From: Cyclobacteriaceae bacterium
GTDB taxonomy: Bacteria; Bacteroidota; Bacteroidia; Cytophagales; Cyclobacteriaceae
Length of the DNA stretch: 64,000 nucleotides
Reading direction: 5' to 3'
Assembly: GCA_965212195.1 (NCBI GenBank)
Contig: CBDBUW010000012.1
Coordinates: 193,566 to 257,565, forward strand
Under the pieces are notes generated by a model. It was given only the letters and a program-made list of their open reading frames with translations, did not search any database and was not told the origin of the DNA. Position 1 is the stretch's first letter; each line of letters begins with the position of its first letter. The position numbers were made by a program, and so were the translations under genes. Shown here one piece after another: positions 1-64,000 of the stretch.

Positions 1-62
1 CGCAACTTAGGGGTCAAGGATTTGTTCGACCTCCTCTAAAATAATCCTAACTAACTCCTGTT

Positions 63-1295
63 TCAGGCCTTATCTAATTTCCGTAATTGCTGCAATAGGT
101 CCCGCGGCTGCGTTTTCGGCTCAATACCGTAGTGCTCCTGTAAAACCCAGGCAGCTGCTTCAGTTACTTCTACCTGAGGATAAAAATGATCCCGGGCATA
201 GTGGGCATATTTGAAGGCAAAGAAACCATTGCACCATTGAAAGAAGCGCTTTTGAAAGCTTTTTAGATTACGGGTATTTGCTCTGATCTCACTTACCTTT
301 TCCAAGTACCGTTCTTTGCCTATGAAACCCTGTATGGAGGAAGGAAGCTGATCCCAAAGGTGATAAATTTCACCTGAAATCATATCAGGTAATTTGTAGA
401 TAAAGCGCTTCAAATCACTAAAAATCAATGGATTATAAGTGTCTAGGGTAGGCATAGGGTTATTGAGCCAGGAGGAAATAGCTTTGCCGGTTCCAAACGG
501 TACCCGGTTGGAAGCCCGGGGGGAGGGGATTACCCTGGTGGATTTCAATTCACTGAAATTACCCAGCAAAAATATGTCCTGGAGGAAATAAAAGTCCTCT
601 CCGGCCTTCCTTTTGTTCATGCCTCCTTGTTTTTGATAGGCACTGCTGCGAACTGCCATAGATGAACCTACGGTTTGAAAGGCAAAGGGGTGACCGGCAT
701 ATCGCAAAGCATGCGTATAATATCTTAGATGTAATTCGTAGAGTAGAATACCCAGGTAAACGGAAGGCTCAAGGGGCCCTTCCAGTGGATGCTCATAATA
801 AATGGAGCAACCTGGAGATTTTGGGTGCTGTTTGAAATGTGATTCTAGGGCTATAAGGTAGTTTGGATCCACCAAGCAATCAGCGTCTAAACAAATCAAA
901 ACGCCCGCATTACCGGGTTTATTAAAGCGTCGTACTGCTTCGTCCATGCCAACTTTACGGGCTAGTCCTACTCCTGCATGCTTTGCGGGTAAAGTTTCAT
1001 AAAGGATCTGATAGTGCAATGGAGACTGCACTTGGTTTACCCAAGATTGCGCTTGGACCAAAGTATTCTGGTTTTGAGCTTTGACGTCATCATGGTCCTT
1101 ATCGCTGTCATTAATAACCACAATTACTTCTACCGGGCCGCTTGGTGGAGTGCAGTGATGCAGTGATTCCAAAGTTTCAAGTAATTGGGGTTCATGGTAA
1201 CATGGAATAATCACTGCCATTTCCAGGTTATTGGGAGGAGGGTCGGCAATTAATTGTTTAGGGTAAGCATATCGCTGTAAATAGAGGCTTTTCAT
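63..1295 (-). CDS. glycosyltransferase family 2 (GT-A fold) protein
   Basis: 410-aa ORF. It has the AVIIPCYHEP N-terminal strand and a LICLDADC DxD-type motif typical of GT2. Its start lies 1 nt downstream of the pdxH stop, so the two are probably co-transcribed. Confidence 0.7.
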   Translation of the reverse strand: MKSLYLQRYAYPKQLIADPPPNNLEMAVIIPCYHEPQLLETLESLHHCTPPSGPVEVIVVINDSDKDHDDVKAQNQNTLVQAQSWVNQVQSPLHYQILYETLPAKHAGVGLARKVGMDEAVRRFNKPGNAGVLICLDADCLVDPNYLIALESHFKQHPKSPGCSIYYEHPLEGPLEPSVYLGILLYELHLRYYTHALRYAGHPFAFQTVGSSMAVRSSAYQKQGGMNKRKAGEDFYFLQDIFLLGNFSELKSTRVIPSPRASNRVPFGTGKAISSWLNNPMPTLDTYNPLIFSDLKRFIYKLPDMISGEIYHLWDQLPSSIQGFIGKERYLEKVSEIRANTRNLKSFQKRFFQWCNGFFAFKYAHYARDHFYPQVEVTEAAAWVLQEHYGIEPKTQPRDLLQQLRKLDKA

Positions 1296-1296
1296 C

Positions 1297-1941
1297 TCAA
1301 GGTGCTAACCTTGCTAGAGACCATCCATTGTCGGTAAGTTGATAACGCAATCGGTCGTGTAATCGATTTTCACGACCTTGCCAAAACTCTATTTGTTGAG
1401 ATATCAGTATGTACCCCCCCCAGTAAGCGGGACGGGGGACGTCCTGGTCCTCGAACTTGGCCTCATACTCAGCTAGCTTTTGCTTCAGGAAATCTCGGTC
1501 GGGTATTTCTTCGCTTTGAGGAGATACCCAAGCCCCAATTTGACTACCCCGAGGCCGGGTTTTAAAATAGCTATCGGATTGCTCAGCTGATATCTGTTCT
1601 ACTAACCCATCCAAACGCACTTGCCTTTCCAGGGGCTGCCAGAAAAAATTGAGCCCCGCTTGAGGATGGAGGGCTAATTCTTGGCCCTTTCTGCTTTGAT
1701 AATTGGTGAAAAAAACCACTCCGAGATTCGTTACTTCTTTAAGCAAAACCACTCGGATACTGGGCTGGCCGGACTCTCCTACGGTTGCCAAGGACATGGT
1801 ATTAGGTTCTGGCACTTGCCGATCTACAGCCTCCTGAAACCAATTTTGAAGTTGGACCAAAGGATCTGCATGCATATCCGCTTTCCTCAAAGAGTGCACT
1901 CCATACTCCTGGCGTAAATGTTCCAATCGCTCCTTAGACAT
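1297..1941 (-). CDS. pdxH: pyridoxamine 5-prime-phosphate oxidase
   Basis: 214 aa, collinear with PdxH. It has the RVVLLKE segment and the diagnostic C-terminal IEFWQGRENRLHDRLRY motif. Confidence 0.9.
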   Translation of the reverse strand: MSKERLEHLRQEYGVHSLRKADMHADPLVQLQNWFQEAVDRQVPEPNTMSLATVGESGQPSIRVVLLKEVTNLGVVFFTNYQSRKGQELALHPQAGLNFFWQPLERQVRLDGLVEQISAEQSDSYFKTRPRGSQIGAWVSPQSEEIPDRDFLKQKLAEYEAKFEDQDVPRPAYWGGYILISQQIEFWQGRENRLHDRLRYQLTDNGWSLARLAP

Positions 1942-2124
1942 AACTGGGATTGACTTTAAGAATCAGTAATTGAGCATAAACAATAACTAATTCACGGTAT
2001 ATTTCGTCTATATGTTTAGGTGTGTGATCTAGTTTCTAAATATAATCTTTTTAATTAATATTACGAGGTACTGATACCTGTCCCCACGGTATCCATGCAA
2101 CACTTAACCACTACCTCCTAAATA

Positions 2125-2709
2125 ATGAAATTAAGTATTGAGCTAGCATGCACCAGCAGTCCGCAATGGGTGGCTAAGGTAATGGCTGATTTTGACGCCT
2201 TCTTACAGGACCATGCCAATTGTGAAAGAAAAGCTTCGGCTATGGCTATGAGTTTTGTGGCCAAGTTTCCGGACCGAGTAGAAATAATTCCGGAACTGAT
2301 TGAAACTGCTATCGAAGAACTGGAACATTTTCAGTCCGTTTATGAGATAATGGAGGGCAGGGGTGTACAGCTGCCTGCTCAAATGGGAAAGGACCATTAT
2401 GTGCAGCAGTTAGTGAATGAGTGTAGGTCGGGCCGGGAGGAACGCTTTCTGGACCGGTTACTGTTGGCTTCAATAGTAGAATGCCGTGGCGCAGAACGCT
2501 TTAGATTAGTTTATGAAAACCTTCAGGAACCAGATTTAAAGCAGTTTTATCATCAGTTGTGGGCGTCTGAAGCAAAGCACGGTAATATCTTTGTGAAGAT
2601 GGCACTAAATTATTTTGAAGAAAATATTGTTTATAAAAGACTGGATGAATTAAATGAGATCGAAGCTCGAGTATTGCAGTCATTACCACTAAAGCCAGCA
2701 TTACATTGA
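2125..2709 (+). CDS. miaE: tRNA-(ms2io6A37)-hydroxylase-like ferritin-fold diiron protein
   Basis: 194 aa helical protein with two E-x-x-H diiron motifs (EELEHF, SEAKH). Length and layout match MiaE. Confidence 0.7.
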   Translation: MKLSIELACTSSPQWVAKVMADFDAFLQDHANCERKASAMAMSFVAKFPDRVEIIPELIETAIEELEHFQSVYEIMEGRGVQLPAQMGKDHYVQQLVNECRSGREERFLDRLLLASIVECRGAERFRLVYENLQEPDLKQFYHQLWASEAKHGNIFVKMALNYFEENIVYKRLDELNEIEARVLQSLPLKPALH

Positions 2710-2723
2710 AGAACCTGGAAGAC

Positions 2724-3305
2724 ATGACCAATTATTTTCATGACGGTGTGAGTATCACTCCTAAAAAAGGAGATCTATTGATTTCCGAACCGTTTTTACC
2801 CGATCCCAATTTTGAAAGGACGGTAGTACTGCTTTGCGAAAATAATGAAGATGGAACTATAGGATTTATTCTCAACAAACCATCGATGGTGAATCTAGGC
2901 GATGTTTTCGAAGATCTAAGTCATTTTGATAAAAAGGTGTTGGTAGGTGGGCCGGTACAGCAAGACAGCATGCATTTTCTGCACAAAGACGTAGTCAACC
3001 TGGAAGGAGGTTCCAAAATTTCTGAAGGAATATATTGGGGAGGCAATTTCGAGCAGATGAAAGTATTGATCCAGAATAACGATATTAGGTCCCAGGATGT
3101 TTTATATTTTCTGGGGTATTCGGGGTGGGCTCCCGGTCAGTTGGACCAGGAACTCAAAGAGAACTCTTGGATCGTTTCCCCCCAAGCTACAGTTAGGCAG
3201 GTTTTCGATTTGGACCCTGAATTAATATGGCGAGAGGTTTTAAAGAATATGGGAGGTAAGTATAGGATGTTTTCAAATTATCCTACCGATCCCAGATTAA
3301 ATTAA
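2724..3305 (+). CDS. YqgE/AlgH family (UPF0301) protein
   Basis: It has the LLISEPFLPDPNFERTVVLLCENNEDGTIGFILNKP signature of the family. The ORF track starts at TTG 2706, overlapping the miaE stop. The first ATG is at 2724. Confidence 0.8.
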   Translation: MTNYFHDGVSITPKKGDLLISEPFLPDPNFERTVVLLCENNEDGTIGFILNKPSMVNLGDVFEDLSHFDKKVLVGGPVQQDSMHFLHKDVVNLEGGSKISEGIYWGGNFEQMKVLIQNNDIRSQDVLYFLGYSGWAPGQLDQELKENSWIVSPQATVRQVFDLDPELIWREVLKNMGGKYRMFSNYPTDPRLN

Positions 3306-3354
3306 ATCCTTTGGTTATATTTGATTATAGTGGAGCATTGGCTCCATTTGAAAT

Positions 3355-5934
3355 ATGTCAAAAAAAGAAGAAATATCTAAAGCACTTGATGCCAACTCCG
3401 ACAACGTCCCCGAGTCGCAAGGCCCTTCAGCGGCTGAGCAGAAAGGCTTAAACGGTCATAGCGATGAATCCTCTGTTGAGGCTTCCTCGCCCCAGGAAGA
3501 GGAAAAGTCTGTCCCTTCGTCACCTTCTTCAGAACGGGACCAATCTGGCCCCACGGATCAAATCAATCAAGAACAACCTGAATTAAATGATGAAACTGAG
3601 GAAAAGCCGCAGGAGCAAACTCCAAAACCGGCCCAAAATCAATCGTCCTCGCCGCAAGAGAATTTGGAGAATGAGCACCTGGAAGCGTCTTCAAAGGAGG
3701 TTCCCCCGGATCCGCCGGAGGCTGTTGCCCAAGAGCCCCCTGCGGAGCCGGACCATGAAGGTGAAGTTACGGAAGCCGCTGCGGCTGAAACTACTCCGGG
3801 TGAAGAATTAACTCAGCCCGCCGAAGGAGATAGCCCACCCCAAGAAAAAGTGGAAGCTGTAGCCGAATCAGCGGAACCTCCTGCTGAGCAGGAACCTGCA
3901 GCTGAAAGTGAGGGTGAAGTTACGGAAGCCGCTGCCGCTGAAACTGCTCCGGGTGAAGAATTAACTCAGCCCGCCGAAGGAGATAGCCCACCCCAAGAAA
4001 AAGCGGAAGCTGTAGCCGAATCAGCGGAACCTCCTGCTAAGCAAGAACCTACAGCTGAAGGTGAGGGTGAAGTTGAGGAAACCGCCGCCGCTGAAACTGC
4101 TCCGGATGAGAAACGGGCTCATCCCGCCGAAAGTGATACACAACCCGAAGAAAAAACAGAGTCTGTAGCTGAAACCACAGAACCTCCTGCTGAGCAGGTG
4201 CCTTCTCAAGTTGCTATATGGGAGTCCACCGATTTCAGTGTCCTAGATAAATCCGGGCTGGTGGCACTAATTGAAGAAATGGCCAAGGCCGATGACCCCA
4301 TAGGGGCAGAAAGAGTCTCTAAGAAAGTGCGTCCATTCTTCATTAATATACAAAAGGACCAGCGCCAACAAGCTTTAGACCAATTTACCGCAGAGGGAAA
4401 TGATGCCGACGGCTTCGCCTATCGTTTTGACGAACTGGACAATCGCTTTGATGCCGCCTTTAAGCTACTGCGTGACCGTAAGTTTCAGCGTATCAGAGAG
4501 AAGGAGCATGATAAAGAGCGTAATCTCCAGGAAAAAACACAGCTCCTGGAGGAGTTGCGAGCCCTGGTCGAAGCCGAAGAAACCAATTCTAGCATTAACG
4601 CCCTGAAGAAGATCCAGGACCGATGGAGAAGTTTGGGACCGGTACCGGGGCAGCATGCCAAAACCATGTGGGCCAACTACCATGCGCTGCTGGATCTGTA
4701 TTACGACCACAGAAGCATTTACTTTGAGCTCAAAGAGCTGGACCGGAAGAAAAATCTGGAGGCTAAGCTGGAACTGTGCGAGCGTGCTGAGAAGCTGGAA
4801 GAGCAGAAAAATCTCAAAGAAGCCATTAGTGAACTCAATGAGTTACATGATGAGTTTAAGCATATCGGGCCCGTGCCTAAAAGTGAGCAAGAAGCTTTGT
4901 GGCTGCGATTCAAAGGAGCCAGTGATAAAATATATGCCCGTCGCAAGGAGTTTGTCAAACACCTGAAGGAGGACCTCAAGGAGAACCTTATAAAGAAATC
5001 GGAACTGGCAGAGGAGGTGCAACAGTACGCGGACTTTAATTCCGACCGTATTACCGAGTGGAATAAAAAAACTCAAGCCTTGCTGGGACTGCAAAAGCGT
5101 TGGGACGCCATTGGTGGTTTGCCCAGAGATAAAGCCAAGGAAGTGAACCGGAAGTTCTGGGGGGCTTTCAAAGGATTCTTCCAACATAAGGGGCAGTTTT
5201 TCAAAAAACTGGAAGGAGAACGGGGCAGCAACCTGGAAAAGAAACAGGCCTTAGTGGAGGAAGCGCAAGGATTAAAAGACAGCACGGAATGGGACCAAAC
5301 CGCCAATAAACTTAAAAACCTGCAAAAACAATGGCGTGAGATCGGCCCGGTGCCAGAAAAAAATCGCAACGAGATCTATGCGCATTTTAAAGAAGCCTGT
5401 GACCATTTCTTCAACAATAGGAGGGCTCAAAGCCAGGAAGTAGAAAAGGAGTATGTAGCCAACCTGAAAAAGAAACAGGATATTTGCATCCAAATAGAAA
5501 GCATGACCTCCTCCAAGGACTATGATCTGGATAAGTTTGCCACCTTAAAAGATCAGTTCAATGCCATTGGGTATGTACCTTCCTCTGAAGTGCGTAACAT
5601 TCGTGCGCAATTCAGGACTACCGTGAAGGACTATTTGGCAGGAGCGCCTGAAGAACTGCAAGCTGAGGCGCAACAGATCAAGTATGATATTGAGTTTGAA
5701 AAATTAAAGAGCGGCCCCAATGCCGGTCGTAAAAAGGGCCAGAAAGAACAAGCACTACGGCGAGACATCGGGACCCTAGAAAATGATATTTCCACCTGGA
5801 AAAACAACCTGGAATTTTTTGCTGCTTCCAAAACTGCGGATAAACTACGGGAAGAATTTACCGGTAAAATCGATGCCGCCAGTGATCAGTTGAGAGAGCT
5901 GAAGAGGCAATTGAGGGCCTTGAGGCAGCTTTAG
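3355..5934 (+). CDS. DUF349 domain-containing protein with acidic Pro/Glu-rich repetitive N-terminus
   Basis: 859 aa. The C-terminal two thirds hold about five DUF349-type helical repeats (RWRSLGPVPGQHAKTMW, EFKHIGPVPKSEQEALW, RWDAIGGLPRDKAKEV, QWREIGPVPEKNRNEIY, QFNAIGYVPSSEV). The N-terminal 280 aa are low-complexity E/P/A/Q. Confidence 0.85.
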   Translation: MSKKEEISKALDANSDNVPESQGPSAAEQKGLNGHSDESSVEASSPQEEEKSVPSSPSSERDQSGPTDQINQEQPELNDETEEKPQEQTPKPAQNQSSSPQENLENEHLEASSKEVPPDPPEAVAQEPPAEPDHEGEVTEAAAAETTPGEELTQPAEGDSPPQEKVEAVAESAEPPAEQEPAAESEGEVTEAAAAETAPGEELTQPAEGDSPPQEKAEAVAESAEPPAKQEPTAEGEGEVEETAAAETAPDEKRAHPAESDTQPEEKTESVAETTEPPAEQVPSQVAIWESTDFSVLDKSGLVALIEEMAKADDPIGAERVSKKVRPFFINIQKDQRQQALDQFTAEGNDADGFAYRFDELDNRFDAAFKLLRDRKFQRIREKEHDKERNLQEKTQLLEELRALVEAEETNSSINALKKIQDRWRSLGPVPGQHAKTMWANYHALLDLYYDHRSIYFELKELDRKKNLEAKLELCERAEKLEEQKNLKEAISELNELHDEFKHIGPVPKSEQEALWLRFKGASDKIYARRKEFVKHLKEDLKENLIKKSELAEEVQQYADFNSDRITEWNKKTQALLGLQKRWDAIGGLPRDKAKEVNRKFWGAFKGFFQHKGQFFKKLEGERGSNLEKKQALVEEAQGLKDSTEWDQTANKLKNLQKQWREIGPVPEKNRNEIYAHFKEACDHFFNNRRAQSQEVEKEYVANLKKKQDICIQIESMTSSKDYDLDKFATLKDQFNAIGYVPSSEVRNIRAQFRTTVKDYLAGAPEELQAEAQQIKYDIEFEKLKSGPNAGRKKGQKEQALRRDIGTLENDISTWKNNLEFFAASKTADKLREEFTGKIDAASDQLRELKRQLRALRQL
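3757..4200 (+). repeat. three in-frame tandem copies of a 153-bp (51-codon) unit inside the DUF349 gene
   Basis: Unit starts are at 3757, 3910 and 4063 (GARGGTGAAGTT...). Copies 1 and 2 differ at 8 of 153 positions by my count. Copy 3 is clearly more diverged. Confidence 0.9.
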
Positions 5935-5997
5935 AAATTCGCAATTCACAATTGGCATTCGAAATTCACAATTCGCAGTGGGCAATGAGCAATTAGC
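5935..5997 (+). repeat. degenerate heptanucleotide array (GCAATTC / ACAATTC / GCAGTGG / GCAATTA units)
   Basis: Nine consecutive units of about 7 nt begin 1 nt after the DUF349 stop codon. They read aaattcg caattca caattgg cattcg aaattca caattcg cagtggg caatgag caattag. Confidence 0.7.
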
Positions 5998-6187
5998 TTT
6001 CTACCTTTGCTCCAATCGTGCTGCTTTTAATAAGTTGCCGTGATATCACATAATGGTTTTTGTTATTTAGCTCTTTCCAGAGTTACTATCATTAAGGCAA
6101 ACTGATAGCTTTTTTTCTGAATAAGGTTGTCATTTGTCATTTTGACAATTTACCCAGAACAAGTATCAGTTTCTGCAAGCAAGTCAA

Positions 6188-6222
6188 GAATTGCCCACGG
6201 CCCACTGCTAATTGCCCAACTG
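6188..6222 (-). repeat. inverted partner of the heptanucleotide array
   Basis: The minus strand reads CAGTTGG GCAATTA GCAGTGG GCCGTGG GCAATTC. It shares exact 9-mers GCAGTGGGC and GCAATTAGC with 5975-5997 and spans the stop codon of the 6208-6882 gene. Confidence 0.65.
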
Positions 6223-6882
6223 ATCTAATTCTTCCAACTTCAATAACTCCACAAATTTCCAGGTCTGTTCCGGGGTGAGATGATTAGCGGTAATAGCAAT
6301 CATAAAACGCTCGTTATGGATAAAATTTAATGTGGTCTTACCGGTCTTCTTCTCGAATTTTTGCTGTGCCCGTATACCCTTTACCACCACCACTTTTTGC
6401 TCTTCACGTTCATCATTTTTTTCAAAGTTCATGGAAGTCATCATGCTCATGGAGGCCATCATCTGAGATCCGTAGGGGCCGGCACCGTCCATTACCTCTA
6501 CTAGGAGGCTTTTGTTTTTGGTGTTGATAACGTCACTTCTACCATCCGGGCTTATGAACTCCGGCTGATCAGGGGTAATATACTTAGCCTGTAAAGCAGT
6601 CACCTGGGGGATAGCTCCATTTGCCTGCTCCAAATGGACCCTTTCCAGATTCTTTAGGGTTGGTGGAAACCAGGATTTAAGTTGCTCAGGGGTTAAAGGC
6701 TGCAAGTTATTTAAACTTGACCCTGGATTTTGCATATTTTGCATATTCTGGATCATGGCGTTGACATCCTTTTGGCTGGGAGGGGCGTCCTTATCCTGAG
6801 CCTGGCAACAGAAAGTGATGATCCAAAACAAGAAGATAGCGAGAAAAAAACCAGGAGAGTGGGCGTGAATAAAGTTTTTCAT
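6208..6882 (-). CDS. hypothetical secreted protein
   Basis: 224-aa ORF with an N-terminal hydrophobic leader (FFLAIFLFWIITFCCQAQ). It contains Met/Gln-rich stretches. No family recognised. Confidence 0.55.
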   Translation of the reverse strand: MKNFIHAHSPGFFLAIFLFWIITFCCQAQDKDAPPSQKDVNAMIQNMQNMQNPGSSLNNLQPLTPEQLKSWFPPTLKNLERVHLEQANGAIPQVTALQAKYITPDQPEFISPDGRSDVINTKNKSLLVEVMDGAGPYGSQMMASMSMMTSMNFEKNDEREEQKVVVVKGIRAQQKFEKKTGKTTLNFIHNERFMIAITANHLTPEQTWKFVELLKLEELDQLGN

Positions 6883-7086
6883 TTTGATGTATTTGCTGAA
6901 TGTTTAACCAGAGGACCATCCATTATCATAGACAATCCTACCTTTATGAACTATTAATATGAAAAGTAAACCCGGGTAAAGGATTTTTTTAGTCTCGTGT
7001 AGAAAATCAGCGTCCAGCATGATTTTTACGGGGGTTTATTTGTATAAACCTGTATAAGTTATACTCCTACTAATCTCATTATACTT

Positions 7087-7521
7087 ATGATAGCAGGAGA
7101 TATTTGTATCAGGGAAACCGCCATTACTACTCCCGAGGAGACTGCTTTGGCCGCAGCTCAACGTATGCAGGAGTTTAATGTAGGTTGTTTGGTGGTAGTG
7201 GAACACCGGGATGAAGGTAATAAGCCTGTGGGCATTATTACCGACCGGGATCTGGCCTTAAATGTAACTGCTCAGGATGGTCAACCCTCCGTTATTGCGG
7301 TCGGCAATGTGATGAGCAGTTCTTTGTTTACTGTAAAGGAAACAGAAAAGATCTATGATATTCTGCAGAAAATGCGCTATCACGGCATACGCCGGGTTCC
7401 GGTGGTCAACCATATAGGTCTTCTAATCGGAATCCTGACTGCTGATGATATTCTAGAAGTGCTGCACAGGCAGATTTCCCAAATTATTGGCGTGATCCAA
7501 AAAGAACAACCAAGTATATAA
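7087..7521 (+). CDS. CBS domain pair protein
   Basis: 144 aa with two CBS-type modules (VGIITDRDLALNV and LIGILTADDILEVL). Confidence 0.8.
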   Translation: MIAGDICIRETAITTPEETALAAAQRMQEFNVGCLVVVEHRDEGNKPVGIITDRDLALNVTAQDGQPSVIAVGNVMSSSLFTVKETEKIYDILQKMRYHGIRRVPVVNHIGLLIGILTADDILEVLHRQISQIIGVIQKEQPSI

Positions 7522-7548
7522 AAAGGGAATGCTTATTAACATCCCCTT
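7518..7548 (-). terminator. probable intrinsic terminator downstream of the sigma factor gene (possibly bidirectional)
   Basis: The minus strand reads AAGGGGATG-TTAATAAG-CATTCCCTT followed by TTTTATATA. This is a 9-bp stem with one mismatch. It lies between the convergent genes and overlaps the CBS gene stop. Confidence 0.45.
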
Positions 7549-7573
7549 CTTATACTCGAATATATAATATCTA

Positions 7574-8443
7574 CTATGCCGCTAGATATGGAATAAGCAA
7601 ACTCTTGCCCGGGTGTTGCATTAGCTTCTCCAGGGCCCGGTCTTTTAATTGACGCACGCGTTCTCGAGAGACTCCCAATTTAATACCGATATCTTGCAGG
7701 GACCAGGGATGTTCTTGCGATATACCAAAGTACAACTCTATGATCTCCTGTTCTCTAGGCTCTAATGTAGAAAGTAAACGTTTAATATCCGCCCAAAGGG
7801 AATCTCTATGTGCAAGTTCTTCATCGGCTTGAGTTGCATTGGTGTTATCCAATACATCCAATAACGAACCCAGTTCCCCTTCTTTAAAGGGTTTATCTAC
7901 CGATGAAAATTTATAGATATGATCTTTGATGTTCTTAACATCATCAGCAGTTCGTTCCGTCAATTCAGCTAATTCCTCTTCGGTTGCCGGGCGCTCGTTA
8001 TGTTGCTCCCATACTTCGTCAACTTTTCTTAGTTTGGATAATGCTCCAATTTTATTAGCTGGCAAACGGATAAACCGTGAATAGCGATCAATATGCTGTA
8101 GGATGGATTGCTGGATCCACCAAACCGCGTAAGAAATAAACTTAAACCCTTTGGTTTCGTCAAAACGATGGGCAGCTTTGATCAAACCGAGGTTACCCTC
8201 ATTGATCAGATCACTGAGGGGTATTCCGGATCGATGATATTGCTTGGCTACTGATATTACGAACCTTAAATTTCCCAGTACCAGCTTTTCCAATGCTTGT
8301 TTATTACCTTCACGGATCTTTCTGGCTAAAATCACCTCTTCTTCCGGGGTGATCATCTTGATTTTGGATACTTCGTTGAAGTATTTGTCCAAATTTTTGC
8401 TATCTCGTTTGGTGATAGCTTGTAGTATTTTTACTTGTCTCAA
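7574..8443 (-). CDS. RNA polymerase sigma factor, RpoD/SigA (sigma-70) family
   Basis: 289 aa. Region 2 reads LINEGNLGLIKAAHRFDETKGFKFISYAVWWIQQSI and region 4 reads LQDIGIKLGVSRERVRQLKDRALEKL. The N-terminus MRQVKI matches the usual Bacteroidota RpoD start, which places initiation on the TTG at 8443-8441. Confidence 0.9.
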   Translation of the reverse strand: MRQVKILQAITKRDSKNLDKYFNEVSKIKMITPEEEVILARKIREGNKQALEKLVLGNLRFVISVAKQYHRSGIPLSDLINEGNLGLIKAAHRFDETKGFKFISYAVWWIQQSILQHIDRYSRFIRLPANKIGALSKLRKVDEVWEQHNERPATEEELAELTERTADDVKNIKDHIYKFSSVDKPFKEGELGSLLDVLDNTNATQADEELAHRDSLWADIKRLLSTLEPREQEIIELYFGISQEHPWSLQDIGIKLGVSRERVRQLKDRALEKLMQHPGKSLLIPYLAA

Positions 8444-8787
8444 TTTCTATTGTCTAAATTTATTGTATTAGTAATTCCATTTATTATTATTCGTAGGATA
8501 TTGAATCTTCCAAATGTGCCTACCCTGACTGACTACCGGGTTAAGTAGGGGCGACAGGCGTATAATTTCCTGTATCTTTAAAGATTAGCAATACGGGCAA
8601 TCACATTCTCCACGCAGTTCTTTCGCACACTTTTCAAATACACAAATCAGTTTAAAACTGAATGATTTAATATATCTTACTGTATATAATACGAGAAAAT
8701 ACCTCTTTAAAGTTCCCGCAAATCAGTTAAAAATACATATGTTAATCCATTAAAAATGAGATATATAAAGCAATTGCTAAGCTTGAT

Positions 8788-9219
8788 TTAATTTTCCTCT
8801 TCATCCATGATCATCTCAATGGATTGACCATCGGTCTCTAAATTACTTACCAAGCTGTCGATTCTAATTCTGAGCGCATCCCATTCTTCACAACAAGAAG
8901 CCTTTAGTTCCTCTATGGTAGTAAGTAATTGTGACCTTTGTTGCTTCAGACTATCAACGCGTTTCTGGATTCTTTGCACACTGGAATAATGTCCGGATCT
9001 GGTAAGTATTCTGTCAATATTGTGTTCCAGATTCTCGATCCTTGAATTCAAATCTAGTAAATACTTCTCTTGTTCAGCGTCCAAATAATCAGTGGTAGCC
9101 TCTTCGGCCTCCTCAAAGGCTTGCTCCATTTTGTCTCTGGCCTGTTCTTCCTTGGATTGAACATTGCAACTTATTAATACTATGAACCCCAGTAGAATGA
9201 GCATTGATATAGTTTTCAT
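8788..9219 (-). CDS. hypothetical lipoprotein/secreted coiled-coil protein
   Basis: 143 aa with a leader ending in the lipobox-like LISC. The remainder is acidic and heptad-rich. No family recognised. Confidence 0.5.
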   Translation of the reverse strand: MKTISMLILLGFIVLISCNVQSKEEQARDKMEQAFEEAEEATTDYLDAEQEKYLLDLNSRIENLEHNIDRILTRSGHYSSVQRIQKRVDSLKQQRSQLLTTIEELKASCCEEWDALRIRIDSLVSNLETDGQSIEMIMDEEEN

Positions 9220-9484
9220 AATTTTTGATTTATGGTTCGGCCCATATTGGCACTAATACAAAATTATCAACAGTTTAGTATTTAGTAAATGATGGCTGAA
9301 GCCTTGAACGGTGATTTGTGTTAATATGTATCAGCAAGAAGGCACTTGTGAAGGGATTTGCTGGGCATCAACAGCGATGAGCAAATAATAAGGAGCTCCC
9401 GCGCTTCAAACTCGTGACACCCTGAGCTCGATAGAGTTTGAATTAATTGAAGTGTTAATAGTGATGAACAATTAGGATTAGAGC

Positions 9485-9527
9485 AAAAAAAAGGACAGCT
9501 CTCGCGCTTCACGCCCGGGCTGTCCTT
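9485..9527 (-). terminator. rho-independent terminator of tRNA-Thr
   Basis: The minus strand reads AAGGACAGC-(19 nt loop)-GCTGTCCTT followed by a T run (8 T in total). It starts 2 nt after the tRNA 3-prime end. Confidence 0.7.
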
Positions 9528-9528
9528 G

Positions 9529-9601
<73 letters not shown>

Positions 9602-9695
9602 ATTAAAATTACTATCATTCCGACCCGACTTGCTCAGCTGGTGCTGGGCGCAATCTGGGCCCCTCGCTAAAATGATCCACTGGATCATTTCTTAA

Positions 9696-9727
9696 CGCTC
9701 GGTCCTCAGCTGAGCTAAGGAGGCATT
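9696..9727 (-). repeat. duplicated 5-prime fragment of tRNA-Thr (acceptor + D-arm only)
   Basis: The 21-nt exact repeat cagctgagctaaggaggcatt occurs at 9584-9604 and 9707-9727. The upstream copy keeps GCCTCCT-TA-GCTC...GAGC. It has no anticodon arm, T arm or 3-prime acceptor. Confidence 0.8.
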
Positions 9728-9816
9728 TGAATTATGAATTTTGAACTCAGAATAAAGAACGCTGAAGTTTCCAAAATCGAGAATTCATAATTCGTCTTCC
9801 GTAATTCGTAACTGAT
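9726..9816. repeat. heptad-periodic element (six NNNGAAY units, then AATTCRT units) with a 12-bp inverted repeat
   Basis: It reads tttgaat tatgaat tttgaac tcagaat aaagaac gctgaag tttccaa aatcgag aattcat aattcgt cttccgt aattcgt aactgat. GAATTATGAATT (9729-9740) is the exact reverse complement of 9782-9793. Confidence 0.7.
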
Positions 9817-9896
9817 CACGGCGCAGCAAAAATAAAATAGAATGACCTTTCTACCAAAGGAGTGGTGAACTTTATTACTGGCTATCATTGGTTAGA

Positions 9897-11180
9897 TCAA
9901 GAGTGTTCACCAGATGTTAACTTAATATTTGTATTTCCCAAATTTTCAGATTCAATTACTAAAAGGCGATTGTACTTGGCCAACCTTTCAGATTGCGTTA
10001 TGGATCCCACTTTAATGAAATCACCGGCCCAACCGGTAGCCAGGTCCGACAACCAATGATCTTCCGTTTCACCGCTACGAGCGCTTACCACGATCTTCCA
10101 TCCGGCATCCCTAGCCAGTGAAAATGCCTGTAAGGCTTCGGTCAGAGTACCAATCTGGTTTACTTTCAATAGTAGACTGTTGGAGGCTTTTTTACTTATG
10201 GCTTTTTCAATACGGATGGGATTGGTGCATAATAAGTCATCTCCTAATACCAATGTACCTTCAGGTACTTTATCCATGAATTGTATCCATCCCTGCCAAT
10301 CGTTTTCCGCCAAACCGTCTTCAATGCTGATAATGGGAAACTGCTGCTTCCATTCCACTAACCGCCCAATCATTTGTTCAGCAGAAAGCTGGGCTCCGTC
10401 TATCAGATAATGACCGCCTTCGTAGAAATGAGAGGCCGCTACGTCCAGGGTAAGCGCAATGTCCTTACCGGGAGTAAAGCCTGCCTGCCGGATACAATTG
10501 ACGGCCTCTTGGATCATTTCTTCGGATGAACTAAAAGAAGGCGCCAGTCCCCCCTCATCTGCCGTTAACAGTCGCATTTGGTAATGAGAAGCCATGCGCT
10601 GCACAGCGGTGTAGTACACGGTATGCATCATTTCCATAGTTTCAGAAATACTGCTGGCCTTTAGCATGACCAACTGTACGTCCTGGATAGACGTTTGATG
10701 TCCTCCGTGTTTACCACCGCTGAAAAGATTGATCATTGGCCGGGGGAGCTTAGGCTCTACCTCTGCTATAGCGCTTAGGTGCTGATAAAGGGGAAGTTTT
10801 TTAGTTCTTGCCTGAGCTCTGCAAAAAGCTAGCGACACTCCCAGAATGGCATTCGCCCCCAATTTTGATTTGTTGGGGGTGCCATCCAACTCCATCAGAG
10901 CTTGATCTAAGTCCTGCTGTGTCTGGAACTCTTGGTTGGACAGATAATCGTTTATTAGGGTATTGACGTTTTCTACCACCCTTCTGCATCCTTTACCGTG
11001 ATAGCGATTATCCTCAAGATCCCTTAGCTCTATGGCTTCGGCGGCTCCTGTAGAGGCACCGGAGGGTACGGAGGCAGTGCCCATAGTACCATCGTTCAAA
11101 TGGCACCAGGCTTGTATTGTGGGCTGCCCTCTGCTGTCTAAAATTTCCAAAGCGGACACCGATTGGATGGCGTTATTCAT
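9897..11180 (-). CDS. enolase-family protein, divergent paralog
   Basis: 427 aa, collinear with enolase. Matching segments are LDSRGQPT, SVPSGASTGAAEAIELRD, TADEGGLAP, LDVAASHFY, ISIEDGLAENDW, GDDLLCTN, LLKVNQIGTLTE, ARSGETED and FIKVGSITQSERLAKYNRLL. The usual SHRSGETED His is Ala, and the QEF Glu is Asp. Confidence 0.85.
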   Translation of the reverse strand: MNNAIQSVSALEILDSRGQPTIQAWCHLNDGTMGTASVPSGASTGAAEAIELRDLEDNRYHGKGCRRVVENVNTLINDYLSNQEFQTQQDLDQALMELDGTPNKSKLGANAILGVSLAFCRAQARTKKLPLYQHLSAIAEVEPKLPRPMINLFSGGKHGGHQTSIQDVQLVMLKASSISETMEMMHTVYYTAVQRMASHYQMRLLTADEGGLAPSFSSSEEMIQEAVNCIRQAGFTPGKDIALTLDVAASHFYEGGHYLIDGAQLSAEQMIGRLVEWKQQFPIISIEDGLAENDWQGWIQFMDKVPEGTLVLGDDLLCTNPIRIEKAISKKASNSLLLKVNQIGTLTEALQAFSLARDAGWKIVVSARSGETEDHWLSDLATGWAGDFIKVGSITQSERLAKYNRLLVIESENLGNTNIKLTSGEHS

Positions 11181-12237
11181 ATAATTTGCTTTTTATGTTA
11201 GTAATTAATTGAGGGACATCTTTAGCAGGCTGCTCCATTAATTCTAAAACCATCCTCGATTGGTTTTCCTGCTGTGGTTTCGTTAAGTACTCCAGGGGAG
11301 ACCGACCTGCTACCCTGGCTAATAGGCAACCCAAGGTGTGAAGTACGGAGTATTCTTCCAGATCTTGGGTTAAATTGTGCTGATGAAGGTGGCCTTGATA
11401 ATGTTGCCAGAAAAGTATGGCCAATTCCAGAAAATTCTCACTTAACTCCTGAAAGTGATGGGCTTTACTGATAAAATGAGTGAGGGCAAAACCAACGTCG
11501 AATGCCGGGTCGCCATAATGCATGACCTCATGATCAATAAGGAACAGCTGTTGATCGGCTATCAAAACGTTTTTAGGACTGTAGTCACCATGAACCAGGG
11601 CTTGTTTGCGCTTAAGGGTCGCATGAATAAGCGGTTCCAGTAGCTTTTTGGATTCAGGAATCTTATTGAGGACAAATCTATAGTAGGGTTCCAGTCTTAG
11701 AGATTCAAAAAACGAGGAGTCCCTGAACTCTCCTTTTATTTCGGGATAGAAGTTAGACGCGTTATGGATTTTAGCCAGTAACCGGCCGAACTCAATGGCA
11801 TGGGCAGGGACTAGCTTACCTCGCATGAGGTTCGCTTTCCAATTAGTATGTGGCATTCTCACCGCTGCCATTATTAAAATATGGTGCTCCTGGCTCTCGT
11901 GAAGGAAATCCGGCACATTTTCTGGAATAATCCTTTTAAGCCATCGCAGGCCCAGGGCTTCTATGTGTATGCGGTGCGGTGAACTAAACCAATCGCTTTT
12001 TACCCTTAGTTTTGGCAATGCTTGTTTTGCCACCATGTTGTTCCCCGAAGAAGGTGCTATTAGGATGGTCCGATTGGAAACTCCTCCCTCCAACTTGATT
12101 ATTTGAGGAGTTTCCTCCCCAGGCAACAATCCCTTTTCTTTCAGAAACTGTATTATTTCGGATGAGTGCTCAATGTTCATGGATACCAGGGCCTCAGGAC
12201 TTTCATTTAAGATTTCTTGACTAGCTATGAATTGCAA
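11173..12237 (-). CDS. protein-kinase-fold phosphotransferase (APH / 5-methylthioribose-kinase-like)
   Basis: 354 aa. The catalytic loop LVHGDYSPKNVLI and the metal loop LIDHEVMHYGDPAFDVGF resemble MtnK/APH. The stop overlaps the enolase-like start by 8 nt. The ORF-track start is TTG 12237, and an alternative ATG is at 12180. Confidence 0.7.
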   Translation of the reverse strand: MQFIASQEILNESPEALVSMNIEHSSEIIQFLKEKGLLPGEETPQIIKLEGGVSNRTILIAPSSGNNMVAKQALPKLRVKSDWFSSPHRIHIEALGLRWLKRIIPENVPDFLHESQEHHILIMAAVRMPHTNWKANLMRGKLVPAHAIEFGRLLAKIHNASNFYPEIKGEFRDSSFFESLRLEPYYRFVLNKIPESKKLLEPLIHATLKRKQALVHGDYSPKNVLIADQQLFLIDHEVMHYGDPAFDVGFALTHFISKAHHFQELSENFLELAILFWQHYQGHLHQHNLTQDLEEYSVLHTLGCLLARVAGRSPLEYLTKPQQENQSRMVLELMEQPAKDVPQLITNIKSKLYE

Positions 12238-12372
12238 AGGTAAAATAAGGTGATAATTGGATAAAATTCACCATCCGGCATTTATGATAAAACTTATATA
12301 TTGTAATAATTGCTGTGGTATTCCTTGAAATCCTAAGCTGTCGATTAATTCTGGAAAAAGTAATTGTAAAAC

Positions 12373-13491
12373 ATGTCAATAATTTCAAGAAGTGCAGTGG
12401 CCCGGGGGGATGGCACTTTCGCCATAGATGAAGTAACCCTGGCGTCCCCGGAATCAGACGAAGTTATAGTAAAGATCAAAGCCGCCGGGGTATGTCATAC
12501 GGATTACGACTCGTTATCCTGGGGCAAGCCCATAGTCATGGGACATGAAGGAGCAGGGGTGGTAGAGGCCGTGGGCCCGGGAATTACCGAATTTAGCAGC
12601 GGCGATCAGGTCATACTAAACTGGGCCACCCCCTGTATGAACTGCTTTCAATGCCAGCAAGGCAATCAACACATTTGCGAGAATAACTCTCCGGTGGTAG
12701 CCGGAAGCAATGGGCATACCCCCGGGCATGCAAGTTTTGCAGGCACATTATGGAAGGGGGAACCCATCGAGCGCTCTTTCAATATTGGTACCCTTAGCGA
12801 CTATACGCTGGTTAAGCAGTCTGCCTTGGTCAAAATAAAAGATGAAGACCTGAACTTTTCAGCCGCTAGCATAATAAGTTGTGGGGTAATGACAGGTTAC
12901 GGATCAGTGGTCAACGCTGCTAAACTGGTAGCTGGCAGTTCAGCAGTGGTTTTAGGTTGCGGGGGTGTGGGTTTGAATGTGATCCAGGGCGCCAGAATCT
13001 CCAGAGCGGCTATGATCGTGGCGGTGGATACTAACGCAGAAAAACTCGAACTGGCTAAACAGTTGGGAGCCACCCATACCATTTTGGCGGACAAAAACGA
13101 CCGTGGATTGGAACAGACCGCGGAAAAGGTGAGAAATCTGTGCCATGGTAGGGGTGCGGACTATGCTTTTGAATGTACCGCCGTGCCGGCATTGGGTGCT
13201 GCCCCGTTGGCCATGATTAGAAATGCCGGGACTGCAGTTCAAGTAAGTGGAATCGAGGAAGAAATTACCATTGATATGAGCCTGTTTGAATGGGATAAGA
13301 TCTATATCAACCCACTTTACGGAAAGTGCCGCCCGCAGATTGATTTTCCTGAACTTATGCGATTATATAAAGAGGGAGCTCTTAAATTAGAAGAAATGAT
13401 CACTCGTGAATATTCGCTTGATAATCTTCAGCAGGCTTTTGATGATATGATTGGGGGTAAAAATGCCAAGGGAGTGGTAACATTTGAATAA
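12373..13491 (+). CDS. zinc-dependent alcohol dehydrogenase (class III / S-(hydroxymethyl)glutathione dehydrogenase-like)
   Basis: 372 aa with GVCHTD, GHEGAGVVEAVG, the structural-zinc Cys cluster CMNCFQCQQGNQHIC and the GCGGVG Rossmann motif. Confidence 0.8.
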   Translation: MSIISRSAVARGDGTFAIDEVTLASPESDEVIVKIKAAGVCHTDYDSLSWGKPIVMGHEGAGVVEAVGPGITEFSSGDQVILNWATPCMNCFQCQQGNQHICENNSPVVAGSNGHTPGHASFAGTLWKGEPIERSFNIGTLSDYTLVKQSALVKIKDEDLNFSAASIISCGVMTGYGSVVNAAKLVAGSSAVVLGCGGVGLNVIQGARISRAAMIVAVDTNAEKLELAKQLGATHTILADKNDRGLEQTAEKVRNLCHGRGADYAFECTAVPALGAAPLAMIRNAGTAVQVSGIEEEITIDMSLFEWDKIYINPLYGKCRPQIDFPELMRLYKEGALKLEEMITREYSLDNLQQAFDDMIGGKNAKGVVTFE

Positions 13492-13510
13492 TAGGAAACC
13501 TTAGATATCC

Positions 13511-14320
13511 GTGAGTAGCTTTAGAACAGTACAATTATCAGATAGGAACTATGAGAACGCCGGGTTGCGCTTCCTGACAGTTAAGTCAAACCACTTAAAG
13601 GGACGAGGAGATATCTGTGTTTATGTACCTGAACTAGAGATAGATATAACAAATATTCCCGTATATATTCTGTTACATGGAGTTTATGGAAGTGCCTGGG
13701 CCTGGGCTATGAAAGGAGGAGCCCATATAACTGCGCAAAACTTAATTTCTAATGGAGAGATAAGACCGGCCATTGTGGCCATGCCTTCCGATGGACTCTG
13801 GGGTGATGGTTCAGGATATTTGACACATCAAGATAGAAATTTTGCCCAATGGATCGTATCGGACGTACCTGCTGCAATTATTGAAAATATTTCCGGCGCC
13901 GATATACATTCTCCCATTTGTATTGGTGGCTTTTCCATGGGTGGGTATGGTGCGTTGGTATTGGGGTCCCAATTCCCGAATAAATTTAAAGCTATTTCGG
14001 CGCATAGCTCCATTACCAAATTTGAACAAATGGCCGGTTTCGTGGAAGAACCTCTGGGATCTTTCAAAATTCAAGGACTTGAGAACGACGTTATCGATTA
14101 TGTGAGCAGAAAACCCCATGAATTGCCCCCGTTACGATTTGATTGCGGGATCCAAGATGATTTGTTGCAGGCCAATAGGGAGCTACATCGCCAATTGGGG
14201 GATCTTAAGATCGAGCATCAATACCATGAATTTGAAGGCGGACATGAATGGCCCTACTGGCAAAAGAACCTGGAGCACAGCTTGCGTTTTTTTGATAAGC
14301 AGGTTACATCTTCGCTATAG
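13511..14320 (+). CDS. esterase family alpha/beta hydrolase (esterase D / S-formylglutathione hydrolase-like)
   Basis: 269 aa with a GTG start and the nucleophile elbow GFSMGGYGA. It sits directly downstream of the class III-like ADH. Confidence 0.6.
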   Translation: MSSFRTVQLSDRNYENAGLRFLTVKSNHLKGRGDICVYVPELEIDITNIPVYILLHGVYGSAWAWAMKGGAHITAQNLISNGEIRPAIVAMPSDGLWGDGSGYLTHQDRNFAQWIVSDVPAAIIENISGADIHSPICIGGFSMGGYGALVLGSQFPNKFKAISAHSSITKFEQMAGFVEEPLGSFKIQGLENDVIDYVSRKPHELPPLRFDCGIQDDLLQANRELHRQLGDLKIEHQYHEFEGGHEWPYWQKNLEHSLRFFDKQVTSSL

Positions 14321-14433
14321 GCTGGAAATTTTATGAACCAAACCTTATCTTGTAAAAACTATTTATAATATCAATTCGTGTTATTCCTGGTGATTTTTAA
14401 TATTAATGCCCCCGGTACCGCTATACAGCAGTT

Positions 14434-15585
14434 ATGAACAAACACCAAATACTTGCTGAGTATGCCAATTATTTTACCGGGACTCCATTACTGGTCAACG
14501 CACCGGGCAGAATTAACTTGATTGGTGAACATACCGACTATAATCATGGGTTTGTAATGCCTGCCGCTATTAACAAGAGTTTGTTTCTAGCCATGAATAA
14601 GTCTGATCAACCGGATACCGTTAAGGTTCGTTCATACGATTATGACCAGGAAGAAACCTTCATTTTAGGCACCTCACCACGCCCTTTCAACTCCTGGAGA
14701 AGCTACGTTCAAGCCATTTTTCAGGAGTTGGAGGCCAGATCTAAGCCTCTATCGGGATTCAACTGTGTTTTCGGCAGCGATATACCGGTGGGGGCGGGCA
14801 TGTCATCCTCCGCGGCCTTATGCTGCGGTTTCATAAGTGGCGTGAACAGGTTGTTCAATTGGGAGTTATCTAAATTGGAGATTGCCCAAATCGCGCAAGC
14901 TGCAGAGCACCGAATAGGCGCTCATGTGGGTTTAATGGATCAGTTTGCCGTGATGCATGGTAAAAAAGACCATGTGATCCAGCTGGACTGCCTGGATTAT
15001 AGCTATGAATATAATCCTCTGAAGCTAAAAGATCTTTCACTGGTCTTGATTAACAGCAATGTAAAGCATGAATTGGTAGACTCTGAATATAACGATCGCC
15101 GTGCCAGTTGCGAGAAGGCGCTGAGCCAGCTGCAACAGTTACGTCCTGAGATCAATACCCTTAGGGATGTGAATATGAACGACCTTGAAAATGCTGACTT
15201 TCTAGACCCTACTGATTTGAAAAGGGTGCAATTCGTACTTCATGAGAACTATCGGGTTAAACTAACTTCCCAGGCCTTGAAAGGGGGTCGCTTCCAAGAG
15301 GTAGGGAAGTTGTTATATCAATCACACCAGGGATTAAGCCAGGAGTACCAGGTAAGCTGTCCGGAGTTGGATCTGTTGGTTGACTTGACCAAACAAGAAC
15401 AGGGAGTGTTGGGTGCTCGTATGATGGGAGGAGGCTTCGGGGGCTGCTCCATTAACTTGGTTCGCCATAATGAACTGGACGATACCATTTTACGAATAAT
15501 GGAACAGTATGAACAGCAAACCAAAATCACGCCGGAATCCTATATGGTTTCAATTGAAGATGGGGTTAAGCTGTTCGAAGACTAG
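14434..15585 (+). CDS. galK: galactokinase
   Basis: It has the NAPGRINLIGEHTDYNHGFVMPAAI signature and the GHMP ATP motif PVGAGMSSSAA. Length is 383 aa. Confidence 0.92.
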   Translation: MNKHQILAEYANYFTGTPLLVNAPGRINLIGEHTDYNHGFVMPAAINKSLFLAMNKSDQPDTVKVRSYDYDQEETFILGTSPRPFNSWRSYVQAIFQELEARSKPLSGFNCVFGSDIPVGAGMSSSAALCCGFISGVNRLFNWELSKLEIAQIAQAAEHRIGAHVGLMDQFAVMHGKKDHVIQLDCLDYSYEYNPLKLKDLSLVLINSNVKHELVDSEYNDRRASCEKALSQLQQLRPEINTLRDVNMNDLENADFLDPTDLKRVQFVLHENYRVKLTSQALKGGRFQEVGKLLYQSHQGLSQEYQVSCPELDLLVDLTKQEQGVLGARMMGGGFGGCSINLVRHNELDDTILRIMEQYEQQTKITPESYMVSIEDGVKLFED

Positions 15586-15596
15586 TGGTGAAAACC

Positions 15597-15938
15597 TTAT
15601 GGCTGGAGTTTGAATATCTTTTCCATAACTACCCATTTTTCACCTTTATCCGCCCAGGGTAGTAATTGTTGGAATTGACTCATCAACTTCTCCCATTCCT
15701 GTACTCTGGGATTATCTGCATCCATACGGGCTTTTCTAAAGAAATCAAAGGTTTCGTCAACTTCCATGATCATAAAAAGTCGGTTACCCGTTAGGTAGAT
15801 CTCCATATCCAGGATCCCGGCATCTTTGATGCTTTCGGTAATCTCCGGCCAGGTATTTCCCGCAGCATGATATCGCTTATACTCAGCAATCAGCTCTGGG
15901 TTATCTTTCAAATCACAGGCTAGGCAATACCTTCTCAT
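15597..15938 (-). CDS. L-rhamnose mutarotase (RhaM/DUF718) family protein
   Basis: 113 aa small ferredoxin-like protein, MRRYCLACDLKDNPELIAEYKRYH...WPEI. Its start overlaps the fucP stop by 4 nt (ATGA). Confidence 0.7.
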   Translation of the reverse strand: MRRYCLACDLKDNPELIAEYKRYHAAGNTWPEITESIKDAGILDMEIYLTGNRLFMIMEVDETFDFFRKARMDADNPRVQEWEKLMSQFQQLLPWADKGEKWVVMEKIFKLQP

Positions 15939-17269
15939 AGCTGGGGATCTGATTTTAAGACCATCATTCTATACGTCCGGTATCCATAAGCAGCCACCAG
16001 CACAAAGCATATTAAAGGCAGCGTAAAGGAGATATTAACCTCAGGAACACCTAATATCCTGACATCGGCGTAGCCGTTGCCCCCAATATCCAGAATCGCT
16101 CCTTGTAATACCGGCATTATAGCTCCTCCTACGATAGCCATTACCAAAAATGCCGCTCCATACTTGGCGTCTTCACCAACACCGGTCAGGGAAATGCCGT
16201 ATATGGTAGGAAACATAACCGACATGCACAAAGAAATACCTACCAATGAATAGAGGCCCCACATACCTTGAATGAAAATGGCTCCCATGGTAAAAGTGAT
16301 GGCGCCAAATGCAAAGTACATTAATAGCTTACCGGAGTCGAAAAATTTTAACAGGTAGGTGCCAACCCAGCGACCCACCAGGAACAGCCCCAGGGCTACG
16401 TAAGCGTAACTAACAGCACTTTGATTGTTGATCCCCAGGGTTTCAGCATATTGATAGATATAGGTCCAGCACATGATTTGAGCACCTACATAGAACATCT
16501 GTGCGAATACTCCTTCTACGAACCTTTTATTCTTAAACAGCCGCTTCAGGGAATTTGCCACAGAATCATTCTGCTCAGAATGTTTTTCAGGCATTCTGAC
16601 CAAGGAAATCATTACCAGCATGAACAGTACAAATAATCCCAGTATTACGTAAGGGTTGCGAATTACTGCAAGATCTGCGGTACGTACTGCCGCTTTAGCT
16701 GTTTCGGAAAGCGTATCATATATGGGGTTTCCCTGGGCATCGAGGTCATCGGATTGCAATGAACCCAGAATGAATGTCTGTGCCACGAAAAGTCCAGTTA
16801 GGGCTCCAATTGGGTTAAACGCCTGTGCCAGATTTAATCTCCTAGTAGCGGTACTTTCATGTCCCATCGACAAAATAAATGGATTGGCGGTAGTTTCCAG
16901 GAAAGCCAAACCGAAGGTAAGGATATACAATGCGGCCAAGAAAAAGCCGAACTCCGCATAGGCTGCAGCCGGATAGAACAACAGCGCACCCAGTGCATAC
17001 AGCAGGAGTCCCAGTAGGACGCCTTTCTTATAGCTGTACTTTTTCACAAACATTGCTGCTGGGAAGGCCATGGTAAAATATCCCCCGTAAAAAGCCATTT
17101 GTACCCAAGAGGCCTGAGTGTTGTTCAGTTCAAGCACTTTTTTAAAGGCCGATACCATAGGATTGGTGATATCATTGGCGAAACCCCATAATGCAAACAG
17201 TGAAGTAATTAAAATGAAAGGGATCAGTATCTGTTTGGATACCACTGGGGTTTCATTGGTGTGTTTCAT
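15935..17269 (-). CDS. fucP: L-fucose:H+ symporter family MFS permease
   Basis: 444 aa, collinear with E. coli FucP. Matching segments are LFALWGFANDITNPMV, WVQMAFYGGYF, LLYALGALLFYPAA, LETTANPF and RLNLAQAFNPIGA. Confidence 0.8.
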   Translation of the reverse strand: MKHTNETPVVSKQILIPFILITSLFALWGFANDITNPMVSAFKKVLELNNTQASWVQMAFYGGYFTMAFPAAMFVKKYSYKKGVLLGLLLYALGALLFYPAAAYAEFGFFLAALYILTFGLAFLETTANPFILSMGHESTATRRLNLAQAFNPIGALTGLFVAQTFILGSLQSDDLDAQGNPIYDTLSETAKAAVRTADLAVIRNPYVILGLFVLFMLVMISLVRMPEKHSEQNDSVANSLKRLFKNKRFVEGVFAQMFYVGAQIMCWTYIYQYAETLGINNQSAVSYAYVALGLFLVGRWVGTYLLKFFDSGKLLMYFAFGAITFTMGAIFIQGMWGLYSLVGISLCMSVMFPTIYGISLTGVGEDAKYGAAFLVMAIVGGAIMPVLQGAILDIGGNGYADVRILGVPEVNISFTLPLICFVLVAAYGYRTYRMMVLKSDPQL

Positions 17270-17398
17270 GGATGAATACCGGGGCTTTTGGTTTAAGATG
17301 TAGTCATTCTTTTTTGCAAGGGGAGGTATCTTGTGCTATTAAGATCTTGCTTTTGGAAAACAACATAGCATTTTATTGATGATTCTACCAGATTAATA

Positions 17399-18412
17399 CT
17401 ATAATTCAATCATTGCTTTTATAACCCCGCTCTCAGGATTCACCCATTCTTCGAAATGTGCGATCATCTGGTCAAACGGAACCGTATGGGTAATGAAAGC
17501 TTCTGTGGGAAACGCTTGTCTTTCCAGCATTTTGATGACCAATTCAAAGTCTTCCCGGGTGGCATTACGACTGCACATCAGAGTAGCTTCTTTAGCATGG
17601 ATATAGGGGTGATTGAAGGTTAGCTGGTCCTTTGACAGTCCCACAAGAATATATCGTCCGCCATGGGCCATAAACTGAGGTCCCGCTTCCAGCGCTTGTC
17701 GGTTACCCGTGGCGTCAAAAACGGCGGTAGCAAGATCCTCATTAGTGATCTCTTGTACTTTTGCTAAGGGATCGCTGGCTACATTTATGGTATGATTTAC
17801 ACCGACAACCTCTTGTGCAAATTGTAGTCGTTGATGGTTGATGTCCATGGCAATTACTTTTGCTCCCATCATCTGGGCCAAAGCCATAATTCCCAATCCA
17901 ATGGGACCGGCACCCATTACTGCGATAGACTCTCCCGCCTGCAGGTTGCTTCTTCTCAAGGCGTGTGCCCCAATGGACAATGGTTCGACAATGGCCATCT
18001 CCTGGTAGGAGAGTTGGGGTGCCGGGATTAGAAAGTCATGGTTTACGGCAATTTTTTCCTGCATCCCGCCATCAGTATGTACGCCCAACACCTCAAGGTG
18101 CTGGCAACAGTTGGTCTTGCCCTGGCGGCAGGCAATGCATGTGCCGCAACTCATATAAGGCATTACCACCACCTTGTCGCCGGCTTTGAGAGTAGGATGC
18201 CCCTCGATTTCTAATATTTGGGCGGCCAGCTCATGCCCCAAAATGCGAGGGTAGGTAAAATACGCCTGATTGCCGGTGTAGGCATGGAGGTCGGTGCCGC
18301 AAATACCTATGTTCTTTATTTGAAGCAGCGCCTCATGAGGTGAATTTGTAGGCACCTCCTTCTGCTTCAGCTTAAACTCACCGGGTTTTTCACAAACAAT
18401 AAAATTCATCAT
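17399..18412 (-). CDS. zinc-dependent medium-chain dehydrogenase (polyol / sugar-acid dehydrogenase-like)
   Basis: It has GICGTDLH, GHE, the structural-zinc cluster CGTCIACRQGKTNCC and GAGPIGLG. The ORF track extends to 18454, but the conserved MDR N-terminus begins at MMNFIVCEKPG (ATG 18412 or 18409). Confidence 0.8.
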   Translation of the reverse strand: MMNFIVCEKPGEFKLKQKEVPTNSPHEALLQIKNIGICGTDLHAYTGNQAYFTYPRILGHELAAQILEIEGHPTLKAGDKVVVMPYMSCGTCIACRQGKTNCCQHLEVLGVHTDGGMQEKIAVNHDFLIPAPQLSYQEMAIVEPLSIGAHALRRSNLQAGESIAVMGAGPIGLGIMALAQMMGAKVIAMDINHQRLQFAQEVVGVNHTINVASDPLAKVQEITNEDLATAVFDATGNRQALEAGPQFMAHGGRYILVGLSKDQLTFNHPYIHAKEATLMCSRNATREDFELVIKMLERQAFPTEAFITHTVPFDQMIAHFEEWVNPESGVIKAMIEL

Positions 18413-18533
18413 GGGCCGATAGTGAAAATTTGCCATGCCTGGTGTATTGGGCAAAATCCCTTTACCCCAATCTTAAAATACTCTAATATTCCTCACGATA
18501 TGAAACAAATACCGGAAATGAAAAATCTAACCA

Positions 18534-18601
18534 CTTTAAAATAAGTTAAGCAGGAGTAATTACCATCAATTGGTCACTTCGATCCTCGCTCCCTGCTTAA
18601 C
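18534..18601 (-). terminator. possible terminator hairpin after the DUF5107 gene
   Basis: A perfect 10-bp inverted repeat, GTTAAGCAGG (18545-18554) with CCTGCTTAAC (18592-18601), has a 37-nt loop. On the minus strand it is followed by TTATTTTAAAG. The loop is atypically long. Confidence 0.35.
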
Positions 18602-18663
18602 AGCATTTGTTTTCAATTTGATTTACATCCTCGTTAGAAGCTCTTCTTAATGGATGATTTGCG

Positions 18664-21600
18664 CTAATTGTTCATCATTATTTTTGCCCATAGATTATTA
18701 TTATATTCTCTAAGGGCGGATTCAAATAATCTTTGGGCTTCTTCATTATTTCCTAAGCCCTTGTTACCCAGGGCTTGCAGATAATAGGCATTTGAGATTG
18801 TTTTGTGGTTTGTGGAGGAAGCCTCTTCCACTGCAACTAAGCTATTGTGGGAACCTTTGTCCATTTGCTCTTGGCCTCGAACAATCAAATTTTTGAACAT
18901 TTCTTGAGCCGTATCACTATTACCTAGTTTCTCATGCGATTTTGCCTGATAATAGATCAAGTCGTACATGCCTGGTCTGTTTTTGGATTCCACGCTTTTT
19001 TGGTAGCTTATTTTTGCCTGCTTAGTACTATTCAATCCATCAAAAGCTACACCCATATAATAATAAATAAGAGCATTTCTTTCATCATCGGAAGGTTGCC
19101 CTACTTCTAGGTTTTCGGGATACAGTAAAGCGGCCTCTAACTCAGCTATGGCCTCATTATATTTTTTATCATGAATTAATTGGAGGGCTTTTAAGGTGTG
19201 AGCATCTACGTAACGCCAATAGATCTCCCTACCACCTTCCCAAGTTCTGAAATGGTGGGAGGCAAGAAGCTTTATGGCTTTATCGTATTCTCTATTTAGG
19301 TTATACATTCCCACCAAGGCCTTAGGTGCAGAAACGTCCTTTTCAACGATGTCCACATTTTTGCGGAGTATTTCCAGACATTGCCTGAAATCAACATTTG
19401 ATCCATCGTAGTACTTAGATAGTTCAGCATACCAAAGTGGTATATTGCTTTCTTCCGAGATGGCTTTTGTAAGGTGTTTAATGGCACTCTCCTGGTCCTT
19501 CTCATGATAAAAGGCCCCAAAGGCTAAATTTCTCCAAACCATTGGTATACTATTGTCAATAGCAGCAGCCTTTTCCCAGGCAGCAATAGCGTCTTCGGGC
19601 CGATTATCAAAGAGCAGGTTGCCTAGCAGATAATGAGCAGCGACATTTTGTGGATCCATTCGCAGGGCATTGTTAAGGATTATTTCTGTTTCCTGTCGAT
19701 AGGGGAAACAATATTCCAGGGATGCATTCTTGGCAAGACTCAACATGTCACGTGCTTGTGACTCATCCCCGGACTCAGAATGAAACCAGGACAAATAGTA
19801 ATAAATCAAGGGGTCTTCAGGATCTTTCAGGGATGACAATAAGGTAATACCTTCCTCTAACAAACCTGCGTTCATGTAATTAGTGACAACCTCCAAATAG
19901 TTGTTTTCCGGATCCTGCATATTCTTGTGCCATCGGGCTAAAGAAGGCTGTTCATTTAAAAGGCCTTTTTCATAAATAGCCGCAAAATTAAGTGGATCAT
20001 AGACTAGTAGCGCATCTAACAATGCCAGGGCTTTTTCTTTTTTTCCCATCTTGCGGAGTAAGGTACCGTATAACACTACTATGCGCCCGTCCTTAGTATT
20101 TGTGGAATAAGCTTCACGAATATACTCCAAGGCCTTTGGGTAATTTCCATTTTTGGTTTCTAATAGTGCCAGCTGATAATTTCCTGCGGAGTACCATGGA
20201 TAATACCACGTTGACCGTGCGAAATTTCCATAGGCTTCTTCGATTTGCCCAAGTTCTTTTTGGGCCAATGCCATGTAATAATAAAGTTCGCCTTCTTTGG
20301 GCTGATAGTATTTTATTTTCAATTTGTCAGCTGCCTTCTGCAGGTATTCCAATGCTTCCGCATATTTGGTTTGATTTAGTCTGCGTATTCCCAGAGCAAT
20401 GTTAACCCGGTAATCGTCAGGCGACTTTTCCAAAGCAGCTAGGTAATAGTCATCGGGATTAATACCCGGCCGATTAAACTGCTCCACGAACCTGCCGGTG
20501 AGATATAAATCCTCCACCGAAATCAGTTCATGGGGTCTTTTAACCTTTTCTTGTACTGGGGGCAGTTGTGGATGTTGTAATTTGTAAGGAATATAAGAGA
20601 CTAATTCTTTTCCTTTATTATCAATTAGTCGGATGTCCAATTGGTATTCATCGATGGCTTTCTTACTTCGATATGTTGCAGTAAATGGCGTGGCAGGATC
20701 AATATCAATAGTCTTTTCCACCAAAGTTTTTTCACCATACTTCAATACGATTTGCGCGTTTTTGTAGGCCCTGGTGCTGTTAAAACCGTAGAAAACAGTT
20801 TTAGCATCCCTCATTTGCAGGGTTACCGAGGCATCAACTGTGGAATTTTTTGCAATTTCAATATCCCTTAAGGGATACCAATAATTTTTGGCATCTTTTA
20901 CGGAGTGAGGCCTTATCCAGCTGTAATCAGGTTGATTATTGGAAAAGGTACCCGTCATTAGCTCAACATAAGCTTTTCCGTCATCTGTTAGTTTACGCCG
21001 GGCATTTTGTCCTTGTAACCCAGGCCCAAATTGCCATAATTTAGAAGCACTGTTTTCGTGAGGGTCACCGACATGTACCGTCCCCGCATTTTGGCCATAG
21101 TCATAACCGCCTATAAACCCTTCTTTAGCATCCCACATAAAGAATGATACCGGGTTAGGGTGGTTTTTCCACCAGGTCAGGTCAACTCCCTCCGCATAGT
21201 TTATACCCCTATAGAGCGCGTTTTTGTTAGCAAGGGGCCATTGTATGAAACTGTTATTGTTGTGAAATACCCCAATTTCCTGACTAGGAGGCCAAAATGT
21301 GCGAAAATCTTCATTGGCTGTGATAGCAACATTGGCCCAAAAAAGGAAAGTCTTGATTTGGGTGTTGGTGTTGTTTATGCGGTAATCGGCTTCGATGTAG
21401 GAGCAACCCGGCCTAAGCGTTATACCGACAACTCCACGAAGACGCATGTTCTTCTCGGTTTCACCGATCCAAACCGTGGCGCTACCATCGTCATTTTCGA
21501 TGGTCACATAGTCACTGGGCATGAGTGTGGAAGTTCTGTGATGATGTGGAAAACACCACTCAATGCCACCGGATACCCATGCACCCAGGGTGCCTATAAG

Positions 21601-21972
21601 GTCAGGTTTAATTACACTGTTGGTATGGAATAGTTCATGCCCATTGGTTTTATCTATGGCAGAAAACAACCTGCCACCAAAAGCTGGTAGGATTTTTACT
21701 TTGATGTATTCGTTTTCCAGATACACCATGTCATATGTCACATCCAAAAGGGTGTCCCCCAGCTTGGTTTGCAAAGGGTATGGATAGACTTTGCCTTGTG
21801 CTCCCTGCACACCTCTGCCGGTATAAAAGATGGGGCTAACTTCATCTGCTCCTAGTTTATAGGTGGAGATTACTTCTTGTCCTTCGTACACTGTTACTTG
21901 TGCAAAGCTAGTATGACAAAGAACACCTATTAAGAACAGGAGCCATAAGGATTTGGAAGGTTTGTAATTCAT
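18664..21972 (-). CDS. secreted DUF5107-like protein with C-terminal TPR repeats
   Basis: 1102 aa with a signal peptide (LWLLFLIGVLCHTSFAQ). The N-terminal roughly 470 aa form a beta-rich domain that I recall as DUF5107. The C-terminal roughly 600 aa are TPR-like (repeated AxxxYxxA patterns). Confidence 0.5.
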   Translation of the reverse strand: MNYKPSKSLWLLFLIGVLCHTSFAQVTVYEGQEVISTYKLGADEVSPIFYTGRGVQGAQGKVYPYPLQTKLGDTLLDVTYDMVYLENEYIKVKILPAFGGRLFSAIDKTNGHELFHTNSVIKPDLIGTLGAWVSGGIEWCFPHHHRTSTLMPSDYVTIENDDGSATVWIGETEKNMRLRGVVGITLRPGCSYIEADYRINNTNTQIKTFLFWANVAITANEDFRTFWPPSQEIGVFHNNNSFIQWPLANKNALYRGINYAEGVDLTWWKNHPNPVSFFMWDAKEGFIGGYDYGQNAGTVHVGDPHENSASKLWQFGPGLQGQNARRKLTDDGKAYVELMTGTFSNNQPDYSWIRPHSVKDAKNYWYPLRDIEIAKNSTVDASVTLQMRDAKTVFYGFNSTRAYKNAQIVLKYGEKTLVEKTIDIDPATPFTATYRSKKAIDEYQLDIRLIDNKGKELVSYIPYKLQHPQLPPVQEKVKRPHELISVEDLYLTGRFVEQFNRPGINPDDYYLAALEKSPDDYRVNIALGIRRLNQTKYAEALEYLQKAADKLKIKYYQPKEGELYYYMALAQKELGQIEEAYGNFARSTWYYPWYSAGNYQLALLETKNGNYPKALEYIREAYSTNTKDGRIVVLYGTLLRKMGKKEKALALLDALLVYDPLNFAAIYEKGLLNEQPSLARWHKNMQDPENNYLEVVTNYMNAGLLEEGITLLSSLKDPEDPLIYYYLSWFHSESGDESQARDMLSLAKNASLEYCFPYRQETEIILNNALRMDPQNVAAHYLLGNLLFDNRPEDAIAAWEKAAAIDNSIPMVWRNLAFGAFYHEKDQESAIKHLTKAISEESNIPLWYAELSKYYDGSNVDFRQCLEILRKNVDIVEKDVSAPKALVGMYNLNREYDKAIKLLASHHFRTWEGGREIYWRYVDAHTLKALQLIHDKKYNEAIAELEAALLYPENLEVGQPSDDERNALIYYYMGVAFDGLNSTKQAKISYQKSVESKNRPGMYDLIYYQAKSHEKLGNSDTAQEMFKNLIVRGQEQMDKGSHNSLVAVEEASSTNHKTISNAYYLQALGNKGLGNNEEAQRLFESALREYNNNLWAKIMMNN

Positions 21973-22120
21973 GATCGATCCTATTTAATGTGACAAGAAT
22001 GCCATGTCCAGTTTAGTATTACTTGGTTTCCTTAATAAGGTAATAATAAAATGTAAACGCCACCTTCTCCCAAGTGGAATACACGTTTTGCATTATAGGT
22101 TCAAATACGTTTCGTGAAGG

Positions 22121-22162
22121 GCAATTCACGGTGCGGAATTAACAATTTGGAGAATTCGATAA
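22121..22162 (+). repeat. third copy of the AATT-heptad motif family
   Basis: It reads gcaattc acggtgc ggaatta acaattt ggagaat tcgataa. It shares GCAATTCAC with 5941-5949 and lies in the divergent region between the DUF5107 gene and the 22306 gene. Confidence 0.5.
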
Positions 22163-22305
22163 GGGCCGTTTTACACCCTGGTCTTTGATCCGAAAGGTAT
22201 CCGTATTGCTGCTAAACCACGCTATTTAATTGGTGCTGGTAGAAGGTTGAGTTGTGAGCAGGAAAAGCTATATTGTATTATGTAAAAAGCACCATCCTTC
22301 CTGCA

Positions 22306-24654
22306 ATGAAACGTTTGATCCACATTTGTCTAGTCTTGCTTTTGATTTATTCACTGTCCGCTTGTGAAGACAAGACCCAACCCATCACCTATTCTAGTGG
22401 TGAATCTCTGCCATTTGTAGAAGCCGTTGATGCACAGCCTTTAGTCGAACAAGTAAAACGCTTGACCCAGAAGTTAACGTTTCTGGGATCTCCACTTCCG
22501 CAGAAAACGGTGACTCAGCTCGAAGCGGCCTATGAAATCCCGGATCCAGCGTTACAGGTGCGCAAGATTCAAGAGATCATGGATCCTCTTTGTTTGGTGG
22601 GACTTCACATCAACCCGGAATCGCGTGTGAAGGTTCAGCAGGGAATGGTGCAGCCTAAGTTGTACCAACTTGAAAGTCGTCGCTTTTTAATCAAAATACG
22701 CAATGAAGCCGGCGTGACTTCCAATCTCAACTTGCAGTACTCACCCCGGCAGCAGTCCGAACTGCGCACGGACCATGACACGCATCCCAAAATGCCTGAA
22801 CCCGATAGTTTGCTCTTTTACTTCGAGTTATATATGTCCGGTAATGCCTGGATGTACAACCCCCAACGCAATTCCATGAGTGGGCTGGAGCTGGAATACG
22901 CTATTCTCAACGTATATTGCGGGGAAGCTGGAAAACGCGAGGCTACGCTTTCGTTCGATGTGGGACAGGGTACCCAAGACCTGGGTTTCCGGTCGGAATT
23001 GCCGGTGCTCTTTACAAGTCTTCCCACCTATCCACTGAACTTATCCAAAGTCCGTGATGAAAGTGGTGAAACTGTCCAGGCGCGTTTTGTCATAAGGGAT
23101 TCCAATGGCCACATATTCCCTTCCCAGTCTCAACGGCAACCACCAGACTTCTGGTTTCATCCTCAGATTTACCGCACAGAGGGTCAAACGGTGCGGCTGC
23201 CGGACGGAAAATATGAGGTCATTTGTACCCGGGGTCCGGAGTACCTTTCTCAGACCAGGCAAATAGAGATCAGGGGTAGTGAAATCGACATTTCCTTTGA
23301 ATTGAAACGCTGGGTCGATCCATCGCTGGCAGGGTACTGGTCAGGCGACCACCACATCCATGCAGCTGGTTGTGCACATTATACGGATCCCACTGAAGGC
23401 GTTTTACCTAAGCATATGTTACATCACATTCTGGGGGAAGACCTTAAAGTGGGCAGTGTGTTGACCTGGGGTCCGGGTTTTGATTACCAAAAGCAATTTT
23501 TTACGGGTGCAACGCATCCGCTTTCCAACTACCCTTACACCATGCGCTATGACGTGGAGGTATCGGGATTCGGCTCTCATCAATCCGGGCATTTGTGCTT
23601 GTTGCGACTGGGGGAACAAATGTACCCCGGTGGAGATTCGAAAGATCACTGGCCCACTTTGGGGCTGAATACCTTACGTTGGGCCCAGAAACAAGGCGCA
23701 GTTTGCGGCCCGGCACATTCCGGATTTGGTATTAAGGTGGAAAACCAGGATTTACCTAACTATGATGTACCTCCATACAACAGTATAGGGGCCAACGAAT
23801 ATGTTGTAGATGTGACACATATGGTAGAAGGACCTGATGGAAATGAGGTACCAGCAGTGGATTTTATGTCCGCTGGGGATACCTGGCCTGTAGCTGAGCT
23901 CAACATGTGGTATCATACCCTCAACTGCGGTTTTCGCACACGCATTAGTGGTGAAACCGATTTTCCCTGTATCACCGGGGCCAGGGTAGGGGTCTGGCGC
24001 TCTTATGTAAAACTCCCTGATGCCCTGGATTACGACGCCTGGTGTGAGGGTATCTCCCGTGGTAGTAACTACGTCTCCGACGGCAAGAGCCACCTGATGC
24101 ACTTTAAGGTGAATGAACAAGAGGCTGGGGAAGCCAATAGCGAATTGAAATTATCTAAGCCTGGCCAAGTGAAAATAACGGTGGACGCAGTAGCATTGTT
24201 GGAAGACTTGAATGTCGATTCGCTGGGTACTTTATTCCTTGGTGACCAGGCGCCATGGGACCCTAAACCCTGGGGTATTGAAAAAGCCCGTTTAGGTGAT
24301 AGCAATGAAGTTAAAGTGGAAGTCGTTGTCAATGGCTATCCAATGGTTGAACAGACTTTGCTGGCCAATGGGGAGTTGCGGTCTCTTAAGTTCGACGTTG
24401 AAATCGAAAAAAGCAGTTGGGTGGCCGTTAGGATTTTCCCTTCTTCGCACACCAATCCAGTTTTCGTATTAGTGAATGATAAACCCATACGAGCCAGCAG
24501 TAGGAGTGCAGAATGGTGTCTTAAAGGGGTTGATCAGTGCTGGAAATCGAAACAGCAGTTTTATTCGGATGCGGAAATGGCAGAAGCAGAAGCGGCCTAT
24601 GAGCACGCCCGAAACACGTATCGAAAAATCAAGCAAGAGTCAGAGACTTTGTAG
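22306..24654 (+). CDS. lipoprotein with PHP/CehA-McbA-like metallohydrolase signature
   Basis: The ORF track starts at TTG 22273. ATG 22306 gives MKRLIHICLVLLLIYSLSAC, a lipobox leader. The central motif WSGDHHIHAAGCAHY resembles PHP-type H-x-H. The rest is unrecognised. Confidence 0.45.
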   Translation: MKRLIHICLVLLLIYSLSACEDKTQPITYSSGESLPFVEAVDAQPLVEQVKRLTQKLTFLGSPLPQKTVTQLEAAYEIPDPALQVRKIQEIMDPLCLVGLHINPESRVKVQQGMVQPKLYQLESRRFLIKIRNEAGVTSNLNLQYSPRQQSELRTDHDTHPKMPEPDSLLFYFELYMSGNAWMYNPQRNSMSGLELEYAILNVYCGEAGKREATLSFDVGQGTQDLGFRSELPVLFTSLPTYPLNLSKVRDESGETVQARFVIRDSNGHIFPSQSQRQPPDFWFHPQIYRTEGQTVRLPDGKYEVICTRGPEYLSQTRQIEIRGSEIDISFELKRWVDPSLAGYWSGDHHIHAAGCAHYTDPTEGVLPKHMLHHILGEDLKVGSVLTWGPGFDYQKQFFTGATHPLSNYPYTMRYDVEVSGFGSHQSGHLCLLRLGEQMYPGGDSKDHWPTLGLNTLRWAQKQGAVCGPAHSGFGIKVENQDLPNYDVPPYNSIGANEYVVDVTHMVEGPDGNEVPAVDFMSAGDTWPVAELNMWYHTLNCGFRTRISGETDFPCITGARVGVWRSYVKLPDALDYDAWCEGISRGSNYVSDGKSHLMHFKVNEQEAGEANSELKLSKPGQVKITVDAVALLEDLNVDSLGTLFLGDQAPWDPKPWGIEKARLGDSNEVKVEVVVNGYPMVEQTLLANGELRSLKFDVEIEKSSWVAVRIFPSSHTNPVFVLVNDKPIRASSRSAEWCLKGVDQCWKSKQQFYSDAEMAEAEAAYEHARNTYRKIKQESETL

Positions 24655-24715
24655 TTACCAAAACCCCCCAATCAACCTTGGCAGGAAATTCTCTATCCCT
24701 ACCTATAGGAGGTTC

Positions 24716-26206
24716 TCAAGTTAACACGTCTTTAACCACATGACCATGCACGTCCGTGAGCCTGAACCTTCTGCCTTGAAATTTAAAGTTCAATCTCTCA
24801 TGATCAATTCCGAACAGATGCATCATGGTGGCTTGAAAATCATGAACATGCACGGGATCTTTCACAATGTTATAGCTGAAATCATCAGTTTCCCCGTATG
24901 AAAAACCTGGCTTTACTCCAGCTCCTGCCATCCACATGGTAAAACAGCGGGGATGATGATCGCGGCCGTAGTTGATCTCGGTAAGCTTGCCCTGTGAGTA
25001 GACCGTACGTCCAAATTCTCCTCCCCAGATCACCAAGGTATCTTCCAACAGTCCTCTTTGTTTAAGGTCTTTTACTAAGGCTGCCGTAGCCTGATCGGTA
25101 TTTTTACATTGGTTCTTAATACCTCCTGGTAAATAGCTGTGCTGGTCCCAACCTTTGTGATACAACTGTACATAACGCACGTCGTTTTCCAACAATTTTC
25201 TGGCCAATAAGCAATTGGCTGCATAGGTACCGGGATCCCGGCTATCTTCCCCGTACATTTCAAAAATGTGGTCCGGTTCATCAGAAAGGTCAATGGCATC
25301 GGGTACCGAGGTCTGCATACGATAAGCCATTTCGTATTGCGCCACCCGTCCCATTATTTCCGGATCACCATAGGTACTGTATTGTACCTCGTTCAACTGC
25401 TTTAAGTAATCCAGCATTTTTCTTCGGTCTTGACCATGATAATTTTCCGGATTATTCAAATAAAGAACCGGATCTTCACCGGAACGAAACTGGACTCCTT
25501 GATGCTCTGTAGGCAGGAATCCATTGCCCCATAATCTGGCATACAGGGGTTGTCCACCGGCGTTCTTAGAATGTAGCACAATGAAAGTGGGCAAGTTGTT
25601 ATTAAGGGATCCCAGCCCATAGCTTAGCCAAGCGCCTATTGATGGGCGCCCAGGGAGCTGATGGCCTGTTTGAAAAAATGTGATGGCCGGGTCGTGATTG
25701 ATCTGTTCTGTGTAAACAGTTTTAATAATGCAAAGGTCGTCCACTACTTGAGCCGTATAAGGCATTAATTCACTCACCCAGGTACGACTCTCCCCGTGTT
25801 GATTAAACTTATAAATAGAGGGTGCAATGGGTAATGAAGTCTGATCTACACTCATCCCTGTTAATCGCTGGCCTTGACGCACCGATTCCGGAAGCTCCTG
25901 ACCAAATAGTTCCTTTAATTTTGGTTTGTAATCGAATGTTTCAAATTGCGAAGGGCCGCCACTCATAAATAAGAAAACTATTCTTTTGGCCCTGGGAGTG
26001 AAGTGAGGCAACCCAGGTAATCTATTGGCACCGGGTGCTAATGTACCGGGGCCGGACGCTAGCAGTTCTTCCATGCCCAAAAGCGAACTGATGGCCATGG
26101 CACCAATCCCCATAGAAGTCTTTGTGAGAAACTGCCTCCTATCGATGCTTTTTTCCAGTTGACGTAGGTCAGGGTGATTCGATCTTAAATTATCATGATG
26201 GCACAT
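24716..26206 (-). CDS. DUF1501 domain-containing protein (sulfatase/alkaline-phosphatase superfamily), Tat-exported
   Basis: 496 aa with the Tat leader SIDRRQFLTKTSMGIGAMA. It has the characteristic WGGEFGRT and GRDHHPRCFTMWMAGAGVKPG motifs. Confidence 0.85.
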   Translation of the reverse strand: MCHHDNLRSNHPDLRQLEKSIDRRQFLTKTSMGIGAMAISSLLGMEELLASGPGTLAPGANRLPGLPHFTPRAKRIVFLFMSGGPSQFETFDYKPKLKELFGQELPESVRQGQRLTGMSVDQTSLPIAPSIYKFNQHGESRTWVSELMPYTAQVVDDLCIIKTVYTEQINHDPAITFFQTGHQLPGRPSIGAWLSYGLGSLNNNLPTFIVLHSKNAGGQPLYARLWGNGFLPTEHQGVQFRSGEDPVLYLNNPENYHGQDRRKMLDYLKQLNEVQYSTYGDPEIMGRVAQYEMAYRMQTSVPDAIDLSDEPDHIFEMYGEDSRDPGTYAANCLLARKLLENDVRYVQLYHKGWDQHSYLPGGIKNQCKNTDQATAALVKDLKQRGLLEDTLVIWGGEFGRTVYSQGKLTEINYGRDHHPRCFTMWMAGAGVKPGFSYGETDDFSYNIVKDPVHVHDFQATMMHLFGIDHERLNFKFQGRRFRLTDVHGHVVKDVLT

Positions 26207-26210
26207 AGTT

Positions 26211-29200
26211 TCATCTTTTTATAATGCTTGCATCACTGTTTATAATGGCGCTGGCTACTACCGCATTGGCCGCTACCAGTTGCTGATCTAAACTAGGGTC
26301 GACCCGATACTCGCCGGTGTTTAACCACCCTTTACTCTTTTCGGTATTCGTTAGGAAATTTTTATACTCCTGTTTTTGAAGTGCAAGCAAAACGTTCAGT
26401 TCCTTATCACTGGGAGTCCTGCCGGTAAGGCTTATAAAAGATTCTTTTATCCCTTCATCGAGGAGTTTGGCTTTTGAAATTTTTTCGCCAATGGCTCTGG
26501 CGGCCTCCACATAGGTGGGATCATTTAGCAAAACCAAGGCCTGTAGGGGAGTATTGGTCTTCTGTCTTCTCACCGTACATTCACTTCTTTCCGGTTGATC
26601 AAAAGTGGAAAGAGTGGGATGAGGTATGGTGCGCTTCCAAATGGTATACAGGCTTCGTCGATACAGTTTTTGGCCTTTATCCTGGACATATGTTCCGCCA
26701 TTGGTTTTCCATAGTCCTTCGGGTTGATAGGGTCGGACACTTTCACCTCCGATTTTCTTATTGATAAGCCCGCTGGCGAATAAAGCATTGTCCCTGATCA
26801 TTTCACTGGAAAGTCTTACCGAAGGGCCCCGGGCCAGCCATACATTTTCTCTGTCCAGTTCTCTTAATTTTTCACTGGTTTGCGAACTCTGCCGGTAAGT
26901 GGCCGACATTACCATTAGTTTTTGCAGGGCTTTAACATCCCAGCCGGAACCCACGAATTTCAGGGCTAGCCAATCCAGCAATTGGGGGTGAGAGGGCCGC
27001 TCACCTTGGTTGCCGAAGTCCCCGGTGGTTTTGACAATGCCTCTTCCAAAGAAATTTTGCCAGTATCTGTTAACAGCTACCCGGGCTGTCAGAGGATGGT
27101 CTGCATGAGTAATCCATTGGGCCAATCCCAGACGGTTTTTAGGCAGATCCTTGGGCATGGGCAAGACGCTTTCCGGTGTATTAGGGAATACCTCTTCACC
27201 GTACAGGTCATACAAGCCCCTTTTCAAGACATAGGCATTTCTTCGTTGAGGCATTTCTTTCATCACCATGACCTCTTGTACCTGCTCGGAGCTGTCCACA
27301 TAGGACTGCCTGGCATGTGCCAGTTCACCGATAGCTTGTTGATACGCGGATGCATAATTATTTAGATAGTAGCCCCTAAGTTCCTCTAGTTGTTTATCAC
27401 TAAGTTGTTCAGGAGAAGATGTTACCAATTGCTTGAATTGCTGGGGAACGGCGAGTTGTTTTACCTCCAAAGATGAAAGCTCTCTGGCGTAAACCACCAG
27501 GTTATCCACTAAGGCTCCTCCCAGGCCTTTACCCCTCCATCTGGCGCCAATTTGCAATCCTGGCTCAATAGTGCTTCCATTGATAACATCATTGTTATTT
27601 AGAAATACAATGTCCTTATAGAGATTATCAATCTCTATTTTGGTAGGCAGTTCCCCGCCATTCATATAAATTTTGAAACCAGAAGCTTTGCTAGAACCGT
27701 CATAGGTGAGGGTAAGTTGTAACCATTGTTCTTTAGGCACCTCTTTCGTGGTATATTCAACGATGGCATTATCGGGCCAGGTATGGGCCAACATCAGTTC
27801 TAATTTATTGTCCTTTAGATTAAGATGATAACCTCTAAAACTGTAAAGACGAGCCCCTATTCCTTTGTGAAACAGTACTCCAGTGGTTAATTCTTCAGGA
27901 ATATAAATGTTAAGACCGATGCTGAACGGTTGATTTCTCTTAAAGATCCCAATTTGATTCAGGTCAATCCAGGCGTCACCATCTAATAAGATCCCTAGAC
28001 CTTTAAATCCTTTGGCAAAAACGGGCTTCTCGTTGGTTGAGAACATGCGATCCATTTTTGCGGTTTGCCGGGGATTGAGTTTATTGGCCAATTTGGGGTT
28101 CTCCAATTCGAACCAGGCTTCCATGCCTGATGGATATCGTTGAGCAGCGATATCCTGGTATGCGGCAGAAGTTACCCAGTCATCGAAGGCGGGGGACGCC
28201 TCCTTTTTGGCATGCCGAATTTTTTCCTGGTTAACCTCAATTGCTTTTTTCACAAATTCCAGGATGGCCTCCTGTTCCTGTGTAGGAATTAATAAATTGG
28301 GTACCGGGGTAGCACCTTCCCAAGATATTTGACCGGACTCATTTACATTGTTAAAGAAGCTGTACAATTCATAGTATTCCTTTTGTGAAACAGGATCGAA
28401 TTTATGGTCGTGGCATTTGGCACAGCCTAGTGTAAGCGCCATAAGGCCCTGTCCCAATACATCGGTGCGGTCTGCTACATAAGCTACTCTGAATTCTTCA
28501 TCTACAATGCCCCCCTCCAGGTTCTGTGGATGCAATCGATTAAAACCTGTAGCCAAGATTTGTTCCTTGGTGGCATTTGGTAGCAGGTCCCCAGCCAGTT
28601 GCCAGGTGATAAACTGGTCATACGGCTGATTTTCATTAAAGGCTTTAATAACCCAATCCCGCCAGGGGCTCATATTACGATACTGGTCTACTTGATAGCC
28701 GTGGGTGTCGGCATATCTAGCTAGATCCATCCAATCCATGGCCATTTTCTCTCCGTAATGGGGAGAACCCAAAAGACGATCTACCTGCTTTTCATAGGCT
28801 CCTTCAGAATCGTCGTTTAGAAATTCCCGTATTTCTTCCGGGGTGGGAGGTAAGCCCGTAAGATCCAGACTTAGTCTTCTAAGCAGCAAGCCCTTGCTGG
28901 TTTCGGTGGCAGGCTGTAGTTCTTTGTATTCCAGTTGACGTAAGATAAACTTGTCAATGGGGTTGTTCACCCATTCCTCGTTTCCTACGTTAGGAATGTC
29001 AACTTTTTCGGGCTTAATAAAAGCCCAATGTGGTTTGTACAGGGCCTTTTGTTCAATCCATTTGATCAGTATGGCCTTTTCATGGGCAGTCAACTGCAAA
29101 TTGGATTCAGGCAACGGCATTAAATAATGAGGGTCTCCGGATGTGATACGATGAAAAAGTTCGGATTTATTTAAACTGCCGGGCTTTATGGCGAATTTAC

Positions 29201-29471
29201 CAGGCGATTCCGGTAGCTCTGAATAAGCAGATTGCGCAAGGTCCAATCGCAGTCCAGCTTGTTGCTGGGCTTTATCCGGTCCATGACATTGAAAGCATTT
29301 GTCCGATAAGATGGGCTTTACGTGAAAGTTAAAGTCTACGGTTTCGTCCAGTTGGGCATAAGCTTTAGCCACATCCTCTGGTATTGATGGCTTACAGCCC
29401 ATTACCAGGTTTATGGCAAGGATCAGTGCACAGACAGGGACACAGTTTAACTTTATATAAGCCTTCACCAT
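26211..29471 (-). CDS. PSCyt1/DUF1549/DUF1553 (PSD1-type) protein with internal LamG-like insert
   Basis: 1086 aa with a lipoprotein-type leader (LAINLVMGC). It has the CFQCHGPD heme-c-type motif, the DUF1549 signature NPIDKFIL...LLRRLSLDLTGLPPTPEEI...DWMDLARYADTHGY, and the DUF1553 signature CAKCHDHKFDP. A beta-rich segment of about 200 aa (GIGARLYSFRGYHLNL...) sits in between. Confidence 0.85.
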   Translation of the reverse strand: MVKAYIKLNCVPVCALILAINLVMGCKPSIPEDVAKAYAQLDETVDFNFHVKPILSDKCFQCHGPDKAQQQAGLRLDLAQSAYSELPESPGKFAIKPGSLNKSELFHRITSGDPHYLMPLPESNLQLTAHEKAILIKWIEQKALYKPHWAFIKPEKVDIPNVGNEEWVNNPIDKFILRQLEYKELQPATETSKGLLLRRLSLDLTGLPPTPEEIREFLNDDSEGAYEKQVDRLLGSPHYGEKMAMDWMDLARYADTHGYQVDQYRNMSPWRDWVIKAFNENQPYDQFITWQLAGDLLPNATKEQILATGFNRLHPQNLEGGIVDEEFRVAYVADRTDVLGQGLMALTLGCAKCHDHKFDPVSQKEYYELYSFFNNVNESGQISWEGATPVPNLLIPTQEQEAILEFVKKAIEVNQEKIRHAKKEASPAFDDWVTSAAYQDIAAQRYPSGMEAWFELENPKLANKLNPRQTAKMDRMFSTNEKPVFAKGFKGLGILLDGDAWIDLNQIGIFKRNQPFSIGLNIYIPEELTTGVLFHKGIGARLYSFRGYHLNLKDNKLELMLAHTWPDNAIVEYTTKEVPKEQWLQLTLTYDGSSKASGFKIYMNGGELPTKIEIDNLYKDIVFLNNNDVINGSTIEPGLQIGARWRGKGLGGALVDNLVVYARELSSLEVKQLAVPQQFKQLVTSSPEQLSDKQLEELRGYYLNNYASAYQQAIGELAHARQSYVDSSEQVQEVMVMKEMPQRRNAYVLKRGLYDLYGEEVFPNTPESVLPMPKDLPKNRLGLAQWITHADHPLTARVAVNRYWQNFFGRGIVKTTGDFGNQGERPSHPQLLDWLALKFVGSGWDVKALQKLMVMSATYRQSSQTSEKLRELDRENVWLARGPSVRLSSEMIRDNALFASGLINKKIGGESVRPYQPEGLWKTNGGTYVQDKGQKLYRRSLYTIWKRTIPHPTLSTFDQPERSECTVRRQKTNTPLQALVLLNDPTYVEAARAIGEKISKAKLLDEGIKESFISLTGRTPSDKELNVLLALQKQEYKNFLTNTEKSKGWLNTGEYRVDPSLDQQLVAANAVVASAIINSDASIIKR

Positions 29472-29670
29472 GGTACCTCAAATTTTTCCTTAATAAGTTA
29501 CCTTTTTTCAGCAATAATTTTAAAAATCCAGCACTAGAGATTGACTGAAATCGCGTAGGATGAGGTCTTATCCGCCCTTATTTTTGAAAGAATATAAACG
29601 TAAAAGTTTGATTGAGGTGATCTAAATGAGAAGTGAATAGTAGTGAACCACAAGCCACTGCTTGTTCGTT

Positions 29671-29694
29671 ATATATATATATATATATATATAT
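29671..29694. repeat. (AT)12 dinucleotide microsatellite
   Basis: A perfect atatat... run of 24 nt lies in the intergenic region about 200 nt upstream of the 29471 start codon and downstream of the DoxX gene. Confidence 0.95.
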
Positions 29695-29825
29695 GAGCTA
29701 GTAAAAGGAGGTAGTGATGAAAAGCTTATTGGGAGTAGTTTTGGGGAATTTTTAATGGTTGACCATGAAGAAGGACTGCCAGCAGCTTCTTTAGCCACCC
29801 AGTAATTATAATTTAACAGGCTCTT

Positions 29826-30263
29826 TCAGTATAGTGACTTCCATTTTAACTTGGCCTTGATATAATTGCCTAATGATAAAGGCCCCCGTCCAAAAAACAG
29901 CACAAGTATTAGTAGGAAAAGCACCAGGGTAGCGAGCTCAAGGGATTGGTCACCCATCATTAAGCCTTGCTTGGCATGAACCAGGAATATGGCACTAGTC
30001 AGGATGGGAATTTGAAGAATCGCTGCTAGACGACATAAAATACCCACCATAATCGAAAATCCGCCGATCAAGTGACACATGGTCACATAGGACAACCATA
30101 TATGCGGAAAGTCCTTACCCACAGATTCTATAAATGTATCGGGATTGGTAATTAGTAAGTAACCCCTCACAAATAATGCTGCTCCCAAAAACATTCGGGT
30201 CAGAGAATAAGCTAATCCATAATTATCATCAAGCCAGCTTAAAGTTTTTTGAAATTGATTCAT
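29826..30263 (-). CDS. DoxX family membrane protein
   Basis: 145 aa with four predicted TM helices. The LGAALFVRG and GGFSIMVGILCRLAA patterns are typical of DoxX. Confidence 0.65.
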   Translation of the reverse strand: MNQFQKTLSWLDDNYGLAYSLTRMFLGAALFVRGYLLITNPDTFIESVGKDFPHIWLSYVTMCHLIGGFSIMVGILCRLAAILQIPILTSAIFLVHAKQGLMMGDQSLELATLVLFLLILVLFFGRGPLSLGNYIKAKLKWKSLY

Positions 30264-30471
30264 AACAACTATTTGTTAGTTTATTAATGCCTTGGTATAC
30301 ACTTCGTATGGTTGATATAGCCACCTCAAGGTGGATTTCCTTATCCCTTCTTGTATAATTTACAATTAAATACATTCACAACATACTGTCTCTTGCTTTT
30401 GATTGGAACAATTTAAGGACGATTAATTATATTATTGAAATCAAGGTTTCAAGAGTTACAAATTATTTGAA

Positions 30472-33234
30472 ATGAGCTTTTATTCAACAAACGGTACTGT
30501 GGTTATATGCTGTTTAATACTTTTCAATTTAAAAGCGCTGGCCCAAATACCACTGCCCGAGCATCCCAGACCAGATTTCGAAAGACCTCAATGGCAAAAT
30601 CTTAACGGTAGCTGGGCCTTTGCATTTGATGGAGAAAATGAAGGGCTGGAGGCTGGCTGGTCCAGCGGGGAAGCAGTCTTTGATGAAGTGATCCAGGTGC
30701 CTTTTCCCTGGGGCTCAAAGCTATCGGGAATTGAGGACAAGGAAGGTATCGGGTGGTACCAACGAGAGATCCGGGTCAATGAAAGCTGGCGGGGTCAGCG
30801 GATCTTTCTTACCATCGGTGCCGCGGACTGGGAAACTACGGTATGGTTGGACGGTAAATTGTTAGGCTCTCACCAAGGAGGATATGTGCCCTTTTCCTTT
30901 GAGCTTACGGAGGTACGGTTCGGACAAACTCAACAACTGGTCATCCGGGTAGATGATGCCCGACGTGATTTTACTTTGTACGGCAAACAAGGTTACGGTA
31001 ACGCTCGAGGCATCTGGCAAACCATTTATTTGGAGGCCAGAGGTCAGAAATTTTTAGAGGCCTTGCACTTTACCCCGGATATTGACCATAACAAGTTGAA
31101 AGTCACAGCCTATCTGCCAGAATCTTCCGGTGAGGAATTAACACTGGACCTGCACATCAAGACTGAAGGAGACCCTATTCAATACCAAACAAGAATAAGC
31201 GCGGTCGATTATAAGAGAACTTTCGAGATCCCTATCCCCAATGCCCATTTATGGAGTTTGGACGATCCCTATTTATATGAGGTGAAGGCCACTTTGGAAG
31301 GTGATACCGTGCATTCTTATTTCGGGATGCGCAAGATATCCGTAATGGACCTACCAGGTACGGACTTTCCTTATATCGCCCTTAACAATCAACCTATATA
31401 TTTACAGCTGGCCCTGGATCAATCCTATCACCCGGATGGTTATTATACCTTCCCCAGTGACCAGTTCATTAAAGAAGAGATACTGCGCAGCAAATCCATT
31501 GGGTTAAACGGTATTCGCACCCATATCAAGGTGGAAGTACCCCGTAAACTGTACTGGGCAGATAAACTAGGCCTGCTGGTTATGGAAGACCTGCCCAACA
31601 GCTGGGGAGAGCCTGACAAATATATGCAAATGGAGTCGGAGTATACCTTGAGGGAAATGATCAAGCGGGATTATAACCATCCTTCTATTTTTTCCTGGGT
31701 AATCTTTAATGAAACCTGGGGACTGTATACCCAGGTAGGTACCAATGAAAATAATGAGCCTATCCGTGAATATCTGCCCCAAACTCAGCAATGGGTGGCT
31801 TCTATGTACTACCTGGCCAAGTCCCTGGATGGTTCACGATTGGTGGAAGATAACTCCATATGTTGCGGTAGAGGACATACCGAGACCGATATCAACTCCT
31901 GGCATGTTTACCTACCGGGTTATAAATGGGAGAGCTACTTAAAGGAATTGACTGAAAACACCTACCAAGGGAGTACTCATGATTTTGAGGCCGGTTTTAA
32001 ACAAGGCCGTCAACCCAATATCAATTCGGAATGCGGAAATGTATGGGGCTATGAAGGGAGTGCTGGCGATGTGGACTGGAGCTGGGATTACCATCGCATG
32101 ATCAATGCCTTCCGCAAGTATCCCCAAGTGGGCGGCTGGCTGTATACCGAGCACCACGATGTGATCAACGAGTGGAACGGCTACTGGCGGTTTGATCGCA
32201 CGGAAAAGCATACCGGACTTGAAGATATTGTTCCTGAAATGAGTTTAAGTGATTTGCATTCAACTATTTATATTTCTACAGGTCAAGACATTTGCTATAC
32301 AGCTCAAGCAGGAGCCGAATTAGAGATCCCCTTGTTCATTTCCTCCATGGATCCCCGGGAATTCCAGGACGACTTAGTGCTGGAATTTGGGGAGATGTTC
32401 ACAAATGAGGTAGGAGAAACTACTGAATATGAGGTTCTGGAAGAAAGGAAATTAGACTATAAGCCCTGGATGCAAGGGCCGATTGAACCATTGGTCTTAC
32501 AGGCTCCAGATAACAATGGCTTGGCCACCATTCGCATCATTTTGAAAACTAGCTCTGGTGAGGTGCTGCACAGGAACTTTGTCCATTTGGTAATAAACGG
32601 AGGCCAGCAGTTAGAGAAAACAAAGGTAGTGTCTGTAGCCGCCAGGGATTACTCCTTTGGGCAATGGTCTAAGAAGACCTGGGACGCCATGGAAGGTAAA
32701 AAGGTGAATGGTGCTGGTAATGGCTACTTCGAGTATGACATAGCGGTGAATAAGTCGCACTTGGATAACGCCCGTGAAGTATTCTTTGTGGTGGAAGCCG
32801 GTGCCAAAGAACTATTTGTAAAAGACCAAGGCAAAAAAGATACGGATAAGGGGATGGGATTCATGTTAGGGGAAAAAGTGGAACCCAGCGCCAACCCCAA
32901 TGCTTATCCCATGACCGATGAAACCACATTTCCCTCGGAGATCAAAGTTTATATTAACGATAAACTGGTCAAGGAAACGGTGTTACCGGACGATCCGGCG
33001 GATCATCGGGGGGTACTGTCCTGGTTTTCACAATTACAGGACAGTAAACTCCGGGAGGCCGGATCTTATGGATATCTGGTAAAAGTACCTTTAGAGGGAA
33101 ACACTTTAGCGGATGTCAAGTCTCAAGGATTCTTAAAGGTGAGACTGGAGTCGGTCAATGGGGGAGGGCTGGCCATTTATGGTAAGAATTTTGGGAGGTA
33201 TCCGTTGGGGCCTTCGTTGGTGATTAAGGAGTAG
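30472..33234 (+). CDS. glycoside hydrolase family 2 protein
   Basis: 920 aa with a signal peptide. It has a GH2 sugar-binding N-domain (WQNLNGSWAFAFD, IFLTIGAADWETTVWLDGKLLGSHQGGYVPFSFELT). The TIM-barrel carries NHPSIFSWVIFNETWG (acid/base Glu) and NSECG (nucleophile Glu). Confidence 0.8.
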   Translation: MSFYSTNGTVVICCLILFNLKALAQIPLPEHPRPDFERPQWQNLNGSWAFAFDGENEGLEAGWSSGEAVFDEVIQVPFPWGSKLSGIEDKEGIGWYQREIRVNESWRGQRIFLTIGAADWETTVWLDGKLLGSHQGGYVPFSFELTEVRFGQTQQLVIRVDDARRDFTLYGKQGYGNARGIWQTIYLEARGQKFLEALHFTPDIDHNKLKVTAYLPESSGEELTLDLHIKTEGDPIQYQTRISAVDYKRTFEIPIPNAHLWSLDDPYLYEVKATLEGDTVHSYFGMRKISVMDLPGTDFPYIALNNQPIYLQLALDQSYHPDGYYTFPSDQFIKEEILRSKSIGLNGIRTHIKVEVPRKLYWADKLGLLVMEDLPNSWGEPDKYMQMESEYTLREMIKRDYNHPSIFSWVIFNETWGLYTQVGTNENNEPIREYLPQTQQWVASMYYLAKSLDGSRLVEDNSICCGRGHTETDINSWHVYLPGYKWESYLKELTENTYQGSTHDFEAGFKQGRQPNINSECGNVWGYEGSAGDVDWSWDYHRMINAFRKYPQVGGWLYTEHHDVINEWNGYWRFDRTEKHTGLEDIVPEMSLSDLHSTIYISTGQDICYTAQAGAELEIPLFISSMDPREFQDDLVLEFGEMFTNEVGETTEYEVLEERKLDYKPWMQGPIEPLVLQAPDNNGLATIRIILKTSSGEVLHRNFVHLVINGGQQLEKTKVVSVAARDYSFGQWSKKTWDAMEGKKVNGAGNGYFEYDIAVNKSHLDNAREVFFVVEAGAKELFVKDQGKKDTDKGMGFMLGEKVEPSANPNAYPMTDETTFPSEIKVYINDKLVKETVLPDDPADHRGVLSWFSQLQDSKLREAGSYGYLVKVPLEGNTLADVKSQGFLKVRLESVNGGGLAIYGKNFGRYPLGPSLVIKE

Positions 33235-33601
33235 GTTTAATTCCCTAAAGGGGTGAAGACTTTTACAGATCCTCCCCTTAAGCCCCTCAGGGAGGGGCCA
33301 TGTTGGTCAATTGAGGAGAGAGTATCCCTGTTCCATTGGAATAGGGGGACATGGCTTCGTAATAGTATGGTGGACTCTTGCTTTTTCAAGTAAATCCACG
33401 GCCTATTAAAGTTATCAAGGATGCCCCCTGGGGTTACTTACCGCTGGCATAGGCATTAATTGTTACCTGCTTAAAGCAGGTTCTGCTAATTTTTCTCAAC
33501 TGCTAAAGGGAGGTCCTTCGGCAATTCACATGGTTTGGGCAGGGCCAATAGATATATTTTCCAGATGTTGAATCTGACTTTCAAAATCCACAGTTGAAAT
33601 A

Positions 33602-34312
33602 ATGAAATTACTGGACGGTTTATATTCTTATGAGATTATCCTGCTGATCCTGGGGGTAATTCTATTCATAGTACTCACCATTGCGCTCTTGTATATGATT
33701 ATGAAACATCGACCTATCAAGAGCTTAGCACTATTCTTTCCCATCCCCATTGTGATGATAGGGTTTCCGGGCATTCAAAGTTTTCAATTAGGCAAGGACC
33801 TTTTGACTGTGGAAAGGGAAAAACAACAGCTCATGGAAAATCCTGCAGATTCAGCCGCTCGAGCGGATCTGACCAAGAAGCTTGAAGTATTGACTTCCAG
33901 GCCAATTAGTAATCCGAAAGCTTTGGTCAGTATTGCGGAAGCCCAGGCAGTAGTAGGGGATAGCGTTAAGGCTTGGGAAACTTCTGAAAAACTATTGCAG
34001 AAAGATCCACAAGCTGCGGAAGCAAAGCGCCTGAGGAAGCAACTCTCCACTCCATCGGTATTATTGAATAAGGATTTAGCTAAACTAAAAGAAAATCCTG
34101 ATAATCAAGAAGCTAAAGCATCATTGGCTAGAAGCCTGGATAGCATTGAGAACCATATAATAACGTTTGACCCTTATGTGGGTTATCAGGCTGCCCGTGC
34201 ACATTTGGTTTTGGGCGACACCGCAACTGCTAAGACAACACTGGATTCTATTGCCGTGCAATATCCCAGTAATAAACGCATTAAAACCTTAAGGCAAAAG
34301 ATAGGTAACTAA
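33602..34312 (+). CDS. hypothetical membrane-anchored helical-repeat protein
   Basis: 236 aa with two N-terminal TM helices. The rest is helical and TPR-like (AEAQAVVGDSVKAWETSEKLLQKDP...). No family recognised. Confidence 0.5.
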   Translation: MKLLDGLYSYEIILLILGVILFIVLTIALLYMIMKHRPIKSLALFFPIPIVMIGFPGIQSFQLGKDLLTVEREKQQLMENPADSAARADLTKKLEVLTSRPISNPKALVSIAEAQAVVGDSVKAWETSEKLLQKDPQAAEAKRLRKQLSTPSVLLNKDLAKLKENPDNQEAKASLARSLDSIENHIITFDPYVGYQAARAHLVLGDTATAKTTLDSIAVQYPSNKRIKTLRQKIGN

Positions 34313-34365
34313 TTAAAAGTTTTGGCCCATAAAAGGCAATGGTTAGTCTGTTACAGTGAAACGAA

Positions 34366-36495
34366 TCACCCCAACTCCCTCAAATCCAATGGCAATTTCC
34401 GCACTCGCTTTCCTGTCAAGTCAAAGATGGCATTGGCTAATGCCGGGGCTACTGTAGGAAGCCCCGCTTCACCAGCACCGTCCGGTGGAGCATCACTTTT
34501 CAGTATAATGGTATCGATCTGCGGACATTGCGACATACGCAACAGGGGATAGGTGTTGAAATTTTGCTCCACAATAGCTCCATTATCTACGGTTAATCCG
34601 GCATATGCCGCCGTCAATCCCATAACAATGGAGCCTTCGGTTTGAGCCTTTACGGTATCAGGATTGATACAGATGCCCAAATCAATGGCGGTGGTGATCT
34701 TGGTAGGTACTACCATTCCGTTGCGCCGGGCAACTTCAACTACCATTGCAAAGTAAGCCCCGGAGCGTTCCACGGTGGCAATACCTTTTCCTATGCCTGG
34801 TTTGCGTTCTTTCCAGTTAGTGGCTTTGGCCACTTCCTTAAGCACTCTGATGTACCGGGGATGATCCAACATTTGCAGCCGGAATTCCACAGGATCCTGA
34901 CCGGCTTTATGCGCTAATTCATCGATAAAGCTTTCATGGGCAAAGGGGTTGGTAGAATGATATACCGCTCGCCAATAGGCAATGGGGATGTGCCTGCGCT
35001 GCAACACTCCCTTAACGGAAAAATTAGGGATCTTGTAATCAATATTAATACCACCCATCAATTGCCTGCCGGCCTTCATATTGTTGCCGGTCTGATTGCG
35101 GATCTCCTGGGCAATAACTTTGTGTTCCAAGGCTGCTATTTTACCCTGTTCGTTCAATACAGCTTTACACACATTATAGCTGCAGGCCCGGAAGGGTCCC
35201 TGGGTTTGGTCTTCTTCTCGGGGCCACATGACTTTCACTGGAGCTCCGGTTTGTTTTGACAGGTCAGCGGCTTCCTCCACTACATCGCTGTTGGATCTTC
35301 GGCCAAATCCCCCTCCCATAAATGTGTAGTTGATGGTAATGTTTTCTTCTGCTATGCCGTGCTTGCGGGAAATAAAAGAGCGCATGCCATTGGGATTCTG
35401 AGTGGATCCCCAGAAAGTAGCTTTGTTTTCTTCTATATGTACAGTGGCATTCATGGGCTCCATGGGCACGTGGGCCTGATAGGGGGTTTCGTAGGCAGCT
35501 TCAATAACTTCATTAGCGTTGTTGAAGACTTGTTGCGCATTGCCGTTCCCGAATAATTCATCGCCGGGTTGGCCCGCGGCTGCCAGGGATTCCTGTCTGA
35601 TGCTTTCCGCGTTCACTTGATCCAACCCTTTCAGATCCCAATCCACTTTCAGAGCTTTGCGGCCCTGTACTACCGACCAATAGTTTCTACCCACCACCGC
35701 TACTCCCTCAATAGTTCGACCATAGACGCCTCTTGAGGTTTTAAGCACATGAGTGACACCTGGTTTACGAAGGACTTCGTCACGGTTGTAGGATCTGGCA
35801 GTTCCCAGAAACTGTGGGCAATGCACAATGGTAGCGTACAGCATGCCCGGTACCTGCAGGTCCATGCCAAATTTTGCTTGCCCATTGGTCTTCAGAGGTA
35901 TGTCCTGGCGGGCTACCGAAGTACCGATTATTTTAAATTGATCTGGCGATTTCAAGGAGGGGTTTTTAGGTACCGGCAGCTTGCTGGCGGCTGTTACTAA
36001 ATCTCCATAGGTTAAACTTTGGTCATTCGGACCGATAATCCTGCCATCTTTGGCTTGGCATAGACTACTGGAAATATTCCATTGTTCGGCAGCGGCTTGC
36101 TTGAGCATTTCCCGGGCGCTGGCGCCCATCATTCTTAGTTTTTCAAATTCCGTTTGAATGCTGCGGCTGCCTACCACCATTTGTCTGCCGTAAAGATCTT
36201 GATCGGCCGGAGATTGCCGGATCTCTACTTGGTGGATGTCCACCTCCAGTTCCTCTGCCAGGATCATGGGAATGGACTGAAAGGTACCTTGGCCCATTTC
36301 CGGTCGGTGATTGAATAGTACGATATGGCCGTCGCTGGTGATACTGATGAATTGGTTGAGATCTATATTGGACAAGGCATGGTTGGCTTTTACCACCATG
36401 GAATCCTTGGATTCACCGGGTATGAAGCCCAGTACTAACGCGGAACCGGTTAAGGAAGACAACTCCATAAATTTTCTTCTGGATATCTGTGCCAT
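34366..36495 (-). CDS. molybdopterin-binding subunit of an aldehyde oxidase/xanthine dehydrogenase family enzyme (IorB-like), Tat-exported
   Basis: 709 aa with the Tat leader MAQISRRKFMELSSLTGSALVLG. The large-subunit layout is typical of isoquinoline oxidoreductase or periplasmic aldehyde dehydrogenase beta subunits. The start is 2 nt after the 2Fe-2S subunit stop. Confidence 0.8.
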   Translation of the reverse strand: MAQISRRKFMELSSLTGSALVLGFIPGESKDSMVVKANHALSNIDLNQFISITSDGHIVLFNHRPEMGQGTFQSIPMILAEELEVDIHQVEIRQSPADQDLYGRQMVVGSRSIQTEFEKLRMMGASAREMLKQAAAEQWNISSSLCQAKDGRIIGPNDQSLTYGDLVTAASKLPVPKNPSLKSPDQFKIIGTSVARQDIPLKTNGQAKFGMDLQVPGMLYATIVHCPQFLGTARSYNRDEVLRKPGVTHVLKTSRGVYGRTIEGVAVVGRNYWSVVQGRKALKVDWDLKGLDQVNAESIRQESLAAAGQPGDELFGNGNAQQVFNNANEVIEAAYETPYQAHVPMEPMNATVHIEENKATFWGSTQNPNGMRSFISRKHGIAEENITINYTFMGGGFGRRSNSDVVEEAADLSKQTGAPVKVMWPREEDQTQGPFRACSYNVCKAVLNEQGKIAALEHKVIAQEIRNQTGNNMKAGRQLMGGINIDYKIPNFSVKGVLQRRHIPIAYWRAVYHSTNPFAHESFIDELAHKAGQDPVEFRLQMLDHPRYIRVLKEVAKATNWKERKPGIGKGIATVERSGAYFAMVVEVARRNGMVVPTKITTAIDLGICINPDTVKAQTEGSIVMGLTAAYAGLTVDNGAIVEQNFNTYPLLRMSQCPQIDTIILKSDAPPDGAGEAGLPTVAPALANAIFDLTGKRVRKLPLDLRELG

Positions 36496-36497
36496 GG

Positions 36498-36953
36498 CTA
36501 TAAGGTTGAGGCAGTTTTAATGGCTTTCTTGATCCTGGGGTAGGTCCCGCACCTGCAGAGTATGGAATCCATGGCTAGGTGGATCTCTTCATCCAAGGGA
36601 TTGGGGTGTTTATCTAGCAAAGCCGCTACACTCATGATCTGGCCGGACTGGCAAAATCCGCATTGGGGTACCTGTTCCTGGATAAATGCTTTCTGCACCG
36701 GGTGGTCATTGTTTTCTGATAGCCCTTCAATAGTAATTAGTTCTTTACCTTCTGCCAGAGAGGTGGGAATTACACAGGCTCTCATGGGCTCACCGTCCAT
36801 AAGCACGGTGCAGGCCCCACATTGGGCAATGCCACAAGAGAACTTGGTACCGGTGAGCCCCAAATAATCCCGTAGGGCCCAAAGTAACGGCATACTAGGA
36901 TCTACGTCGATTTCTTTTTTCTGCTTATTGACAAGCAAGGTTAGCTTGGCCAT
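36498..36953 (-). CDS. (2Fe-2S)-binding small subunit (IorA-like)
   Basis: 151 aa with two cluster motifs, CGIAQCGAC and CGFCQSGQ...CRCG. Confidence 0.9.
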   Translation of the reverse strand: MAKLTLLVNKQKKEIDVDPSMPLLWALRDYLGLTGTKFSCGIAQCGACTVLMDGEPMRACVIPTSLAEGKELITIEGLSENNDHPVQKAFIQEQVPQCGFCQSGQIMSVAALLDKHPNPLDEEIHLAMDSILCRCGTYPRIKKAIKTASTL

Positions 36954-37132
36954 AGTCCGTTTAGTTTGTTAGTTACATAAGTTAGCTAATTTCAAGAACT
37001 GAGTCCAATAAAATGGGAGTTTTGAATTTGCCTCAACTTGACAATCCCCCCATTAATCACTACATTCTATGGAGTCAAAAACGTTGCTCAACCGACTGGG
37101 AATCACAAAAACAACAACATAAACTTAACACC

Positions 37133-38347
37133 ATGAAACTGCTGGCGAAAACGGGTTGCCTCTGGGCGGTCCTGTCACTTGCTGTGCTGCATTTGGCACA
37201 AGCTCAATTAGTTACAGCTGATCCAAACAGGCCGTTCTTCCAAAAAGGGAACACCTACTTCAGTCTCAATCAAGACTTCACCTACAATGCTTTCAATCTC
37301 AAATTTGATGGTGAAGATATTCTTGATGAGTTCAGCTTACGCAGCCGCTTGCAATGGAACCGGGCTGTAACCGATAAGGTTGGAGTAGGCGCTAGGGATC
37401 GGGCCGACCAAAATATACTAAAAGACGACAATGATGGCCGTTTTTTGGGCCGCGAATGGACGTTCAGTGTGGGAGGTGATTATGTCTTTGACTTAGGAGG
37501 TGATAAGCAGTTAATCACAGGGTTTCAAGTTGGCTATGGGCAAATAAATAACAAGTCGGAGTTCAACGGTAATGAGAATGAAAGTAAAGATGATCTGATA
37601 ATAGCCGGAGTCAATGTGGCTTATCCCATACAATTGTATCAATCGGATCTCTTTATAGTGCCCAAAGCAGGTTACCGGTTTCGCAATCAGTCCGGAGACA
37701 ACCAGGATATTGATACCCACTCCTTTTTTGCGGGATTCGATCTGTATTCCAGTATTCCTTGCCAGGGTTGGTGGTATAACGAAGGTGTAAACATGAAAGA
37801 AGAGTACCGCTATACCCCTGGAACTCAGATGTGGGGCAGTGGTACCAAACTACGATATAAGCGTAGTAATATCACCAGCGACTTTGTGAGCGGAGGACAG
37901 GGCGAAGAAACGGAAAATCGTTTTCTGGTAGGTGTGGACTATTCGTATTACGTGGCTAAGAATTTTTCTTTAGGTGGAAGGGCTAGTTTCAACACCACCA
38001 CCACTTCAGATGACAATTCTGATTTCAAGACCACCAGTACTAATTTTGAGGTAGTGCCTAGATTACGCTGGCATTTTGCCAAGGGATGGTGGAATGACGT
38101 GTACCTGGAGGGGGCAGGAGGATTCAGTAGCAGCAAAGTCGACAATAATGGTTCCAGTGAGAATAAAGTCAATACCGTGATTGCCGAGGGAGGCCTAGGA
38201 AAATTCTGGCCCTTAACCCCCAACCTCTTCCTCAATTCAACCGTCCGCTATGCTTATAACAAATCAGAGGATCCGGACGACAGCGATGAACAGGAATTAG
38301 AGCGTACGGGACTTCAGGTAAGTTTAAGACTTAACTATTCTTTTTAA
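37133..38347 (+). CDS. hypothetical outer-membrane beta-barrel protein
   Basis: ATG 37133 gives the signal peptide MKLLAKTGCLWAVLSLAVLHLAQAQ (the ORF track starts earlier, at 37013). The sequence shows an alternating beta pattern, is rich in G/N/D/S/Y, and ends in the aromatic terminus LRLNYSF. Confidence 0.55.
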   Translation: MKLLAKTGCLWAVLSLAVLHLAQAQLVTADPNRPFFQKGNTYFSLNQDFTYNAFNLKFDGEDILDEFSLRSRLQWNRAVTDKVGVGARDRADQNILKDDNDGRFLGREWTFSVGGDYVFDLGGDKQLITGFQVGYGQINNKSEFNGNENESKDDLIIAGVNVAYPIQLYQSDLFIVPKAGYRFRNQSGDNQDIDTHSFFAGFDLYSSIPCQGWWYNEGVNMKEEYRYTPGTQMWGSGTKLRYKRSNITSDFVSGGQGEETENRFLVGVDYSYYVAKNFSLGGRASFNTTTTSDDNSDFKTTSTNFEVVPRLRWHFAKGWWNDVYLEGAGGFSSSKVDNNGSSENKVNTVIAEGGLGKFWPLTPNLFLNSTVRYAYNKSEDPDDSDEQELERTGLQVSLRLNYSF

Positions 38348-39237
38348 GGCACTATGGTATTTTTTGGAAGTCTTATTTTCAAGGCTGCAGGCAGTACTTT
38401 AACCTCAAAAGGAGGACTCCCCATATATTCGCCATCAATATGAGCATGTAAAAAATCATTTTGATCAATATGAACTTCCTGGGCTTTATACAATTCCACC
38501 TTCTTCAGTTTATGGTGCGTCCCGCGAGCTAGTTTTGGAACGTGTACCAATCTTTGCCCAATATGGAGATTGCCCACTTCACAGACATCTAAAAAGCCAT
38601 CAAAAAGGTTGGCCTGGGGAGTAAGTCTAAATCCATTACCAAATGTAGTACCGTTGGCTACACATAGCAGCAGCAATCTCTGCTGACGTTCAACATCATC
38701 TACTCTGAATTTGAACTGCTGACTTTTATAGGCTAGCAGATTCCGTAAAACGTGGTAGTAATACTTGCGGGATCCACTTAAGATGTTCTTCTTGAATAGC
38801 AGATCGTAAATAACTTGTCCATCCAGGCCTACGCCTACTCCGTTGATGAACTTTCGTTGGTTACACAAACCCAGGTCAATGGTGTGCACGAGTCCTTCCA
38901 GGGCATTTATTACCTGGTGTTCCAGGGATTGAAAATGGAAATTCTTGGCAAAATCATTGCCGGAGCCGTTTGGGATGAATGAAAATACTAAGTCGGGGTT
39001 ATCAAATCCGTTAATAACTTCGTTCAGTGTGCCATCGCCTCCAATGGCGATGATATCGGTATGATCACGGAGCTGCCGTTTAACCAGCTCAGTGGCATTG
39101 AGGTCAGGCCGGGTATAGAAGAAATCGTGATGGTGTTTGTGTGTATCGAAATAGCGGTTCAGTTCGCTGATAATTTTTCCTAAACGATGCCGTTTTCCGG
39201 TTTGGGGATGAACGATTATCAGATAATTTCTAGGCAT
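38344..39237 (-). CDS. diacylglycerol kinase catalytic-domain lipid kinase (YegS/BmrU-like)
   Basis: It has the IAIGGDGTLNEV motif and NGSGNDFA. The ORF track starts at 39261, overlapping the upstream gene. ATG 39237 (MPRNYLIIVHP) sits 1 nt after the upstream stop. Confidence 0.8.
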   Translation of the reverse strand: MPRNYLIIVHPQTGKRHRLGKIISELNRYFDTHKHHHDFFYTRPDLNATELVKRQLRDHTDIIAIGGDGTLNEVINGFDNPDLVFSFIPNGSGNDFAKNFHFQSLEHQVINALEGLVHTIDLGLCNQRKFINGVGVGLDGQVIYDLLFKKNILSGSRKYYYHVLRNLLAYKSQQFKFRVDDVERQQRLLLLCVANGTTFGNGFRLTPQANLFDGFLDVCEVGNLHIGQRLVHVPKLARGTHHKLKKVELYKAQEVHIDQNDFLHAHIDGEYMGSPPFEVKVLPAALKIRLPKNTIVP

Positions 39238-39238
39238 G

Positions 39239-40270
39239 TTAGGACTTATATGGTTTAACACCTATGGAAAATGCCCGGGCAGGATTATGCACTAAAATCT
39301 GATCGATATCCTGAGAGGTAATTCCTTCCTTTTTTAGTGCGGGGATCAAATATTCGAATACTGCGGTGTAGCCTCTAAATTCTCCGCCGTTTGTTTCACC
39401 GGGAGAGTACCATCCCGCATCATGGGACAGCAAAATGTGATCCAAATATCCGCTTTGCTTAAGATTTAGGATCATATCCACATACTTTGAAGCGTTACTC
39501 AGGCTTACATTATCCAGACTGATCCAAGCTCCTTGGGAGGCCGCTTTACTATAAGTGGAAAGGTCGTCTTCATTTTGTGCATGTGTCCAGATGAATGCCC
39601 GAGGGTGCACATCATTCTCCTTAAGGATCTCGATTTGTTCAAGGGCCGGTTCTGCCAATCCGGTGTGCGAGGCGATAGTCAGTCCTGTCTTTAAGTGGGT
39701 AAGCGCAGCCGCCTTAATAAGTTTTTTGTGAAATTCTGAAAGGGGACCCGGGCTTACCCCGGTTTTAATGAATCCCGGTCTTATATTGGTGCTCTGCATA
39801 CCAAATTCGAAATCTTTAATCCAACGGTCGGCCAATTGAGTAGCGGATTCTTGGTAGGCGTGCTTGGGAATATGCCTGTTGTTATTGGCTCCGTAGTAAC
39901 CGGTATTGGTGACTATATGCATATCGGTAACGGAAGCTAACTTCTTTAATAACTTCACGTCTTTGCCGATAAAACTGGGAGTAAACTCAAAGAACGTTTT
40001 GCATCCATACTTTTTCAGTTCCAATAAATGAGGTATAACTACCTCCAGGACCTCATCATGATCCCACCAAATGTCACCTGCAGCTCCCTGAAAATCCACC
40101 AATACATGTTCATGGGTAAGGGTTAATCCCATATCCGCTGCCTTTACTTTCCCATTAACCGACATGATAGATCCTGCCTTTCCGTTAACAGCGAAACCAT
40201 TTGCTCCCCACATAAAACCTGCTAAGCTCAGCAAGCTGCGCTTAAGGAATATTCTTCGGTTACTGATCAT
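39239..40270 (-). CDS. phosphotriesterase-related (PTE/PHP family) amidohydrolase, Tat-exported
   Basis: 343 aa with the Tat leader MISNRRIFLKRSLLSLAGF. It has the LTHEHVLV H-x-H motif and the HTG, WTHAQ and LLSHDAGW metal-ligand motifs of the PTE family. Confidence 0.8.
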   Translation of the reverse strand: MISNRRIFLKRSLLSLAGFMWGANGFAVNGKAGSIMSVNGKVKAADMGLTLTHEHVLVDFQGAAGDIWWDHDEVLEVVIPHLLELKKYGCKTFFEFTPSFIGKDVKLLKKLASVTDMHIVTNTGYYGANNNRHIPKHAYQESATQLADRWIKDFEFGMQSTNIRPGFIKTGVSPGPLSEFHKKLIKAAALTHLKTGLTIASHTGLAEPALEQIEILKENDVHPRAFIWTHAQNEDDLSTYSKAASQGAWISLDNVSLSNASKYVDMILNLKQSGYLDHILLSHDAGWYSPGETNGGEFRGYTAVFEYLIPALKKEGITSQDIDQILVHNPARAFSIGVKPYKS

Positions 40271-40366
40271 TTTTAGTTTTGAAATAAAAGAGCTAATCCA
40301 ATATAAAGATTTGTAAAGACTTCCACTCCTGGTTAAATTATATCTTGTTCGTTAATCTCTTTGCTT

Positions 40367-41761
40367 ATGAAAAATTCACAAAATAAATCGACCCGCAGAA
40401 CCTTCCTTAACACCCTTGGTTTAAGTGGTCTTAGCTTGGCAGGAATGGCCTTTGCACCCATTGAAGAACAATTGGAATATACCACTCAGAAAGTGAATCG
40501 CAGTTCCAGTCCTTCAGAACTTAAGATCACCGATATGAGGATTGCAGAGATCAGTGGGGTGGTGTTTAGAACGCCTATAGTAAGGATCTATACCAATCAG
40601 GGTATTGTGGGTCACGGCGATGTGAGGGATGGAGCTGCCAAGCAATATGCGTTATTCTTGAAAAGTAGGTTGTTGGGAGAAAACCCCTGTAACGTGGAGC
40701 GTTTGTTCAAAAAGGTCAGTCAGTTTGGTCATCACGGTCGTCAGGGTGGCGGAGTTTCCGGTGTGGAGATGGCGCTTTGGGACATAGTAGGGAAGGCCTA
40801 TGGCGTCCCGGTCTATCAATTGTTAGGAGGGAAGTACCGCGACCAGGTCAGATTGTACTGCGATACCACCATCAGCAAAGATCCGCAGGAGTATGCCCAG
40901 CGCATGCAGGCCAGGATCGATAAAGGGTATACCGCTTTGAAAATGGACATTGGTACTAACTTATTGAAGGATATTCCCGGTACGCTCATCAATGCCCCGG
41001 ACGGGCAGCTCAAACCGTACCAGCATGAGTATCGAGGTTATAACCTCACCAAACACCCCTTCACCCGGGTACAAATAACTGAAAAAGGCGTGAACAAGCT
41101 TTGTGAGTTTTTGGAAGTGATGCGTAACCAAGTAGGCTATGAGATCCCTATGGGCACTGACCATTGGGGCCACTTTGGGGTAAACGAAGCCATTAAAATA
41201 GCCCGTGCCGTGGAGAAGTATAACCTGGCTTATATCGAGGATATCATACCCTGGGAATATACCGATCAATGGAAAGAGATCACGCTTTCCACTACCACAC
41301 CAACCCAAACCGGTGAGGATATCTACCGTTTGGAGGGAGGATTCCAAGAGTTGATTGAAAAGAGGGCGGTGGATATCGTGCACCCCGATCCAAACACAGC
41401 CGGCGGTATTCTGGAAACCAAGCGTATCGGTGATTACGCTTCGGCTCATGGCGTAGGTTTTATGCAGCATCATGCCGCCGGGCCAGTTTCTTTTCTAGGA
41501 GCAGTTCACTCGGCAGCGGCTACCGAGAATTTTATGTGGTTAGAGCATCATGCCGTGGATAATCCGGAATTCGAAGACTTGGTGCAGGGTATAGAAAAAC
41601 CACTGGTGCAGGACGGGTATGTAAAAGTGCCGGAGTCACCAGGATTAGGCGTTGAATTAAATGAAGAAGTGGTTAAAGAGTTTTTGATTAAAGGAGAGAA
41701 ATTATTTGCACCTACTCCGGAGTGGAATGAGATCCGTTCCTGGGACCGACTATGGAGTTAG
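40367..41761 (+). CDS. mandelate racemase/muconate lactonizing enzyme family (enolase superfamily) protein, Tat leader
   Basis: The Tat leader is STRRTFLNTLGLSGLSLAGMAFA. The barrel motifs are ALKMDIG, GTDHWGHF, AYIEDI, TGEDIY and DIVHPDPNTAGGILE. The ORF track starts at TTG 40361, and the first ATG is at 40367. Confidence 0.8.
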   Translation: MKNSQNKSTRRTFLNTLGLSGLSLAGMAFAPIEEQLEYTTQKVNRSSSPSELKITDMRIAEISGVVFRTPIVRIYTNQGIVGHGDVRDGAAKQYALFLKSRLLGENPCNVERLFKKVSQFGHHGRQGGGVSGVEMALWDIVGKAYGVPVYQLLGGKYRDQVRLYCDTTISKDPQEYAQRMQARIDKGYTALKMDIGTNLLKDIPGTLINAPDGQLKPYQHEYRGYNLTKHPFTRVQITEKGVNKLCEFLEVMRNQVGYEIPMGTDHWGHFGVNEAIKIARAVEKYNLAYIEDIIPWEYTDQWKEITLSTTTPTQTGEDIYRLEGGFQELIEKRAVDIVHPDPNTAGGILETKRIGDYASAHGVGFMQHHAAGPVSFLGAVHSAAATENFMWLEHHAVDNPEFEDLVQGIEKPLVQDGYVKVPESPGLGVELNEEVVKEFLIKGEKLFAPTPEWNEIRSWDRLWS

Positions 41762-41810
41762 AAGGCGGCCGTTTGTAAGGTTACCATAACCGGTTTCAAA
41801 TATTAACAGT

Positions 41811-42716
41811 ATGCGCCTCCTCCAGTGTGCGTTTCTTATTATATTTTTCAATCCAGGACTGATAGCTCAGGGGGTTCCCGCCAGTGGTGACTTTCAATTT
41901 ACCATGAAAGCGGAGGCCCGGATATATATTGGCTTTAAGGGCGCTGTGGGATTTTCTGCGAATCTAGCCGCTGGGGTTACCCAGCGATTAGGCAATTTTC
42001 AGTGGGGAGGCACCGCGGCGATCAACCTCTATCAAGGGGGGATCGGTGCAGTACTGTCCTCTCAAAACCGCCAATCCCGGGGCCGTAACCAGTTTAATAC
42101 GGATATAATATTGTCTGGATCAGCCACTTTAGGAGACGGTCGACACGATACCCTGCCATTATTGACTTTCAACCATGCTTATCCGGCTGTGATATTACAA
42201 GGCTATAAAAAGTCTATTACGCATGCACAAAATTTCGTATTTAACTTTAGAGGGCGCCATCAGCGGTTAGGCACTTATGGGATCAAATTGTATAATGTAT
42301 ACTTGCAACTTTACAACGACGTAGATATCTTTTTGGGGGATGCTGATGATCGTTTTTGGACAGGGGGCGGTAGCATTTCGGTTTATCTTACTAATAGTTA
42401 CTATATAACTTTTGGTACTGATGTCTTCACCGGAGAACGCAACCCTTTGCGGAGTTCACATCCGCAAAATCCACCTCGTGGCTATCCTTATGAAGATTAT
42501 GATCAAGCCCCGGGAGATCAGCAACTGAATATTGGCAAGTTATTTCTGCAGTTGAATAGCTTTGAACATAATTTCAATTTTGAAATCTCACGTACAGGAC
42601 GACAGGATATGGCCTTTCAAAATATCATCCATAAGTGGTATGGAACGCCCTATTTTGAGTCATCGGCTGTTAACCAATGGAATGTAGGCCTGGGTATTCA
42701 ACATTATGGTGAGTAA
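41811..42716 (+). CDS. hypothetical secreted protein
   Basis: 301 aa with a signal peptide (FLIIFFNPGLIAQ). It is rich in Gly/Asn/Tyr and beta-rich. No family recognised with confidence. Confidence 0.5.
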   Translation: MRLLQCAFLIIFFNPGLIAQGVPASGDFQFTMKAEARIYIGFKGAVGFSANLAAGVTQRLGNFQWGGTAAINLYQGGIGAVLSSQNRQSRGRNQFNTDIILSGSATLGDGRHDTLPLLTFNHAYPAVILQGYKKSITHAQNFVFNFRGRHQRLGTYGIKLYNVYLQLYNDVDIFLGDADDRFWTGGGSISVYLTNSYYITFGTDVFTGERNPLRSSHPQNPPRGYPYEDYDQAPGDQQLNIGKLFLQLNSFEHNFNFEISRTGRQDMAFQNIIHKWYGTPYFESSAVNQWNVGLGIQHYGE

Positions 42717-42717
42717 T

Positions 42718-43206
42718 ATGAGACTTGTACATATCATATGGTGTTTGTTACTGGCATTGGGATGCTCCCGGGAAATACCACGCAATTTGCAGGATCGCTA
42801 TAGGATTCCCAAGCACTCTTATGAACAACTTTCCCAGGCAAACGGGGTTTGGCAAGGTAAGCAAATTGTAGGAGTGGATTCCGTAGTACTGTATGATTTC
42901 TTTAGGTTTTCCTCCAACGGCCGGGTATTATACAGTTCAGGGATCCCAGAAGACTCCTTATCTTTGCGCTATAATGATTTCTCCAAAGGATCTATGGGTC
43001 GATTCGAACTCACAGATGAGTCGCTGCGCATGGAGATATGGCAAGGGCGTTATGACAAGTTTGTCCAATATCAAGGACATTTTCGGGGAGATAGTCTGAT
43101 CATTACATCATCCCGTCAACGAGGGTTTTTCAAGGCACGTCTGAAAAATTTTCAATTGATCTACATTAAAAGCGAAATTAGCAATCTTCAAGAAATGCCA
43201 GAATAG
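42718..43206 (+). CDS. hypothetical lipoprotein
   Basis: ATG 42718 gives MRLVHIIWCLLLALGCS, a lipobox leader, 1 nt after the upstream stop. The ORF track start at 42706 overlaps that gene. No family recognised. Confidence 0.5.
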   Translation: MRLVHIIWCLLLALGCSREIPRNLQDRYRIPKHSYEQLSQANGVWQGKQIVGVDSVVLYDFFRFSSNGRVLYSSGIPEDSLSLRYNDFSKGSMGRFELTDESLRMEIWQGRYDKFVQYQGHFRGDSLIITSSRQRGFFKARLKNFQLIYIKSEISNLQEMPE

Positions 43207-43245
43207 AAAGGAATTAATAAACTGATATACAGTTGTTTAACATGA

Positions 43246-44886
43246 TCAGACAATTGCCGGCTTAAAATCTTCTTCTTTGAAATGCCTGAACAAGAATTCA
43301 TGGGCATTACCATAAAACAGCTTTTCCAGAACCTCCTCTAGACTCTGTTGGTTCATGATGGTTTCTATTTCCGTCGGGGTCATGACCGCTTCATCCTCGA
43401 TGTGTAAGATGTCCTTTCCTTCCCTCACATATTCTGCCATGGACTGGCGCAAACGTGGGTAGTCTGCAATAGTATCGAACGGATCAAAGGGATCAACAAT
43501 GCCATCGTAGTCGCTGCCTATGGTAATACCACTCCAGTTGCTGCGGTTGGAGATATTATGGGTAGTCTGTAACTGGACCTTTGCCACATGAAAAATATTG
43601 GACCAGAATAGTTTTAAATACAGATCCTTTATCGCTTCTTTTTGGTCCTCCAATTTCTTTTTCTGATGCTTGAAGAGATAACCTGGCATTCTTCCTTCGT
43701 GTAGGCACAGGCCGATCAGGCCATCACTTTTAAAAGTGATGGCAATATCCTCGTTGGTCAGGTTTATACCCCAGCGACTGAAAAAGCTATGGCGATCCAG
43801 TTCCATATTATTGGGTTTGCTTTTTGCCTCCTCTAGAGTCGACCATCCGCTGACCGCTCCGTGACTGTGAATAATGGGGATTGGATCATGGGCATAATCT
43901 TGGCTTAGCATCTGATAGAATTCCTGCCTGGACTGAGGGGACATATGCTTGGTGTCAATCAGTATTCGCTGTCCATTTTGCTTAGAAAGTAAAGCCTTCA
44001 ATACCTTTCGGCCCAACGATGAGATACCCAGTTCCAGACTGGGGCGCTGATCGAAAAGATGCCGTATTCCGGGAGTATAAAACGTCTTGATAAACTTGAT
44101 CCAAGGCGAACGGTCGGATAAACTGGTAGCATGGCCCCCCAGCAAATTATTGAAATGGTGACTGAAGGTTACAAAGAATGGAACAGGCCTTTGGCCGGCA
44201 TTGCTTTTTACTACATCAATGTTTTTTAAGAATGACGATTCAATGATTTGCTGTTGCTGTGGAGCCAGTTGTTCGTAGGGTTTGTCAAAAGGATTGGCAA
44301 AGGCATAATTGCCGAAGGTGTGGGCTCCTTCCACGCTAAATATTCCCACCAGGTTTTTGGGATCCTGGATAAGCTGCTGGTACTCCTGGTAATTGCGCGC
44401 TAATTGGAATCGATAGCCTTCATATTGGGGGTCGTCGGTTTGGTGATTCTTGGGGTCCATCAGGTAATCCAACTCTTCAAGATATTCGGAAAAGTAGTCT
44501 ACCCCTTTGTCCGAAGCTGCTTCATCAATACGTCTTTGGATCTCCGTTTTGGGTATGCCTAATACTGCTTCACCTAGAGTAGAGTATTTTCTTTTAGGTA
44601 ATAAGAACTTAAAGAGCAACTTAAATGGCTTTTGAGGACAAACCTGCATGAAAGGTCTTTCAAAGGGATATATGGAAACAAACAACAGACGGGATTTCCC
44701 GTCGACACAGGCTTTCAAGTTGGTCTGGCTTCCCCTGGCAATAGCCTGTATGGCTTTCTGGATCTGCTTGTTTAAGTCCCCGATAGCGTTGCTGGGTGGG
44801 TAATGGGTCCACATATCGCAGTTCTGGGAATCGGAACTAAAGCCTTTCAGGCTGGGATGACAGTGAAGGTCGGAGTTGAGCTCCAT
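43246..44886 (-). CDS. membrane-dipeptidase (peptidase M19) family amidohydrolase, divergent and enlarged, no leader
   Basis: 546 aa. Motif-by-motif collinearity with renal dipeptidase: DLHCHPS (for DGHND), TNLKACVDGKSRLLFVSIYP, SVEGAH, VTFSHHFNN, LGRKVLKALL..ILIDTKHMS, IIHSHGA, IGSDYDGIVDP..DYPRL. It carries an extra insert of about 100 aa after the first motif. Confidence 0.65.
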   Translation of the reverse strand: MELNSDLHCHPSLKGFSSDSQNCDMWTHYPPSNAIGDLNKQIQKAIQAIARGSQTNLKACVDGKSRLLFVSIYPFERPFMQVCPQKPFKLLFKFLLPKRKYSTLGEAVLGIPKTEIQRRIDEAASDKGVDYFSEYLEELDYLMDPKNHQTDDPQYEGYRFQLARNYQEYQQLIQDPKNLVGIFSVEGAHTFGNYAFANPFDKPYEQLAPQQQQIIESSFLKNIDVVKSNAGQRPVPFFVTFSHHFNNLLGGHATSLSDRSPWIKFIKTFYTPGIRHLFDQRPSLELGISSLGRKVLKALLSKQNGQRILIDTKHMSPQSRQEFYQMLSQDYAHDPIPIIHSHGAVSGWSTLEEAKSKPNNMELDRHSFFSRWGINLTNEDIAITFKSDGLIGLCLHEGRMPGYLFKHQKKKLEDQKEAIKDLYLKLFWSNIFHVAKVQLQTTHNISNRSNWSGITIGSDYDGIVDPFDPFDTIADYPRLRQSMAEYVREGKDILHIEDEAVMTPTEIETIMNQQSLEEVLEKLFYGNAHEFLFRHFKEEDFKPAIV

Positions 44887-44914
44887 AAAATCGATTTGTA
44901 AATCAAGATAAAAA

Positions 44915-46231
44915 TTATTCCATAGACTCCTTTACCTGACCGGTTACTGCTGTCACCAGGGCCGCCGTCAGTCCTCCGCTACCAGCAAAGATAGCCGCCT
45001 TAACACTGCTCATGTCCAGTTGTCCACCTAGCAGGTAATCAATAACAAAGGGCAAACCCGCGGAGAGTACCGCTACTATAAGGGCGGCTCCCAGCTTGCG
45101 GAAGTTCTGCAACACCACGGCAAACAGATAAAAGCTCAATACCACACCAATACCGGCGATCAGCACACCATAAACAATGGTAAGGTTATAATCTTTCAGG
45201 GTCCGGGCATATTCCGCGTCAATCAGATAGATTATGCCGCAAATGGCCCCGAACAATAGCAGGAGCAATAGAATATCGGAGAGTACCGCTCCGGAAAGTA
45301 GGCGCATCTGATAATTTCGAATGGCTTGATAGAATTTTGGATTTATTTTGACCTTTTTTGGTCTTATTTCAGCACCTTCCAGCTGATCGATATCGTTTTG
45401 AAATCGGTCCCTTACGGATTGGGGAAGTATCAACCCCTGGAAAGTAACGGGGATTGCTGATAGGTTGTTCAATACATACATATACCAAAATCCAGCAAAG
45501 AGTATAGCGATGGCTACACCTATTTGAACACCTGTCAAAAGCTCCATACGTTGAGAAGCAAATAGATATATGATCAACACCATGATAATCCAAAAAATAT
45601 TTTCAATAACATGGGCTACTGCCGTTGATCTTAAGACGGCGCTCATGGAATAGGTGAGTCCGAATTGAGAAGTATCCATAGCATCTTCAATGCTGTACCC
45701 ATTGAATTGCATGTCCAAAATTTCAGTTTTCCAGATGTTCTTCCATTCAGCCTCCATCTCGTCCTCGGTAGCCCCATATCTTAGATTCTGAAAATTACCT
45801 TTCAGAGTATCGTGAAGAATGTGATTGTTGATTTCATTAAAGCGTTGGACTACAGGTTTGTCCTGAGGGGATAATTCAATCTCGATCTGTTGACTTGCTC
45901 CCATTACCGCGGCCATGGTTTGCAGGGGCAGCCCCCCAAGCTGTTCAAAAGTAGGAGGGCCGGAAACCAGACGGGGCCAGAACTTGGCCACCATAACGCC
46001 CAAAAACAGCACTATCCCAGTGGCCACAATGTAAATAAGCACTGACCACCAGTTGTTATCTAATAAGCCTCTCAATTTTTCGGTTAGCGCCCAACTGATC
46101 CACAAACAGTAAATAATGGCAAATAATTGAGTGAGCAGGCTTATTATCCCTAATATCTTGCTGACCGCTATTACAAATTTATCGGCAAAGGGATAGGATC
46201 TTTTTAAAAAAGGGGTTGGTGTCCTTACCAT
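44915..46231 (-). CDS. hypothetical polytopic membrane protein (about 8 TM)
   Basis: 438 aa. Hydrophobic helices lie at roughly residues 20-50, 60-85, 205-225, 232-255, 315-340, 350-375, 380-400 and 412-430, with a soluble loop of about 110 aa in between. It ends 28 nt upstream of the M19-like gene. Confidence 0.6.
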   Translation of the reverse strand: MVRTPTPFLKRSYPFADKFVIAVSKILGIISLLTQLFAIIYCLWISWALTEKLRGLLDNNWWSVLIYIVATGIVLFLGVMVAKFWPRLVSGPPTFEQLGGLPLQTMAAVMGASQQIEIELSPQDKPVVQRFNEINNHILHDTLKGNFQNLRYGATEDEMEAEWKNIWKTEILDMQFNGYSIEDAMDTSQFGLTYSMSAVLRSTAVAHVIENIFWIIMVLIIYLFASQRMELLTGVQIGVAIAILFAGFWYMYVLNNLSAIPVTFQGLILPQSVRDRFQNDIDQLEGAEIRPKKVKINPKFYQAIRNYQMRLLSGAVLSDILLLLLLFGAICGIIYLIDAEYARTLKDYNLTIVYGVLIAGIGVVLSFYLFAVVLQNFRKLGAALIVAVLSAGLPFVIDYLLGGQLDMSSVKAAIFAGSGGLTAALVTAVTGQVKESME

Positions 46232-46360
46232 AGCTAGTTAATTCAATATAAGGATAATATAGTCGTAGGTCAACCCAATGACATTCAAGGTTATGGTAGG
46301 GTCATTTTGTTCAGTGTTGCTGAGGTGAGTGGTTTACTACCTTTAGGAGAAGTCAAGACC

Positions 46361-47320
46361 CTAATTGACCCGGTGGCTGACGGTTTTGCCCTTGAAATAC
46401 TGGACGATATTCTGTGCAGCCAACACTGCCATTTGATCACGGGCCTCTAGGGTTGCCGATCCAATGTGTGGAGTGACCACTACATTTTCCATTCCTAGCA
46501 GGGGATTATTGGGCTTCATGGGTTCAGGATCAGATACATCCAGGCCCGCACCCCAAATCTCTCCTGATTTCAGCGCGGCAATCAGATCCTGTTCTTGATG
46601 TATAGGGCCCCTGGCGGTATTTACGAAAATGGCGCTGGGTTTCATTTGCTCAAAGGCCTGTTTTCCAAAGATCCCTTTGGTTTCGTCGGTTAAGGCGCAA
46701 TGTACCGAAAGTACATCGCTGGAGGTAAGCAGCGTATGGAAATCAACTTTCTTGGCTCCTAGAAGAGTTTCGGCAGCTTTGTTATGGCCTCGGTTGCAAT
46801 AAATAATCCCCATCCCATAAGCTCCCACACACCTCTTAGCCATCTCCAGTCCAATGCGCCCCAATCCATAGATCCCTAAGGTTTTCCCTTTTAATTCCTG
46901 ACCTAGATGGGCTTGGGGTTGAAAAAAACCCCATTGGCCGTTGATTATGGATTTGTGCAAATAGCATAGCTTACGCGATGCCGCCAGCATTAACATAAAG
47001 GAAATATCGGCAGTGGCATCGCTCATTGCTTCCGGAGCATTTCCCACTATTATACCAGCATCGGTTGCAGCTCCAACATCAATATTATCATATCCGGCGC
47101 CGTACTGCGAGATGATTTCCAGGTGTAGGTTATCTTGTATAAAGGCCGCATCGATGTGATCCATGGCCGTACTGAGCAGCCCCTTGCAGGATTTTGCTTT
47201 TTGCGAAAGTTGACCGGGTGTTAATGGTTGCACCTCTTTCCATACTTCCACTTCCAATCCCGCTGCTTCTAACAGATTGATGCCCACTTGAGGTATGTCT
47301 AAAGTCACCAATACTTTCAT
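46361..47320 (-). CDS. D-isomer-specific 2-hydroxyacid dehydrogenase (glyoxylate/hydroxypyruvate reductase-like)
   Basis: It has the GLGRIGLEMAKR NAD motif, the NTARG..VD motif and TPHIGSAT. ATG 47320 (MKVLVTLD) is preferred over the TTG at 47329. Confidence 0.85.
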   Translation of the reverse strand: MKVLVTLDIPQVGINLLEAAGLEVEVWKEVQPLTPGQLSQKAKSCKGLLSTAMDHIDAAFIQDNLHLEIISQYGAGYDNIDVGAATDAGIIVGNAPEAMSDATADISFMLMLAASRKLCYLHKSIINGQWGFFQPQAHLGQELKGKTLGIYGLGRIGLEMAKRCVGAYGMGIIYCNRGHNKAAETLLGAKKVDFHTLLTSSDVLSVHCALTDETKGIFGKQAFEQMKPSAIFVNTARGPIHQEQDLIAALKSGEIWGAGLDVSDPEPMKPNNPLLGMENVVVTPHIGSATLEARDQMAVLAAQNIVQYFKGKTVSHRVN

Positions 47321-47436
47321 TAGAACCAATGTACTACTTTTTTGAAATTAAGTTCTGGCTGTTGATCACTCATTAACTGCGCTGCCCTAAAAAACCGAAA
47401 TCTAGTTGACAATTAGCGGAATTCTACGCTCCTTGT

Positions 47437-47781
47437 ATGGTCTCACCAACCTCACCAGCTGTGAAACAATACCTGGCTCTATTACTGTGTCTTAATTTTT
47501 CTATGGTCTATGCCCAGGTGGTCGCTCCACCCAGCCTGGAGGTGGGCCTTTCTCAGGTTCTAGGTACCAAGGGTACCATAGATATTGAGATTTTGGCAGA
47601 TATAATTGCGGAGAAACAAGGGGAGCTTAAAAAGGAGTTTGTCAAGAGAAGCGTACTCAATCATTTGGAGAACCAGAGTTATGTGGTTTGGGAATACGCT
47701 TATAATTCAATGGACATTCTTGGGATTTCTACGAACCGGTTTTGTCACGGCATCTTAGTCAAAGCACCTTCCGATACATGA
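47437..47781 (+). CDS. hypothetical small secreted protein (possibly a gene remnant)
   Basis: 114-aa ORF with a signal peptide (LALLLCLNFSMVYAQ). No family recognised. Support comes from the ORF and leader only. Confidence 0.35.
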   Translation: MVSPTSPAVKQYLALLLCLNFSMVYAQVVAPPSLEVGLSQVLGTKGTIDIEILADIIAEKQGELKKEFVKRSVLNHLENQSYVVWEYAYNSMDILGISTNRFCHGILVKAPSDT

Positions 47782-47872
47782 GAGGAATTCTGAGACATCC
47801 CGATATGGATGTACAATTGAAGCGTGTGCAATCCCTTATTCCCCCAGAGCGTTAGGTTTTGTATATTTAATC

Positions 47873-49342
47873 ATGAATATATCAGTCGATTACCAACAAT
47901 TGCTTCAAAACCAAGCTTTCATAGGAGGCCGCTGGATATCCGCTAGTGACGGAAAGGTATTTGAGGTAAAGAATCCATTTGACGGAGAAATCATTGAATG
48001 TGTACCGGACATGGGGGTGTCGGACACCCGTTCAGCTATCCAAGAAGCAGAAAAAGCCTTTAAGCAGTGGAGTAAAACTACCGCTAGCCAACGATCCCGG
48101 ATATTACGAAAGTGGTTCGATTTGCAACTTAAGCACAAAGAGGCTCTGGCAGTTTTACTCACCTTGGAACAAGGCAAACCCCTAAAAGAGGCCAAAGGGG
48201 AAATTATTTTTGGGGCGGGGTTTGTGGAATGGTTTGCAGAAGAGGCCAAACGGGCCTACGGTGATGTAATACCTACACACAGTCGCGATAAGAGAGTGGT
48301 AACCATTAAGCAACCCATAGGAGTAGTGGCGGCTATAACGCCATGGAACTTTCCCAGCGCTATGATCACCCGCAAAGTGGCTCCGGCATTAGCGGGTGGA
48401 TGTACTGTGGTCATCAAGCCAGCAGAGGACACACCCTTGTCGGCTCTGGCCCTGGCGGTACTGGCAGAAGAGGCAGGTTTTCCACCCGGAGTTATCAATG
48501 TTATTACCACCAATCGACCTGAGGAAGTGGGGTTGGAGCTCAGTAAAAACCCCGTAGTGAGGAAATTGTCGTTTACAGGCTCCACAGCTGTGGGTAAGCT
48601 GCTACTGGAACAGAGTGCCAGTACCGTAAAAAAAGTATCCCTGGAATTGGGCGGAAATGCGCCATTTATCGTTTTTAAGGACGCGGATGTTGATGCTGCA
48701 GTAGCCGGTGCCATCACTTCAAAGTACCGCAATGCCGGGCAGACCTGTATCTGTGCCAATCGCTTGTTTGCCCATGAAAAGGTATATGAGGAGTTTACCG
48801 ATAAGCTTAGTACCGCGGCCAAAACCCAAACCCTGGGATCGGGATTGCAAGAAGGGACTAACATTGGTCCTATGATCAACGGGGAGGCTCTACAAAAAAT
48901 GGAATCCCTGGTAGCAGACGCCATTGAAAAAGGCGCCAAGGTGTTAACCGGGGGAGAAGTATACGACATTTCAAGCGGGCACAATTTCTTTCAGCCCACG
49001 GTGCTAACGGAGGTGAATACCAGCATGGCTATAAGTGAGGAAGAGATCTTCGGGCCAGTAGCTCCGGTGTTCTCATTTAGTGATGAGGAAGAAGTTATTG
49101 CCATGGCCAACAATACTCCCTATGGCCTGGCCGCCTATTTTTATGGCAACGACTACCGCCAGATCTGGCGCGTGGCCGAGGCACTGGAGTACGGTATGAT
49201 CGGTATTAACACCGGTATGATCTCCACGGTAGTAGCTCCTTTTGGAGGACTCAAGGAAAGCGGAATTGGCCGGGAAGGCTCCAAATATGGCATTGATGAA
49301 TACCTGGAGTTGAAGTACCTGTGCTTTGGTGATATCGAGTGA
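47873..49342 (+). CDS. gabD: NAD(P)-dependent succinate-semialdehyde dehydrogenase
   Basis: 489 aa, near-collinear with E. coli GabD. Matching segments are TLEQGKPLKEAKGEI, IKQPIGVVAAITPWNFPSAMITRK, VSLELGGNAPFIVF, NAGQTCICANR and PFGGLKESGIGREGSKYGIDEYLELKY. Confidence 0.85.
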   Translation: MNISVDYQQLLQNQAFIGGRWISASDGKVFEVKNPFDGEIIECVPDMGVSDTRSAIQEAEKAFKQWSKTTASQRSRILRKWFDLQLKHKEALAVLLTLEQGKPLKEAKGEIIFGAGFVEWFAEEAKRAYGDVIPTHSRDKRVVTIKQPIGVVAAITPWNFPSAMITRKVAPALAGGCTVVIKPAEDTPLSALALAVLAEEAGFPPGVINVITTNRPEEVGLELSKNPVVRKLSFTGSTAVGKLLLEQSASTVKKVSLELGGNAPFIVFKDADVDAAVAGAITSKYRNAGQTCICANRLFAHEKVYEEFTDKLSTAAKTQTLGSGLQEGTNIGPMINGEALQKMESLVADAIEKGAKVLTGGEVYDISSGHNFFQPTVLTEVNTSMAISEEEIFGPVAPVFSFSDEEEVIAMANNTPYGLAAYFYGNDYRQIWRVAEALEYGMIGINTGMISTVVAPFGGLKESGIGREGSKYGIDEYLELKYLCFGDIE

Positions 49343-50716
49343 TCAGTCCAGTATTCTGCCAGGATTTAGTATGCCCTGTGGGTCCAGGGTTCTTTTGAGA
49401 GTATTCATGAGGGCTATTTCTTCTGTGGAACGTGACAATTTGAGATAAGGTTTCTTATCAAGACCTATGCCGTGTTCAGCGGAAATGGAACCACCAAGGT
49501 TATTTAAAGGTGCATAAACGATTTCATTGATCCTTTGTGTGAGCTCATCGGATGGCTCCTTTTTATCCACTACCAGATGAATGTTGCCGTCAGCCACATG
49601 ACCAAAAGGGAAAACCTTTATTACTTCAGATTCCATCATTAATTCATCCAGAAGTTGATCTACCAAGGGCCCTATTGCAGCTATGGGCAAACTAATGTCG
49701 AAATGCTGCGGATTGCGGCACTGTCCTACCATCCGGTCCACCTGCTCTCGGATTTCCCAAATTCGTTCCAGTTCGCTGGCCGAAGTGGCGGGAACAGCTT
49801 CCTTTATCAGGTTAAGTTGCTGAGCCTTTTCAAGCAGATGAAATAGTCTCTCTTGGTCACCCTGTTGCTCACTACCGAGGCTCTCCAACAGTACATAGTA
49901 AGGATATTGATAGTCAATAGGAGCCTTATTGTCAGCAGTTTGAGCCCGATAGGTAATGTTCCACATTAACTCAAAAGCACTGAGTAGCCCCGCCAGTCCC
50001 TGGTCGATATATTTCAGAAACTCTACCACGTTTTGGTAGCTGTTTAGGGCTACCAAGGCACCGCACCGACTATTAGGCGCTTCGTAAAGCTTTAAAACTG
50101 CTTGAGTGACAATGCCCAGGGTTCCCTCGGATCCAATGAACAATTGCTTTAGGTCGTAGCCTGTGTTGTCCTTGATCATTTTTTTATGAGAATCTATAAT
50201 AGTGCCATCGGCCATTACCGCTTGTAACCCCAGAACCAGGTCGCGGGTCATTCCGTAGCGCAATACCCGCAGGCCCCCGGCATTTGTGCTGATAATCCCA
50301 CCGATCTGTGCAGAGCCTTTGGCTCCAAAGTTCAACGGGAACAGCAATTTGTGAGCCAAAGCTTCTTTTTGAATATTTTCCAGTATAACTCCGGCCTGCA
50401 CGGTGATAGTACGGGATTGGGTGTCCACTTCCTGGATATTATTCATTTTTTCCAGGCTGATCACCAATTGATCCTCCTGGGCCTCGGTAGCACCTACCAA
50501 ATTGGTCAAACCCCCATGTATAATGATCGGCTGGCCATGTTCATGGCAGATCCTCAAAATATGGCTAACCTCTTCAGTGTTTCTGGGAAGCAGTACCGCT
50601 TTTGCGTTTAGCGGACGATCCGCTTCCCAAATATGACTGAACCGATTGCTGACCGCTTCACCGGTTAGTATTTGATGGTTGCCCAGGGTATCATTTAATT
50701 GTTGTAATAGATCCAT
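49343..50716 (-). CDS. FAD-linked oxidase (D-lactate / D-2-hydroxyacid dehydrogenase, GlcD-like)
   Basis: 457 aa with a PCMH-type FAD-binding domain (IIIHGGLTNLVGA, ISTNAGGLRVLRYGMTRD). The C-terminal domain contains HVADGNIH and SAEHGIG. Confidence 0.8.
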   Translation of the reverse strand: MDLLQQLNDTLGNHQILTGEAVSNRFSHIWEADRPLNAKAVLLPRNTEEVSHILRICHEHGQPIIIHGGLTNLVGATEAQEDQLVISLEKMNNIQEVDTQSRTITVQAGVILENIQKEALAHKLLFPLNFGAKGSAQIGGIISTNAGGLRVLRYGMTRDLVLGLQAVMADGTIIDSHKKMIKDNTGYDLKQLFIGSEGTLGIVTQAVLKLYEAPNSRCGALVALNSYQNVVEFLKYIDQGLAGLLSAFELMWNITYRAQTADNKAPIDYQYPYYVLLESLGSEQQGDQERLFHLLEKAQQLNLIKEAVPATSASELERIWEIREQVDRMVGQCRNPQHFDISLPIAAIGPLVDQLLDELMMESEVIKVFPFGHVADGNIHLVVDKKEPSDELTQRINEIVYAPLNNLGGSISAEHGIGLDKKPYLKLSRSTEEIALMNTLKRTLDPQGILNPGRILD

Positions 50717-50838
50717 GCTTTAGGCCTCTGGGCAATATAGTAAAATCCGGGTTTGCAGTAGACTGCACTTTACCCTATATTCATTTTTCTAAAAACAATA
50801 CAGTTTTGGCATACGAGCAACAACGGCAACGTTTGTTA

Positions 50839-51966
50839 ATGAAATATCCCGCCATTGAGGATCTGGCTAAAAAAGCCCGCCAGCGAATGCCTCAGGTAGG
50901 CTGGGAATACCTGATCACTGGTACTGGCAGAGAGGAGCTGGTTCATCGTAATACGGCTGACTTTAACGACATAACCCTAACCCCCCAGTTTTGTAAGGGT
51001 CAACTAAACCCTCGGATACAGACCACTTTGTTCGGCCGGCAATACCAAGCCCCATATGGGGTGGCTCCCGTGGGGTTAACGGGTTTGATGTGGCCGCGGG
51101 CAGAAGTGCTGCTGGCCCAGACAGCTGTCAAACGGGGTATTCCATTTACACTGAGCACCCTGGCTACCGAGACCCCCGAAACCGTAGGGCCGCATGTGGG
51201 AGAAATGGGTTGGTTTCAATTATATCCTCCCCGTGAGCCAGAACTAAGAAGAACGTTATTGAAAAGAGCTTGGGACCACGGTTTCAGGACCTTGATGGTG
51301 ACCGCCGATGTACCCACTCCCAGCCGCAGAGAGCGTACTAAAAGGGCAGGAATGGGGATACCCCCTAAGATCACCGCAAACTTCTTGTGGCAGGGGCTTA
51401 CTCATCCTGTATGGTCGTGGGGCACCTTAAAAAATGGCTTACCCAGTCTACGCACCGTGGCGAATTATTCTGAATTCAGTTCCATGATGTCGGTGGGGGA
51501 GTTTGTGCAAGATCAGATGGGTGGTAATCTTTCCTGGGAATACTGTCGTCAAGTGCGCGATGAATGGGAAGGTCCTGTGGTAGTCAAAGGATTGCTGCAT
51601 CCCCGGGATGCGGAAATGGCTGTAGAAATTGGCATGGACGGGGTAGTGGTTTCTAATCATGGCGCCAGGCAATTTGATGGGGCACCCAGTGCCATTAAAG
51701 CACTGCCCGAGGTGGTAAAGGCGGTAAAAGGTAAAACAAAGATCCTGATGGATAGCGGAGTACGCTCGGGCCTTGATATCTTGAGAGCGTTGAGCTTGGG
51801 CGCTGATTTCGTCTTTCTGGGAAGGGCATTCATTTATGGAGTGGCTGCTTTGGGCAAAATCGGCGGGGAACACGTGGTAGAGATCCTCAGTGGCGACCTT
51901 AAAAATAACATGTCACAAATGGGAATAGAGGACTTAAATGAGCTTTATGATGGAATGGGATCCTAA
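50839..51966 (+). CDS. FMN-dependent alpha-hydroxy acid dehydrogenase/oxidase (L-lactate dehydrogenase-like)
   Basis: It has a TIM-barrel FMN fold, with FQLY, VTADVPTPSRRERTKR, VVKGL, VVSNHGARQFDG and DSGVRSG. The ORF track starts at TTG 50806, and the first ATG is at 50839. Confidence 0.8.
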   Translation: MKYPAIEDLAKKARQRMPQVGWEYLITGTGREELVHRNTADFNDITLTPQFCKGQLNPRIQTTLFGRQYQAPYGVAPVGLTGLMWPRAEVLLAQTAVKRGIPFTLSTLATETPETVGPHVGEMGWFQLYPPREPELRRTLLKRAWDHGFRTLMVTADVPTPSRRERTKRAGMGIPPKITANFLWQGLTHPVWSWGTLKNGLPSLRTVANYSEFSSMMSVGEFVQDQMGGNLSWEYCRQVRDEWEGPVVVKGLLHPRDAEMAVEIGMDGVVVSNHGARQFDGAPSAIKALPEVVKAVKGKTKILMDSGVRSGLDILRALSLGADFVFLGRAFIYGVAALGKIGGEHVVEILSGDLKNNMSQMGIEDLNELYDGMGS

Positions 51967-52741
51967 AGTTATACAAGCGGCAGACCGACTGCGTTTGGCA
52001 GCTGAAGAAAACTCCCCCTGCAAGCCAGTAAGAGACCTCCTGGGTGCTGATGATGTGGAGAGCGCCTATCAAGTTCAGTTTAGGAATAACCTGTGGCGAC
52101 TGGACCAAGGAGAAGAAATGGCCGGATGCAAAATAGGGCTTACCTCCAAAAAGGTGCAAGAGCAAATCGGTGTGGATCAACCGGATTTCGGTTGGCTTTT
52201 TAGATCTAGTATGATAGATAGCGGAGGTAAAGTGTCCTGGGATGACTTGATGCAGCCCAAGGTGGAAGCGGAGGTAGCCTTGGTTTTGGACCATGACCTG
52301 GAGGGGCCGGAGATTAGTATGAAGGATTTAAAGGAGGCTGTAGCCTATGCCGTGCCTTCCATTGAGATAGTAGGCAGCAGAATTGAAAATTGGGATATTC
52401 GTATCGCCGATACCATTGCCGATAATGCTTCAGGCAGTCATTATGTTTTGGGCCACCATAAGACGGTGTTAGATGCTCTTGATTTGAGTGAATGTAAGAT
52501 GCGGATGTATTGCAACGGAGCTCTGGTATCCACTGGCAGCGGACAAGATTGCCTGGGATCGCCTTTAAATGCCGCGCTGTGGCTAGCCCGTAAAATGGGA
52601 AAATTAGGATCCCCCTTGAAAAAAGGGAATGTCATATTAACAGGAGCCTTAGGACCTATGGGTAAGGTTAGTCCTGGAGATCTTATAGAAGCGGAAATCA
52701 GCCCCTTGGGTTCCGTATCGGTTGAATTCGGCAGGAGCTAG
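51938..52741 (+). CDS. mhpD: 2-keto-4-pentenoate (2-oxopent-4-enoate) hydratase
   Basis: Collinear with E. coli MhpD. Matching segments are KIGLTSKKVQEQIGVDQPDFGWLF, VEAEVALVL, IEIVGSRIENWDIRIADTIADNAS, LGSPLNAALWLARKM and ILTGALGPM. Candidate starts at 51938, 51947 and 51950 all overlap the upstream stop. Confidence 0.88.
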   Translation: MSFMMEWDPKVIQAADRLRLAAEENSPCKPVRDLLGADDVESAYQVQFRNNLWRLDQGEEMAGCKIGLTSKKVQEQIGVDQPDFGWLFRSSMIDSGGKVSWDDLMQPKVEAEVALVLDHDLEGPEISMKDLKEAVAYAVPSIEIVGSRIENWDIRIADTIADNASGSHYVLGHHKTVLDALDLSECKMRMYCNGALVSTGSGQDCLGSPLNAALWLARKMGKLGSPLKKGNVILTGALGPMGKVSPGDLIEAEISPLGSVSVEFGRS

Positions 52742-53677
52742 ATGGAAAAGGTAAAATGTGCTATTATCGGATCGGGAAACATTGGGACGGACCTAATGAT
52801 CAAGATCCTACGTAATTCAACGATGTTAGAGCTTGCCGCCATGGTGGGGATCGATGATAAATCCGAAGGACTAGCACGGGCTGAGAGACTGGGAGTATCT
52901 ACTACCCATGAAGGAATTGAAGGTCTGCTGAAAATGCCTGTTTTCCCTAAAATAAATATCGTATTTGATGCTACTTCTGCAGCAGCTCATAGGGCCAATC
53001 ATCAAGTGATCCAACAATTTCCACAGAAAAGAATGATAGATCTTACACCCGCGGCCATAGGCCCCTATGTGGTGCCGGTGGTAAATATGGAAGGTCATTT
53101 GGACGTGGATAACCTGAATATGGTGACCTGCGGGGGACAAGCCACTATTCCTATTGTCGCCGCCATATCTCAGGTGTGCAAAGTTCATTATGCCGAAATC
53201 GTGGCTTCAATCGCCAGTAAGTCTGCAGGTCCGGGTACCCGCGCCAATATAGACGAATTCACGGCCACCACTGCCAGAGGTCTGGAGGTTGTAGGGGGTG
53301 CGGAAAAGGGTAAGGCTATTATTATTCTTAATCCTGCGGAACCACCTCTGGTAATGCGGGATACTATTTTTACACTTAGCGATGGGGCCGATCCGGAACA
53401 GGTAAGAGATAGTATCAAAAATATAATAGAGCAGGTTCAGGAGTACGTTCCAGGTTACCAATTACATCAGGAGGTGCAGTTTGAGGAAATACCAGCGGAT
53501 GAAGCAGTTATAATTGAAGGTTTAGGTCCACGATTCGGACTTAAAACCACGGTGCTGCTGCAAGTCACCGGTGCCGGGCATTACCTGCCGGAGTATGCCG
53601 GTAATCTGGATATCATGACCTCCGCGGCCATGGCCACAGGAGAAAGGCTGGCAGCTTTCAAATTTGAGACTATGTGA
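52742..53677 (+). CDS. mhpF: acetaldehyde dehydrogenase (acetylating)
   Basis: Collinear with MhpF/DmpF. Matching segments are [64 protein letters not shown] and [11 protein letters not shown]. The ATG directly abuts the mhpD stop. Confidence 0.92.
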
Positions 53678-53693
53678 TATAACTTAGTTCCTT

Positions 53694-54722
53694 ATGAAAA
53701 AACTCTACATCCAGGACGTGACCTTGCGTGACGGCATGCATGCGATCAAACATCAATACACTAAAGAACAGATCAAGAAAATTGCTTTAGCCCTGGATGC
53801 CGCCCGGGTGGATGCCATCGAAATAGCCCATGGCGATGGATTGTCAGGAGCTGGTTTTAACTACGGATTTGGCGCACAATCCGATTGGGAATGGCTTGAA
53901 GGCATAGCCAACCAGTTGCAACATGCCCGTCTCACTACTTTGTTGCTGCCCGGTATCGGGACTATAGAAGATCTAAATCGGGCCCGGCAATTGGGCGTGG
54001 AGTCCGTAAGAATTGCCACTCATTGTACAGAAGCGGATATTGCGGCACAACATATCGATGCTGCCAAAAAACTAGGCATGGATGTAGCGGGATTTCTTAT
54101 GATGGCTCATATGAATGATCCGCAAGGCCTCACTCAGCAAGCACTGTTGATGGAATCTTATGGGGCAGATTGTGTTTATGTCACAGACTCTGCGGGAGCT
54201 TTGCTGATGGCAGACGTGGAGGATAGAATAAAACTATTCCGGGAGCGTTTACGCCCGGAAACGGAAATAGGCATCCATTGTCATCATAACCTTTCCCTAG
54301 GTGTTGCCAATACTATAGTAGCCATGGAGCATGGGGCCAACCGCCTGGACGCTTCCCTTACAGGAATGGGTGCAGGAGCGGGCAATGCGCCTTTGGAAGT
54401 GCTAATTGCGGTATTGAACAGAATGGACATTGCCCACTCCTGTGATCTTCACGCATTAATTGACGCTGCAGAGAAGTTAGTGCGGCCACTACAAACCAGG
54501 CCTGTGCGTGTTGATGGGCAAACACTGCCACTAGGTTATGCCGGAGTGTATTCCAGTTTCTTGCTACATGCCGAAAAGGCTTCAAAGGCTTATGGTGTGG
54601 ATACTCTGGAAATTCTGGAAGAAGCTGGCAGAAGGAAATTGGTGGGAGGTCAAGAGGACATGATCATCGACCTGGCCCTGGATTTGGCCGCAAAGTCGTC
54701 TTCTTCCACTAGGAGGAAATAA
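53694..54722 (+). CDS. mhpE: 4-hydroxy-2-oxovalerate aldolase
   Basis: Collinear with MhpE/DmpG. Matching segments are [61 protein letters not shown] and [15 protein letters not shown]. Confidence 0.92.
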
Positions 54723-55578
54723 GCAGATTGCGAAACACTGTCCAAATCATGCAAATCCCTAAAATCAAGAAGATCCAGGTGAAGCCTTTGGTCAGAGGTT
54801 TTGAGGGTAGTCGGCCTTGAAGAAATGGACCAATTTGGCCACCGATTATCACTCCAGGTATGGTATAACAGATCAAGTGCCAGGGCACTGCATCCAACCC
54901 TGCGGTGCGAATCAAGGTGAGGGTATGGGCTAAGGCCGCTACTAGCATAGTACCCATTACCACCACTACGGAAGAGGCGGCCGCCACCGGCAAAGGTATT
55001 TTACCTTCTTTGATCAATTGGGGCATTACAATTTCACCAATACCTGTAGATAACATACCTGTAATAAACCCTCCTAGAATCGTGGGGATGATTCTTGGGA
55101 TATAATCTTGATATTTATGTTGATTTCCCCACTTGTCTACAAGAGTCTTATAGGACCTATTTACAGGATTTCTGGGAGCAAAAAGGAAGGTGAATCCCCG
55201 GATCATAATCACCGATAACAGCAACAATAATATCCCATAGCTAAGTCTTAGCACCCATGGTGGAATCCAGTGGGCGGAAAGCACCCCCACTAACGCGGCC
55301 GGTATACTAATCACTAGGAATAGTTTGCTTATGTTGAGATCAATAAGTTTTTGTCGGTAATACCCTATTAACCCGGAAGTGAAACCAAAAGTGGACGTGA
55401 GCAAGGCCGCGGCTACCGCAGTGACCGGATCGTTCAACGGGTATTCCGGACCCAGCAAGGGCAATAGCAATAGAAATATAGGCATGAAAATAGCAGTGCC
55501 TCCAATACCGCTTAACATGGCCACAGTGGCCACACAAATTGCGATGGGGAACATAAACCAATAGAGGGTGAAATCCAT
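54709..55578 (-). CDS. TauE/SafE family sulfite-exporter-like membrane protein
   Basis: 289 aa with about 8 TM helices and the duplicated 4-TM architecture with Gly-rich helices ([21 protein letters not shown]) typical of the family. Confidence 0.65.
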
Positions 55579-55652
55579 TTAGGTCAACATATTCATAGAC
55601 AATGAACTGATAATCAGTTAAATATAGAAGCCAATTAAACACTTAAATTAAG

Positions 55653-56555
55653 TTAAGCCAAGCGGTCAGCCCACATCAAAATAGCCATGGCTTCAGCCGT
55701 TTGAGACTGCTCCAAATGGTGCTGGGCCAATTGATGAAGTTCTTTTAGTTGGTCTTCATGGTTAGGGTGCTTTTTCAAAATGTCCTTAACCTGATCCAGG
55801 GATGAAATGTGATCGATGTCATCTTTATGGGGCATGCGTTCCAGATTGCCTAACCTTCCCAGGTTATTACCTGTCAGAACCGTACTGTTGCGAACACTCA
55901 AGGGTAAGCTGTCCACTCCAACACCCAGCGTGGTAAGGGGTTTGGGGATCTCAAATAAGGCATTGCCAGTGGCTCTGCAATACCAATTGCCGCCCATACG
56001 TGCTACCAGATCCAGCCTACAGGTATCCAATTTGCCTTCGGCACTTAAAAACTGCTCATCAACATGGATTAGTTCTACTCTGGAAATTACCAGGTTACCA
56101 GCACCCCCTTGATCGCCCAGCTCCACTATCCGGTCTATGGTGCACTCGAATGAAACTGGTGATTCCTTTACTCTTGGTGGACGTACTACTTGCGAAGGTA
56201 CTTCTGTGAGACCAGATTTACTGAACTCATTTATGTGTGAGGGATATTCGGTGCTGGACAAGGACATTTGCTCCACCATGGCATGATTCACAACATTGAT
56301 GACCACTTCAGGGACCGCACGTACATTTTCCAAGGTGTGCTTAGTGGTATTATCCCGCCCTCGACGGGCCGGGGAAAAGATCATGATTGGGGGATTGGCA
56401 CTAAAAACATTGAAAAAGCTGAAAGGACTGAGATTGACTTCACCTTCCGCATTGACGGTACTGGCAAAGGCTATGGGCCTGGGGGCAACCGCCGACAGCA
56501 ATAAGCCATGAAGCTGTGGTACCTGCAATTCGTGGGGATTGATGGTTTTGGTCAT
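55653..56555 (-). CDS. flavin reductase-like (FMN-binding split barrel) protein with C-terminal extension
   Basis: The N-terminal roughly 200 aa carry AVAPRPIAFAST..NLSPFSFFN motifs. An extra helical tail of about 90 aa follows. The start overlaps the fahA stop by 4 nt. Confidence 0.7.
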   Translation of the reverse strand: MTKTINPHELQVPQLHGLLLSAVAPRPIAFASTVNAEGEVNLSPFSFFNVFSANPPIMIFSPARRGRDNTTKHTLENVRAVPEVVINVVNHAMVEQMSLSSTEYPSHINEFSKSGLTEVPSQVVRPPRVKESPVSFECTIDRIVELGDQGGAGNLVISRVELIHVDEQFLSAEGKLDTCRLDLVARMGGNWYCRATGNALFEIPKPLTTLGVGVDSLPLSVRNSTVLTGNNLGRLGNLERMPHKDDIDHISSLDQVKDILKKHPNHEDQLKELHQLAQHHLEQSQTAEAMAILMWADRLA

Positions 56556-57793
56556 AGGGCAGGTAGCACTTTGGTACGAACCTCACCAAAACCAATCCGG
56601 ATACCTCCAGATTCCGCATATCCTTTCATGGTAATAGTGTCGTGGTCTTCTACAAAGGTGCGGGTAGCACCGTTTTTCAACGAAATAGGTTGCTTTCCTC
56701 CCCACGACAATTCCAGCATGGAACCAAACGATCCAGGCTCCTGACCACTGATGGTTCCGGAAGCCATTAAGTCCCCAATCTTTACATTACAGCCTCCCAC
56801 TGTGTGATGCGCCAACTGTTGGATCATGTTCCAGTACATATATTTAAAGTTAGATCTGCAGATTACGGATTCCTCGCCGTTTTCAGGCTGAAGACTAACT
56901 TCCAGATTGATGTCATAGTTTTTGGGACCCTGATATTGCAAGTAAGGCAACACTGGCGGATCTTGGGGAGGGCCTGGTACCCGGAAGGGCTCCAAAGCCT
57001 CTAGAGGTACTACCCAGGGGGATATGGAGGAAGCAAAGTTTTTCGCTAGAAATGGACCCAGCGGTACGTACTCCCATTTTTGAATATCACGGGCCGACCA
57101 ATCATTGAGTAGCACCATACCAAAAATGTGATCCTCAGCTTGGGCGGTACTCACAGCTTCTCCCAGCGGACTGTCCTTCCCAATTACAAAGGCCATTTCC
57201 AACTCAAAATCCAGTCGGTTACTGGGGCCGAAAACCGGGGGACCGTCTGCGGGCTTAGTCTGCCCTTGGGGGCGTCGTACGGGAACTCCGCTTTCAATAA
57301 TTGAAGAAGCTCTTCCGTGGTAGCCTACCGGTAAATGCCTCCAGTTAGGTAATAAAGCGTTATCAGGGTCCCGGAACATTTTACCCACATTTGTGGCGTG
57401 CTCAATGCTACTATAGAAATCCGTGTAGTCCCCAACCTGTAAGGGTAGATGCATCCTGGCCTCTGATTGTAAACAGAATAAATTCATTTGATCCTCCCAG
57501 GTGATATCCGCAGTAGTAAGCCACTGTTGCAAACGGGTTCGGATCTTATTGGTGATAGGTTTTCCTAATGCTATGTAGTCGTTCAAATAGGGATTGAGCA
57601 ATACTTCCTCATTTAACTGAAACTCTTCCAGTACCTTTGTTTGGGCCACTTGATGTAGATCCAAAATATGGTTTCCGATCGCTACTCCCAAACGTCTTTG
57701 AACTTTATCCGTTGTTGAGTAGACTCCCAGGGGCAGGTTGTGAACAGTAAAGTCGGAATCCCTAGGTACCTCAACCCAGCAGTGTTTTTTCAT
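56552..57793 (-). CDS. fahA: fumarylacetoacetase
   Basis: 413 aa, near-collinear with mammalian FAH. Matching segments are DFTVHNLPLGVYS, GDYTDFYSSIEHATNVGKMFR, LPNWRHLPVGYHGRASS, FGMVLLNDWSARDIQKWEYVPLGPFLAKNF and GDLMASGTISGQEPGSFGSMLELSW. Confidence 0.93.
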   Translation of the reverse strand: MKKHCWVEVPRDSDFTVHNLPLGVYSTTDKVQRRLGVAIGNHILDLHQVAQTKVLEEFQLNEEVLLNPYLNDYIALGKPITNKIRTRLQQWLTTADITWEDQMNLFCLQSEARMHLPLQVGDYTDFYSSIEHATNVGKMFRDPDNALLPNWRHLPVGYHGRASSIIESGVPVRRPQGQTKPADGPPVFGPSNRLDFELEMAFVIGKDSPLGEAVSTAQAEDHIFGMVLLNDWSARDIQKWEYVPLGPFLAKNFASSISPWVVPLEALEPFRVPGPPQDPPVLPYLQYQGPKNYDINLEVSLQPENGEESVICRSNFKYMYWNMIQQLAHHTVGGCNVKIGDLMASGTISGQEPGSFGSMLELSWGGKQPISLKNGATRTFVEDHDTITMKGYAESGGIRIGFGEVRTKVLPAL

Positions 57794-57937
57794 TTAGCGT
57801 AAAGTTAGCTCCTATTTGTTGGCCAGCCGGGGTCTCACTGTTCAGATCACCCCGCTCAGGCTGCTTAAAGATAAGATACATTTTTTGCTTCAGGAAAAGT
57901 TGACTTTATTTGTTCCCGCATCGCTCCAAATTGTGTT

Positions 57938-58339
57938 ATGGAAATTAGTTTAACCACCCCGGCCATACTCTTTCCGGCCATTTCATTGCTGCTGCTGGGA
58001 TTTAGCAACCGCTTTGTAACCACTGCCACTTTGATCAGGCAGCTGAAGAATAACCTGCGACCTGAAAATCAGGGAAATGTCCATAAGCAAATAAAAAACC
58101 TGCAAACCAGGATCAGGTTGATCATTGGTATGCAGGCGTTTGGAGTATCTAGCATCATCTTATGTACATTGGCCATGATCGCCATTTACTATCAGCAAAG
58201 CATGTGGGGCAGTATTTTATTCGGTTTTAGTTTACTGTTTATGGTAATCTCCTTACTGATCTCTTTGTGGGAGGTGTTGATCTCCAGCAAGGCGTTGAAT
58301 TTGGAGCTGGAGGAAATAAAAGAGATCACTTCTTCTTAA
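57938..58339 (+). CDS. DUF2721 domain-containing membrane protein
   Basis: 133 aa with three TM helices. The N-terminal TPAILFPAISLLLLGFSNRF...LIRQL pattern matches what I recall for DUF2721. Confidence 0.55.
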   Translation: MEISLTTPAILFPAISLLLLGFSNRFVTTATLIRQLKNNLRPENQGNVHKQIKNLQTRIRLIIGMQAFGVSSIILCTLAMIAIYYQQSMWGSILFGFSLLFMVISLLISLWEVLISSKALNLELEEIKEITSS

Positions 58340-59739
58340 AATCCGAAATACTCCTTGGCATTGTGGTAGCAAACATTTTGTACCAGTGAACCTACTAGAT
58401 GGTAATCTTCAGGGATCAACCCTTGTTGCATTTCGGTTCCTAACAGGTTACACAACAATCTGCGGAAATATTCATGCCTGGGATAAGAAAGAAAACTTCG
58501 GGAATCGGTGAGCATGCCCACGAAGCAGCTCAAGAGCCCTATATTTGATAAGGCGTTCAATTGCTTTTGCATACCGTCCAACTGATCTAAGAACCACCAT
58601 CCGGAGCCAAACTGCATTTTACCTTTGAAACTACCATCATTAAAATTACCGATCATCGAGGCCAAGATCTCGTTGTCCGCCGGATTGAGGTTATATAGTA
58701 TGGTCTTAGTTAACTGGTCGCTTTGATCCAGTTTATCTAAAAACCGGCAAAGGGATTGGCCTTGGGGGAAGTCGCCAATGGAGTCAAAACCCGTATCAGG
58801 GCCCAGAGAATCAAACTTTCGGCTATTAGTATTGCGCATAGCCCCCAGATGGTACTGCTGGACCCACCCCTTGGCATGGTCCATGCGTGCCAATTCCAGT
58901 AATAAATGTGATCTTAATTTCAATGATTGATCTTGATTCAACGCCTGGCCTTGTAGCAATCTTAAAAAACTAGCATTAACCTCATCACCGGTGTAAGCTT
59001 GTGAGACCACTTGGGTAAGGCCCCGATCGGAAAGCTTGCATCCATGATCTGCAAAGTAATCATGGCGATTTTGCAGGGCATTGAGAAAATCGTCTAGATT
59101 GGAGATCTCAGTTTGTGTCAGTTCCGCCAATTTGCCTAGGTAATCTAAAAATCCTGTCACATTTTCCACGTTCAGGGCGTGATCTGGTCGCCAGGTGGGG
59201 TATACTTTAAAGCCCGGATCCTGCTGGGCCAATTGCTGATGATAACTTAAGTCGTCCAATGGGTCGTCGGTAGTGCACAGCACCTCCACCTTCATTTTCT
59301 TTAACAAGGACTGTGTGCTACAGGCCGGGGATTGCAACTGCTGGTTTGCTTCATCATAGATCCTGGGGGCTGTTTGTGGGTTTAAAAGCTGATCTACTCC
59401 GAAATAGCGGTTTAACTCCAAGTGGGTCCAGTGGTACAAGGGGTTCCTCAAAGTGTGGGGAGTGGCTTCAGCCCATTTTAAGAATTTTTCTTCATCTGTG
59501 GCGTCTCCGGTGATGTACTTTTCCTCAATCCCCAATGTGCGCATAGCCCGCCATTTGTAGTGGTCACCTTTTAACCATATTTCAGTTAGATTCTGGAATT
59601 GATGGTTTTCAGCTATTTGCCGGGGTGGTAGGTGGTTATGATAGTCAATTATGGGTAATGATTCGGCATAGTCGAAGTACAACCTCTCAGAGACAGCATT
59701 CTGCAATAAAAACGAGCGATTAAGAAAGGGCTTTACCAT
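58336..59739 (-). CDS. uxaC: glucuronate isomerase
   Basis: 467 aa. It has FLLQN..SERLY, IIDYHNHL, the KGDHYKWRAMR signature and WWFLDQ. Confidence 0.92.
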   Translation of the reverse strand: MVKPFLNRSFLLQNAVSERLYFDYAESLPIIDYHNHLPPRQIAENHQFQNLTEIWLKGDHYKWRAMRTLGIEEKYITGDATDEEKFLKWAEATPHTLRNPLYHWTHLELNRYFGVDQLLNPQTAPRIYDEANQQLQSPACSTQSLLKKMKVEVLCTTDDPLDDLSYHQQLAQQDPGFKVYPTWRPDHALNVENVTGFLDYLGKLAELTQTEISNLDDFLNALQNRHDYFADHGCKLSDRGLTQVVSQAYTGDEVNASFLRLLQGQALNQDQSLKLRSHLLLELARMDHAKGWVQQYHLGAMRNTNSRKFDSLGPDTGFDSIGDFPQGQSLCRFLDKLDQSDQLTKTILYNLNPADNEILASMIGNFNDGSFKGKMQFGSGWWFLDQLDGMQKQLNALSNIGLLSCFVGMLTDSRSFLSYPRHEYFRRLLCNLLGTEMQQGLIPEDYHLVGSLVQNVCYHNAKEYFGF

Positions 59740-59759
59740 ATACCTGCAATCTGTTAATT

Positions 59760-60947
59760 TTAGGTTAATCCATTGGTGATACCCAATTCTAAACCTCTTA
59801 ATTCTCCTAAACCTTTTAATCGGCCAATGGCGGAGTAACCTGGGAAAGGTACATCTTTCTGAAGGTCATCCAGCATTTGATGTCCGTGGTCAGGTCGCAT
59901 GGGAAGACGCCAGTCATCCCGGGATAAAGCATGCCGGCCTTTCATTTCCAATATTAGGGCTTTTAAAATGGCATACATGTCCAAGTTGCCATCCAGATGG
60001 TCGGATTCATAAAAACTGCCATGATCCTGGCGTATGATATTCCTTAAGTGTACAAAATGGATGCGGTTGCCAAATCTGCTAATAAGATCGAGCAGATCAG
60101 TACTTGCCTGTGGACCTAAGGAGCCACAGCAAAAAGTAATGCCGTTGGACTCTCGTTGGTCACAGTTCACTAGAAATTCAAAATCATCCGATGAATGCAT
60201 GATCCGAGGCATGCCGAACAAGGAATAGGGGGGGTCATCCGGATGGATGGCCAGTTTCACACCATGATCTGCTACGGCAGGTACTACTTGCTCCAGGAAA
60301 TATTGCAGATTGCGGCGATATTGACCTTGGCCCAAAACGCTGTACTCTGCTAATTGATCTTTAAATTTTTCTAGGGGAATCGTTTCTAGGGTTCCCGGTA
60401 CTCCCGCTAAAATAGTCTGTTGAAGTTGCAGCCTTAGATCTGTATCCTGAGTTTCCCAAAACTGCTGTGCTTCACCGCAAAGATCTTCTGAGTAGTGGCC
60501 TTCTGCACCAGATCTTTCCAGGAGAAATAAATCAAAAGCGGCCAAGGCCACCTGATCGAAGCGCAGCGCCAGGGCCCCTGTAGGGGTTTTGTAAGAAAGA
60601 TCAGTACGTACCCAATCCAGCAGGGGCATAAAATTATAACAGATCACTTTTAAGCCGCAATGGCTTAAATTCAACAGGGTCTGTCGGTATTTATCAATGA
60701 ACTCGTCCCTTTGCGAGGTACCCAATTTGATGGCTTTATGTACGTTGACGCTTTCCACTACCTCCCAACGCAAACCGGCTTTTTCAATCAGCGCTTTTCT
60801 TTCACGAATAGCTTCCAGTGGCCAAACTTCCCCCTGGGGGATATCATGCAGGGCACTTACCACCCCTGTAGCTCCCGCCTGCCGTATATGGGACAAGGGG
60901 ATTACATCCTTAGGTCCATACCAGCGCCATGATTGTAAAAAAGACAT
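59760..60947 (-). CDS. uxuA: mannonate dehydratase
   Basis: 395 aa with the N-terminal SWRWYGP signature, HPDDPP and FVHLRN. Confidence 0.9.
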   Translation of the reverse strand: MSFLQSWRWYGPKDVIPLSHIRQAGATGVVSALHDIPQGEVWPLEAIRERKALIEKAGLRWEVVESVNVHKAIKLGTSQRDEFIDKYRQTLLNLSHCGLKVICYNFMPLLDWVRTDLSYKTPTGALALRFDQVALAAFDLFLLERSGAEGHYSEDLCGEAQQFWETQDTDLRLQLQQTILAGVPGTLETIPLEKFKDQLAEYSVLGQGQYRRNLQYFLEQVVPAVADHGVKLAIHPDDPPYSLFGMPRIMHSSDDFEFLVNCDQRESNGITFCCGSLGPQASTDLLDLISRFGNRIHFVHLRNIIRQDHGSFYESDHLDGNLDMYAILKALILEMKGRHALSRDDWRLPMRPDHGHQMLDDLQKDVPFPGYSAIGRLKGLGELRGLELGITNGLT

Positions 60948-60949
60948 AT

Positions 60950-61771
60950 CTAAACTCCACTAAATGCACTAAAACCACCATCTACGGGAATTACTATGCC
61001 AGTGACAAAGTGAGAGGCATCGCTGCACAAATAATGGATGGCGCCATTCAGTTCCTCCGGCTCACCGAATCGACCATAGGGAGTATTACGTACAATGGCT
61101 TCTCCACGTGAGGTAAGCGAGCCGTCGGGGTTAGTGAGCAGAGCACGATTTTGATCTCCTATAAAAAATCCAGGGGCTACGGCGTTGACCCTGATGCCTT
61201 CGCCAAGTTTATGAGCCATTTCCACCGCCATCCAGCGGGTGAAGTTTTCGGCACCGGCCTTGGAGGCCGAATATCCGGCCACCCGGGTGATGGCCCGGGG
61301 AACAGCCATAGAGGAATAGTTCACTATGGTGCCTCTATTTTGATCGGCCATTATCTTTCCCAGAACAAGGGAAGGCAGTACGGTACCCTTTAAATTTAGG
61401 TCTGTTACTTGTTGAAAAGCGTCAATGGACATATCAAAAAAAGATTGATCCGGGCTTACTACTGCCCCCGGCTGATTTCCCCCAGCGACGTTCAATAGAA
61501 TATCCAATTGCCCATACTCCGACATTATGCGATCCTTAATCTCTTGCAAGGAGTTTTCCTGCAATACATCTCCTGGCAATGCTAAGCTAGTGCCCCCATT
61601 ACTATTGATGGCCTGGGAAGTGGATTCGATGGTGTTTTGGGTACGACCAACACAAACTACTTTTACCCCTTGGGCTCCCAGGTAGCGGGCCGCAGCTCCT
61701 CCCAGCGCACCACCGGCTCCGGTAATAACCGCTACTTTATTAGTAAGATCAAATAGGTTGTCCATATTCAT
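60950..61771 (-). CDS. SDR family oxidoreductase, probable D-mannonate/fructuronate oxidoreductase (UxuB-like role)
   Basis: It has the VITGAGGALG cofactor motif and a YSASK catalytic motif. The functional role is inferred only from its position between uxuA and the inositol genes. Confidence 0.6.
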   Translation of the reverse strand: MNMDNLFDLTNKVAVITGAGGALGGAAARYLGAQGVKVVCVGRTQNTIESTSQAINSNGGTSLALPGDVLQENSLQEIKDRIMSEYGQLDILLNVAGGNQPGAVVSPDQSFFDMSIDAFQQVTDLNLKGTVLPSLVLGKIMADQNRGTIVNYSSMAVPRAITRVAGYSASKAGAENFTRWMAVEMAHKLGEGIRVNAVAPGFFIGDQNRALLTNPDGSLTSRGEAIVRNTPYGRFGEPEELNGAIHYLCSDASHFVTGIVIPVDGGFSAFSGV

Positions 61772-62823
61772 TTGCTATTGGTGGAGCGGCCATCAAAATA
61801 GCCAGAATTTAACTCTAATCCATATTCAGTGGGAAAATTAACGGTCCGACTCTCCATAATAGATTTATGCGCTGCCTCCGCTAGCAAGTGGCTGAGCAAA
61901 CATTCCTGCAGGGAAACATTATGTTGCTCACCTCCTTGGATGCCTGCTAGAAAATGAAGCATTTCCGACCTATAAGCATCCTGGTATCGTTGGGGAAATG
62001 AATACCTGATGGGCTGTTTAAGGGTGCCCTGGGCCTGATGTAACTGCAGGGTATTGTCTCTTTGATTGTGAACGGTTAGCATACCTTCTCCGCCGAACAA
62101 CTCCAGTCTTTGATCGTAGCCATATACCGAACTTCTGCTGGTATCAATGGAGCAAATCAAGCCCTGTGGATATTGGATGGTCACCTGTACAGTGTCATGA
62201 TCCGGAATATCTCCTATTTGCTCGTCGTAGGCATGACCGCAGGCATAGACGGATTCAGGAATTCCCACGCCCAGGAGATGGATCAGCATATCAAAGTCGT
62301 GGATGAGCATATCATGAAAAATGTTGCCCGATATCTTTAAATACTCCAAAGCCGGTGGTGGATTATCACGGCTGCTGGCCTTTAATAGACGTATATCACC
62401 AATTTCCGGAAGATGCTGTTTGAGTGCCTGGAAATGGCGGTCATATCGACGCTGGAAGCCCAAGTAAAGACATTTGTCCTGCTGGCGGGCCAGCGCATAG
62501 CATTTTTGGATGTCCTCGGCAGATTTACCCAAAGGTTTTTCAGTAAAAACATGTCGACCGGAGGTTAGGGCCTGGTTGATGTGCTGAAAGTGCTTATCGG
62601 TAGGAGAGGAGACAATTACCGCATGTATACCAGGGTCTTCAAGGGCTTCTGATAGTTGCTTCATTGGTCGAATACCTAGTTCCTTTAAGGAAGCAGCATC
62701 TTCGACTGATATATCAGGATCGACAACCTGGGTGACCCTCATTTGATTGATGCTTTCCAGGCTTGACTGGTGGATCTTTCCAGCCCTGCCAAAACCCACA
62801 ATACAGATGTTCACTTGATGCAC
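61768..62823 (-). CDS. Gfo/Idh/MocA family oxidoreductase (inositol 2-dehydrogenase-like)
   Basis: It has the IVGFGRAGKIH Rossmann motif, the FTEKPL motif and GFQRRYD, which resemble IolG. Confidence 0.7.
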   Translation of the reverse strand: MHQVNICIVGFGRAGKIHQSSLESINQMRVTQVVDPDISVEDAASLKELGIRPMKQLSEALEDPGIHAVIVSSPTDKHFQHINQALTSGRHVFTEKPLGKSAEDIQKCYALARQQDKCLYLGFQRRYDRHFQALKQHLPEIGDIRLLKASSRDNPPPALEYLKISGNIFHDMLIHDFDMLIHLLGVGIPESVYACGHAYDEQIGDIPDHDTVQVTIQYPQGLICSIDTSRSSVYGYDQRLELFGGEGMLTVHNQRDNTLQLHQAQGTLKQPIRYSFPQRYQDAYRSEMLHFLAGIQGGEQHNVSLQECLLSHLLAEAAHKSIMESRTVNFPTEYGLELNSGYFDGRSTNSK

Positions 62824-62828
62824 GCCGT

Positions 62829-63683
62829 TCAGAAGTAGATTTCGTCGGGAAGGTATTTGGCCGCTAAATCTTCATAATAGGGCTTCAATTCTTCTACCTT
62901 GGGAGCCACCGGGGATTTAGTATACAGGTCGTAGGGGTTAAAGAGCTTTACCCATTTGAACATCTCCTGGTCTTTCTTATTCAGAAGGTGGTCATAGGCA
63001 TGTTCCCGATGCTGAGCATAAAAGGAATGATACCGGATCATATACAAGGCGGGCTCCGGCAGATAGTCCTTTAGTGCATGGTACAAATATTCATCATGGC
63101 CCCATGACATATGGACTTGATCGAGTCCACAATGTTTTTGGTATATCCCGTACTTGTGATTAAACCTGGGGTTTTGCTCATCAGGATTGTTCTTGAAGAA
63201 TTCGGGATAAACGATTTTATGGGAAAAAGCGCAGCCGACCGGGAAGGTGTCACCCACTACGGCCCACTGGGGCTCACCAAAAAGACATAGTATCTTTCCC
63301 AGATCATGAATAAATCCCGTAAGTATAAACCAGTCAGGATGGCCATCGGCCCGGATGGCTTCCGAAGTCTGTAGTAAATGCTGTGTTTGATCCAGGTCGA
63401 TATCCGGGTCGGAATCGTCCACTAAGGTATTCAAGAATTCCACCGCTTCCCAGAGCGTCATTTTTCGGCGTTCCAGTTTTTTAAACTCAGACTCTTTTTC
63501 CAATACAAAATCGAAGGTTTGATGGCAGTGGTTAAGCCGGTAGAATTCCCTCACGGTATCACGCTGAGGATTGTCATAGTTGCGATACTCTTCCTTGGCT
63601 TTGGTATCCGGTTTCGGGTATCTGGCTCTTAAGTGGTCTTCCCAAAGGTCTTCAATCGGCAAGCTATTTTTTGGGGACTTCAT
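62829..63683 (-). CDS. myo-inositol oxygenase (MIOX, HD-domain diiron oxygenase)
   Basis: Near-collinear with animal MIOX. Matching segments are [75 protein letters not shown] and [11 protein letters not shown] 63683 (MKSPKN) is preferred over the upstream in-frame ATG at 63779. Confidence 0.9.
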
Positions 63684-63703
63684 GATTAATAATTTACGGC
63701 TTT

Positions 63704-64000
63704 CTATTGACCCAACCAAACGTATATGCCTATTATGATCACTACCAGGATGATACTCATGGGCTTGGTGTACTTCCACTGGTCCAGCTTAAGGACTCCC
63801 ATTTCATGGGGTTTAAAGGTGCTCTTTAGCGGATAGTATTTCGAAACGACTATCATTACTAGCACATTCAATACAAATTCTATTCCCCAGATATGTACGA
63901 AATGGATATTCACCGGGAAAATGAAAGTGGTAGTAATGTAGAAGACCAATCCAATAACTAACGCGGCTTTAGCTCCGGCTGCTGATACTTTAGGCATAAA
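63704..64000 (-). CDS. C-terminal fragment of a polytopic transporter, probably sodium:solute symporter family (partial, runs off window)
   Basis: The reading frame is open to the window edge. The last roughly 98 codons encode three hydrophobic helices. The family call is tentative and based on C-terminal topology and operon context only. Confidence 0.4.

Follow-up and report, generated by a model that had tools for sequence, protein, structure and literature searches.

Enolase is treated in textbooks as an isofunctional family. A precedent for a paralog working on an analogue of 2-phosphoglycerate (2-PG) is the PhpH-type enolase homologue of phosphinothricin biosynthesis, which forms carboxyphosphonoenolpyruvate; it varies the phosphoryl side and is encoded in a secondary-metabolite cluster. 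In the enolase reaction, Lys345 serves as the base and Glu211 as the acid, and the equivalent of Glu168 touches 2-PGA in a solved bacterial enolase (PMC4450660). Glycerate kinase followed by enolase is a known succession in the non-phosphorylative Entner-Doudoroff and glycerate pathways (Kehrer et al., 2007, PMC2063504). The pair of genes described here, a kinase of the MtnK fold followed by a variant enolase, had been pointed out in an earlier note as not belonging to any pathway known to its author, and full-text literature searches indeed returned no characterisation of it. Papers on SAR202 'enolase paralogs' concern MR/MLE members and are unrelated, and those on CpgD and L-threonate 3-dehydrogenase also proved unrelated.

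The pair was found in a stretch of 64,000 nucleotides from a Cyclobacteriaceae bacterium (hereafter the window), with the following features:

9897-11180, minus strand: variant enolase, 427 aa (Enolase_N + Enolase_C), member of the kinase-linked Asp168/Ala373 clade
11173-11180, minus strand: overlap of kinase stop and enolase start, 8 nt, ATGAATAA, by direct sequence reading
11173-12180, minus strand: MtnK-fold small-molecule kinase, 335 aa (PF01636; AlphaFold model; ATG at 12180)
12181-12372, no strand assigned: divergent intergenic region, likely promoter of the pair (TAcctTTG at about 12241-12234, minus strand)
12373-13491, plus strand: Zn-dependent alcohol dehydrogenase (Zn-ADH), class-III-like group, by family profile matches; divergent from the pair
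13511-14320, plus strand: PF00756 esterase, by family profile match; divergent from the pair

The two open reading frames of 427 and 354 aa listed in the earlier note were recovered at 9897-11180 and 11173-12237, both on the minus strand. The 8-nt overlap it had noticed was real: the kinase ends in AAA TTA TAT GAA TAA (K L Y E stop) and the enolase begins with ATG AAT AAC, which suggests translational coupling. The frame of 354 aa reaches a TTG at 12237, previously taken as the kinase start. As judged from sequence, however, the most likely start is the ATG at 12180, since homologues begin there and a putative -7 box (TAcctTTG) overlies the TTG. This box resembles the Bacteroidota -7 consensus TAnnTTTG. 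No Rfam riboswitch was detected upstream of the pair that might have given a clue to a ligand. The class III-like alcohol dehydrogenase and the esterase reported as divergently transcribed agreed with our family matches and strands. Their synteny with the pair was kept in a 91%-identical relative (L118/L119), but neither a 75%-identical relative (L120) nor any of the 80 distant loci showed it, so that they are local neighbours outside the conserved unit. For the same reason, a formaldehyde link through these two genes (e.g., via 4-hydroxy-2-oxobutanoate) provided no general explanation. In the window, the operon of the pair encodes no catabolic partner.

A survey of gene neighbourhoods, as the earlier note had proposed, showed the pairing to be conserved across phyla and also to occur as a fused protein. 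Of 80 kinase loci, which represent about ten phyla (Chloroflexota, Acidobacteriota, Planctomycetota, Verrucomicrobiota, Deinococcota, Actinomycetota, Desulfobacterota, Armatimonadota and Bacteroidota among them), 72 carried an enolase with Asp168 and a small residue at position 373 directly downstream of the kinase and on the same strand. Stop and start codons overlapped in 50 of 68 related loci, mostly by 8, 14 or 4 nt, as determined with a start-codon heuristic. Natural fusions of APH, Enolase_N and Enolase_C domains were observed in P0345 (770 aa) and P0311, and two genomes with the genes unlinked nevertheless had kinase and variant enolase alike. The kinase family comprised 574 clusters at 50% identity and occurred in at least 576 species genomes. 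Within the window's own family the distribution was patchy, the pair being present in 7 of 81 genera and intact in each, and about a quarter of the pairs stood alone. Kinase and variant enolase thus form a conserved unit, and probably a functional one.

The kinase matched PF01636 (APH) at 54 bits and hit only APH-type families in Pfam and NCBIfam profile searches. It fulfilled what is expected of the APH/eukaryotic-like kinase superfamily, namely the PF01636 match, the HxDxxxxN motif and a DxE/DFG-type metal loop. The resemblance to MtnK noted earlier was borne out: the best NCBIfam match was MtnK (TIGR01767), and the closest folds to its AlphaFold (AF2) model (pLDDT 90) were the MtnK structures 2pyw and 2pun. 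All top 15 Foldseek matches were MtnK chains, with TM scores normalised by query length of 0.73-0.80 and sequence identity to the MtnK structures of 17-19%. The family shares the motifs GGVSNR, KQALxKLRV, HGDYSPKN, DxE and ARVxGRSPLEY, of which HGDYSPKN and the D-H-E residues were invariant in 20 aligned members. Orthology to MtnK or its relative DrdK was ruled out by the score, at 67.8 bits far under the equivalog cut-off of 275, by a different catalytic loop and by the absence of salvage neighbours: no mtnA/drdI-type isomerase or aldolase was found next to the window pair or among the partner families of the 72 loci. The 5-deoxy/5-thio sugars once suggested as substrates have no support, as such neighbours are missing and a carboxylic acid is what the enolase machinery needs. 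The kinase is also not a member of the known glycerate kinases of class I (TIGR00045) or class II (MOFRL, PF05161).

Analysis of the downstream protein upheld its description as an enolase-fold protein with the metal-ligand and lysine motifs, in which His is exchanged for Ala and Glu for Asp. In Pfam profile searches it matched Enolase_N (PF03952, 173 bits) and Enolase_C (PF00113, 261 bits); it aligned over its full length to solved enolases (HMMER, E 1e-107) and scored 448 bits against TIGR01060, above the equivalog cut-off of 300. The current NCBI model labels proteins of this variant 'phosphopyruvate hydratase'. In the HMMER alignments, 'vvsarsgeted' stood against 'iishrsgeted' of the solved enolases (H373A) and 'siqdvqlv' against 'dfqefmiv' (E168D). 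Alignment with 13 canonical enolases (yeast Eno1 numbering) showed that S39, H159, Q167, E211, D246, E295, D320, K345, R374, S375 and K396 are kept, among them the metal ligands (S39/D246/E295/D320), the base and the acid. The window protein therefore meets the definition of a canonical enolase in architecture, score and these residues, and departs from it in the invariant Glu168 and His373 of the C3-hydroxyl site.

Both departures were observed throughout the clade (137+ members), in which Asp168 and a small residue at 373 are each 100% conserved, while the primary catalytic, metal and phosphate ligands were invariant in 137 paralogs and the window protein. Five substitutions were clade-wide (N155S/G, E168D, G209A, H373A/V/G and T397V/I/L). 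With S, D, A, A and V at positions 155, 168, 209, 373 and 397, and with its adjoining MtnK-fold kinase, the window protein belongs to this clade, which a single branch of the tree parted from the canonical enolases (SH-aLRT 93). The five positions presumably lie on the C3 side of the barrel; this placement follows the general enolase fold and not measured coordinates. On that basis, the substitutions adjoin the residues that handle C3 and its hydroxyl, and every member has a remodelled pocket wall around C3. The substrate is therefore probably other than ordinary D-2-phosphoglycerate, a relative differing at C3 or in stereochemistry being more likely.

The same residue pattern could be read as that of a protein which is not a dehydratase and, for example, epimerises a 2-phospho-acid via its enolate, or acts as a non-catalytic partner or regulator of the kinase. 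The enolase superfamily includes racemases and epimerases, and in the paralog two residues that assist hydroxyl loss are changed with the proton-abstraction machinery intact. We nevertheless regard this as highly improbable: the general acid Glu211 is invariant, as are the two Mg sites with Ser39 of the second-metal loop, nothing on the opposite face stands out as a second base, and strict conservation over about ten phyla argues for full catalysis.

The recurrent neighbours of the pair elsewhere are enzymes of oxidative sugar-acid catabolism. Outside the redundant Phototrophicaceae, operon partners included SDRs (9), MR/MLE acid-sugar dehydratases (6), D-2-hydroxyacid dehydrogenases (6), FAH-family hydrolases (3) and Zn-ADHs (3), as well as GntR/LacI regulators and ABC permeases. 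A cis-3-hydroxy-L-proline dehydratase-like MR/MLE protein (NF043002, 627 bits) was rejected as an obligate partner, being nearly confined to Phototrophicaceae-type Chloroflexota. In several lineages, a GhrB/hydroxypyruvate-reductase-like D-2-hydroxyacid dehydrogenase was encoded immediately upstream of the pair. The operon of Dictyobacter kobayashii reads GntR, diketo-acid hydrolase-like FAH, Zn-ADH, galactonate-dehydratase-like MR/MLE, kinase, enolase; its FAH, dehydrogenase and MR/MLE enzymes would make pyruvate and glycerate from hexonate. None of the operon partners was a dedicated enzyme for handling a PEP analogue, be it a pyruvate-kinase paralog or a phosphatase, which favours PEP itself as the product.

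The D-2-hydroxyacid dehydrogenases and the diketo-acid hydrolase route from hexonates point to plain D-glycerate as the input. The kinase would then be a fourth, unrecognised class of D-glycerate 2-kinase and the paralog an ordinary isozyme converting D-2-phosphoglycerate to PEP; the two would have stayed together as the last steps of D-glycerate-yielding pathways, perhaps to allow channelling or separate regulation. The paralog passes the NCBI cut-off for the enolase equivalog with all first-shell catalytic residues in place, an observation against our preferred explanation, given below, since it may be a mere enolase isozyme. The stand-alone pairs, too, imply common metabolites as input and output. 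This explanation would, however, make the pair fully redundant. The canonical eno that the earlier note had advised looking for was located on another contig of the same genome (696 bits against TIGR01060), so that the window copy is not the housekeeping glycolytic enolase. Each of the 13 pair-bearing genomes tested had a canonical eno (626-696 bits) in addition to the paralog (413-456 bits), which scored about 200-250 bits lower, formed the lower mode of scores and was never the sole enolase. A classical glycerate kinase of class I or class II was likewise present in 13/13 genomes, that of the window genome being a class I enzyme encoded elsewhere (G000:C5). The pair as the missing glycerate kinase and enolase of its genome was thereby ruled out. 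The residues are also difficult to reconcile with an ordinary isozyme, as Glu168 and His373, invariant in canonical enolases, are replaced in the entire clade, and three more pocket changes have been conserved since its origin. Poyner and co-workers are said to have found in 1996 that activity of yeast E168Q was down about 10^5-fold, and His373 mutants were reportedly impaired in the work of Brewer and co-workers in 1997. Because of the coexisting enzymes and the five substitutions near C3-handling residues, plain conversion of D-glycerate to PEP is an unlikely role, albeit one with real arguments in its favour. A role as an Fe-S-independent bypass of the dihydroxy-acid dehydratase IlvD was also considered; there was no phyletic complementarity (ilvD was above cut-off in 13/13 genomes), and it conflicts with the catabolic neighbours. 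As a backup, it is not excluded and is unsupported.

Alternatively, the product could be PEP and the substrate a three-carbon acid closed to the housekeeping enzymes, either L-glycerate from L-series sugar acids, via L-2-phosphoglycerate, or a 3-substituted lactate that loses its C3 group, e.g., 3-sulfolactate giving PEP and sulfite. This would explain why a private kinase and enolase exist despite glycerate kinase and eno, why two genes suffice without a downstream enzyme, and why the changes cluster around C3 and the acid catalyst; a sugar-acid context could supply L-glyceraldehyde or L-glycerate. The recurrent dehydrogenase partner is D-specific, however, and would yield a 2R product, and neither a sulfite exporter or oxidase nor an L-specific dehydrogenase occurred in the 25 commonest partner families. 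In addition, the substitutions enlarge the pocket and make it more hydrophobic, and by inference bring no base closer, as stereo-inversion would seem to need. We thus consider this version doubtful, and distinctly less probable than a D-glycerate branch.

Our preferred reading, to which we assign a probability of roughly 55%, is that the pair is an uncharacterised phosphorylate-then-dehydrate module for a glycerate-like 2,3-dihydroxy acid, the substrate being unidentified. With a nucleotide triphosphate as donor, the MtnK-fold kinase would phosphorylate a small carboxylic acid of the glycerate-like, 2,3-dihydroxy type at its 2-hydroxyl. The variant enolase would hold the 2-phospho-acid through two Mg2+, Lys396/Gln167 (carboxylate) and Arg374/Ser375/His159 (phosphate), all of them unchanged; Lys345 would take the C2 proton, and the C3 leaving group would be expelled with the help of Glu211. 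The predicted product is an enol phosphate, either PEP or a 3-substituted PEP analogue, which housekeeping pyruvate kinase could turn into a 2-keto acid with recovery of ATP. The phosphorylation site, the dehydration step and the identity of substrate and product are all inferred, there being no biochemical data or ligand-bound structure for any member. Physiologically, the module may sit at the end of oxidative (non-phosphorylative) sugar and sugar-acid catabolism as an accessory, horizontally mobile part, where it would clear the hydroxy-acid fragment remaining once pyruvate is split off; the pairs standing alone fit a module with ordinary metabolites as input and output.

A bolder form of this reading, which we hold only tentatively and at somewhat less than even odds, is that this clade is the first within the enolase family proper whose physiological substrate is not D-2-phosphoglycerate. 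The kinase, a new acid kinase derived from MtnK, would supply a 2-phospho-acid unusable by the housekeeping enolase (candidates are L-2-phosphoglycerate or a C3-substituted analogue, e.g., 2-phospho-tetronate or 2-phospho-2,3-dihydroxybutanoate), from which the variant enolase would form PEP or an analogue of PEP. If true, hydroxy-acid fragments stranded from L-series or deoxy sugar acids would be funnelled into central metabolism in an ATP-neutral, iron-sulfur-independent manner. Sugar-acid catabolism would gain a new step, and the MtnK fold a new kinase specificity. Metabolic reconstructions of the carriers currently count a second glycolytic enolase where there is probably something else, and these carriers (Chloroflexota, Acidobacteriota, Planctomycetota, Verrucomicrobiota, Bacteroidota) play a major part in degrading complex organic matter, both in soil and in the sea.

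Compared with canonical enolase (EC 4.2.1.11; Coxiella 3tqp, Synechococcus 4rop, yeast Eno1), the variant shares the two-domain fold over its full length, both Mg2+ sites and Lys345, Glu211, Lys396, Gln167, His159, Arg374 and Ser375, whereas Asp168, Ala/Val/Gly373, N155S/G, G209A and T397V/I/L, the separate branch and the linkage or fusion to a kinase set it apart. MtnK (TIGR01767; 2pyw, 2olc/2pun) and its relative DrdK offer the closest fold to the kinase and share its KQALP..R, HGD and DxE motifs, but the kinase of the pair has the loop HGDYSPKN (APH/choline-kinase type, with Asn) in place of HGDLHTGS, lacks isomerase or aldolase partners and is coupled to an enzyme that needs a carboxylate substrate. 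The glycerate kinases I (GarK/GlxK), II (MOFRL) and III, acting with enolase, resemble the pair in its proposed logic, by which an acid becomes first a 2-phospho-acid and then an enol phosphate as sugar-acid breakdown ends (Kehrer et al., 2007, PMC2063504). Unlike in those pathways, the kinase has a fold without relation to any of the three known classes, the enolase is a dedicated variant, and the genomes already carry a class I or II enzyme. In contrast to PhpH, with which no sequence comparison was made, the enolase of the pair keeps the phosphate site, varies the C3 side and occurs in catabolic contexts. The view of enolase as an isofunctional family would change with a large and ancient clade whose substrate pocket is remodelled and whose kinase partner is obligate.

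The kinase-enolase pair and its immediate surroundings comprise the following features:

8788–9219, minus strand, coiled-coil protein of 143 aa, N-terminus signal-like; matches sll1863-family stress proteins below threshold; not related to the pair
9529–9601, minus strand, tRNA gene (70 bits in Rfam), 295 nt past the 3′ end of the enolase paralog
9897–11180, minus strand, variant enolase, 427 aa, Enolase_N and Enolase_C domains; downstream gene of the pair
11173–12237, minus strand, APH-family kinase ORF; upstream gene of the pair
Upstream of the pair and transcribed divergently from it, Zn-ADH and PF00756 esterase

The 8-nt overlap proposed in the earlier note was recovered, the octamer ATGAATAA being shared by the end of the kinase gene and the beginning of the enolase gene, as was the divergent ADH and esterase, a synteny kept only at 91% identity. 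Both reading frames described at 9897–12237 were present; the kinase start at 12237 probably does not hold, an ATG at 12180 being likelier. Because homologues start at the position matching this ATG, and the TTG at 12237 is overlain by what we read as a Bacteroidota-type −7 box, the kinase is most likely a predicted protein of 335 aa (11173–12180). Given the downstream tRNA gene, the operon consists of the kinase and enolase only. The best specific match of the kinase was methylthioribose kinase, at 67.8 bits vs. a cut-off of 275; MtnK itself was rejected.

In the HMMER alignment to solved enolases, the window enolase reads SARSGETED where these have SHRSGETED, and IQDVQ where they have (F/I)QEFM. 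An alignment of 137 relatives with 13 canonical enolases also bore out the His to Ala and Glu to Asp changes that had previously been inferred by eye; residues were numbered with yeast Eno1 as the ruler, and 13/13 anchor residues matched their published positions. All 137 paralogs carry Asp168 and Ala (or Val) at position 373, and retain S39, H159, Q167, E211, D246, E295, D320, K345, R374, S375, and K396 without exception. Both changes were found in all 120 best database matches (58–91% identity) and in the enolases adjoining kinase homologues in 80 genomes. In remoter pairs of the window's own family, position 168 is again Asp and position 373 is either Ala or Gly. Three sub-clades share the signature N155S/G, E168D, G209A, H373A/V/G, and T397V/I/L. 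In the maximum-likelihood tree, a single branch separated canonical enolases from paralogs (SH-aLRT 93), and the main paralog group stood on a long, fully supported stem. At the sequence level, the substitutions define an enolase clade. Judged from the general layout of the barrel rather than from coordinates, the five signature positions presumably lie at the ends of adjacent strands, close to C3 and the hydroxyl it carries. In a solved Chloroflexus enolase, the residues listed as binding 2-PGA and PEP include the equivalent of Glu168; in enolase, Lys345 is accepted as the base and Glu211 as the acid (PMC4450660).

A canonical eno was indeed present elsewhere in the window genome, on another contig (696 bits on TIGR01060, the NCBI enolase equivalog), and each of the 12 other pair-bearing genomes contained one canonical copy (626–693 bits) and one paralog (413–456 bits). 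Scores were cleanly bimodal (canonical 626–696 bits, kinase-linked paralogs 413–456 bits); the window variant enolase scored 448 bits. As the equivalog cut-off is 300, the entire paralog clade is automatically named 'phosphopyruvate hydratase', a systematic annotation error if its function differs; the NCBI names of the pair members are this and 'phosphotransferase'. In one Caldilineaceae genome (G011:C6:294692-297763), the enolase paralog frame contained one in-frame TAA.

Searching with a kinase alignment showed that no fewer than 576 species genomes contain relatives. The best 80 matches, which cover about ten phyla and of which two come from cultured strains (Desulfofustis glycolicus DSM 9705 and Dictyobacter kobayashii Uno11), were taken for locus analysis. 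The variant enolase was the next same-strand gene in 72/80 loci, confirming conservation of the pair in other genomes; loci without it were mostly at contig ends, and in two genomes both genes were present yet unlinked. Stop and start overlapped in 50 of 68 pairs (start-codon heuristic). When 1.84 billion representative proteins were searched exhaustively, 574 kinase clusters were obtained at E ≤ 1e-30. Two proteins among these, P0345 (770 aa) and P0311, unite APH, Enolase_N, and Enolase_C in one polypeptide (verified by domain scan) and bear the Asp168/Ala373 signature. Fusion, overlap, and co-occurrence together make it very likely that kinase and variant enolase act in one pathway. Full-text literature searching found no account of the pair, in line with the suggestion that the pathway is undescribed. 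A further protein, P0326 (730 aa), joins an FGGY-family carbohydrate kinase N-domain to an MtnK-fold kinase of the pair family, hinting at a sugar or polyol context.

Genes flanking the pair differed among lineages. The Phototrophicaceae-type Chloroflexota operon comprises an SDR, a cis-3-hydroxy-L-proline-dehydratase-like MR/MLE gene (627 bits on the equivalog, cut-off 500), kinase, and enolase, with an adjoining ABC sugar transporter; a gene of this equivalog lay directly upstream of the kinase in L003–L005 and in 22/80 loci (e.g., L024:8864-9967). The Dictyobacter operon contains GntR, a 2,4-didehydro-3-deoxy-rhamnonate-hydrolase-like FAH, Zn-ADH, a galactonate-dehydratase-like MR/MLE, kinase, and enolase. 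Same-strand partners in other lineages were SDRs, MR/MLE acid-sugar dehydratases, FAH-family hydrolases, Zn-ADHs, D-2-hydroxyacid dehydrogenases (GhrB/glyoxylate-reductase-like), and GntR/LacI regulators, and in the Caldilineaceae genome G011 an IlvD/Edd-family sugar-acid dehydratase paralog, which at 473 bits does not reach the ilvD cut-off, directly followed the enolase paralog. No complementarity of the pair with IlvD was seen among pair-bearing genomes. Together, these partners make up the enzyme set of sugar-acid routes that are oxidative and non-phosphorylative, which end in pyruvate release and a short hydroxy-acid remnant; we infer that a hexonate route would leave glycerate, D or L by sugar series. 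As about a quarter of pairs stand alone, and the survey of same-strand partners revealed no recurrent pyruvate-kinase-like or phosphatase gene, input and output of the pair are probably close to central metabolism.

The window pair itself has no operon partner at its locus; the region is nonetheless abundant in sugar-acid-type genes, given here with two neighbours of theirs (the 301-aa ORF and the ALDH gene):

Within 14434–18454, plus strand, galK, convergent with the next three genes
Within 14434–18454, convergent to galK, rhaM mutarotase, FucP (545 bits on the fucP equivalog), and Zn-MDR dehydrogenase
Within 39239–41761, minus strand, phosphotriesterase-family (PTE, lactonase-like) gene, divergent from the MR/MLE gene
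Within 39239–41761, MR/MLE acid-sugar dehydratase, 466 aa, galactonate/mannonate-dehydratase-like, below all cut-offs
41811–42716, 301-aa ORF that follows the MR/MLE gene directly and weakly matches Ntox23 (bacterial toxin 23)
46361–47329, minus strand, GhrB/glyoxylate-reductase-like D-2-hydroxyacid dehydrogenase
47873–49342, plus strand, succinate-semialdehyde-dehydrogenase-family ALDH (707 bits on TIGR01780), adjoining the GhrB-like gene

The first set, in which fucose isomerase and fucose kinase were not seen, fits an oxidative 6-deoxyhexose route, and the genes within 39239–41761 look like a lactonase and a dehydratase that act together on some sugar acid yet to be identified. A 166-aa ORF without family follows the 301-aa ORF; the two may encode a toxin and its immunity protein, unless the Ntox23 match is spurious. 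Elsewhere the genome contains an SDR and FAH cluster and a TIM-isomerase, MR/MLE, and 2-HADH cluster. Because the kinase homologue occurs in only 7/81 genera of the window's family, and the window enolase nests with other Cyclobacteriaceae inside a clade otherwise mostly labelled Chloroflexota, we read the pair as an accessory, horizontally mobile function.

We favour, with a probability of roughly 55%, a reading in which the kinase would phosphorylate a glycerate-like 2,3-dihydroxy acid at its 2-OH, and the variant enolase would dehydrate the product to an enol phosphate by the usual Lys345/Glu211, two-metal beta-elimination, its substrate being unlike D-2-PG either at C3 or in stereochemistry. 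A non-dehydratase role of the enolase seems very improbable. Conversion of L-glycerate, a conceivable hexonate remnant, or of a 3-X-lactate to PEP is doubtful. Conversion of plain D-glycerate to PEP remains possible, if tentative, and would make the kinase a new class. The pair as a missing glycerate branch was excluded, since all 13 pair-bearing genomes have a glycerate kinase (class I in seven, class II (MOFRL) in the other six) and a canonical enolase. The known glycerate kinases form three classes (PMC2063504), none of which has the APH fold of the pair kinase.
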